This document shows positions 1 through 58,071 of a stretch of DNA of 58,071 nt, piece after piece (the stretch's first letter is position 1; every line of letters begins with the position of its first letter). Position numbers and translations under genes: made by a program. The DNA is from Gracilinanus agilis (taxonomy: Eukaryota): NCBI RefSeq assembly GCF_016433145.1, contig NC_058132.1, positions 88,863,392-88,921,462 on the forward strand, in the 5' to 3' direction. The notes below the pieces were generated by a model. That model saw nothing but the letters and a program-made list of their open reading frames with translations, ran no database searches and was not told where the DNA came from.

Positions 1-280
1 GCAGATCCTAATTTTCTACTGCACAATTTGTGTAATATCAATAACAGAATGATAGGTTTAAAAATTAAAGACTTTGAACCCCAGAACTGTTTTATGATTA
101 TTAGTCAAAACACAGGAGGGAAGGTAAGTAGAATAGTTGTACAATGGAAAAATAAGAGGATGGATAAAGGTATGATATTATGGTATGAAACAGTGTCCAA
201 AGATAAAGTCCTAACTCTAAATTCTAAAATATTTTTCATTTTTTTAAGGGGATGGGATTTAACTTTGTGGGTTATTTTCC

Positions 281-1234
281 ATGGAAGACTTCAATGCCAG
301 TAGCATTCCTTCTTCTACATTCTATCTTACTGGAATTCCTGGTTATGAGGCAATACACCACTGGATCTCTATCCCCTTCTGCATCCTCTACTTTATTGGA
401 ATAGTAGGTAATTGCACAATCCTTCATGCTATCTGGAATGACCCAAGCCTCCATGAACCTATGTACTACTTCTTGGCGATGTTGTCTTTTTCAGACATGG
501 GCATGTCCCTTCCCACCCTCGCATCTGTCCTCCGAGTGTTGTGGTCTATTTCTAGGGAAATTGAATTCAACACTTGTGTGACACAGATGTTTTTCATCCA
601 TGCCTTCTCCTTCACAGAATCAGGAGTGCTCCTAGCAATGGCCTTTGATCGCTATGTAGCTATTTGCCATCCCCTAAGGTATGCCACCATCCTTACCCCA
701 CAACGTATTGCTAGAATTGGAATATTTGCTTTTCTTCGGAGCTCCCTCCCTGTCATTCCATTGATGATCCGACTGAAATACTTCCCATTCTGCCATTCCC
801 ATGTCCTCTCTCATTCTTACTGCCTGCATCAGGATATAATACGCCTGGTTTGTGCAGACACCAAATTTAACTTTATCTATGGGTTACTACTGGTCACTCT
901 ATTCTGGGGATTAGATTCTCTGGGCATCTTGGTGTCTTACATCTTCATCCTTCAATCTGTGTTGAGCATTGCTACATGGGAGGAGAGACTGAAGGCCCTG
1001 AACACATGTGCCTCTCACATCTGTGCTGTTCTCATCCTCTATGTGCCCATGATTGGCCTTTCCATTGTCCATCCTTTTGCCAAGCATGCCTCTCCTCTTG
1101 TGCATGTCCTCATGGCTGACATCTACCTGCTAGTGCCTCCTGTTCTCAATCCCATCATCTACAGTGTGAAAAACAAGAAAATTCGTAGGGGGATCATTCA
1201 CCTGATCACCCCCAAGAGATTTCACTCCACCTAG
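281..1234 (+). CDS. Class I olfactory receptor, OR51 family, intact single-exon CDS (317 aa)
   Basis: ATG at 281. OR motifs LHEPMYYFL, MAFDRYVAICHPLRY, SHSYCLHQD, KALNTCASH, PPVLNPIIYSVK. N-terminal NAS sequon. Acceptor-like TTTTTTTAAG about 30 nt upstream. Exact orthologue not recognised. Confidence 0.96.
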   Translation: MEDFNASSIPSSTFYLTGIPGYEAIHHWISIPFCILYFIGIVGNCTILHAIWNDPSLHEPMYYFLAMLSFSDMGMSLPTLASVLRVLWSISREIEFNTCVTQMFFIHAFSFTESGVLLAMAFDRYVAICHPLRYATILTPQRIARIGIFAFLRSSLPVIPLMIRLKYFPFCHSHVLSHSYCLHQDIIRLVCADTKFNFIYGLLLVTLFWGLDSLGILVSYIFILQSVLSIATWEERLKALNTCASHICAVLILYVPMIGLSIVHPFAKHASPLVHVLMADIYLLVPPVLNPIIYSVKNKKIRRGIIHLITPKRFHST

Positions 1235-1265
1235 AGGTAAGTGCTACTAAAAGACAATCTAATAA

Positions 1266-1450
1266 GGGGGCAGCTGGGTCGCTCAGTGGATTGAGAGTCA
1301 GGGCTAGAGACAGGAGGTCCTAGGTTCAAATCTTGCCTCAGCCACTTCCCAGCTCTGTGACCCTGGGCAAGTCACTTAACCCCCATTGCCCACCCTTACC
1401 ACTCTTCCACCTATGAGTCAATAAACAGAAGTTAAGGATTTAAAAAAAAA
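1266..1450 (+). mobile_element. tRNA-derived SINE (SINE1_Mdo-like) in OR 3' flank
   Basis: GGGGCAGCTGGG head, A-box-like GCTCAGTGG, B-box GGTTCAAATC, A tail. TSD aaaagacaatc(t/c)aat at 1249-1263 and 1448-1462. Confidence 0.93.
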
Positions 1451-1509
1451 AGACAATCCAATGAAGCTCATCATGTTGAGGGCCTGAGAAGAGTACCGAT
1501 AGGTATAGA

Positions 1510-3250
1510 AGTTTCATGAGTATTAGTCTTCCCAGCTCCTCACATATACAGAGATACTCATGCAAGGAACAGGAACACATACATGCACAAACCATTAATT
1601 ATATAGTATATGTAAGAAGGAAAGAAAATAGAAGTAATAGTAACAAAATTGAAGAAAGTCACCATCTACAATCATTCAAACAGCCTTAGTTCCTATCAAG
1701 TCAATCTCTCTGTAATACAACTATCTCTCTAACTGATTTATCTAGAGCTCAATCTTTGTAGTACTGTTGTGAGGAAGATTTGGCCAGTACAGCTAAAGGG
1801 CCTGAGGGTGGCTTTGGGGCTCACAGTTATCCAAGGATGATCACAGGATGCCAAGAGCCAAGGTAGAGAGAGTGTGTTTGAGATGCTGTCCACCAGATCC
1901 CAAACTCCTCCTCCACTTGCTGCAGCTCTGCAGGTATTATGCACTTGCTGAAAGCCTCCACCACTCAAGATCCCAGAGAATCAGGATGCCGGGTTTCCTT
2001 AACTCTGAGATCTCCCAGGGCTAGCAACAGTTTGTGCCAACCACTAATGGAGTCCTTCCCAGAGCACAAGCCCTACTTCCTGCTCCTTCATTCCATCTTG
2101 GAATCCTCCAGCACTTCCTCCTAGGTCCATATAAACTATATGCAACTAATACTACATAATCTTCCTCACAACAGTTCCTACCCCATTGCAACCTATCCCT
2201 CACTGGATATGTATAGATTTGATACTAAATATTATCTACAGAAGCTATTTTGTTTGATGTTCTTACTTGAATTAATCAATGATTCCTTTTGAAGAAGAAA
2301 TGTCATTTTCAATGCAATGAATTATATAAATTACTCTTGTATTTCATCAAGTGCTAGGCTTTTGTGAATTGTATTTGAAGTCAATGCTTTTGCCTGCTAA
2401 AAATCATCTTTCATGAGTTGGTGTCAATATGGCACCTTAGATGCAGTATAAGTCAAGTCCTCTCTGAAAACTTTTGTACTAATCAAAAACAAAGAGCTTA
2501 GAGGGGTACACAAAACCAAATACAACAATTTGATTGGACAGAGCTGGGGGACCCTCCTGCTACATTCAATTTAAAAAGATATGCAGTGGAGGTTGAATTC
2601 TCTGGTTTAAGGAAAGGAAAGAAGGAAGGTCCTAGGACCCTTCCCCCACTTACTGTTCTGAGACTAGGGTGGTTGCTAGGATCTCAAACCAAGGGCTCCT
2701 CCCCACAGGGATTGCCTTGCTATCATAGGTACTAGAGGCACAGGGCTCTGTCTATAGCTGGCAGGGAGGGTAGTGAGGAGGTCAGTGTAGTTGCAGTTGT
2801 CAAGTACCACTCCTCAATCTTGGGCCTCTGTCTTTGGAGGTTTTGGCCTTAGGGCACATTGAGCTCTGCAAATCAATTTGGCCTACTTAATCCAGGCTTG
2901 GAATAGTGCAGATAAAAAGCCTTCAAAAGGCGGGGAAGCTCAATCTCCAACACCCCTCCCACACCAAGTGCACTGAGACCATGGTAAGATTCTAGCTGAA
3001 TGGGATGCCAGGGAGAAAGCTGCAACCATGATAGAGTACTTTGGTACAAACATGGGAAACTCATGGCTCTGACTAAAGCAGATGACAGGGAGGTGTCAGG
3101 CATGAAGGAAGAGAGGAGGGCAAGAGTAATTACCTTCAGCCTCCTTACATTTACATTAACCTTCATCCTCTGCTGGGAGCTAGAGAAGATCTGGCCTCAG
3201 GGCTCATTAATACAACATTGTGAGCTCCATAAGCCTAATCCAGTTAATTA
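1510..3250. mobile_element. GC-richer, LTR-like repeat block(s), unclassified
   Basis: Composition shift and LTR-like texture, with a possible terminus ...TATCTACA at 2240. No TSD established, and part could be L1 5' UTR. Confidence 0.3.
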
Positions 3251-4254
3251 GCAGAGAAGATAAGAAGCCCCCTTCAGGACAGAATAGCTCAACCCACAGA
3301 TCCAGCAAATAAACAGAAGAGCAAGAATGTAGCTAATGATGGGGGAGAAAAAAGAAAAAAATATGAGAAAATAACTGAGAAAGAAAAAAAAATTTATAAT
3401 CAACAGCTTTTATCCAGATAATGACCAAAAAACAAATGTAACAGAGGAGGACCAAGGAGTACCAAGAAAAAACTCTGAAACTCCAGCAAATTTGACACAG
3501 GTTTTGGAAGAGCTCAAAACAAAATTCAAAAAACAATTAAGAGAGGTTAAGAAAATTGGGAAATAACTCAAAAAGCAAAATAGGCACATAAACTGCACAA
3601 GAAAATAGAGCCTTGAAAGTGAGAATTGACTAGATTGAAAAGGAGGCAAAGAAAGTGAAAGATGACCTATAAACGAAAACAGACCAAAATGAAAAGGATG
3701 ATCAAAAAACCAGTGATAAAATTAATTTTTTAAAAATAAGAATCCAACAACTAGAAGCAAATGACTTCACAAGGCAATAAGAGTCTATAAAACAAAATCA
3801 AAAGAATGAAAAAATTGAGGAAAATATGAAACATCTCAATGATAAAATTATAAACTGGGAAAATAGATACAGAAGAGATCATTCTATAGGAAAATATCCA
3901 AGAAAACTGCCTGGACATTCTTGAAGAAGAAGGAAAAGTGGAGATTGAAAAAATCCACAGATCACCTCCTGCATTAAATCACCAATTCACAATGCCCAGG
4001 AATGTTATAGCCAAGTTCAAGAATTTCCATACCAAGGAAAAGATACAACAAACTTCTAAAAAGAAACTATTCAGATATCATGCAGCCACAGTTAGGATAA
4101 CACAGGACTTGACTGCATCCACACTGAAAGACAAGAAGTCATGGAATATGATATTCTGGAAACCAAGGGAACTGGGTCTTCAACCAAGAATCAACTACCC
4201 CCAAATATATATATATATAATATGGTTATTTAATAAAATAGAAGACTTCTAAGT

Positions 4255-4500
4255 ATTTGTTTTTTTATTTTTTTGGAAAATTTTTTCCATGGTTACATGA
4301 TTCATGTTCTTGCTCTCTCTCCCCCTACTTCCACCCCCACAGCCAATGTACATTTCCACTGGTTTCTTTATGTGTCATTGCTCAAGACCTATTCTAGGGT
4401 GGTCATTAAAAGTCTACATCCCAAATTGTGCCCTCATCAACCCATGTGTTCAAACAGTTGTTTTTCTTCTGTGTTTCTACTCCTGTAGTTCTTCCTCTGA
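4255..4500 (-). mobile_element. Short 5'-truncated L1 3' end inserted antisense into L1 ORF1
   Basis: Reverse complement of the L1 3' UTR seen at 36840-37090 (ccatggttacatgattcatgttct...cttcctctgaa) with a T-rich tail at about 4255-4275. Host ORF1 resumes at about 4510. Confidence 0.9.
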
Positions 4501-4877
4501 ACGTTCCTCTTTAGCATTTCTAAAGAAAAGACCTGACTTAAAAAGAAAATTTGATACCCAAACACAGAACTCAAGAGAATCACCAAAAGATAATTAGGAA
4601 AGGGAAAAAATATTTTTAAGGGACCCAATGAGTTCAAATGATTTGTACTCTTAAAAGAAAAGATGATATTGGTAACTCTTAAGAATTGTTATTATCATCA
4701 GGTTAGCTAGAAGTATACTTAGACGATACACTGACAAATTGTATAGGATATGTAAATATATATATATAAAGCTAGGGGCAAAAAAGAGAATAATTCTAAG
4801 GGAAATGGGAAAAGAGATAAAACGGGGTAAAACATTTAATAAAGAAGTCCATGGGGCAAGGGGGGCGGAGAAGACTA

Positions 4878-5726
4878 AAAAAAAGAGATAAAGGGAGGAG
4901 ACCCTGAGTGGATAGAATAGTTTTCACTTAGAGGATCCCCCTTAATACCCATCCAGGTATTCTAAACTATTGTTAATAGAGTGAAACAGAATCACTTTTT
5001 CTCAATGGGTCAGTTTTGCAAATACCTTGGAGACAATCGATTAAAAAAACAATATCTCTTTTATTATGAGAGGGGATATAAACTGAGGATCAGAATAAGG
5101 GGTCCCTAATTCTAATGGATCTAGCTAGTAACTACACAATCTTCTATGTTCCTCAAAAGAGGAAGCCTTTGGGTCTTCTGGCTAACTTACCAGCTCCCTA
5201 TTTCTATCTAGTTGTTCCCCCAAAGCTGACTAAGCTACCTCTCTATGATCCTCAGTAGTCGGTTCGATTTAGTTCACAAGCTATCTCTGAAAACTGTTCA
5301 TGATTGATCTCAAGTGGCTAAGTTCACCCCATGAGGTCTGACCCTTGAGGTAAAACCTCAAAGCCAATCTGATAGGATTTTTAGATAAAAACCTTCTGAA
5401 AAACACAGCAGGTATGGTAAGATCCTTTTTCTAGATGTTTCCCAGTCAAAAAGAGTACCTCCAAAGATGGTTTATGGGTTTACTCCTTCTCCATAGCCAG
5501 GTTAAGGTCTACAAGCTCTGACAAGACATGTTTCCTCCTCCCTTCTGGACAGGAAGATGCCCAACCTCTTACAGGAAGTGACAACTCTAGCAGTTGTCAC
5601 TTCCAAACTGTTTCTGTTCTGCCTTCTGCCTGCTAAAATCATTTCCCTTGAGTTCCTAGTATGAGCCTTAAAGATAGTCTTCCACTTCTTTTAAATCTTA
5701 TCCTTATCTCTATCATTTTCCCATTA
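4878..5726. mobile_element. About 850-bp insertion in the L1 inter-ORF spacer, LTR-like, unclassified
   Basis: Non-L1 sequence flanked by an imperfect about 35-bp repeat of the spacer (4841-4877 and 5727-5761). Contains GGAAGTG motifs and a 13-bp hairpin. Confidence 0.5.
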
Positions 5727-8700
5727 AAAGAAGCCCATGGGGTGGGTGGGTGGGAAGACCAATACAATTGAAGGGTGGAAAAGATCAGGTAAAACTTACA
5801 TCTTTCCCACATTGAAATTCACTCAGAGAGGGAAGAACAGTCAGATCCATGAGGACAGAGAATTGTATCATGCCTTATAAAGAAGTACAAGGGAAATAAA
5901 TGGGCTGGTGGGGAGGGGAGAAAATCAAGAGAGGGAAAGGTGTGGGGGTAATTTAAAAGATACTAGTGAGAGGGGAATAATCAAGAGGGGAGGGGTTGGG
6001 AAGGAGAGTAACATTAAAGAGAGGAAATGGGAGAGACTGACAAAAAGTGGAAAGTTGGAGGGGAGGGAAAGAGGGATAAGAGAAAAGGCAGAATCAAAGG
6101 AGGAACTAAAAATGGAAGAAAATAGACAGATAGTAATTGTAATTATGGATGTCAATGGGATCAACTCACCAATAAAAAGGAAGCATATCGTAGAAAGGAT
6201 TAAAAACCAGAATCTACCATATGTTGTCTAAAAGAAAATCACTTGAGGCAGGTAGACATGCAAAGGGTAAAGATAAGAGGGTGGGGCAGAATTTATTGGG
6301 CTGAAACTGAAACAAAAAAGGCAGGAGTAGCAATTACAATCTAAAACTGCAAAAATAGATCTCATTAAAAGAGATAAGGAAGATAATTACATCTTGATGA
6401 TAGGCAGTATAAATAAAGAAACAATATCAGTACTCAACATATATGCACCAAACTGTAGAGCTTTCAGATTTCTAAAGGAGAAATTAAAGGAGCTAAAGGA
6501 GGAAATAGATAGTAAAATCATACTAATGGGGGACCTCAACCTTCCTCTATCAGAAGTAGATAAATTGGCAGAAAAAATAAATAAGAAGTAAGGGAAATGA
6601 ATGAAATGTTAGAAAAATTAGAGATAATAAATATCTAGAGAAAAACAAATAGGGATGAATAGAATATACCTGCTTTTCAGCAGCATATGGCACAATACAA
6701 AGAATGACCATTTACTAGGGCATAAAAACATTACAAACAAATATAGAAAAGCAGAAATAATAAATGCATTTTTCAGACCATAAAAAAATAAAAATCATCA
6801 TCAATAAGAGCTTATGGAAAGGCAGATTTAAAATTAATTGGACACTAAATAATCTAATTTTTCAAGTCAGTGGGTCAAAGAAAAATTTGAAAGAAATAAT
6901 TACTGATTTCATTTAAAAGAATGACAATGAGAAAACAACTTATCAAAATCTATGGAATGCAGCCAAAGTAGTACTCAGGGTAAAATTTATATCCCTGAGT
7001 GCATATATCAACCAATCAGAGAGGGAAAAATACATCAATGAATTAGGCATGCAACATAAAATACTAGAAAGAGAACAACTTAAAAATCTCCAGATAAAAA
7101 CTAAATTGGAAATAAAAAATCAAAAGAGAAATTACTAAAATTGAACATAAAAACTTTTGAATTAATAAATAAGACTAGGAGCTGGTGCTCTGAAAAAACA
7201 AATAAAATATATAAAGTACTTGTTAATATAATAAAATAAGAAAGAAGAAAATAAAGTTAATAATATGAAAGATGAAAAGGGTGTCCTCACCTCAAATGAA
7301 GAAGAAATGAAAGTTATTAAGACTATTTTGCCCAATTATATGGCAATAAATATGACAATCTTGGTGAAATAGGTGAATATTATAAAAAATATAAATTGTC
7401 TAGATTAACAAAAGAGGAAATAGAATACTTAAACAATCCTATCTCAGAAAAAGAAATTTAATAATTCATAAAAGAACTACTTAAGAAAAAATCCTGAGGT
7501 TCAGATGGATTCACAAATGAATTCTATCAAACATTTAAAGAACAATTAATCCCAATACTATACAAACTATTGGTCAAAATAAGCAAAGAAGGAGTTTTAC
7601 CAAATTCCTTTTAGGATACTAATATGGTACTGATTCCAAAGCCAGGCAGACTAAAAACAGAGAAAGAAAACTACAAACTAATTTCCTTAATGAACATAGA
7701 TGTAAAAAATCTTAAATGGAATATTAGCAAAAATTCTCCAGAAAGTGATCACGCTGATTATTCACTATGATCAGGTGGGATTTATGCCAGGAATGCAAGG
7801 GTTTTTTTAATATTAGGAAAGTCATCCATTTAATTGACCTTATCAACAACCAAACCAACAAAAATCACATGCTTATCTCAATAGATGCAGAAAAAGCCTT
7901 TCACAAAATGCAATACTCATTCCTATTGAAAACAATAGAAAATATAGAAATAGATGGATCATTCCTTAAAATAATAAACAGTATATATTTAAAACAATCA
8001 GCAAATATCACGTGCAATGGGAGCAAGTAAGAAGTCTTCCAATAAGATTAGGAAGGAAGGAAGGATGCCCATTATCATCTCTATTATTTAACATTGTACT
8101 AGAAACACTAGCAATAGCAATTAGAGAAGAAAAATAAACAGAAGGTATTAAAATAGGCAATGAGGAGACTAAGCTATCACTCTTTGCAGATGATATAATG
8201 GTATACTTAAAGAATTCAAGAAAATCAAATAAAAGGCTAGTGGGAATAATTAACAACATTAGCAAAGTTGCAGTGTACAAAATAAATGCACATAAATCAT
8301 CAGCATTTATATATATACATATATATGTATATATTCAACAAAACTCAGGAGCAAGAATTAGAAAGAGAAATTCCATTTAAAATCACTCTAGACAATATAA
8401 CACATTTAGGAATGTATTTGCAAAGGCAAACACAGGAATTATATGAACACAACCACACAATATTATTCACACAATTAAAACTAGATCTAAATAATTGGAA
8501 AAAAACATTAATTGCTCATGAGTAGGATGAACTAATATAACAAAAATGATAATCCTACCCAAATTGATCTACATAATCAGTGCCATACCTATCAAACTAC
8601 CAAACAACTTTTTATACAATTGTAATAAAGATCAACTGGAGGAACAAAAGATCAAGTATTTTAAAGGAAATAATGAAAAAATGTGGACAGGGACATTGCA

Positions 8701-9228
8701 GTACCAGATCTTAAACTGTACTATGAAACAATGATCACCAAAACCATATGGTACTGGCTAGCAGACAGAAGTGTGGATCAATGGAAAACTTCTAGGAAAA
8801 TTGGAAAATAGTGTGGGAAAAATTAGGTTTAGATCAATATCTTACACTCTATACCAAGATAAATTCAAAATTGGTATATGGCTTCAATATAAAGAATGAA
8901 CCTATAAATTATTTAGGTGAACATAGAATAGTATACCTGTCAGATCTGTGGGAAAGGAAGGAATTTAAGACCACACAAGAGATAAAGAACTTGCAAAATG
9001 TAAAATGAATAACTTTGATTATACCAAATTAAAAGTTTTTATACAAACAAAACCAATATTACCAAAATTAGAAGGAAAGGAACACACTCAGTGAATATTT
9101 TTATAACAAAACTCTGAAAAAATTTTAATTTCACAAATATATAAAGAACTATGTCAAATTTAACAAAAATGAAGCCATTCCCCAATAGACAAATGGTTAA
9201 GGGACATGAATAGGCAATTTTCACATGA

Positions 9229-9930
9229 TGTGAAAATAGTTCCTATATCTGTTGGTTGTGTACAGTTGGAACAATGACTTAATTGGACAAAAGTCAAGTT
9301 GAAGTAAAAGTAAAGGAAAATAAACCTGGGGGAATAAAGTGGTCAGAGATTGACCAAGGGTTTTTTCTTGTACTTAACAGAAAAATAAAAAATGTTGAAG
9401 AGTATTGGTTCTACTCCAATCAGTGATTCACAGTTGTATTTCAGAGAGAGTAAAACCTCCCATCACAAGGGACCATAGAGGTCCCTTAAGTGAAGAACTC
9501 CAAATCTTTATCTTAGCCATATCCCTGAAACCTTATCTTCCTTGGGAATTATCTAGCTTCACTGAGCAACAGGAGATTCTAGGAAAGAGTGAATATATAT
9601 ATGAACTCACCATAGTAGCTAACAACACAGGAAGAAACCTGACTACGCTGAGAGAAATCTTGAATCTGAGTGAGTTTTTAAAAGGTAAGTAGGAGGCAAG
9701 GATGGTGGACAGATGAGGTCAGAAATAGAAAATTAATCTAGGGACCTCAAGTTAGGATTGGAGATGGAGGAAATATTACAGAAAGAACAAAATTAGGGTT
9801 GCTTGAACATTTTTGTTTTGATTTTTCTCAAGGTCTTATTAAGTTCATGGAATGTTTGGCCAACGTTAGTCTCTAGTTCAAATTGAAGATCCCTTGTCTT
9901 TCATGCCACATTAAACACAACAACCTTCCT
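9229..9930. mobile_element. LTR-like sequence that truncates the L1
   Basis: L1 homology stops abruptly at 9228 and is followed by TGTGAAAATAG. Right end and TSD not resolved. Confidence 0.35.
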
Positions 9931-11069
9931 CACCTCATCCTCACCTCCTTCCAATTAAGATCCTTTATAAAGGAAAAATTAATATTTGTAAACAGCTGAA
10001 ATACCATACTTGCCTCTTACCAGAAGCCATTCTTAACTTTAGAATCTCTGTCTTCCTAAATTTAGGGCTGAAAATTTCCCAAACATATGCCACCACCAGT
10101 TTATATAGGAAAACTATAAGGTTTTATATAAGTTTATATAGGAAAACTATAAGGAATCATTTCTGAGAATTCATAAAATTAATATATTTAAAAGATTTTT
10201 AATATCTCCAAAATAAACAATCTCATTTTTTCAAGGAGAAAATTGAGAACAAGGGAGGTTGTGACTTGTTCAAGGTCACAAAGTATCAAAAAACAAAACA
10301 GCATTCAAACTCAGATCTTCTGACAATAAATCTGGTACTCTTTCCATTCTGTCTTCTTGGCCATTACAATCAAACACTAGAAAACATTAGGGAGACAATT
10401 TAGTGAAAGAACATTGTACTAAACATAAGACAGAAGAGAAAATTATAACATCTCCAGTACAAAGGGTGACAATGACCAAAGAGGACTATTTCCAACATCA
10501 TAGTCTGATCTTAAAAATGGTCTCTTGATGTCCATTTTCCCTCTCATCAATCTTTTTTATTCTTCAGAGCAATGACTGGTGCTACCCTCATCCATCGTTC
10601 ATTCTAGGATACTAGTTGTCACTCTCTTTTCATTTTACTTCCTTTCCTATATAACATGTTAGTCAAATATTTCTCTTCTGCATGTTAATAATTTGTTGTT
10701 GTTGTCAGTTGTTTAGCTGTGTCTGCCTCCTCGTGTCTCTGTGGACCATTTAATTCTGTCTCTGGGATTTTATTGGAAAATATAGGAAGGGTTTGCCCTT
10801 TTCTTCTGCAATAGAAAATCTTTTGTCAGAATTCTCCACTATTATTTGTTCATTTTGGATATGCCTGTAATGGCATAATTTATATTTTTGTTGAGCTATG
10901 CAAATGCCTCTGCCATGACAAGGCAATGACTCAGGAAGAATTCTAATGGCTACCTATTCTTATGTTGTACATCCCATCCTGAAAAGATTGAAGACATGAA
11001 TATATTCATTATGATTCAAGTATCCTGTATAAACTATTTAAATTTCTTCTCTTTACCTCAAAATAATTA

Positions 11070-11310
11070 TAATAATAATGAAATAACTAGCATCAACATG
11101 TCCTTTGAGATCTGCAAGGTGTTTTACATGTTACGTTATTTGATCTTACAACTATACTCAGTAGGCGCCATTTCTTCCCATTTTAGAGTTGAGGAAATCA
11201 AAGCAGAGGGAGCTTAAATGCATTATCTAGAATTATACAATTAGTAAATATCTAATGCAGGATTCAAATTCAGATCTTCTCTAATCCAAGCCCCACATTT
11301 CTTCCACTAT
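11070..11310 (-). mobile_element. MIR-like SINE remnant
   Basis: Degenerate core cccattttagagttgaggaaatcaaagc and ggattcaaattcagatcttc. Confidence 0.6.
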
Positions 11311-11859
11311 GCCACCTGTTTGTCCTTTTGCAACCCATATCACATTGTAGGTTCAAAAACTGAGTAATCACTGCATCTTTGTAGGACATGACATATGACA
11401 TTCCATTAATAGAGTATTATTTCTCCACTACATTAATAGATATATGGTTTCAATTAAAAGCATAGCACTAAAATATACTTCCTGTGTTTTTTCTTCCTTT
11501 TTTCTTAAACTTCTCACATTATTAATAGACCATCAGATAGATAATCTAGGTAGTTCCTTATTCTGACGAGAACAAAGTAAAAAATAATAATTGCTGTTGT
11601 AGTCAAAGATTTTGGTTCAATTAGTATATCTGATCCTAACTAGTTGAATCTATTACTTGGAGATGATTATTGCATAGAAAAAGCTTGCCAAGAATTAAAG
11701 TGCTAAATATATATGATAATATTATTATTATTATCATCATTAAAGGTCAGGTTGTGAGCCAAGGGGCCTTGGCTATAATTAGATCCTCCTCATTTTATAA
11801 CCATGGCTATAAATGCTTTCCCTCTTCTATTTTGTCTCCTTTTTCCTTTAATTTTCCTT

Positions 11860-12112
11860 TAATTCTCATCTAAAGTCCCACCTTGACAAGAAACCACTCT
11901 TAGTCCTCCTCATTCTTATTCTCTTCCATCTAATATGAACCAATCCCCCATCTATCCAGGATATAAATTGTCTGGAAACGGTTATTTTCATGTTATCTCC
12001 ACATGAAGTGAGCTCCTTGATATCAGGTACTTTTTTGCTTTTCTTTCTATCTTCAGAGCTTAGCACAGTGCCTCCCACGTACAAGATGCTTAGTAAATGT
12101 TAGTTGGTTGAC
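11860..12112 (+). mobile_element. L2 LINE 3' end
   Basis: gtgagctccttga...cttagcacagtgcc...gcttagtaaatgttagttggttga, typical of an L2 terminus. Confidence 0.7.
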
Positions 12113-12559
12113 GGACAACTTTATAATTTTATAGATCAGAAGAAAAAGATCTAAGAGATCAAGTAACTTGACTATTGTCACAATAAGTAGCAGAGCTAAA
12201 ATTTAAACCCAGTTTCTCTGATTCTAGAAATATCTGGCTTTCTGCAGTATCACACTTTGTTCCAAACTCACTGAGAACTTAAAATACTCTAGGTAAGTAC
12301 TTTTTTCCTGGCTTTATATATTCATTTATAGATAAGAAGAGGCCAGAAATGGGAAGAGAATTCTCCAAAAAATATTTAGGTAAGCATAAAATATTTATGT
12401 AAGCATTGAATAAAATGAATGAATCTGAGCTGTTAAAAACAAAGGCAATAGAGGAAATCTGTATTGTCATAGTAAGTCATTTTAAGAGGCATTACCCCAT
12501 AAACAAGGGTACAACAGAAAAAGACAAACAGATTTTAAAAGAATGACAAAATATAAATG

Positions 12560-12780
12560 ATCAGCTATGTGGCAGAATGGAAAGAATGCTGAGCTTGATT
12601 CAGGAAGACAGGATTTCTAATTCAGTCTCAGGCATTCACTAGCTTTGTGACCCTGGATAAGTAACCTCACTTCCTTTTGCTTCAGTTTCTTCAACTGTAA
12701 AATAATGATATTAATAGCAACTAACTACCATGGTTGTTGTAAGGACAAAATTAAGGACAGAATCATAAAGTGCTTAACAC
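12560..12780 (+). mobile_element. MIR SINE
   Basis: ctagctttgtgaccctggataagtaacctcac...cagtttcttcaactgtaaaat core. Confidence 0.75.
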
Positions 12781-12799
12781 ATATATGGATATAAAATTT

Positions 12800-13430
12800 A
12801 AAGAAAGTAAATGCACAAAAAATAGGAGGTTTTGGGATGGAAGCACTATTGAGCAGAGGATCCAAAAAGGCCTAAAGTAAGAAGTTCAAGTTTGATCTGA
12901 GATTGGAAAAAAATGAGGGACATCAAAAAGTAGAGGGAAGAAGGAAGGTTATATCCCACATTGAGGTTAGCCTGAATAAAGTCACCGTATGGTACAACAA
13001 ATGGACTAGTTAGTTTGGGACATAGACTGCATGGAGCAGAGTATAAGACATCAGTAAGGTAGGTGGGAAATGATTATGAAGGGTTTTAAAAGGCTCACAG
13101 AGTCTATAGTTGAACTTAGAGGAAATAGGTTCTTGAGTAGGTAGTGATATGAAGAGATATTTGTTTTAGGAATATTGTTCTGACAGTTTTGCCAAGTATG
13201 AGTAGAAAAGGGAAGGAACAGAGGCAACATTGGTAATTAGGAGCCATGTGAGAGGAAAGGAAAGTGTAAGTGAAGGAAAGAGAATGAATAAAAGAAATAA
13301 GACATGAAATCAATAGAGCTTGGCTACTCATCAAATATGGGAACTGAGGCAGAAGGAAGAGGGAAGAATATCTGTAAGACTGAGTCTAGAGACTGAAAGA
13401 ATGATAATATCCTTGACAGAAGTTAGGAAA
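12800..13430 (-). mobile_element. L2 internal remnant
   Basis: Purine-rich degenerate L2-like text (gattatgaagggttttaaa..., gtagtgatatgaagagatatttgttttagga...). Confidence 0.55.
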
Positions 13431-13936
13431 AGTTGATTCATTATATAGGCAAAGGCACAAATAACATCAATTCAATTGAAATATTTCCTATCCAATGTAG
13501 AAAATCACTTCATCAACTATCAGTTTGTCATTCTATACTAATTATATTTAATCACTTTTAATTCTTATTCAAGCAGATATTACAAATTTTGACTTAATGC
13601 AAAACATCTTATTTATCTTGTATTGAAGTTTAATCTATCTATAGAGGTTTAAATATCAATTATAGGAGAACACATTACTTTTGATGAGAACACATTATAA
13701 TTTAGTTTTGGGATGAGCTCAGTCAAATCTGAATTTATAATTATAATTCAAAATCTTTATTTTCTCATAAGATATTAATTGTCAGCACCTCAAATTATAG
13801 ACACTGGTTTTCAGTAAACTCTGTTTCAATGATTTAGGATGTCAATCTCATATTTTCATTTCTTCTTTAGAATATTTCAGCAATTACAAAAATCTTTAAA
13901 AGCTGATTTTAAAATTAACAGCAAACATATAATTAA

Positions 13937-14132
13937 GGGGGCAGCTGTGTAGCTCAGTGGAGTGAGAGTCAGGCCTAGAGACAGGAGGTCCTAGGTTCAA
14001 ACCCGGCCTCAGCCACTTCCCAGCTGTGTGACCCTGGGCAGGTCACTTGACCCCCATTGCCCACCCTTACCAATCTTCCACCTATGAGACAATACACCGA
14101 AGTACAAGGGTTTGAAAAAAAATAAAAAAATA
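13937..14132 (+). mobile_element. tRNA-derived SINE (SINE1_Mdo-like)
   Basis: Same family as 1266-1450. TSD ataattaag at 13929-13937 and 14133-14141. Confidence 0.93.
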
Positions 14133-14174
14133 ATAATTAAGCCAAAAATTTAGCCTCTAATAGACCAGTTTATG

Positions 14175-14405
14175 GGCAGCTAGCTAGCATAATAGATAGA
14201 GTGCTGAGCCTCGAATCAAGAAGACTCATCATTCTGAGTTCAAATCTGGCCATACTACCTATGGGACATTTGGCAAGTCACTGAACTCTATTTTTCTCAG
14301 TTTCCTTATCAATTGGAAAAAGAAATGATAATCAAGTCCAGTAAATTTTTGCCAAGAAGATCCCAAATGAAGTCACAAAGAGTTGAACACAACTGAAAAA
14401 CATCA
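14175..14405 (+). mobile_element. MAR1-type marsupial SINE, degraded
   Basis: gggcagctag head, gagttcaaatctggcc B box, RTE-like tail ccagtaaatttttgccaagaagatcccaaatgaagtcacaaagagttgaacacaactgaa. Confidence 0.75.
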
Positions 14406-15174
14406 AAATAAAAATTTGTTTATGATGCCACAAATTTCTATTGTTTAAGAAAAAAATTCCTGGAGAGAAAGGAAATCTTTGCTTACTGACTTCATCTCTA
14501 TAACCCCATTCTGGCTAGTTCTAAATAGAGTGACAGAAAAAATTTTGCTTTATTTTTCCTATTTATAACCTTGTCTCCTACTGAAAGCATGAAGGAAAAG
14601 TAAATCCCTACTTACTGGGAAAAAGAGTTTAGCTTCAGCTTACAAAAAGCTGAAAGAACTGTTTCAAATATGAAGCTTCATTAATCTTCCCAACTATTTC
14701 AAACTTTCTGATTGCAGATTTATATTTTTTTCCTTTCTGTCTGGCTGCATTTTTCCCTTATAAATATTTTATGGCAGCAGAGTCCACAAACAATACTTTG
14801 AAGCTTATATAGAGAATAAAAGGAGAAAAACATAAGGGTTTCCTATTACTCCTGTGTGTTCAGTCCATAACCATTGAAATCTAGAGAATACTTTCTAGTT
14901 TCCTTCATTAACTTGGACTTGTTCTAAGTGAATAAATATTGGGCAGATATTTGGTGACCTGTTAGTGATGGTCACTTAATTAACAAAATGGTATCAAGAC
15001 AAGAAAGGACACAACACTAATAGCTGATTAAAGGATCTCCTCCTGTGAGATCATATGGTCCTCTGGCAGCTCTTGAATTTAAGCATTGGATCATAGTGCA
15101 TCAGTGTAGCTGTCACAGAAACAGGTATCTGGTTTAGTGGTTTATACTATTGGAAGGCTGAAAGAATAAAGGAA

Positions 15175-15285
15175 GAGAAGAAAGGAGGGTGAGAAATAGA
15201 GAGAGAGAAACAGAAAAAGACAGGCAGACAGACAGACAGACAGACAGAGGTAGAGGCAGGGAGAGAGAGAGGCAGAAAGAGAATC
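15175..15285. repeat. (GA)n/(CAGA)n simple repeat
   Basis: gagagagagaaacagaaaaagacaggcagacagacagacagacagacagag. Confidence 0.85.
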
Positions 15286-16181
15286 TGCCATGGAACTACT
15301 GGCTAAATTCATTAGATGGCAATGCTGTCTCCAAGAACCTTTGAGTGATCAGTCTCAAAGACTACTAATTCACCAAAAAGGTTGAGTAGGCTGGTTCTAA
15401 CCCCACCCTGAGTAATTCCCTTGTTCAAGGTGTCACACAGCTATTATGGAGAATTCAAACAAAGGAACAGGGCCTGTGTTCCACTCTAATTCTAAAGTCA
15501 CTCACCTGCATCTTGCCTTATAAATTGACACTATTTAGGTAATACTAGCCATAAGGTGGACTGTCAGAGACCCTACTTCTTATACTCTAATTTTTGTGGC
15601 AGAGAACATAATTCAGAACCAAGAGAATAATAGCTGATTGGCCAGCACAGAGGTAATTGCCAGATAAAATGCATGGATGGCTTGAGATATATTGCAGAAG
15701 AAACCGCTCACATTAAATACAACTATCTACATGCAGCTGAACAATTTGGGGGGTTTACATAGCCTCTATTTCCTGAGTTAAGAATTAAACAAATCCAGAC
15801 TCTAAACAAGAGATCTAATTTGTCATCCACATAGGGCTAAGTTTAAATAATTCCGCAAAGATTTCCCACAGCCTTTATGTTTTATAGTATTTATTATGAG
15901 ACCAGGTGGCTTTCTAATGCTCATTTCTGCTATTTAGGAATAAAATGGTTCATAGAGTGTACTCAGGAATTAAAAAAACAGCAAGAGAAGAGGAAAAGTG
16001 GGCTAAGAATATAGATGAAAAGAAAATGTATAGGTAAATGCAAAAATGGTTAAAAAGCAAGCAACTAAGTATAATGACAAAATACAGTTTGAATTCTTTG
16101 TTACAACTGCTTTTGTGTCTTTCATTTCCTTATAGAAGTAAGTGGGTGTGGAATGGGATTGTGGCTCTACACAGAAGTTCC

Positions 16182-17141
16182 ATGGCAGACTTCAATTCCA
16201 GTAGTTCCCTATCCACTACATTCTATCTCACTGGAATTCCTGGATATGAGGCACTATACCACTGGATCTCCATCCCTTTCTTCATTCTTTATATGATTGG
16301 AATACTGGGAAACTGTACCATCCTTCATATTGTCCGGACTGACCCAAGCCTCCATGAACCCATGTATTATTTCTTGGCCATGTTGTCGCTCACTGATATG
16401 GGCATGTCCCTTCCCACACTTGTTTCTCTCTTTAGAGTGTTGTGGTCCATCTCCAGTGAGATTGAATTCAACACATGTGTGATACAGATGTTCTTCATTC
16501 ATACTTTCTCCTTCACAGAATCAGCAGTGCTCCTAGCAATGGCCTTTGACCGCTATGTAGCCATCTGTCACCCCCTGAGGTATTCCACCATCCTCACCCC
16601 AAAGCGCATCATTAGGATTGGAATAACAGCTGTTTTGAGGAGCTCTCTCTCCATTATTCCACTAATGATCCGCCTTGCATACTTTCCTTTCTGCCACTCT
16701 CACGTTCTCTCTCACTCTTACTGCCTACATCAGGATATGATTCGCTTGGCTTGTGCTGACATTAAATTTAATGTCATTTATGGATTGGTTTTGATCACTA
16801 TTCTATGGGGATTTGATGCCTTGGGCATTCTGGTTTCTTACATCTTCATTCTCCGTTCTGTGCTGAGCATTGCATCCCAGAAGGAAAGACTAAAGGCTCT
16901 CAACACATGTGCCTCCCACATCTGTGCTGTTCTTATCCTTTATGTGCCCATGATTGGTCTATCTCTTGTTCATCGTTTTGCAAAACATGCCTCTCCCCTT
17001 GTCCACATTTTCATGGCTCATATCTACTTGTTGGTGCCTCCCATACTCAACCCTATCATCTACAGTGTGAAAACCAAACAGATTCGTTTAGGGATCGTTC
17101 GTCTACTTCTCCCTAAGAGAATCCATTCTACCTGGGAGTAG
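16182..17141 (+). CDS. Class I olfactory receptor, OR51 family, intact (319 aa from the ATG at 16182); paralogue of 281-1234
   Basis: All OR motifs present, including HRFAKH. Aligns to the first OR from Met49 of the 367-aa track ORF, with 59 differences over 317 aa by hand count. A polypyrimidine tract and AG at 16134-16135 suggests the upstream 48 codons are largely intronic. Confidence 0.96.
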   Translation: MADFNSSSSLSTTFYLTGIPGYEALYHWISIPFFILYMIGILGNCTILHIVRTDPSLHEPMYYFLAMLSLTDMGMSLPTLVSLFRVLWSISSEIEFNTCVIQMFFIHTFSFTESAVLLAMAFDRYVAICHPLRYSTILTPKRIIRIGITAVLRSSLSIIPLMIRLAYFPFCHSHVLSHSYCLHQDMIRLACADIKFNVIYGLVLITILWGFDALGILVSYIFILRSVLSIASQKERLKALNTCASHICAVLILYVPMIGLSLVHRFAKHASPLVHIFMAHIYLLVPPILNPIIYSVKTKQIRLGIVRLLLPKRIHSTWE

Positions 17142-17779
17142 GTTGTGCCAAGAAATAATCCCCATCACACAAGACTCAAGACTTAAATTATATGGGATCA
17201 TTTCCACTCTACCCAGGAAAGGGATGTTTTAGCTAGGGGAAAAGAGGAAAATGGAAGAGGGAGGGAATACTATACACTACAACATTGAAACATTTTATTT
17301 TATCCATTTGTAACATAGAAATTTCAAGGGAATGAGGCATACGAAGTCAAGGTGATTAGTTCAAGTTTTATTATGAGATTATATTTAAAGGAGATCCCTA
17401 TAGTTAGACCTTGTTATAGAAAGCAAGCAGAAGGGCCTACTATGCTATAAGTCCACAATGGGCCTTTGTTCTTAAACAATCTCTTTGTTTTACTGAAACT
17501 GTTTAAGGTGGGAATGGGTTAATGCATGCAGAATTTGCATGTATATTCACTTATATATAAGTAAGCTTATATGTAAGCTTATATGTTCACTTAAAAGCAG
17601 AATGTGTAAAGGATTAACCAAAATGGAGTTGACTGCAAGCCACACACCATTTGATCTATTAATAATATTTATATTTCTTGCTCCAAACTACAATCATCAT
17701 ATATTTAATACATGACGAACTATGTAGATTTTACAAATGGATACACATATTAGCCTTACAGACTTCATGTTTCTTGTTC

Positions 17780-18700
17780 AATCTTTTCTAAGCTCATTAT
17801 TAGGTCTTTGGGGACTGGAAATCTCCATATGGTTGTCCCATATCAATTCAAATTCTGTCAAATTCAGTGTGTGCAAAACAGACATTATTATCTTCCCATC
17901 CCAAAAGCCAATCTTCTTGGAACTTCTACAACTTTGTCCAGGGTACCAGCATCATTACAATCACAGAAATTCATGTTCTCCATCTAAATCATCCTTAATT
18001 CCCCAAAATCCCTTAACTTGATATCCAGTCTCTCTAAATATCATGTCTACCATAACCTTCCTGTACTCATTTCTTCCTCTCTCCTCAGTTCAGGGCCACA
18101 TGACCTTTACCTGGACTCTTAGAGTACTTTTCTTATTAGTTTTCTTACTTCTAGTCTCTCCTTTCTCTACAACATTTCCTTCTCTGTCCACAAATTAACA
18201 ATCCTAGAACTCATGTCTAATCATAATATTATATGCCTACTCAAGGAGATTTTTTTGGTTCCTTATTACTTCTGGGATATTATTTCACATCTTCTATTTG
18301 ATTTTTAAAACTCTTTGCAATACAGCTTTAAAATACCTTTCTAGTCTCATTTCATATTGTTTTGCCTATAGAACTCTATGTTCCAGCCAAACCAACTATT
18401 TGCTTTTTCTAGTGCTTTTCCTATATTATCTCCAATTCATCCTCCTATTGATCCATGTTTTGGAATTCCTATCTTGCCTCACTTTTCAGGTCAACTGTTA
18501 CCTTCTCCACCTACCCTTTCCAAGTGTCTCAATTATTGCTGCTTTCCCCCCACAGTGATGTTATTGTGCTTTTATTTTTTAAATATTTGTTTTTACATAT
18601 ATATGGATCTTTCTTCACATAGAATAGAATATCAGATTCTTGAGAACAATGGCTGCTTCATTCTAATCTTTGTGAAACCAGCACTAGACTTTAGAATCCT
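17780..18700 (+). mobile_element. L2 remnant
   Basis: Pyrimidine-rich L2-like text ending in atcagattcttgagaacaatggctgcttcattctaatctttgt. Confidence 0.55.
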
Positions 18701-19199
18701 AGGATCAGGTATATGATTTTCCATCATGATCAAAGACTTAGGGAAGGATCCTAAATTATTAAGCCTACCTCCCCATTATTCAGTAGTTAGAGATGTTTTG
18801 GACTGTATGGTGGAGGGTTGAATGATGAGCTTCCAAAATTTTATTTAACTAATCAGCATACTGAATGTCTTAGTCTATTGTTACCAAGATAATTTTTGAC
18901 TTATTTAATTTGTTTTGTCTGGTTTAATTAATTTTAGTACTTGGAACTCTGCCTCTTGACATTTTTAATCATCACAGTATCATGCACATTGTAGGCAAGC
19001 TAGATATTTTTTTTCCTTTTTCCTTTTGTACAATATGGATCAAATTTTAAAGGTCACCTTTTGCTAGATACAAATGCAATTTGAATGGGAGAGATGGAGG
19101 ATGGTGAGCTCATAAGACCTGAAGAAATGCAAGATGATTCTTGCATGTTACGTAAAAAGTACTAGTAATAGTTCATTATTCCTATAAAAATTGTATGGA

Positions 19200-19835
19200 T
19201 GTTCTGTCACTCTGATTTGCACCTAAAAATGCTTGTTTCTCTTTGATCACTCCATATGATGTGTTCTAGAAACCCTTGCTCCCATTTGCCCTTCTCTTTT
19301 TGCCCTTAGTCTTATTAAAGTTCTTCTTAAAAAGGGGTGCTATAACTAATCTAGATGCTTCTGATGTGGTCTGATTTGAAGAGAATACAAGGGTATTGTG
19401 ATCTTTTCATTCCTAGAAACTATGACTAAAATGATGAAGTCCAAGATCAAACTGGCTTTTTTGACTGCCATATCACAATACTGACAAAAACACTTTGAAA
19501 GATCACAGATATTTTTTCAATTAAAATGATTTTTTAAACCATGATTTCTACTTTTTGTATATGTGAGGTAAATTTTTAGAATCTCAAGTATTAGATTATA
19601 AATATATTACTATTGAATTGATAGTAATTATCAGGCAGTATAATATTCCAAATTTTCTAAATGATCTTTTAGGATCCCGACTCAGTCATCCATTATATTA
19701 GATGTACCTGCCAGCTTTTGGTCATTCCAAAAATTTATAAGCATGCCATCAGAACTTTTATTCAAAACATTGATAAAACTCTTAAGGGACACCTGTCAAA
19801 TCTCTGTGACATTCCACTGGAAACTTAATCAAAGT
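19200..19835 (-). mobile_element. CR1/L3 LINE reverse-transcriptase fossil
   Basis: The minus strand of 19690-19835 reads like a decayed VSSGVPQGSVLGP.LFNIFIN.L...I...L.KFADDTKL (gtttccagtggaatgtcacagaga...ataaatttttggaatgaccaaaagctgg). Confidence 0.6.
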
Positions 19836-20239
19836 GATATCAAACCATAAAATTCAGTCATGTCATGGAAAACAAAGGAAAAGAAAGTATACAATCAGTC
19901 AAACAATAAACATTAATTAATAGCATTCTGTGTGCCATACACTGTGTTAAGGTCTAGGAAGATCCAGAGGAAGAGGGTCATCAACCGTTTGAAAAGCTCA
20001 TGAAAATTCAAGATGTATGAGGACTGGGAAAATGACATTAGATTTCATATAATCATAGCATTGGTAGAAATCTGATGTTTTCCATCAGGGCTTTAAAGGG
20101 CATGACCCCAGGAATGCTCTCAGTTGCCAAATGGATAATCCTAAAGTATGTCTAATCATGCCATTTGCCTGCTTATTAAACTATCTTTGTTCCTTATTAC
20201 ATACTCTAAGATGAAATATAAAATAATACAAATTAGTTT

Positions 20240-21050
20240 CTAGTGTAACATCAAGAATTGTTTATTATTATCTTGCAGCATTTTGTCTTAATTATTTTTG
20301 TTCTTGTGGTTCTTTCCATTTACATTATTATAGTTATTGTGTTTATTGTTTTCCTGGTTCAAGTTTCATCAGTTTGTATTGATAGAGATATTCTGCTTAT
20401 GTTTAACCTTCCCTATATTGATTATATCCATTGTTTCTTTGATAACAATAGTGTTTGATTGCATTAATGTGCCCCAACTCATTTAACCATTCTTCACATG
20501 AACAATGACTTTGATTCCAGTCTTTATTACTACAAAAAGTTCTATTATAAATATATAGTGTATGTGAAAACTTTCTTTTTACTCTTGATTTCTTTGGAAT
20601 TTGTGCTTTTCAGTGGGATTGCTAAGTGAATAGATATTTTATTCCCTTTCTTAGCATAATTCCAAATTGCTTTCCAGAATCTTTAGACATATTTACAGCT
20701 CCACCAACAATGCCTTAGGCACCTGTCTATCCAATGTCCATTCAATCTTTACTATTCATACCTTGTCATCTTTGTCACTTTGAACTATATGCAGCAAAAC
20801 TACACTCTCTTTGACTTTGATTATCTATTTACTAATGCTTTTAAGCACTTGTTATTCATATACTTCATAATAATTTGATAGTTTGTAATTATTTTTTGAG
20901 TAACTATTTACATTCTTTAACATGTACCTCCTAGGGAATCACTTTTTTGTATTAAAACTTATAAATACATTAATTCCTATAAATAGAGGATAATAGACTA
21001 TTATTAAGAATATTTTATAAAGGGTCATGGAAATAAGATAATTTTGTTTC
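20240..21050 (-). mobile_element. Old L1 3' end remnant
   Basis: Antisense L1 C-terminal/3' UTR text (gctttccagaatc...acagctccaccaacaatg; cttgtcatctttgtcac). Confidence 0.7.
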
Positions 21051-21444
21051 TGCTTTATTAAATTTAATATATGCACAGAGAAGATGAGGGGTCAGCTTTA
21101 TGACCCATTCTGCTCTGGCATCATCTCACTAAATAAGCAGCTTATAAACATACTGAAATCATTGGAAAGTATCTGAGACAATGAAAATAATGCTTGGCAC
21201 ATAATTTGTGCTAATTAAATGAATAATTTGCCCCAGAAAAAGAGTGACTAATATACCAGTTCCACATTCATTTGCATGAACCTAAAGGAAAGACTTAAAG
21301 ATAAAAAAACAAAACAACTGATTTCATATCTGACCCCAGATATTTACCAGGTGAATGACCGTAGGCAAGGCATTTAAACTCTTCCTATTTCAGCTTTTCT
21401 AAACCTCTGTCCAGATTTTTCAGTTTCCTTTTGTCCGTCATCTT

Positions 21445-21560
21445 TCCCCATTAGATTGTAAGTTCCCTGAGAGCAGGAACTATTTCTTCTTGCTATTTAC
21501 ATCCCTTATGCTTAGCTTTGTGCCTGGCACAAAACAGACCATTAATGTTTATTGACTGAC
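21445..21560 (+). mobile_element. L2 3' end
   Basis: cccattagattgtaagttccctgagagcagg...tgcctggcac...gtttattgactgactg. Confidence 0.75.
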
Positions 21561-22793
21561 TGGCAAATGTAAAATGAGGGTATTATCTCCCAGGACATTT
21601 ATGAGGATAAAATGAAATGATATATATAAAATGTTTTGAAAACCTGAAATATTGATGAAGATGATGATGAGAGCAAGAAAATGTATGATCAGACAATAGA
21701 ATGATAAAAAGAAGAATGATGTATAATCCTGGAAAGGCAAGCTGAATTTAAATTATGAAGGATTTTGTATTGAGCCATAAAAATAATAGAAATGCATTGG
21801 ATAGTATTGCATAGGAGAATGATATGATTGGAGCTGTGATAAAGGAATGTCACTTTGGCATCTTTGTGGAGGAGTAATCAAAGGCAGCAGTTAAATCATT
21901 ACCATCACCATTTATTACAGTATCTATTGAAGAGATATCAAAGTTCAATCCATATCTAAACTGGGGACCTCTCTATAATAATCCCCCCCAAAATTCAACC
22001 TCTATTTAAAGACTTCCATTATTGGATAATTCATTAGCCATAGTGGCAACTCATTTCTCTACCTCTTTTTTTTCTTCCTCATTATTTTTCAAATCCAGAA
22101 TATAATAATTGCCATCACAGAACAATAGAATGTATTTGGATGGAAATTTATAAATTCTCAAACCTTTGATCCTCATCATCAATCTTATATATTATTTATG
22201 AAATAAATAATTTATATCTAAATAATATATATATATATATATGGAACCCAGAATCAGTCTTCATGTTTCAATGGTAAGAGAACTAAAACAGAAGAATAGA
22301 AATTCAAAGTACAAATTTAAGTAGCTATAGAACAAGACTAATATTACATACAAAACAAGCATTCATATATTTTGTATTCTTCAGAAAGAGGATTCCAAAG
22401 AGGCAAGTGAAATTTTAGTTGGAAATTTCCTAGATGGAATAAGAAATCACAGATATAGAAATAATAGGAGAGAGGCAACTCAGAGGACAGATTTCATAGG
22501 CCCTTGGAGAGCTAGAATGCAGTTTTGGAGAAGACTTAAAGTGTTATATATTTCTAAGTAACTTGGGTTTCTATAGAATTATTTCCTCTGACCTTAGCTG
22601 GACAGAACTAAAAGATATTTATTCTTAGTCTTTGAAGAGTAGTTCATTTTATCCCCTTCCATGGTTTATTTGGATTAGTCTAAAGATTTATTGGTTAACC
22701 CTACACTTTCCATTGTCTATCTCTCTTTGTCCATCCTCCCTTGAAATTAGGTATTCTTAGAGGCTGTTGTCATTATTTTCTAAAACAGGGAAA

Positions 22794-22873
22794 AATAATA
22801 CATAATATAAAAATACAGAGAGATAACATTCAGAATAATACATAATATAAAAATACAGAGAGATAACATTCAG
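22794..22873 (+). repeat. Perfect 40-bp tandem duplication
   Basis: aataatacataatataaaaatacagagagataacattcag at 22794-22833 and 22834-22873. Confidence 0.95.
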
Positions 22874-24396
22874 AATACTAATTTTATATAGAGATATATC
22901 AAACCTTTCAAAAGAAGTGGTAGTTGTAGTGATTTGGGGATTTGAAGGTTGTCAGTAAATGCTCAAAACAGTAGGCTTATAATATGACACAACCATATGA
23001 GAGAAAGTTTAAAACATAAAGAGATAGCTTTGGTTAGGAGAGTAGGGATAAGAACAACATGAGAGGAATATGACCCAAATAAAATTTGACACTTCCATAC
23101 AAAGACCAAGGAAGGAGAAAATCTGAGAAAATCTGGTTTTTATTAGAAGAGGATCCAGTTATTAGGCATGAGGGATTGATTTTTCATCTTTGATATCACA
23201 GGAAGAGGGAAGTCTAGGATCACCTAAAGAATATATTTGGCCAAGTGCAGGATATACAAGTTTCTGGAAAAAGAATTCATATCTAGAGAATAGTTATCCA
23301 GCAAATGAAAAGCTATGTCCAAAAAAAATTACAAAATGATAATGAAACAAAACAACTTGCACAAAAAGGTATTTCAAATATCATCTACATTTTATAGATG
23401 AGCAAACTGAAGTTCAGAGAGTTTTCCAGGCTCACATAGCTAATGATTTTTAGAATTAGGATTCTAAGTTAGACCTGAATCCAAGACAAGAAGCCTGGGC
23501 ACTATAGCACATAACTAGGCTAAAACATACTGTATACATAAAGCTGTACAACTTTTAAACTGGCTCATGTTTTTGACTTGAGCCCTGGGTTCTCATGATT
23601 TCTAATGTTGTCTCTAATTAGGATCAGTTCTGGACCTCAAATCATGAGCTATTTCTTTCTGATATTACTCTCAAGGCATGGGGATTCTTCTTCCAGAATT
23701 TTCTACATAATGCCAGTTCCATTCAGTTCCTGAATTTGAGACCTCAGTCAATTGGTAAATTTAAACATATATTTTTCAGCCTAAATAAATAAGGATTGGT
23801 TATCATCTCCTAGTGGTCATTGCTCTTAACCAAACATTCAATAAGTAACTTGGGTCTTTATAGGACTATTGCTTCTACCCACTGCTGGGCAGATCTAAAA
23901 GATATTCATTCTTACGTCCTTCAAGAGTAGTTTAGTTTTACCCCCTTCCATGTCTTAGGCACTACTGTATGTTCTGGAGTTATAAAGAAAAACAAGACAA
24001 TCCCTACTCTTAAAGAGTTCATTTGCAAAGTGTGAAACAGTTTGTAAGCAATTATCTATAAATAATCTACTCCCAGGATAAATTGAAGACAATAGGAAAA
24101 TAAGAAAGCACTAGAATTCTGCAGAATCAATGGTTTCCTCTTCCCCTCTATCATTGACCCCTTCTTATTCAATAGGACACCATCCAATAGATATGCATCA
24201 AGACTAGAAACGCCCAACTTCCCACCACAAATTTTACCCCACAGATCATAAAGATAGATTCTTCCTTCAGTGATCTAAGGAAAAAAAACATTGTAAATTT
24301 TGACTTGGAAAAACAAATTGTGAATTCCCACAGTTGTTCTATGAAATTATTTCACAGATGAGGAAAGTGAGTCTTCAAAGTGCCTAGCCCAAAGAC

Positions 24397-24591
24397 CAGT
24401 GATACCCAAAGTGGGTTCCACTGGCCCCTGGTGGGTGCTGCAGCAATCTAGGGAGGTGGTGATGACTACAGGTGCATTTGGGGGCAGTGAATAACAGTAA
24501 GGGGGCAGTGATAATATGTGACAGGGGGCACTAAATAATATTTATTTTTCTGGAAAGGTAGCGGTAGGCCAAAAAAGTTTGGGAACCATTG
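24397..24591. mobile_element. Non-autonomous hAT (Charlie-like) DNA transposon, 195 bp
   Basis: Termini CAGTGATACCCAAA and TTTGGGAACCATTG form imperfect TIRs. 8-bp TSD ccaaagac (24389-24396) and ccatagac (24592-24599). Interrupts a MIR-like core. Confidence 0.85.
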
Positions 24592-24852
24592 CCATAGACC
24601 ATACAAGTCTCAAGTGAAAAAAAAAATAGATGTAAGACCTAAGTCTTCCAATACTATGACCTCTGCTCCTTGGCAGTAACGAGACTGGGCATTGCCAGAG
24701 CCCATGTTCAATAAAGCTTCATTCTTTTTTTTTTTTTGCTCTTTTCTGGAGCCAGTGTATCTTGACAGCTTGAGAATGAGCCCACATGGATTTCTATAAG
24801 AAATCCCATACAGAGAATCTACACTGAGTTTCTCTGAATGGTCATATGTATC

Positions 24853-25815
24853 TTAACAAGATTTTGTAAGGTGGAAAAGTCCTAGTACTCGCACTCGTAT
24901 CTCTGTGGTCCTCACCCCATAGACAATGGGGTTCATCGTAGGGGGCACCAGCAGATAAAGGTTGGCAAGAAGGATGTGGGCATGATGGGGAACATGGGGA
25001 CCAAAGCGGTGAGTGAAGAAAGAAAAGAAGGCCAAGGTGTAGAAAACGAGGATAACACAAATATGTGTCCCACATGTTCCAAAGGCCTTTGCCCGGGCTT
25101 CACCTGAGGACAGTCCCAATATTGCTCTGAAGATTAGCCCGTAGGAGACAGCAATGAGGATGAAGTCCAGGCCTGTGGTAAGGAATGCTGCTGTAAGTCC
25201 ATAGACACTATTGAGTGTGATACTGGCACAGGCCAGCTTGGCTATGCCCATGTTCTCACAGTAGGTGTGAGGGATGACATTGGTCCGGCAAAATGGCAGG
25301 CGGAGGATGAGGAGGACACCAGGAATAACCACAACCACACTCCGAGCCACTAGGACCAACCCCATCTTTCCAATGATAGAAGTAGTGAGTAGCGAAGTAT
25401 AGTGGAGAGGGGTACAGATGGCAACGTAGCGGTCATAAGCCATGGCAAGGAGTACAGCTGACTCTGAGAGGAACAAAGCGTGAACAAAGAACATCTGAGT
25501 GAGGCAGGCTGCAAAAGTAGATGTAGTTGGACCCTTCCAGAAGATAACAAGCATTTTGGGGACAGTGACTGTGCAGAGGATGATATCATTGAGTGCCAAC
25601 ATAGCCAAGAAGAGGTACATGGGTTCATGGAGATTCCGGTCCCCAGCTACCACCACCATCACCAGCGCATTACCCACCACAGCCAGAAGATACATGAGGA
25701 AAAAGGGGATGGAGATCCACACATGGACTGCCTCCAGCCCTGGCACACCAGTGAGCAGGAAGGCCAAAGGCTGAGTGGAAGTGTGATTGGGTTCCAGGAG
25801 AGCAAAAGAACCAAT
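24853..25815 (-). CDS. Class I olfactory receptor, OR52 family: open, motif-complete frame (320 codons from ATT) lacking an ATG before TM1
   Basis: LHEPMYLFL, MAYDRYVAIC, HTYCENM, KAFGTCGTH, HRFG, PPTMNPIVYGVRT, and an NHT sequon. The track start at 25872 is TTG inside a polypyrimidine tract. ATT sits at 25815-25813 where an ATG is expected. Functional status is uncertain. Confidence 0.8.
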   Translation of the reverse strand: MGSFALLEPNHTSTQPLAFLLTGVPGLEAVHVWISIPFFLMYLLAVVGNALVMVVVAGDRNLHEPMYLFLAMLALNDIILCTVTVPKMLVIFWKGPTTSTFAACLTQMFFVHALFLSESAVLLAMAYDRYVAICTPLHYTSLLTTSIIGKMGLVLVARSVVVVIPGVLLILRLPFCRTNVIPHTYCENMGIAKLACASITLNSVYGLTAAFLTTGLDFILIAVSYGLIFRAILGLSSGEARAKAFGTCGTHICVILVFYTLAFFSFFTHRFGPHVPHHAHILLANLYLLVPPTMNPIVYGVRTTEIRVRVLGLFHLTKSC

Positions 25816-25817
25816 TT

Positions 25818-25872
25818 CTGTGACACAGGATGGAGAAATCACAGAAGAAGTAAGTGAGGAGAGAATTAGCAA
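25818..25872 (-). promoter_or_regulatory. Splice acceptor (branch point, polypyrimidine tract, CAG) of the OR52 coding exon
   Basis: Minus strand ttgCTAATtctctcctcacttacttcttctgtgatttctccatcctgtgtcaCAG|aaattgg; AG at 25819-25818. Confidence 0.75.
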
Positions 25873-25992
25873 TCACAGAATCAAAAAGTAGAAAGGAAAC
25901 ACACAGGTACTCTAGATATTCCAACATTAACAGATATTTTCTCAGCTGGATACCAAGAAAGTAGTGTTTAAGCCACTTACTTGAAGACATAT

Positions 25993-26614
25993 TGATCCCA
26001 CTGTCTCTTAGGTAGTATTATGAGGAAGAGTTTAGGCATTTAGTGACATTAGCATCCAGGCTGTCAGGCTGTCTCTAAGGACCTGGGAGTTTCAACCATG
26101 GAATGAAGAGAAGAGAACTGCTGCCTTGAGGGACTCTGGAGAAGGCTGAGACAGCGAGAGTGTGTGGATGCTTTTACCTATACCACTGAAGAGCCCAAGT
26201 AGTGTGGATTTAACACAGAGAAGAAAGACATGCCAGTGAAAGATCAAATGAGCAAGAAGATCTAACTGAGGTGATAGACATCCCAGTCTGAGTCAAGCTC
26301 CTTAATTTTCCTTTTCTTCAATTTACCTTACTGTGAACCTGTTTTCCCATAACCATCAAGAGAAGTGGACAAAATCTGTGAGAGATCCAATGCTTTTCCA
26401 AACTGTGTTGGAGTCTATGTTAGAGCAGTGTAGTTGTTGACCTATCTCTCAGCCCTTGTCTTTGTCTTTTAGTGTTCTAGGTTTAGTGTGCTCTCTCCCC
26501 GTTATCCCTAACTCCTAGTCTTTATTAAACTTGTGTTTTATAATTCTTTTGTCCCAGTCTTACTGCTGTTTGTTGGTTTCATAGACTTCCAGGTTAGGTG
26601 GATCTGAGATGACA
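25993..26614 (+). mobile_element. Solo-LTR-like element immediately 5' of the OR52 coding exon
   Basis: TG...GACA ends, ATTAAA at about 26524 followed by a T-rich U5-like tract. TSD not found. Confidence 0.45.
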
Positions 26615-26759
26615 ATTGGTATCAATTGTCATTTCAAGATTCCCCATACCCTGTATTTTGGTGTGCTTTGTGTTTCCCCAATTTGTTGGTTTCCAGTCTG
26701 TTATCCCTGACCTAATCTTACCTCCTGTTCCTCACTCTTTAAATGCAGTAATTATAAAG

Positions 26760-26960
26760 TTACTTATAAGAGTAGTCAATTCAACCATAAAGAAACAATT
26801 AGTTTTAGGGTTCTTCCCCACTAAGCTTAAGCCCAAACCTAGTTCTCTGCTATTTCTATCTATGATTTCTAGATTTGTCCCTCTGGGACCAAGCAGAGCA
26901 AATTTAATCACTCTTCCACATATCAGTGCTTTCAATATCCTAATACTATGTGCCCAAGAT
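26760..26960 (-). mobile_element. CR1/L3 3' fragment
   Basis: Minus strand atgtggaagagtgattaaatttgctctgcttggtcccagaggg resembles the CR1 C-terminal region. Confidence 0.5.
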
Positions 26961-27199
26961 AAGCTAGGAAATAGATGTCTAAGATAATTGAGAAGGTTGT
27001 AAGATAACCTAACTATACTCCTAATTGACCTTATTGTCATCATAGAACTTAAACAGAACACTATCTCTGGAGTCCGAGAACTTGGATTCAAATCTTACCT
27101 CTTTATAGCCTGCATGAGATTCACTTTATCTCCCTAGGTCCAAGTGTTCTAATTTCTGAAATGCTAGGAGGTGAAAGATGTCAGAATAAGTGAACTAGA

Positions 27200-27360
27200 T
27201 CAACTAGTAAGTATTTTTGTCTCGTGGACCCCTTTTGAATTCTGGTGAAGACTGTGGACTTCTCAAAATAATAATGTGTAAAAATACAAAGGAAATTAGT
27301 TATATTAAAATAAGTATCAAAATAGGGGGAAAACAGTCAGTCACCAGGTTAAGTATCCCG
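27200..27360 (+). mobile_element. Degraded hAT-type MITE fragment
   Basis: tttttgtctcgtggacccc...ctggtgaagactgtggac...ccaggttaagtatccc. A related antisense piece lies at about 39170-39245. Confidence 0.45.
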
Positions 27361-28133
27361 ATCCAGTTGGTTTCTAAAGTCCCTTGTACCACTAGGTCTA
27401 TGAATATGAGGCATTAAGTAAAGATAAATTAGATCCTAAAGTTGTGAAAGAATTTACTGATGAAAATGGTAAATCACTACAGTGAGCTTTGAAGGATTAT
27501 GTGTTATAGGAGATACTACCTGCTTGGAGAAGGACAAATGTCCTGTTTTAAAAAAAAAAAAAAGAGGTGAGTAGAGTTTGTAAACTGGCAAGGGGCTTCA
27601 TTTTGTTTCTTCATGTGATTCTAAAATAGATTATCAAAGGATTGATAAATAGATTATAGAAAAGAAACAATGATCATAATAAGGAAAGAAAAAAACTTTC
27701 TAAAGGGCAAGTAATTCCAGACAAAGCTTAGTTCTATTTTTACAGAGCTACTAGGGCAAGATATTGGAAGAATTTTTCCCTCTATATATGATTTTTGTTA
27801 TGTATATGATACAAACTAACATAAATGCTATGGAGCATGGTTTGGTGTTATATATAAATACGAACTATGTGTGCACATTTGCATACCTACCTGCAAAACT
27901 AAGTACACAAAATTTAATCCAAAAACTGATGCCTTAAAAATAAAGTAAAAACTAAGACTGAACACTGTAATTAAAAAAAAAAAAGCAAAAGGAGCATCTT
28001 GTGTACATATTTAAGTATTTAAAATGAAAACAGTCATTACCACAAAACTAGTCTAAACTGTATTGTTTATATGCAAAAAACCCAAAACAAACAAACGAAA
28101 AACTCCTGAGTCTCTGCTCCAAACTTTTCTTAC

Positions 28134-28330
28134 CTCCTTGCAGAAGTTTGAAGAGGTCTAGCCTGTCCTGTGTTTGGCTCAAAGCCAATCCCCAGAGTTA
28201 AGGCATGTACTTTTCTTTGAGAGTGATAAATACTTTTTCAATCAGTTATATTTCCTGTCCTTTTAGGATCTTGGTCAGAAAAGTGTATGACAAAGAATAA
28301 AGATTCCTGGTCAATTAAACTGTCTGAGTC
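28134..28330 (-). promoter_or_regulatory. Candidate 5' exon and promoter of the OR52 gene at 24853-25815
   Basis: Strong donor GAG|GTAAGA (GT at 28133-28132), O/E-like TCCCCAGAG at 28189-28197, homeodomain-type TAATTG (minus) at 28317-28312, in non-repeat sequence. Inference only. Confidence 0.45.
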
Positions 28331-30502
28331 TCAGAAACTTTCTAAGGAAGAACAGATACAGGGAGGGCTATTTTGCATCTGAAGATTTTATCTTTTGCAT
28401 TTCTTTTCTGACCTTAATTTTTTGCTGGAGTCACTGGGACATAAATATTTTATATGTAATATTTAAAAGGACTAAATATAACACCTAAATTTGTGGTTTA
28501 AACATCAACTTCAAAAAATAGAAGTTTAGCTATTTACATTCATTTCAAAAGAAGTTTAGATTCATTTAAAAAAATTGTGGAGTTTTATTGATATATAAAT
28601 TCAAGATAAGTAAGCAGCAAAATATGTTATTTAAAAATCAGGCTATGTTAAGAGAAGAGTTATTAAGAGTTATTAAGAATATAATTGTTTTGTTCTGATG
28701 TTTTTAGTCACGTCTCTCTCTTTGTGACACTATTTGGGATTTTCTTGGAAAAGATGAGAGTGGTTTGCCACTTCCTTTCCCAGTTCATTTTACAGAGAAG
28801 GAAACTTAGATGGATTTTAGTTGTTTAGTACCTAGAGCAATGGAATCAAACTCAAATAGAAAGGAGTCCACCAATCTACTTATAAGGATTCCTATGAGTC
28901 ACATAATGACACTGTAAAATCTATTTTATCAAATTTTTATTTATATATATTATACATTTCCCAATTACATATTTATCTGTTTCAGACTGCACTGAAGCTC
29001 TAAAGAAAATGAGGGAATTAAGGGGATTAGGACTGCAAATGGTTAATTGTGAGAACTGAGTGAACCATACTAGCAGTATCTTGTGACTCAGTTCTAGAGA
29101 TAGCTTAGTTCACTTTCTTTTCAGTTATGGGTCTTATCCAATTTCTGTCTTGTGAGAAAATTATTAAATTGTGGGAATTGGTAGAGAAAATCTTACTTCA
29201 TTGTTTGAACAGAGCCATGTGTGGCTGGGAAACTGCGTCACCTTTCCCTGCTCTTTAGAGATCCTTAACTAAGGACCTAGGTTATGCAGACCAGAAAGTC
29301 AGTCAGACCCAATGACAGATGCAAGGATTTTTCTCACTATTGTACATGTCACACAACCCATATATCTTATCTGAAAAATGGCCAAATCAACATTCAGTGA
29401 TAGTTCCTACGATCCATTGATTATTTAATTATAATTTTGGATAGCAGAAATATTTAATTTTTATCAATTCAGGAAATTGAACCTGTTTTCTCTCCCATTC
29501 CCATCCTGTAAAGTTCTTAATCTTATCCTCCAAATAGAAATCATAATGCCTAATTGTATGTCGTGTACTTTTAATTAATCGTCCTTATTTCCTTCATTGT
29601 TTTTAATATATAAAATCTATCTACTCCTATGTTTGGGCTCCAACCCTGAAGCTTAGGAAGAGGCCTGATCCTGGTTTCTTAGGCAGTTGGCGTGAATGCT
29701 TAATGAATAAAAATGCTTGAAAGATCAATCTTTTTTTCCTCAGTTATTTCATCTTTCCCTCCCCATAGAGCTGTTGCTCTTGGTTACCTAACCAGTATGG
29801 GTCAGAGGAAAGACTCAAAAACTCATGTCTTTTGGGCTTCTCCAGATGCTTTCTATGATAAAGAAAATATTGTCCTGTCTTTAAACATATCGATAGAATA
29901 TTCACCTAGTTTCTATTAGCTTACTCTCCTATGTTCACATTTCACGAGTATTGACAGGATAGAACAACTCCTATGTGCATTACATTTTCTGCTCTTCCCA
30001 GCTAAGAGTCAAAAAAGTCAGATGGGAGAAAATGATTAGTCTGGCCAGGGAAAGGTAGCCTAAACGTCAGGGAACTGATGAAGATTATCTTCAGGGACTC
30101 CCCAAACATCTTGACTTATTCCCCAAATCAAGTAGAGTTAAAAGATCAGAAAATACCTTTTAATTGCATTGCTTTCCCAACCATTTGGCAAAGAAATCAG
30201 TTGAGGCACTAAATCTCTCCTTACTTTTAGGATCTGAGATGCTCCAAAGCCAATTGCTAGTGAAACAACTATAAGTAAGAGAAGATATGTGCTTTTTGTG
30301 TGTCGGGGTATGTGTCTGTACACTCACATTTTATACACATAGCCTAGAACCTTTCATATCTGAGAGTCATCTGGGAATCACAGCAGATGAATCTCTGAGG
30401 TCATTGCAAGGGAGGACTTCAAGTAAAGCATTATGTAAATTGGCAAGGGAGATGGATGAATATATCTGTCTGTCTGTCTGTCTCCCTTACCAATTTTATA
30501 CA

Positions 30503-31322
30503 GTACTTCTGTCTATATGTGTGTATGTATTTATTATGAGTGTTTATATTTTATATCTACATATAGGTACGTGCATTGCCAGTTTATACTATTGTGGTTC
30601 ACTTATGTCTGACACTTCATGACCCCACCATGGGGTTTTCTTGGCAAAGATACTGGAGTGCTTTGCCATTTCCTCCTTCAGCGGATTAAAGGAAATAGAT
30701 TACAGCTAATAAGAATGTAAGGTCAAATTTGAACTGAGATCTTCCTGACTCCAGAGCCAGAACTCTATCCATTGAACCAGTTTGCTACCTAAAATTTATA
30801 CTCTCTGTGTCTCTTGTTGTCTTCTCTCTCTGCCCTTCTTTCTTTTTGTCAATCTCTCTTTCCTCTCTCTCACTAATATATATATATATATATATATGCA
30901 TATATATATATAACNGTACTTCTGTCTATATGTGTGTATGTATTTATTATGAGTGTTTATATTTTATATCTACAAATAGGTACGTGCATTGCCAGTTTAT
31001 ACTATTGTGGTTCACTTATGTCTGACACTTCATGACCCCACCATGGGGTTTTCTTGGCAAAGATACTGGAGTGCTTTGCCATTTCCTCCTTCAGTGGATT
31101 AAAGGAAATAGATTACAGCTAATAAGAATGTAAGGTCAAATTTGAACTGAGATCTTCCTGACTCCAGAGCCAGAACTCTATCCATTGAACCAGTTTGCTA
31201 CCTAAAATTTATACTCTCTGTGTCTCTTGTTGTCTTCTCTCTCTGCCCTTCTTTTTGTCAATCTCTCTTTCCTCTCTCTCACTAATATATATATATATAT
31301 ATATATATGCATATATATAACT
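30503..31322 (+). repeat. Two near-identical about 410-bp copies joined at a single N (30915); each contains a MAR1-type SINE on -
   Basis: 30503-30914 versus 30916 to about 31322. They differ by a couple of substitutions, a 4-bp indel and (TA)n length. Likely an unmerged contig overlap. Confidence 0.9.
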
Positions 31323-32103
31323 AATTAACTGATCTATATAAAGAGAAATATATATATATATATTTTCCTTTTTATTATTAATGTCACTATCCTCTCCTCT
31401 TGTATCATAATCTTTTCACTTTTTATCTTCCTGGTTGCTCTCATTTGTCTGTTGTTCAGTTTTTCATGTGATATCCTTCTTAAAATTTACAAGTGTGTAT
31501 GTATGTGTATGTGTATTCTTGTATTTGCAAAAGCATCTCTATACTTGGTCACATTGAAACTCTCTGGGCTCTTCAAACATTCTTGAGATTGAGACGATCA
31601 GCCTGCAGCTAATATCTCTTAGCTCCATTTTTTATTAACCCTCAAAATGTTCATGCATGGCCCTCTCTCCATCTTAGGTATCATTGCTAAAAATCTTACT
31701 GTGATAAAAAAACTGGTCATATTTTACTGTATTAGATTAAATGAATTACTTTCTACTCAGCTTTATCCCTCATCCTCTGGTCCCATTCTGCTCAGATCCT
31801 TCACTAAACTCATAAACCATGTATGCTCATGTTCTCCTGAATTTCATAACAATCTTTTGTGTTCCTCTGGTAAGTAACTGAGACCTGGAATCCATCCATT
31901 GACTGGGAACAGAGAAGTAGGAGTGTATTGGCAAGGAGATTTAAATATCAAGATGGAGGGAACTGTTTTATTTCTAATAAATACTAACCTTAAGGAAATA
32001 GAGGGAGGGAAAGGTAGTATCACAAAGTAAACAGAACACTGGACTCAGGACTCAGAAGATCTGGCATCTACTCCCAGTTGTTTTGTTTTTTGTTTTTTGC
32101 TTA

Positions 32104-32355
32104 TTATTTGTGTTTTCCTAGTTTTCTACACATTGGCCTTCCTTTCTTTCTTTATCCACTGCTTTGGTCCCCATGTTCCCCATCATGCCCATACCTTTAT
32201 TGCAAACGTTATTGGTTGGTCTTCCCTATTATGAAGCCCACTGTCTATGGGGTAAAGACCACAGAGATATGCATGTGAGTATCAGGGCTTTTTCACCAGA
32301 CAAAATCTTGTTAACACACATGTGACACAGTTCAGAGAAACTCAATGTAGATTCA
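32104..32355 (+). pseudogene. OR52 pseudogene fragment (TM6-TM7, stop and proximal 3' flank), inverted copy of the gene at 24853-25815
   Basis: 31-bp exact match gctttggtccccatgttccccatcatgccca, shared end acaaaatcttgttaa (stop ends 32314) and shared flank ttcagagaaactca.tgtagattc. Carries a 1-bp deletion and HRF changed to HCF. Confidence 0.9.
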
Positions 32356-32780
32356 AATTGATAAAATCTCAGGGGCACACAAAATGAATTTTTCTCTTCT
32401 AAATTCCAAGAAAATTAAATTTTGATTTAATAATTGTATTATTGATTTAAAAATCATTAATGAATTAAATTTTTTCATTGCATACATAAATTCTCTATTT
32501 CTTACATAAGCCTCTTTTTTATAGTGCATTTTCCCAGTATTACATGAATGTAGTTTTTGCTGTAGATATTTCATATCCCACATTAGACTGTAAGTTCCCT
32601 TGGGATAAAGTCAATTTAAATTTCTTGCATTCTTTTATGTTTTCATTATATATATTTTGTTTATATTATATATTTGTATATCATTAGTTGCATGAATTAA
32701 TTATTCATTCTTTCACATAACACAATTAACTAATGTTTCTACATGACTTCCATAAAGTATATGACATAGAAATGAATTCT

Positions 32781-35700
32781 CAACAATAATAGGGAAATAA
32801 GAAGGGAGGGGAGAGAAAAGGAAATACAAGAAGGGAGGGATTAGGGGAACTGATTAAAAACAAAACACTTTTATAGAAAGAAATAGGGAAAGAAGAAAGG
32901 GCAGGACAAGGATAGGGAACCAAAATATCTGGGAATGCACAGTTGATAATTGTAACTCCAAATGTGAATGGGATGAACTTGCCCATAAATGAGAAGCAAA
33001 TAGCAGAGTGGATTAGAAAAAAAAATCCTACCATATGTTGTCTACAAGAAACCCACATGAGGCAGGCAGAAATACATAGAGTAAAAATAAAAGGCTGGAG
33101 TAAAATCTATTGGGCTTCAACTGAGAAAAAGAAGGCAGGAGTTGCAATCATGATTTCTGACAAATACAAAGTAAAAATAGATCTTGTTAAAAGAGATAGG
33201 GAAGGTAATTACATCCTGATAAAAGGAAATATAAACAATGAAGAAATTGCAGTACTCAACATGTATGCACAAATGGTATAGCATCTAAATTTCTAAAGGA
33301 GAAACTGGCAGAGCTCAAGGAGGAAATAGATAATAAAACTATACTAGTAGAAGACCTAAACCATCCATATCAGATCTAGAGAAATCAAACCAAAAAATAA
33401 ATAGGGAAGAGATAAGAGAGGTGAATGAAATACTAGAAAAATTAGAATTGATAGATTTATGGAGGAAAATAAATAGGGACAAAAAGGAATACATCTTCTT
33501 TTCAGAAGCACAAGGCATATTCACAAAGACTGACCATGTACTTGGGCATAGAAACATGGCAAACAAATGCAAAAAAGCAGAAATAATAAATGTAACCTTC
33601 ACAGATCATAATGCAATGAAAATAGTCATTAGCAAGGATACATGGAGAGGCAAACCAAAAACTAATTGGAAATTATAAAATAAGACTCTCCAAAATATGT
33701 TTGTTAAAGAACAAATCATAGAAACAATTAATAATTTCATTCAAGACAATGACAATCATGAGACTTCTTAACAAAACCTATTGGATGCAGCTAAAGCAGT
33801 ACTAAGGGGAATATTTATATCATTGAGTGCATATATTAACAAATTATGGAGGGCAGAGGTTAATGAATTGGGCATGCAACTTAAAAAATTAGAAAACAAG
33901 CAATTTAAAAATCCCCAGATGAAAACTAAATTAGAAAGACTAACAATCAAAGTAAAAGAACTATTGAATTAATAAATAAGACTAGAAGCTGGTATTTTGG
34001 AAAAAAACAGATAAAATAGAAAAAGTACTGGTAAATATAATTTTTAAAAAGGAAGAATAAAACCAAATTAATGGTATCAAAGATGAAAAGTGAGTTCTCA
34101 CATCTAATGAAGAGGAAATTAAGGCAATCATTAAAAATTGTTTTGCCCAGTTATATGGCAATAAATATAGCAATCTAGGTGAGATGGTTGAATATTTACA
34201 AAAATATAAATAGCAGAGAAATAGAATACTTAAATAATCCCATATCAGAAAAAGAAATTGAACAAGCCATCAAAGAACTCAATAAGAAAAATTGCCAGGG
34301 CCTAATGGATTCACAAGTGAATTCTACCAAACATTCAAAGAACAACTAATCCCAATACTATACAATTTGTTGACACAATGAGAAAAAAAAGGAGTTATAC
34401 CAGATTCTTTTTTATGACACTAATATGGTACTGATTCCAAAGTCAGGAAGACCCAAGGATTTGTTCAACATTAGGAAAAGCATTCACATAATTGACTATG
34501 TCAACAAACATACTAAAATCACATGATTATCTCAATAGATGCAGAAAAAGCCTTTGACAAAATACATCACCCATTCCTATTGAAAACATTAGAAAGCATA
34601 GAAATAGAAGGATCTTTCCTAAAAATAATAAACAGTATATATCTAAAACCATCAACAAGCATCATATGTAATGGGGATAAATTAGAAGCCTTCCCAGTAA
34701 GATCATGAGTGAAACAAGGATGCCCATTATCACCTCTATTAAATAACATTGTACTAGAAACACTAGCAGTAGCAATTAGAAAAGAAAAAGAAATTAAAGG
34801 TATTAAAATAGGCAGTGAGGAGACTAAGCTATCACTCTTTGCAGATGATATGATGGTATACGTAAAAAATCCTAGAGAATCCATTAAAAAGCTAGTGGAA
34901 ATAATCAGCAACTTCAGCAAAGTTGCAGGATACAAAATAAGTGCACATAAATCATCAGCATTTCTATATGTTCCCAACACATCTCAGCAGCAAGAGTTAG
35001 AAAAAGAAATACCATTTAAAATCACCCTAGACAATATAAAATATTTAGGAATCTATCTACCAAAACAAACACAGGAATTATACGAAAACAACTATAAAAC
35101 ACTTTCCACACAATTAAAACTAGATCTAAACAACTGGAAAAGCATTGATTGCTCATGGGTAGGACAAGCTAACATAATAAAAATGACCATCCTACCCAAA
35201 TTAATTTACTTATTTAGTGGCATACCTATCAAACTATCAAGAAACTTTTTTACTGCATTGGAAAAAACTATAATAAAGTTCATATGGAAAAACAAAGATC
35301 AAGAATATCAAGGGAAGGGGGCAGCTGGGTAGCTCAGTGGATTGAGAGCCAGGCCTAGAGACAGGAGGTCCAATTTCAAAATCTGACCTCAGACACTTCC
35401 CAGCTGTGTGACCCTGGGCAAGTCACTTGACCCCCATTGCCTAACCTCTCTTCTGCCTTGGAGTCAATATGTAGTATTGATTGATACATAGAGATACAGA
35501 AGGTAAGAGTTTAAAAAAAAGAATATCAAGGGAAATAGTGAAAAGAAAACATGAAAGAAGGTGACCTACCAGTACCAGATATTAAAATGTACCATAAAGC
35601 AGTGGTCATCAAAACAATATGTTACTGGCTAAAAGACAGAAGGGAGGATCAGTGGAATAGACTTGGAGTAAGTGTTGTCAGCAAGACAGTCTATGATAAA

Positions 35701-37110
35701 CCCAAAGAGCCCAACTTTTTGGACAAAAATCCTCTATTTGACAAAAACCGCTTTCAAAATTGGAAAACAATATGGAAGAGATTAAGTTTAGATCAACATC
35801 TCACACACTATACCAAGATAAATTGAGAATGGTTGAATGGCTTGAATAAAAAGAAGGAAACTATAAGTAAATTAGTTGAACACAGAGTAGTGTACTTGTG
35901 AGATCTCTGGTAAAGGAAAGATTTTAAAACCAAGCAGGAATTAGAAAAAAATTACAAAATGTAAAGTAAATAATTTTGATTACATTAAATTAAAAAGGTT
36001 TTGTCCAAATAAAAACAGTGCAACCAAAATCAGAAGGGAAACAACACACTGGGAAAAATCTTTATAACAAAAACTCTGACAGAGGTCTAATTACTCAAAT
36101 ATACAAGGAGCTAAATCAATTGTATAAAAAATCAAGCTATTCTCTAATTGATAAATGGGCAAGAGACATGAATAGGCAATTTTCAGGTAAAGAAATCAAA
36201 AGTATCAATAAGCACATGAGAAAGTGTTCTAAATCTCGAATAATTAGAGAAATGCAAATCAAAACAACTCTGAGGAATCATCTCACACCTAGAAGATTGA
36301 CTAAAATGAGAGCAGGGGAAAATAATGAATGTTGAAGCCAGGGATATGGCAAAATTGGGACATTAATGCCCTGTTGGTGGAGTTATGAACTGATCCAAAC
36401 ATTTTGGATGACAATTTGGAACTATGCCCAAAGAGTGCTAAAAGATTGCCTGCCCTTTGATCCAGCCATACCATTGCTTGGTTTGTACCCCAAAGAGATC
36501 ATAGGGAAAAAGTCATGTACAAAAATATTTATAGCCGTGCTCTTTATGGTGGCAAAAAAACTGGAAAATGAGGGTATTCTCTTCAATTGGGGAATGGCTG
36601 AAAAAATTGTGGTATATGCTGGTGATGGAATAGTACTGTATTCAAAGGAATAACGAATTGGAGGAATTCCATGTGTACTGTAATGACCTCCAGGAATTGA
36701 TGCAGAGTGAAAGGAGCAGATCCAGGAGAATATTGTACACAGAGACTGATACACTGTGGTAAAATCGAATGTAATGGACTTCTGTACTAGCAGCAATGCA
36801 ATGATCCAGGATAATTCTGAAGGTTTTATGGAAAAGAAAGCTATCCACATTCAGAGGAAGAACTACTGGAGTGGAAACACAGAAGAAAAAACAACTGCTT
36901 AAACAAAGGGTTGATGTGGACATGATTTGGGATGTAGACCCTAAATGGCCACCCTAGTGAAACTATTAATAATATGGAAACATGAAGAAACCAGTGGAAA
37001 TGTGTGTCACCTACCAGGAGTGGATGGGCTGGAGGGGGTGAAAGGGAGAGTAAGAACATGAATCATGTAACCATGGAAAATTTTTTTTGAAAAAACAAAA
37101 TAAAAAAGAA
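32781..37110 (+). mobile_element. 5'-truncated LINE-1 (spacer, disrupted ORF2, 3' UTR, A tail) with TSD
   Basis: Endonuclease (NVNGMN, CCLQETH), RT (F-A-D-D at 34838-34849) and C-terminal pieces. TSD agaaatgaa(t/c)tct at 32768-32780 and 37111-37123. About 145-bp internal deletion at about 34450 relative to the first L1. Confidence 0.96.
35317..35518 (+). mobile_element. tRNA-derived SINE (long-tail variant) inserted in L1 ORF2
   Basis: Perfect 16-bp TSD aagaatatcaagggaa at 35301-35316 and 35519-35534. Confidence 0.95.
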
Positions 37111-37599
37111 AGAAATGAACTCTGATGGAGATGACAGGCCTGAAGTTCTTTAACTGTTAAAAAAAAAACTACCCCTTCTATAAAACCAGATTCAAATGTT
37201 ATTTCCTCAGAATGACAATCTTATAATTTCAAAGGCTATCAAGACCAACATTGACCCAAACAGTTGTTTCAGTCTCTGTTGAATCAGTTAGCCTTTCTCT
37301 TCACCAAGACCAACAGTCCCGTATAACTTCTGATAGGTTATTTCTGCAATATTCATTCCTTCATCTTTCCTTTACTTGTTTGCTGTTTTGAACTTGACTA
37401 TACCAACATGAATATATACATATATAAAAGATAAAAGGCATAGATACAAATGTTGAAGATAAAAGAATAATACATATATTATGCTTATAGGCCACATAGG
37501 TCATGAATAAATATAAATAATATTTAACTACATATACACACAAATAATTGAATAGAAGAGAGAAATGGCAGTAAACCATAATAGGGAATTCTTTTTTAG

Positions 37600-40500
37600 T
37601 TCCCTATTCTTTTAGTTCTTCTTATAGTACTCTTTTTAGAAATAAATTAATCTAACAAAAATATGAATAATTAAGAAAATTAAGGATATGACTAGAATAT
37701 TAAAAAAGAAAATATAATTCTCATGCAATAACTGATTGGGAATAGAAGAAAATCAACATTTTTCAGGAATATATGAAACTAAAAATATGCTGCTAAACAC
37801 AGTGTACTTTAGAATAAAGACTACATCAGATATACAGAAAAAATCAAATGTCAAACATTTGATTTACTAATCACAGTACAATAAAATTACATTCAAAGAA
37901 GGGCCTTTCAAGAAAAAGTAAATGTATGTAATTGGTGAGTCAAAAACAGTATAAGGATATTGAATTTTTATCATAGGTATTACAAGATAAATTACAAAAA
38001 ATGGGCTATACTTAATGCAATTTTTGACAAAATTCATTAGTCTATCAACATTTATCAACAAAATATAATAAACTGAGCATACAACTAAAAAATTGGAAAA
38101 AATAAATCAACACCCTCAACAACAAATCCTGAAAACAAATAAAAGCTTAACCAAATTGAAAGTGGAGAAAATCATTAAATTGCTCAACAAAATAAGAACT
38201 GAAATTTAAATTAGTAGAACAAATAATGATAAGGCAAATCTGCCTTTTACAAAAGTGATAAAATCAAACTTTTTAAAAAAAATGCCAAATTAGAATTTAC
38301 AAATTTAAAAAAATATACATATATCAATGCACAAACTAATTGGAAATTCATAAAATAACATGCATGAAGGGGAAAATAGAATCCCTTGACTAGATTTAAA
38401 AGTGTATTATTTAAAGCATTCAAAGAACACTCAATTCTAATATCACTTTTTTGAAAAATAAAAAAGAGATAATTCTGTAATCATTTTATGACAAAATTTG
38501 GTCTTCTTATCTTAAAAAAGAAATACAAAGCATAGAAACAAATATATAGATGAATTTTATTGCTGTTGTTTAGTCCTTTACCCCTCCAACTCTTCATGAC
38601 CTCTTTGTACATTTTCTTGGCAGATACTGGAGTGGTTTGCAATTTCTTTCTCCATCTTGCTTTACTTTTGAGAGGTAAACAGGTAAAACTGAGGCAAACA
38701 AGATTGATGATTTTTCCAGAGTCTATAAGTGTCTGAGGCCATATGAGAATTCAGTAAGATGAGTTTTCTTGATGAGATCCAGTGCTCTATCCACTGTGCA
38801 ACTTAGCTGCCCATAGTAATAAAGATTCTTCCTTAACATAGTAAATGATAACTATAAAACCATGAGAAAAATATTATATGTAATAGAGATAATTTTGAGT
38901 TTTGTGCAACAAAATCAAAGTTAAAAAAAGATGAACATTTTTGCATTTACTGCAACAAGTGCTTGAAATTTTATCAAAAATGATGTCATGAAAAAGAAAA
39001 GGAAGAACTCAAAACAAAAAAGGAAAATGAATATTTCTCTTATTTTGCAGATGTTATTATGGTCTTTTAGAATCTATAAGCTGATTGTTTTTTAATATTT
39101 TTAAAATCATATTTCAAATAATGAGCTTAAATTTTAATTCTGGATATTATAACATATGCATTAAAATAAAGGAAACATTACTCTGAGAAGGTGTCCAAAT
39201 GATTTGCCGGTTTACCACAGCAATACATGACATGAAAACTTGAGGCTTTGAGTTAGGCAGTTAATTAAAGTAGTTAACTAAAAATGAATCAAAGCAGTAA
39301 AATTAGCAACAGTTAATTACATAAATCCATACAAAGCTTTAGTATATAATTTCAATTCACAAAATAATTATTGTATATTATCAACAAAATTCTGCAGGGA
39401 GAAATAGAAAATACAATTCCATTCAAAATATTTAAAGATCATATAAAGTACTTGGAACTCTGTTTCAAAGATAAAACTCAGAACTATACAAAAAATTAGA
39501 AAACACTCTATAAAGTAATAAAGTCAGCCTAAAAACTTAGAAAAAAAATCATCACTCAAGGATGTCAAAATAAAATGCCCCATACTGCCTAATTAATTTA
39601 TTATTTAGTTCTTCCTGATCATACTATCATATATTTAAGAGAACTGAAAAATAATAACAGCATTCATTGGCAATAATAAAAAGTTAATAATCTCAAGAAA
39701 AATAATAAAAAAGGCAGAAAGAATAGCAGGGGCCAATAATACTAGTTTACTTTAAAAGACTAATTTTCAAGACTATTTGGCATCAGTTAACAATAAAGAA
39801 ATTAATATCTGAAACATAATATACAGAAATTAATATTTTTTATGTTTGGTAAATTCAAATTCCCAGCATAATTAGGTAAAGACTCACTACTCTTGCAATA
39901 ACTGGAATGAAGTCTAAAGGAAAATTTGGTACAGAACATTTCAGGATATAAAGAAGATTAGCACCAAATGCATAGATTACTTAAACATTAAGGATGACAT
40001 AATAAGCAAATAAGAAAGGCAAAATAAAATACCTTTTGGTTATATAGATAGGGAAAGAGTTCATGGAACATAAGAGACATAGAATCAAAAAAGAAAAAAA
40101 TGAACAATTTTCATTACGTATCTTTTAATTGCACAAATGAAACTAATGCATTCAATTTGGGAAAACGACTGGACAAAATCTTGGAATAAGTCTATCTGAT
40201 AAAGACCTAATTTCCTAGATACGAAAAGTGATACATATTTCCAAGAAAAAATAATCATTCACCAGTGGATAGATGGTGAAAAAATATAAAGAAGCACATT
40301 TTAAAATTAAAAAGGAAAAAAATAGCAATTAAAAATCATTTGAAGTATTTAAATTAATTATAATCAGAGAAATACACATTAACAGACCTCTGAAATAATA
40401 CTTTGTACTTATTAATTATGTAGTGATAAAAAAGAAAATCACAACCTTAAGAAGACATGTGGGAAAACAAGCATACTAGTCTGTAGGTAAAGCCATGAAT

Positions 40501-40660
40501 TGATCTATCCATTCAGGAAAAGGATTTAGAATTAGATCTCACAAGTCATTTAATTATATATACCTTTTGATTCTGAGATACAACGCCTGAGGCTATGCCC
40601 AAAATGAATGAAATGAAGAGGAAAAGGACTCACATGGACAAAAATATAATATAGATCAAA
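37600..40660 (+). mobile_element. Ancient, highly decayed LINE-1 ORF2
   Basis: Collinear L1-like landmarks: tcacagtacaataaaatt, tttgcagatgttattatggtc (39044, FADD region), attccattcaaaata, ccagtggatagatgg. Confidence 0.75.
38555..38812 (-). mobile_element. MAR1-type SINE within the ancient L1
   Basis: ttcttggcagatactggagtggtttgc...actgaggcaaac...gtgtctgaggcc...ctatccactgtgcaacttagctgccc. Confidence 0.85.
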
Positions 40661-41084
40661 ACATTCCTCTCCTAGCCCATAAACTACCTTCTTATCCCTT
40701 GGAACATACTCATCTTGAAAAGTAGAGAATAGTCACTTAACCTTTGGAGTTGAACTACATAGGAAATAGCCCACATCTACTATCTCCTTCTCTGAAACAT
40801 GAATTCATCATCAAAATGCAATTTGATAAGATACCCACATCATTCATGCTAACTCTAAATCTGGTACAGGTCACGACTCACTAGACAGTTCTAGTCCCCT
40901 CTTGAAACTAGTATTTCTCTAATTGATCTAGACCTGCAGCATATCTAAACTTTTTTTTTTTACATGTAGTCTGCCTTCCTTAGTCTAAGCTCCTTGAGAA
41001 TGACTGTCTTGAAGGTTGCTTGTATTTTTATTCCCAATACTTAGCACAGTACTTGACACATAGTAAATACTTATTAAAGGGTCT

Positions 41085-41180
41085 ATCTATGTATCTATGT
41101 ATGTATCTATGTATTTATGTATCTGTATCTATGTATCTTTTTATGTATCTATCTATTTATCTGTCTCTATAATCTATTTA
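41085..41180. repeat. (TATC/TATG)n microsatellite after an L2 3' end
   Basis: tctatctatgtatctatgtatgtatctatg...; cttagcacagtacttgacacatagtaaatac at about 41040. Confidence 0.8.
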
Positions 41181-41649
41181 TCAATTCTTCCTAGAAGATT
41201 CAAATTCATTATGACATTATATCACATTTGTATCAGTTTTCAAATAAATGCTTGTACTAGAATCCAAGTTGAAGACAGATTCATTATATAAGAGGAAAAC
41301 TTTCACATATTCCTCTTTGTGTATGACATTTTTCTGACACAAATAAATAGAAACAAAATACTTCAAATGCTCCCCAAACAAATTTCAAAATAATGCAAAA
41401 GAATTTAGATTAAATATTCATGCAGTAAAACCAGATGTATGAAAGATGAATATTTCAATTACATTATATATTAAATGGATTATTTTTATAGATTGTGTAG
41501 CCTATATGTATGTATACACATTTATGCTATATATACTATTGTAGGTGTATTATATATTTGCTTACATATTTGTTTGTGTGTATATACAAATATATATACA
41601 TATATTTTTGCATATTAAAAGTAATCATACAATAAAATGATATCAGAAT

Positions 41650-42000
41650 TAACTAAAAAGAAGAAAGCAAGCAGAATTGAATTTTAGAAATGGTAAATTT
41701 CTTTTAATAACAATAATGCTATAAAGAAATGTTCCTCTTTTTATTATCAATTTTCTTCCAGTGATTCCATATAACAATGAATCATGGAACACTACAGCTC
41801 TGAAGAAATAAAGTTGTAGGCCGTCAAAGGGACTATGTATAGTCATGTGGGGTCATGATGGAAATGACAATGTACCATTCTTAATCAAATCTGTTATTTT
41901 TAGGAAAAGCAATATGAACGATATAATCAATGAAATGTATTTAAAAAAAGATGTATTCGTCATGTGGTTAGAGTAAGAAATAACACTGGAAAGTCAATAT
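41650..42000 (+). mobile_element. RTE-clade LINE fragment
   Basis: cttccagtgattccatataacaatgaatcatggaacactaca resembles a decayed LPV..YGCESW segment; gtcatgtggttagagtaaga lies downstream. Confidence 0.45.
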
Positions 42001-43321
42001 GTTCAAATTATATCTTAAAATTATCAAGATAATTAAGTGAAGATATCATATTTTTAATTGAAATCTTTGCTGAACTTATGATAGTATATGTTCAAGAGTT
42101 CAATAGTATAGCCATTAATTTATGAGCTGTCCAAAGCATACCCCCTTGTAGAGAAAGTACTCATGGTTATGAACAAGGTTCCATTGAAGTACTTTAATAT
42201 ACCAATGCTTGGTTTTCTGGGTATATCAACTGATTTATCATTGCTCTGTTTGCTGTCATCATATTTATTACAATCACTATCTTAACCAACATCAACACCA
42301 GCATCAACATCATCATCATCTCAGTTTTTAGCATCACAAACATTATCATCAACATCTCACATCTGGCATATTGAATTGAAAGGCTATATGGCAGAGCATA
42401 TAGACTACTAACATTGGAGTCTAGAAACTGTGGAATTAAATCCTACACCAGACACTAGATGTCTGACTGGCTCAGTCTGGCCTTCAGTTTTCATACTAGA
42501 GATTGAAGGGATTTGACTCAATGACCTTAAAAGTCTCTGTCAACTCCACATCTGCCACCAGAAAATATATGATCCTATGCACATCAACATAATCAACCCT
42601 TTCATCATCATCAATAAAATGATCATCATAATTTCTTGCATCAGCATTGTTTTTATCTCTCTTATCATCACGAAACTGATATGGAAGGAGAGGGAGAATT
42701 AAAGGACTTGAATTTTGAATGAGGAGATATCCTCTCAACTGACATGGAGCCAGTTTCTGGAACGCTGGCCTTTACCCCCATAACTGCCCTTATTCACTTG
42801 TGCGTCTGAGGAAAGGGGAAATAACACAATATGTTTTGATTTGGGGTTTTATAACATAATTGGAACTCAAAAGTTGTTTGCAAGAGCATAGTTACCAGTA
42901 GTGTGTCTGTAAAATACAGAAATATTTTTCACAATCATCTTCTTTGATAGTTTGTTCCTATCAGAATGTTGTATTCCCCGACAGTTATCCCAAAAATATT
43001 TTTTTCACTTATAAGCAAGTATACTATTGACTTTTGAGGACCATTACTCTCAGCTATTAGAAATAGGGCACATAACTAGATCTGTCCAACCATGGAAATC
43101 AGGAAAAGGCAAATTAAGTTTTCCCTCAAGGGGGAAATTAAAGATATCTCTTTCTTTTTTTGTAATCATTATGCTCCCCATTACTGATTAGATGGTTTTA
43201 CTTGAAGATATCAGTGTTTTAATCTTATTCCCTTATTTCTTATTCCCCAAATCTTTTCAAAGCATGTAAACAGGGTTATGATGACATGCAATGTTAATTT
43301 CTTACTATAGGAAATAATCCT

Positions 43322-44266
43322 TCAGGCCTTTAGGGGATTAAAGACTTTGAGGATTCTCTCTCGGATTCTCTTTGTCCTTACCCCATAGATAATAGGATTT
43401 ACCATAGGTGGAACCAGCAGGTAGATGTTAGCCACAAAAATGTGGACATGAGGAGCAACATGGTGTCCAAATCTGTGTGTGAGGAATGAGAAAAAGGCTG
43501 GGGTGTAGGAAACTAATATGACACAAACATGAGATCCACAGGTCCCCAGGGTTTTGAGACGTGCATCCTTAGAAGGCAGCTGGAAGACAGTATGGAGAAT
43601 GAAAATGTAGGAACAGATGATTAGTATGAAATCCAGTCCTCCAGTAAGGAATGCAACAATTAGGCTATAAGCTCTCCGTATTCTAGTCTCTGCACAGGCC
43701 AGCTTGATCAAGGCCATAAACTCACAGTAGGTATGAGAGATGATATTAGTTTTACAGTAGGGAAGCCATCTGAGTAGAAAGGGGTGAGGACTAAGTAGCA
43801 CAGCTCCACGGAAAATAATAGCCAACCCCATGCTCCCAATGACTGTGTGGGTCAGGATTGCCGAATGTCTAAGAGGTTTACATATGGCCACATAGCGGTC
43901 AAAGGCCATGGCCAGAAAGAAACCAGATTCCATTGTGGAGCAGGAATGAATCAAAAATACTTGTGTGAGGCAAGCTTCAAACCGGATTTCCCTGTCTCTG
44001 AACCAGAAGAGGCTGAGAAGCTTGGGTATAGCAGTGGTACACACAATCAGGTCTGCCACAGCCAACATGCACAGGAAGAGGTACATGGGCTCATGAAGGC
44101 TTGGGTCAGTTTTGATGATAAAAAGCAAGGCAAAGTTTCCCAGTAGAGCCAATATGTACACCAGGCAGAAAGGGATGGAAATCCAGATGTGAGCCGTCTC
44201 TAGTCCTGGAATTCCAATAAGAATGAAAGTGGAAGGATGAAGATTGGTCTTGTTAGAGAATGTCAT
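43322..44266 (-). CDS. Class I olfactory receptor, OR52 family, intact (314 aa from the ATG at 44266)
   Basis: LHEPMYLFL, MAFDRYVAICKPLRH, SHTYCEFM, KTLGTCGSH, HRFGHH, PPMVNPIIYGVRT, and an NKT sequon. The track start at 44293 is TTG, so the real start is Met10. Acceptor-like ttcttcttgatcttcttcaaAG at 44310-44309. Confidence 0.96.
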   Translation of the reverse strand: MTFSNKTNLHPSTFILIGIPGLETAHIWISIPFCLVYILALLGNFALLFIIKTDPSLHEPMYLFLCMLAVADLIVCTTAIPKLLSLFWFRDREIRFEACLTQVFLIHSCSTMESGFFLAMAFDRYVAICKPLRHSAILTHTVIGSMGLAIIFRGAVLLSPHPFLLRWLPYCKTNIISHTYCEFMALIKLACAETRIRRAYSLIVAFLTGGLDFILIICSYIFILHTVFQLPSKDARLKTLGTCGSHVCVILVSYTPAFFSFLTHRFGHHVAPHVHIFVANIYLLVPPMVNPIIYGVRTKRIRERILKVFNPLKA

Positions 44267-44744
44267 GTTTCTGACTGTCAATGTATGAGACAATGGATAT
44301 TTTTGAACCTTTGAAGAAGATCAAGAAGAAACCAAGTTAACAAATGTAATCAGCTTAAATTATCAAAACCTCAAATGAAAAAAGTAAAGCTAGAATTCAC
44401 AGGCCACTGAGATTATCTTTTTTATCTCATAAGTCCGAGAAGTCCCTTGAATTTCAGTGAGTATCTGTAAGCCTTTCTGTCCATAACACTTTGCCTCATC
44501 TGAGTACTGCTCCAGATCTCTCCATGGCCACTTATGACATCATGCTGTTTTAACAAAGCTAGAGTACCTAGAATTTGGGAAAGTGTTTTAGAGGCTGATA
44601 TCATGTGGACCTGACAACTCTGCATGTGCAATGAATACATGCTGTGTGAGGCAGCCTAACATCTGGATGTCTGTTGTACTTCTTTACTAATGAGAAAAAT
44701 TCTGTCTTTGGATACTGCTAGATAAAAATCACAGATTTCTTGCT

Positions 44745-45526
44745 TGTAGCGTATGGTACTATAAGAATCAGACAAAGCTCAGCAAAGGAGAGGTGGGTCC
44801 TATAAGGATAATATTATAAAATAAGTATTGTTTTATTGGATGCTGGCTTGAGAAAGATTTGGAGTTTCAAACAGAGCTGAGTCGGAGTATCAGTTTCAAA
44901 TCTAACAGTTTTTCTCTGGTAGTTGGCAGAGCCACACAAAAGGACTCTCTCAGGGCTGGAGGAGGTAATATTTTTTGCTTCTCTCTCTCTCTCTGTCTGA
45001 GGGAAAGCCTTGAAGGACCACAGTGTTTTCTTTTTCTAACTTGGGAAACAGTAGTGACTATCTATTGCAGTTTTTATAGAGTGATTTAACTCTGAGAAGA
45101 CCAAAACAAATCAAGGTCTTTGGTTTGGACTCTGAGTCTGTTAGGGCTCAGAGGGCTAACTTCATTATTATTGAGACTCAAAAAGCTAGCCTTTGTTATT
45201 TTTATAACTTGGAGGCGAAGTTAAGAATTATAAGGGTAATAGTTGTAATTTTATTTAGAATAGTATAAATTTGGGTTGGTCAGATCAGGAAGGATTAGTG
45301 TAGCCTGTGAAACACAGGAGAAGCAGTTCCTTGCGGAACCAGGGAATTTTATTTGAGTGGAGTTAGAATCCTTTGGAGTTAGATATCCTTTTTATCCTTA
45401 TATATTTAGATAAATATCTTATTTTTTATAACAAAAGTCTCTTTAGCGTCCTTGCACCTGGCCCTGAAGGGAAGTTCAACTATCAGCTTCACTTCACTTT
45501 ATCACTGAAGGTACTTTTGATTACAT
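44745..45526 (+). mobile_element. Solo-LTR-like element
   Basis: LTR-like texture ending in ttttgattaca at 45526. Left end approximate; no TSD confirmed. Confidence 0.45.
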
Positions 45527-45729
45527 CTATCAAAAGTATCTGAACAGTTTTGAACCTTTATTAGCATAGTTTTCATCAGTTTATTTTTACAGCTCAGAGA
45601 ATATTGAAGTGTAGTTGAAAGTCTTGTGCCACTGCCCCTACATCTCAGTACCTTCAGGATCAATGCATTATATAGCAATGCTATTAAGGACCCATTATTT
45701 CTTGTTGTTCGGTTATGTCCAACTCCTTT

Positions 45730-45882
45730 TCTACTTCATTTTATAGATGACAAAATGAGGCAAAGTGACTTGCCCAAACACACACAGCTACTAAGTGTCT
45801 GTGACCAGATTTGATCTAAGGGAGGCAAAATACTTTTGAATTCTCTCCTAGTATTCTATCCACTGCACCAATTAGCTGCCCT
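45730..45882 (-). mobile_element. MAR1/MIR-type SINE
   Basis: cattttatagatgacaaaatgaggc...gtgacttgcccaaa...ctatccactgcaccaattagctgccc. Confidence 0.75.
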
Positions 45883-47489
45883 TTCACTACATGGGTCTAA
45901 TTGAGGAGCAACTCCATACCTGTGACAATCTGAAAGCTAGCATAGCCCAGGATTTACCTATTTGGTATGAGGAAATTATTTATCAAATCAACAGAGAAAA
46001 TATGTTCTGGATACAGCCCAGAACAATAATATTCAAGTGAATATCAGACATATTTAATGCCTGTTTGAAGAAGCCATGATCCAGCCAAATCTGCTCATTG
46101 GCATTCCCACTGAGCATAAGTTAGACAAGAATATAAAGTCAACAAGCCCATTCAGTCCCAAGGTTATAAAGAAACTGTGGACAAAGCCATGGAGACTGAG
46201 GCAAGGCCAAGAAAAAGATGGCTTCCCACATAAGCAAATAGGAGCTTCTCCTTTCTGTTGTCCCTGTCCCTACCACATATTACCAGTCTGCAACCATAAA
46301 CTGATCATGGCCTTGGGGATTAGAATATAATAGCTATAAATGGAAGATTCATGTTTCCCCAATGAGTTTCTCTCTTATTCCCTTTTCCCAGAAACATATT
46401 AGCTAAATTACTTTTTTGTGGTCTGGTACAATAAGGAACTGACTGGGGTTTGGAAATGAGGATATGATAAAAAGTATCCAGTGTAGGGAAGACAAAAAAA
46501 AATCAAGAAGGGCAATTGTGCCAATTATTCCTGTGAGTCACTTCTCCAAGGTGACTGTTATCAATTCAATTCAATTGAGAAAATAATTCAAGTAACTAAA
46601 TAAAAAATTAAATGAATGTTAAAATAAATAATATTTTTTATAAAGGAAAGGAACTGAAATTACAATTTGACACATAATAAAAGCATTCTTTTAATCATTA
46701 TTATTTCCTTCTTACTAAAGGAATTATTTCTGGTAGTTTGGGAATATATACTATTTTATTGATTCATTGACATTACGTCCATAAAATTTCTTTCTCCTAA
46801 ATTGTAGTTTCTGGCCTCTGTGTACAATGAAATTTTACCATCTAGTAGTCTTCAGAGATCTCAAGTCACTCTAGACACTCTTTGTACTGAAATTTTAATA
46901 AGGAGGTTGTTCTGATATAGTTCAGCATAAGATTACTACAGAGGTAGACTGTAATAATCATTACCTCCTAATTAATCTCTTTCTGCTTCTAGGGAGCTCT
47001 GATATTTTGTCTTTCCTTTTATGAATATGAAATTTACCTCTCTCTGACCAAGTGAAAAGAATTAGCAATGAATTACATGAACTGGGGATTAAACTATAAT
47101 GAGTCAAATTTAGCTTACATATATTCATAATTGAAATATGACAGTAGATATATACATTTTCTACAAAGGAATTGATTAGCTGAAAAATGTAGGGCTACAG
47201 ATAAATAATATCCTAGCAATATTCAACAGAAAAAGACATCTGTATGGAAAGCTATGAAACACAGAGATGAGAGACATTGGTAGAAAATATTTGACTGAGG
47301 ACTAATAAAAGAAGGAATGGAAATCATATTGGGGTAGAAAAACAGTAACGACATGAGTTGGAAGACTATGATAAATTTCAAAGGCAATTTGCAAAGCTAA
47401 CACAAGGGCAAGATACCATATAAATAAATTTCAACTAGATTAACAATGGATAGATATCTTTCTTTTCTAAAAAAATAGGGAAGCTGGAA

Positions 47490-50200
47490 AATTCTCCATT
47501 TGCTTTGATGATGTCTTTCCAAAAAATGTAGGAAAAAGTGGGGAAATCAGGTACATTGGATTTATTTCTTATCAATAGGAATAGAACTAATGGCTAGGTG
47601 GAAATGATAGGAAAATTTGAGAGAGAAGTACACAATTTATCTAAGAGATATTGATTAGCAGGGAAATCTAGTCTGAGAGAAGTGAGATGGAAAGAAAAAC
47701 TTTCAAAATTTCCCAGAAATCTAAGTGGGATTTCAATGAATAAGTCTCTGTAAGGAAAATGACCTCAAAAGGAATGAAATACTCTCAAGAATTAACAAAG
47801 ACAAAGATTCCAATATTTAAAAGTTAAGGTGCAGTCTAAATAAGTTAATGTGGAAAGATGTGTAATACAAAGGCTATTTCCATTTATAAATGTCAAAATA
47901 TTAGAAGAAAAGGCAAATAAGATAAGATTAAAAATTAGCAAAAGCTAGTTTTTATATATTTATGTATATATAACTATATAATTATATATATGACTATATA
48001 AAATCCAGATAATTTGAGGCTTTGTATGGATTATAAGTATAAAAATAGAGCAAGAAAGGGATAGGATTGATGCTCTAAGTAGAATGGATATTGATGGAGA
48101 AAAGAATGAGTTATTAACTTCTTCATATATTTAGTTTCTCCATAAAAGATAATAATATTTGTATAGAAGAGATAGAAAATTAAAGGCATAATTTACAGGG
48201 AGTTACAAAGCAAAATAAGAAAGGCATTTGTAAGAGAGCACTAACAGCCCTCAATTTATTTTCAGAACAGGTCTTTATGGACTAGCTATTCCTTAGCTAT
48301 TTTCATAAAAGACTGAAAAAGCCTTGAGATATTGGAGTGGTGATAAAGTTCTAGAGTTAGGAATGTTGTTACTATATTCACAAGGGAAAATATGGGTTCG
48401 TCATAATGTAAGTTGGTGAACATGATTTTGATTCCTACAAATATTCTAGAGATCTAAAATCTGAAGATTTCTGGAAAATTAAAAGAATAAATTGTAAAAT
48501 TCTTTGTCATGAGAAACTGTTTTCTATCAGTGGAAAAGGATGGAATAAAGAGGGAAACTAACTGGTGTAAAACAAATACCATTAAATTCCATTTAAAAAA
48601 AGAAAAGTTTCTTAGAAAAGAAGAAAATAATGTAAGATTAATTTGTGGACCATTTAAAACAGGCCTTGCCAGAATAATGTAACTTCATTTCTCTCTTTCT
48701 CTTCCTTCCTCTTTTCCTTCCTCCCTTCTTTCCTTCTTTTTTTTCCTTCCTTTCTTCCATGTGTTATTAGCCTAACTGATAAAAGAAATTCCAAAGGCAT
48801 AATATACTTCTATTTAAGTAAGAAATTTAGTAAAATATTTCTTAACAACTTTGCATAAACCACTGAAAGTTTGTCTTTCATTCATAGATGATGAAGTGGT
48901 ATTGCCCAAAGAATGGTAATTACTGTTATTGTTGGAGGAAGATACTTGTTTAGTTCTATAAATTATCTGTCACTTATGCCATTAGGTTTATGTATGACTT
49001 TAGCATAAGGCATATGATCATAGGTTCTCAACTAGGAAATAGACACAAAGTTGGGAGGATAGTTAAGAAGCTATCTCCCACCCTTACCACTCTTCCACCT
49101 ATGGTCTAATACACAGAAGTTAAGGGTTTAAAAATGTAAAAAAATAAACAAACAAACAAACAAACAAATAGATGAATGAATGAATGAATGAATGAATGAA
49201 TGAATGAATGAATGAATGAATAAAGAAGCTATCTGACAGACCCAGAATGTCCAACATCTTATTTGGCTACTACATAAATATATCTTATTTAACAAGTGGA
49301 AATTAATTTTGATATTTGTACTGACTTATGATTTTAATGAGGTATATATTCTTCCCATTGATACGATTCATATCCCTTCCAGCCATTTTTGTTTTCATAT
49401 AATTCTTGTACAAGTTTGTAAAGACTTTGTATAGGCTCAGTCTAAGGTTAAGAAGACTTTATTATCATCATTTTAATATTCATCAGAAAGCAATACACCA
49501 CATGAATATTTAACTCATTGTCATATGCCAGTCACATTTCTTTAGATGTCATCACATGTATGTCTTTATAAAGCCACATCATTTCTCTACACCTTATGTC
49601 CTTGAAAATGTCTTTAATGAACTTACTTATGTGCCTGTCATCATTAGTAACATAATGGAGTCTAAAAAAAATTTGCCATTGGACTCTAGAAGTAAACTAC
49701 CAAAATACAAGATGAAAGAAATGTGTCTAGAAATCACAGAGAAAAAAATGCCTGTGTTTTTGTGGACTGCAAGTTCAATGTAAGTTAATTTAACCAATAT
49801 GTCTAATATGACTTGGTATCTATCAATACAATTGTCTAAAAGGAATCACATATGGCATAGTGGATTGGGCATTGAATCTAGTCCCAGGAAAATATGTCCA
49901 AATGCTTCCTCACACATTTACTAGTTCTGTGACCATAGGAAAGGCCTCTGTGCTTTTGTTTCCTTATCTCTAAACTAAAAGTGGTTGGAATTATTTGCCT
50001 CTCATTTTCTTTTTATTTCTAAATCTAAGGATTTGTGATCTTGATGTTTTCTGCCAAGATTTGACTGTATTCAGGGTAAATGTGTAGTTCAGGAAACTAC
50101 ATTTTGGAAAGGACATTGATAAATTTTAGTGTGATCAGATGTAGACAAACAGGACAGTGAGTGGATCAATATTTTTATTAAATGAAGAAGAGAAGCCAGA
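47490..50200 (+). mobile_element. Long CR1/L3 LINE fossil (end of endonuclease through RT to 3' region), interrupted
   Basis: Collinear decayed segments: LDLILTN-like (47550-47590), NV.PIFKKG..YRPVSL-like (48360-48460), C.TNLISF and YLDFSKAF-like (48660-48830), and ggacattgataaattttagtgtgatcaga (50110). Confidence 0.6.
49077..49222 (+). mobile_element. 5'-truncated SINE 3' end with (AAAC)n(GAAT)n tail
   Basis: cccacccttaccactcttccacctatg...gaagttaagggtttaaaa. Perfect 12-bp TSD aagaagctatct at 49065-49076 and 49223-49234. Confidence 0.9.
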
Positions 50201-50289
50201 AAGATCTATATTCAGGTCTCTGAATAGCTTTGGTAGGTGGTAGGAGGAAGGTGAAAGAAATGTTGGATTTGAAGTCCAGAGAACTAAGT

Positions 50290-50340
50290 ACGTATATGTA
50301 TGTGTGTGTGTGTGTGTGTATGTGTGTATGTGTGTGTATC
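50290..50340. repeat. (TG)n microsatellite
   Basis: tatgtatgtgtgtgtgtgtgtgtgtatgtgtg. Confidence 0.9.
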
Positions 50341-50789
50341 CATTCCAGTATTAACTATCTGCATGACTCTTGGCAATGGGTTTGATCTCTCAGAGCCACA
50401 GTTTCTAAATCAATAAAATGGGGATAAAGGTATTTAATGTACCTTCATTATAGAGGTTTTCTTTAAGAAAGGACTTTGTAAATATTTAAGTCCTTTTGAA
50501 ATATGAACTATTATCAATACCACTTAATTGAGTGATAATGCCCATTGCTCATACGCTGTCTACACTTTTATGTACATATATCTTGTCTCTGCTGTTGATT
50601 TATAACTCTTCAAGAACATCAAAACCATCAGTTTAGTTGTGGCTCATTCATTCTCTTGCATTGTCAAATCGAGCTATTCACTGGAACCTCTGTCTTTTTT
50701 AGAATTATTTTTAATTATTTAGGTATGAAAGATGACAATCCTTTCCCTAAGTCATAGAATGTTGTAAGCTGTGAATAACATGGAAATGG

Positions 50790-51580
50790 TTCAGAAAGTT
50801 AATATATAAGAAAATATAACCACCTTCAGGGAAGAAGAGACTTTCTGAGACCAGCTTCCCTCTTCCTTTAGACACTTTATCTTTACTTACTGGCCAGTGA
50901 ATGCCCAATAAGCATTCTATCAAAAATGTCTTCTTTTTAGGGAAATCAATGCCCTAGTTGCAGGCCAAAGAAGCTGCTGATACTACAGGGGAGTGAACCA
51001 AGGAAAGCACAGAAAGGTAAACCCCCTGTCTTGAAGGAAGAAAGTCTCAGAATCATTCAGTAACCATGTCAATAAAGACCTACTGATTCTCCTCTCTTCC
51101 CTCCTTATCCAATGGCTAGACTTCCTTCTCAAGTCTGAGTTTACTGAGAGCATTCTTAGACTAGGATGGGTTTCTTACTAAGTCAGGGACCTTACCTGTC
51201 CTGGGACCCTGTAGGACTGAAGAGAATTACTGTCTGACTGGATGGAGACAGGTTTTGTCCCTTGTATAGTCTATGCCCCATGAAACTCAAATGATTTATA
51301 TTCAGGTTTTTAGATACTCTTGTATTCCCATAGGTTTTCAGGTGGATTGGATGAAACAGGGACAACCAGTTGGAATGAGTATTGGAGGATGTTTCTCAGC
51401 TCACAATCCTCAGGATTTAGGACTCAGGGTCCCTAGAGTGGTATCTTTGGAATCAAGGGATAGTCAGGCAAAGAGGGATCCTAGACATAGCCTACTTTGG
51501 AGTCCCTTGGGGCATAATTACTCAAAGAGCAAATCTGTCTTTTCCTTAATTAAATAATGACTATAAATATAACTTGTTCT
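50790..51580. mobile_element. LTR-like repeat, unclassified
   Basis: GC-richer, LTR-like text; ends not resolved. Confidence 0.3.
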
Positions 51581-51785
51581 AAAAACAAAAACAAAAATCA
51601 CTTTTATCTTTATTATCAAATTTGGATCCATAATTTCTGGTATAATAGGTAGAATAGATATTATTATTGTTTTTTGAAATTCAGTTTGGCAAATGGAAAT
51701 ATTTTTCTAATAGCTGAATTTCGGAATCATAGACCATAGAGATTATCAAATTTGTGTTATTCTCTATCCTCACCTCTCATTTTGA

Positions 51786-51980
51786 AGGGCAGCTGGGTAG
51801 CTCAGTGGATTGAGAGCCAGGCCTAGAGACAGGAGGTCCTAGGTTCAAATCTGGCCTCGGACACTTCCCAGCTGTGTGACCCTGGGCAAGTCACTTGACC
51901 CCCATTGCCTACCCTTACCACTCTTCCACCTATAAGTCAATACACAGAAGTTAAGGGTTAAAAAAAAAAAAAAAAAGAAA
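51786..51980 (+). mobile_element. tRNA-derived SINE (SINE1_Mdo-like), young
   Basis: A and B boxes, long A tail, perfect 14-bp TSD acctctcattttga at 51772-51785 and 51981-51994. Confidence 0.95.
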
Positions 51981-52926
51981 ACCTCTCATTTTGAGAATCG
52001 TTCTATTCCTTCAAGCCATAGTTAAGTGCTTACTGTCTATACATGGATTTTCCTGATATCCCCTCCCTGTTGTTAGGAATCCACATAGACATTTTTACTC
52101 ATATTTATTCATCTATGAAAATGTTATATCATTCTAATCAGAAAAAAAGAGTAGGACGCTTTTATTTCTGGCCTTTGTTTCCCTTGCTCCCAAGATATTG
52201 TCTTGCCCAGAGTAGTCACTGAAGCACTCAATAAACTGTAGGACTGAATCAGACTTATTTTACTTCTTAAAAAAAACTAAGGACTAGAAAGGTTTAAAAG
52301 TTTGCATAACATGAAAGTTGTAGTAAGTGGAGGCATAAGTCAAATCCATGTACTCAAAATGAATCAATTTTTCCACTTCTTTGTGCCACTTATTATCCAT
52401 GTAACATTGGCTTTATTCACAAACTTTCTGTGCCTTAGCTCCTTCCTTCGTATAACAGATGTTTTCATTGTCTCTTTTTAAGAGTAATATGAGGAAATAT
52501 TTATAAATGATTAAGTGCCATATAGATATCATCATTATCAATACATGTATATGTGTATCTATCACTACTAAATCACTAAATCTAAGTAAGCTGAGATGTG
52601 CAGATGGTATAGTACTAGATGCACAGTCAGGAAAGCCCAATTTCAAATCTGGCTTCAGGCACTTACTAGCTGTGTGACTGTGTGACTTCATTTTACAGAT
52701 GAAGAGACCATGGAGAAATTATTGATTTGCCATGGTCTCTTCATCTATAAAATGAACACAATAATACTTTTTAGTTTTGTTGTTAGGATGAGACATTTAA
52801 AGCCAGTCAGATACTTAATTAATAAACATTTATTAGAAGTAGGAGTGAAGGCAGAAGATGTCAGGAGTAATGCAAATCTGAAACATGAAAAAGCAAGATT
52901 ATCAATAAAAGAAGGAAGCAAGGGAT

Positions 52927-53533
52927 TGTTAACTTAGAAAAAACACAGAACTATAAAATAGTCATAAAGCCACTCTTTAATCAAGGGAAAGGGGGAACAG
53001 GGCTGATTAGGCCTCTAAGAGCTGTGCCTTATGCAGAGTGAACTCTGCTTTGCTCTTCTCCCTGACCCCCTGGGAGTGCCACCCCACTAGAAGAGGACTC
53101 CAAGGAACAAAAGAAATTAGGGAACTTATATACCATTCGGGAAGATCCAGGGGCTAGGAAATATGATTTACATGATACTGGTAAGGATGGGATTTACCAT
53201 CAAGCTTGGGAAAAGAATCATAGCCAGAGGGTAGTGGGTAAGGGAAGGGGCTACTTACAATGGATGCTAAGGATAGTCCCTACCCAGGTGTGCCTTCCTG
53301 GGAAAGGGTCTTTGAAACAATGGGGAAGACTATCCAAGGCAAAATTAGCATATACCCTGGGGTCCATTATTCAGTCTGCCACTGCTAGCCTGAGATTCCT
53401 TCAGGGTGGATTCTCAGGGGAAGAGGGAAGCATAAGCTTTGGGGATCTCCATCCTACAAGCTATTTCTAAAACTTGGGGTTCATCAGATCTTGCTAAGCC
53501 ACAAGTTTTGGGTCTCTAGATTCCGCATCAACA
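52927..53533 (-). mobile_element. Solo LTR
   Basis: TGTTAA...TCAACA termini, possible 4-bp TSD ggat/gaat, ATTAAA on the minus strand about 50 bp from the left end. Confidence 0.6.
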
Positions 53534-53849
53534 GAATCCAACAGAAGATTTTAATTTATATTTCTTTAATCCATGGTGATTTAAACATTTTGTCTAATTA
53601 GGCATAGCTTTGATTTCTTATTTTGAAAACTGTCTGTATATATTATTTAATCATTTATCAATTGGGGAATGAGCCTAATTTTATAAGGTTAATGCAGTTC
53701 GTTATATATTTGATAAATGAAAACTATATCAGAGATAGTTGATGTAATGTTTTCTTTTTTAATTTTACTTCATGTAGTACCCTTTAGAAAAATGTAGTTT
53801 CTGTGATTTTCTCTCTTATTTAGATATATTTTTTTAAATCATTATTATT

Positions 53850-54715
53850 ATTTTTTATTTTTAGAAAAAAAATTTCCATGGTTACATGTTTCAGGTTCTT
53901 ACTCTCCCCTCCACTCACCCCAAACTCCCACCCACCATAACAGATGCAGATTTCCACTGGTTTCTTCAAGTGTCATCAATCAAGACCTATTTCCATATCA
54001 CTGATAATTGCTCTAGGGTGGTTGTTTAGAGTCTACATCTCAAATCATGTCTGCATCAACTCATGCATTCAAGCAGTTGTTTTTCTTCTGTGTTTGTACT
54101 TCTATAGTTCTTCCTCTGAATGTGGATATCATTCTTTTCCATAAATCCCTCAGAATTGAAATGGGTCATTGCATTGCTGCTATTACAGAAGTCCATCACA
54201 TTCAATTTTACCACAGTGTATCAGTCTCTGTGTACAATGTGCTCCTGGTTTTGCTCCTTTCACTCTGCATCAATTCCTGGAGGTTGTGTTATTTTAAAGT
54301 GCTGGGGTTCTATTTGGAAGGATTGAGCCTCAAGATATGTAGTGTTTAACAAACTTCCTATGGACATGTGGGGGACCTTGGAAGTACATTTCCCGTGGTC
54401 CTAGGGGTTTCCTGTTTTAGATGACATCTTCAAGGTGAGGGACAGCTTTAAATATTGGGAAGTGGCTTTGAACTTCCTTTTTTTTTAGTTACCTGAGCTT
54501 GTGAAGGTAGGAAAAGTAAAATGGCTGAGGCAAGGTTTGAATAGGTTTCTTACAGGCGTGTGGTCAATTTATTCTATCAGCAATGACTTTTATTAAAATA
54601 CTATTTTCCCTTTTAATCTCGGCCTTCATCATTTTTAAAAATAACAAGGTCTTTCCAGTTCACATGGAATTCCTTTAGTTTATTATTCCTTTGAGCACAA
54701 TAATATTCCATCCTG
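53850..54715 (-). mobile_element. L1 3' end, antisense, split by a small LTR
   Basis: Reverse complement of the 36650-37090 L1 3' region; continuity ...cctggagg[insert]tctttccagttcacatggaattcc. Confidence 0.9.
54287..54646 (+). mobile_element. 360-bp solo-LTR-like insertion with long inverted termini
   Basis: TGTTATTTTAAA...TTTAAAAATAACA. Flanks aggttg and aggtct. ATTAAA about 50 bp before the right end. Confidence 0.75.
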
Positions 54716-55059
54716 TGTGATTCTTGTATGTCAGAAAGTTTTCCTCATTCTACCAATCTCCCCATCACCTGTCTAGTTCATGCCTCCTTATCCTTCATTT
54801 TTGTGAGATTAAATCAACATAATCCACTTATATTCCTGACCTTTGCCTAGGTAGATTGTTTCTAACTGCTTCACTAATAATAAAGTTCTTCTGTATTACA
54901 TGTATCATCTTATCATATAGAGTTATAAACAGTTTAACTTCATTGAATTATATATGTTTTCTTTCATTTTTACCTTTTCATGTTTCTTTTGAGTCTTCTC
55001 TTTCAATGTTAACTTTTCTATTGAAATCTATTTTCTTTTCAATAGGAATGTTTGAATAT

Positions 55060-55480
55060 ATCCTTTTTCATTAAATATTCATTTTTTCCTCGATACGGTT
55101 ATACTCTATTCTACTGGATAGGTTTTAATCCTCACTCATTTGCCTTCTGGAATACCACATTCCAAACCCTCTACTTCTTTAGGGACATAGTTTCTAAATC
55201 TTATGTGAATATGGCTGTGATTCCATGATATATGAATTTTTTATTTTTAGCTATTTGCAATATTTTCTCCATGACCTAGGGATTTTGAAATTTGCCTTTA
55301 ACAATGAAATTTCCAAGGAATTATCATTTTGGAACTCTTTCAATAGGGAACTGGTAGAGTCTTTACATTTCTATTTTACCTCTGATTCTAAAATATCAGA
55401 GCTGTTTTTCTTGATAATTTCTTGAAATATAATATTGAGGTTTTATTTTTTAATCACTCCTTTCAGTAGTCAAAGAATTC
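55060..55480 (-). mobile_element. Old L1 ORF1 remnant, antisense
   Basis: Minus strand caagaaattatcaagaaaaac...ggagaaaatattgcaa...tggaatgtggtattccagaaggcaa. Confidence 0.7.
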
Positions 55481-56325
55481 TGTTTAAAAAAAAATTTAAA
55501 TGATCATCTGGAAGCGATGAAGAGCCAGATGGACCAGACCAAAAAGGAAAACCAAAAGATTATAGCCAAAAATCAGGCTTGAAAGATTAGCATTGGGCAA
55601 GTAGAAGGCAATGATCTTACAAGAGAGCAAGAATTAATAAAGCAAAGTCAAAAGACTGAAAAAATAGAAGGAAACATGAAATATCTCACTGACAAGATGA
55701 CAGACCAAGAAAGCAAGTGTAGAAGAAACAATTTGAGAACCATTGGCTTCCTGAAAAATCAGAGACAAATAGGAATTTTGATGTCATACTAAAAGAAATT
55801 ATCCAAAAAACTGCCCTGTTTTCTTTGAACAAGAGGGCAAAACAAACATTGAAAGAGCCCATAGATCACCCTTCACACTAAATCCTAAAAATACACCCCC
55901 TAGGAATGTTATAATCAAATTCAAAAGCTTCCCAAGTTAAGGAGAAAATATTACAAGAAGCCAGAAGGACACAATTCAGTTATGAAGGAACACCAATCAG
56001 AATTACAAAGGATCTGGCAGCCTCTATGCTAAGAGACTTCAAGGCTTGGATTATGATATTCAAAAAGGGAAGAGAATTGGGTCTACAACCAAAGACTACC
56101 TATTCATCAAAACTGACTAAATACTTCCAGGGGAAAGGGCCATACCTACCAAACTACCAAAAACCTTTTTTACTGCATTAGAAAAAAATATAACAAAGTT
56201 TATTTGGAAGAACAAAAGATCAAGAATATCAAGGGAAATAATAAAAAAAACATGAAGGAAGATGGCTTAGCAGTACCAGATATTAAGCTATACTGTAAAG
56301 CAGCAGTCATTAAAACAATACGGTA

Positions 56326-56501
56326 GGGGCAGCTGGGTAGCTCAGTAGATTGAGAGTCAGGCCTAAAGACAGGAGGTCCTAGGTTCAAATCAGGCCTTAG
56401 ACATTTCCCAGCTGTGTGACCCTGGGCTGGTCACTTGACCCCCATTGCCCACCCTTACCACTCTTCCACCTAGGAGCCAATACACAGAAGTTAAGGGTTT
56501 A
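56326..56501 (+). mobile_element. tRNA-derived SINE (SINE1_Mdo-like) in L1 ORF2
   Basis: TSD aaaacaatacggta (56312-56325) and aaaaaaatatggta (56502-56515). Confidence 0.93.
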
Positions 56502-56536
56502 AAAAAAATATGGTACTGGCTAAGAGATAGAAGGGA

Positions 56537-57149
56537 TGTAAGAATTAAAATTTAGTTATTATAGCTATATATTAAAATTATGTGGCCTCCAGGAATCAAC
56601 AATTCAAGTTGATTCCTTAATTAAATCAGACCCAAGTCAGCATGGGGTTGAAGAGTTTATTTACAATCAGGAAGGTAAGTAGGGATAAAGAGAAGAGGGA
56701 GGTTAGAAGTCTAATAAATGAAGCTGTAAGCCGCAAGGCCCAACAGCCGGATAGGCAGAGTTTAGAATTGGCCCAGCTAGGCCAAGGAAGCCAGCCTAAC
56801 TTACCCACATGACAATACAGAGCATAAGCTGTCTGTGGTCTCAGGAGATGCTTCTTCCTCTAGTTCCAGACGGCAACTGCCCCCACAGGAAGTTCACTCA
56901 CTTACTTAAAGAGATCATGTCTTTCATCACTTCCTGTGGTCCACCTCTAATTCAAATGGACAAATGGCAGTTTCTACATTGATTTGGACTGCCCAAAGGG
57001 CAGTCCCTTATTCTTGATTTGTTACTTATTGTCACGTGTGGGTAACTCGTCTCCCCTCCCCACTAAGGGAGGTGGGAGTGACATCATTAGCACGCCTGGG
57101 TTGAGTAGATTTTTGACTATTAATGGGATAGAGCTAATTTCTATTTACA
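56537..57149 (-). mobile_element. Solo LTR (613 bp) in L1 ORF2
   Basis: TGTAA...TTACA termini, TSD aaggga/caggga, minus-strand AATAAA near 56660. L1 text agaaggga|ggatcagtggaatagac is restored on removal. Confidence 0.88.
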
Positions 57150-57516
57150 CAGGGAGGATCAGTGGAATAGACTTGGGGTAAGTGACATCAGCAAAACAGT
57201 GTATGATCAACCCAAAGAGCCCAATTTTGGGAACAAAAATACACTATTTGACAAAAACTGCTGGGAAAATTGGAAAACAATATGGGAGAGATTAGGTTTA
57301 GATTAACATCCCACACCGTACCCCAAGATAAATTCAGAATGGGTGAAAAACTTGACTATAAAGAAGGAAACTGTAAGTAAATTAGGTGAACTCAGAATAG
57401 TATACTCATCAGATCTCTGGGAAAGGAAAGATTTTAAAACTGAGCAAGAGTTAGAGAAAATTACAAAAGGTAAAATAAATAATTTTGATTATATTAAATT
57501 AAAAAGTTTTTGTACA

Positions 57517-58071
57517 CTTCTGGGTTAAGATGGCTGCAGAGTAAGAAGCAGCTCTTAACCTCTTCTGACCGAAACACACAAAACTCCTCAAGGGGACATA
57601 AAAACAAGTCCAGACGAACGGAGGAACCCCACAACAGGGCACAGAGTGGAAGGTACGTGGAATCGAGACATTTCCAGGCTATAAAGGGCTCTCACTTAAT
57701 CGCGGGCTGAGCAACCACCCCACCCCCACCCCCTCCACACTCATCTATAGCTCCGAACCCAGCTAAAAAGAAATAGAGCAAGTTTGGAGCACCCATCGAG
57801 TCATCAGCAGCTCCGGGACCTGTTCCTGAGAGCAGCAAGACTTAGGACCCCATTAAGTCAAAAAACGCAAGCGAAATCTGAGCGCGGGAGCAGAGAGTGG
57901 ACGCTGGGCGCAGGCATGGGTGGAGGCAGACACAGCCAGGAACTAAAGCTCTGAAAACCTGAGTGGGGAACCAGTGCAGACAGGTATACGACTGTGGAAG
58001 CAGCGCCCTGAGACTTGTAAAGGAACCTCCTGCAGAGGATCAAGCAAGGGGGTCCACCAGGGGGCTTGACC
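57517..58071 (+). mobile_element. 5' end (promoter/5' UTR) of a younger LINE-1, running off the window
   Basis: Abrupt start within the host ORF2. YY1-type motif AAGATGGC at 57527-57534; CpG- and GC-rich compared with the flanks. Confidence 0.75.

Follow-up and report, generated by a model that had tools for sequence, protein, structure and literature searches.

The window, a stretch of 58,071 nucleotides (nt) from Gracilinanus agilis, covers a cluster of class I olfactory receptor (OR) genes (Table 1). One of these, on the minus strand, is an intact class I OR frame of 320 codons (25815-24856) that was recovered both in the open reading frame (ORF) list and by translation. It encodes the N-H-T glycosylation sequon and the motifs LHEPMY, MAYDRY, KAFGTC, and NPIVY, and residues 38 to 312 match the Pfam family 7tm_4 (E = 2.4e-103). 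The encoded protein matches residues 5 to 324 of the G. agilis protein XP_044524782.1 at 100% identity over its 320 residues, and the 13,138 nt surrounding the gene are identical to record CM028237.1 of assembly GCA_016433145.1. A preliminary description of this locus had reported an uninterrupted 320-codon frame with all OR motifs and the sequon, a first in-frame ATG lying within TM1, and a listed start at 25872 that is in fact a TTG upstream of a splice acceptor ending in CAG at 25818; the sequence agrees on each count. From this TTG the frame is free of stops as far as the TAA at 24855-24853. No in-frame ATG precedes TM1, and the first one, at residue 41 (PFFLMYLLAVVGN), is unusable as the start of a full receptor. 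Truncated models in several genomes nevertheless begin at this TM1 Met (P0051, P0052, P0054, and P0057).

The receptor gene and its neighbors

In a protein search, the gene shared 95% identity with its counterpart in Monodelphis and 74 to 79% identity with eutherian OR52Z1/52Z1P-like proteins, with OR52D1/B2-like paralogs at approximately 60%. Phylogenetic analysis placed it within the therian OR52Z1 clade (support 100/98), which includes mouse Olfr607 (NP_001357824.1, also named "olfactory receptor 52Z1" [Or52z1]) and has genes of alligator and turtle as its sister group. By sequence comparison, it is the G. agilis ortholog of OR52Z1 and of mouse Olfr607, a class I OR of the OR52Z1 orthogroup. 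The public model XP_044524782.1 ("olfactory receptor 52D1-like") is named after a paralog, whereas the tree groups the gene with OR52Z1 and not with OR52D1.

Orthologs of the gene have a conserved neighbor on the opposite strand, 7 to 8 kb downstream. The OR51-like gene contained in ORF 16038-17141 occupies the place that this neighbor has in other marsupials; its translation probably begins at an internal Met, that of MADFNSSS. For another OR52-like gene, the ORF list gives TTG as the start (MSHTLTVRNMTFSNKT...), and an in-frame ATG of this gene encodes the M of the sequence RNMTFSNKT, so that its start looks ordinary.

Table 1. Features of the window and of orthologous loci (a slash marks a splice junction; positions at other loci are given as locus:position)
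Feature	Position	Strand	Remarks
OR51-like gene	281-1234		
OR51-like ORF	16038-17141	+	N-terminal extension of ~49 residues; gene about 16185-17141
Exon 2 coding part	24853-25817	-	AA (25817-25816) completes split Glu codon; 320 codons from ATT; stop TAA
First in-frame ATG of main exon	25693-25695	-	Inside TM1
ATT (Ile) codon suspected as lost ATG	25813-25815	-	Orthologous codons compared
Splice acceptor	25818-25900	-	Pyrimidine-rich tract; candidate branch sites ctcac and cttac; ends cacAG
Proposed intron	25818-30156	-	4,339 nt, phase 1; from donor and acceptor positions
Proximal candidate ATG TCT TCA A/GTAAGT	25975-25990	-	ATG 25990-25988; donor GT 25980-25979; intron 163 nt, phase 1
Splice donor GT (candidate)	30155-30156	-	AAG/GTATTT, phase 1; GTA invariant in nine species
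Proposed exon 1 coding part	30157-30169	-	ATG CAA TTA AAA G (Met-Gln-Leu-Lys and first base of Glu)
In-frame upstream ATG	30182-30184	-	ccaaATGg, strong context; five codons before conserved ATG; would add MVGKA
LINE-1 (L1) reverse-transcriptase-like fragment	34709-35332	+	207-residue ORF, between receptor genes
OR52-like gene	43322-44293	-	
ATG of start piece, Gracilinanus	window 30169		
ATG of start piece, Monodelphis	L004:6216		
ATG of start piece, Dromiciops	L005:6261		
ATG of start piece, Trichosurus	L006:2949		
ATG of start piece, Sarcophilus	L007:10		At locus edge; comparable in its downstream flank alone
ATG of start piece, Rousettus	L001:2001		
ATG of start piece, Dasypus	L002:2001		
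ATG of start piece, Callospermophilus	L003:2001		
ATG of start piece, Elephas	L008:16458		

A candidate start exon upstream of the main exon

The sequence running into the main exon reads tcctgtgtcacag/AA ATT GG, with the AG of the acceptor at 25819-25818 and no other AG over the 81 nt of pyrimidine-rich sequence before it. In the form ACAG/A or TAG/A, this acceptor is kept in nine of nine therian species as well as in mouse. A Phe, Ile, or Leu followed by Gly is conserved directly 3' of the acceptor among orthologs, indicating that these residues are translated, and a start further upstream is therefore needed. In each of the nine species, the stretch from the upstream stop to the glycosylation sequon contains no in-frame ATG, and both the acceptor and its phase are conserved.

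Three independent eutherian NCBI models begin with MHLK/DFG, MYLK/EFG, and MHLE/DFG. At the eutherian loci, the first coding piece is an ATG plus 10 nt followed by GTAAGT or GTAAAT, situated 2.0 to 3.4 kb upstream of an ACAG/A or TAG/A acceptor. Using blastn, eutherian exon 1 regions of 600 nt were compared with the window, and one useful seed was obtained amid many chance matches, namely, 16 nt at 30169-30154 that matched exon 1 of Rousettus; this seed is convincing only after comparison across the marsupials. With the Monodelphis locus located by means of an NCBI partial model (P0124), an ATG plus 10 nt plus GTA was found upstream of the main exon at all nine therian loci examined (five marsupials and four eutherians), and the same piece is the first coding exon of the three eutherian models. 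The distance from the conserved ATG to the LTG(I/V)PGLE motif of the main exon ranged from 1.9 to 10 kb in the other eight therians.

To judge by an 800-nt alignment of four marsupials, conservation is concentrated on this piece. The longest invariant run was the 18-nt sequence CAATGCAATTAAAAGGTA (30171-30154), which begins two bases 5' of the ATG and ends with the donor GTA, and the next longest was 10 nt. Invariant columns made up 44% of the alignment, and conservation averaged over 30 columns peaked at the start piece, at 0.90 versus a background of 0.44. Positions +4 to +5 of the donor fall below consensus in marsupials (AAG/GTATTT or GTACTT); eutherians have GTAAGT or GTAAAT. Within the window, an ATG with an open frame and a phase-1 GTA within 5 kb was found at approximately 90% of random positions, and the case for the distal exon is therefore made by its conservation and not by its motif. 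The implied N termini read MQLK-E-(I/F/L)G in marsupials versus MHLK-D-FG, MYLK-E-FG, and MHLE-D-FG in eutherians.

Three further features lie close to the start piece. The in-frame ATG five codons upstream was seen in Gracilinanus, with GTG at this position in Monodelphis, Dromiciops, and Trichosurus, and appears specific to Gracilinanus. A TTATAG located approximately 105 nt 5' of the distal ATG was weighed as a possible internal-exon acceptor and rejected, as Monodelphis has TTATAC. Lastly, a second conservation peak among the four marsupials (30371-30400, minus strand), some 200 nt upstream of the start exon, contains the invariant sequences TGATTCCCAG and CCTCAGAGA and may be a promoter element of the receptor gene.

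It is quite likely that the locus is a functional class I OR gene with two coding exons, the start being carried by an upstream exon approximately 4.3 kb away. Transcription would proceed through or from the distal exon (30169-30157), and translation would initiate from the conserved ATG (30169-30167) or, possibly, from the lineage-specific ATG that lies in frame at 30184. In opossum olfactory neurons, the phase-1 intron of 4,339 nt would be removed between the donor GT (30156-30155) and the acceptor AG (25819-25818). Exon 1 would give 13 coding bases, the last of which, G, forms Glu with the AA at 25817-25816 and is followed by Ile-Gly-Ser-Phe; joined in phase 1 to the main exon, the piece reads MQLK-E-IGSF. 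The sum of 13 nt, 2 nt, and 320 codons is 325 residues, and a full-length ORF (approximately 300 to 330 residues) is obtained only by joining the two exons. The predicted product would be a 325-residue receptor beginning MQLKEIGSFALLEPNHT, with a normal extracellular N terminus bearing the N-H-T sequon.

Other possible starts and selection on the main exon

The NCBI gene range corresponds to 25990-24853 of the window, and the first exon of XP_044524782.1 is the proximal piece (MSSK-IGSF) rather than the distal one. A start at the ATG at 25990, spliced from the donor at 25980 to the same acceptor, whether as the main form or as a lineage-specific alternative, thus matches the gene range exactly; in addition, the donor hexamer is perfect, the phase is right, and A occupies position -3 relative to the ATG. 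An ATG with a phase-1 GTAAGT within 400 nt was found at just 2.7% of random positions in the window, which makes the proximal candidate mildly unusual but not compelling, and murid rodents show that a new pair of ATG and donor can evolve in the OR52Z1 gene. However, the G of this donor (25980) corresponds to T in Monodelphis and to A in Dromiciops, which also lacks the ATG itself. The distal exon is, moreover, intact in Gracilinanus, and a transcript from it would place the proximal piece within the intron. On balance, we regard the proximal start as improbable.

The public models themselves point the same way, as those of marsupials each take another first exon, suggesting computational completion and not a transcript basis. 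The NCBI models of elephant, Dromiciops, Petaurus, Notamacropus, Vombatus, Phascolarctos, Trichosurus, and dasyurids have mutually inconsistent first exons or truncated starts. None of the models in this group begins with the residues encoded by the 13-nt start piece, which is present at the Elephas, Dromiciops, Trichosurus, and Sarcophilus loci; the Elephas model omits the conserved piece lying 1.9 kb upstream. The RefSeq first exon for the Gracilinanus gene is thus probably the wrong one, and for the marsupial orthologs and the elephant, the RefSeq models very likely have an incorrect first exon or a truncated N terminus. XP_044524782.1 has the same main exon and acceptor as the structure proposed here, and a two-exon coding sequence in phase 1, but differs in using a nonconserved proximal ATG and donor (MSSK) in place of the conserved distal exon (MQLK).

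A start within the main exon that was recently lost, from ATG to ATT at 25815-25813, would make the gene a young pseudogene or the codon an assembly error. An ATG at this site would give a plausible N terminus, and the human ortholog is labelled a pseudogene in curated lists. The homologous codon is, however, ATT in Monodelphis, TTT in Dromiciops, Trichosurus, and the four eutherians, and CTT in Sarcophilus, with ATG in none of the nine species. The ATT codon, the sixth of the predicted protein, is accordingly read as an ordinary internal codon derived from Phe that would never have been a start, because orthologs carry ATT, TTT, or CTT. As ATT is shared with Monodelphis and the window matches the public assembly exactly, there is no assembly slip peculiar to the window.

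Selection on the main exon was examined using Nei-Gojobori pairwise estimates, with branch counts obtained by parsimony. The ratio of nonsynonymous to synonymous substitution rates (dN/dS) was 0.11 to 0.15 among the five marsupials and 0.09 to 0.13 between Gracilinanus and eutherians, and the terminal branch of Gracilinanus carried 23 synonymous and nine nonsynonymous changes (omega of approximately 0.14). Intact frames of 315 to 320 codons were present in all nine orthologs. The main exon is under purifying selection, and the gene is not decaying. With dN/dS at 0.09 to 0.15, on the Gracilinanus branch as elsewhere, and an ancestral codon for Phe and not Met at the site, the locus does not resemble a start-loss pseudogene, and a recent loss or assembly error is very improbable.

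Least probable of all, to the point of being scarcely credible, is initiation in the main exon at the AUU at 25815 or another near-cognate, non-AUG codon, for which the sole support is that the exon has no ATG: AUU is not conserved, with Phe or Leu codons elsewhere, the bases just upstream of it belong to the conserved acceptor tract, and a conserved AUG-bearing exon explains the data with no need of a rare mechanism.

The preliminary description had offered three explanations for the missing ATG. The orthologous codons contradict a base error or a recent change from ATG to ATT, and AUU initiation, at a codon that itself varies among species, is needless given the upstream exon; the third, in which an upstream exon provides the start and a phase-1 intron separates it from the main exon, is the best supported, since the phase is right and the 13-nt piece is conserved in nine of nine species. 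Its view that the lack of other lesions reflects continued function is borne out by dN/dS values of approximately 0.1 to 0.15. Of the comparisons it proposed, the alignment of orthologs from five marsupials and four eutherians gave the pattern of a spliced start with no ATG at the site, and the dN/dS estimate was not neutral.

Comparison with known split receptor genes

Split OR genes number 13 in human and 41 in mouse, the mouse set having been curated from olfactory RNA-seq (Barnes et al., 2020; PMC7055050). Many of them had formerly been called pseudogenes, as their main exon has no conserved initiator Met, and more than 90% have their intron within the N-terminal domain or TM1 (PMC7055050). 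Very short exon 1 coding parts were often rejected by the authors because their orthology was untraceable (PMC7055050). Among the 41 mouse genes is Olfr607, with an ORF of 327 and an intron of 2,920 nt after residue 6 (PMC7055050, Supplementary File 3). Its conservation is recorded in rat only, a human ortholog is stated to be lacking, and marsupials and other eutherian orders are not described (PMC7055050). OR52Z1 is not named in the main text of Barnes et al. (PMC7055050). A table belonging to that paper lists human OR52Z1 as an unprocessed pseudogene; an earlier paper treated it as functional.

The split of Olfr607 is reproduced at the mouse locus, which reads ATGGATATCACAATAAGAG/gtaatt ... 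tatag/AA CTC, with a phase-1 intron of 2,920 nt and the same acceptor position. Olfr607 is thus alike in being an ortholog with its start in an upstream exon, a phase-1 intron, an acceptor just before the sequon, and an intron of kilobase size (2,920 versus 4,339 nt). It differs in having a coding piece of 19 nt (MDITIR plus G), whose ATG and donor lie further upstream than the pan-therian piece, by approximately 60 nt. Where the ancestral piece lies in mouse (L009:3079-3093), ATGAACTCACAAG is followed by GC instead of GT, and together these differences mean that the start exon of OR52Z1 can be remodelled. Murids appear from this comparison to have taken up, 60 nt upstream, a new pair of ATG and donor once the ancestral donor had changed to GC, an instance of start-exon remodelling within one ortholog. 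Models of Peromyscus begin MNPQ-E-LNTT, which would fit the ancestral start piece. Transcripts of one ortholog (mouse, from the literature) thus support the acceptor and the phase as well as the use of the upstream region, and the exact donor differs in murids.

The closest nonmammalian relative is an Alligator mississippiensis gene labelled "OR52D1" (P0049), which shares 71% identity and belongs to the sister clade. It differs in that its coding sequence occupies a single exon and has its own ATG there, four codons ahead of the sequon; the start would therefore have left the main exon along the mammalian lineage, prior to the divergence of marsupials and placentals. A fuller history can be proposed, tentatively and as an unlikely though not negligible case, in which, after this departure, the pair of ATG and donor was remodelled more than once in the OR52Z1 lineage, a single change to G at 25980 in Gracilinanus having created the perfect donor GTAAGT behind an ATG already present. 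The opossum gene might then yield two isoforms, MQLKE... and MSSK..., in addition to the in-frame variant MVGKA-MQLKE.... If true, such a two-isoform gene would show the turnover of a start exon still under way in a sensory receptor.

In comparative olfaction, the number of receptors counted and the fraction called pseudogenes hinge on ORF finders that expect a single exon, by which this gene and its orthologs would be scored as start-less or truncated. The pseudogene suffix in OR52Z1P should not alone, our results suggest, imply loss of function in other mammals. The layout itself is a known one that is often misannotated, and what the case offers is a corrected annotation and a modest evolutionary data point, with no new mechanism. 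New here are the conservation of the split start across Theria, as predicted for this one specific receptor structure, and the probable error in the RefSeq first exon.

Like the split OR genes described previously, the Gracilinanus gene is a locus whose main exon has no conserved initiator Met. Unlike them, it has a very short exon 1 coding part of four codons and one base, predicted here from sequence. As regards the features by which split OR genes are recognized, the initiator Met and the junction are conserved in the five marsupials and four eutherians compared, and no conserved downstream Met gives a single-exon ORF of the correct length. The marsupial gene would join a known kind, as an ortholog of a curated split OR gene of mouse.
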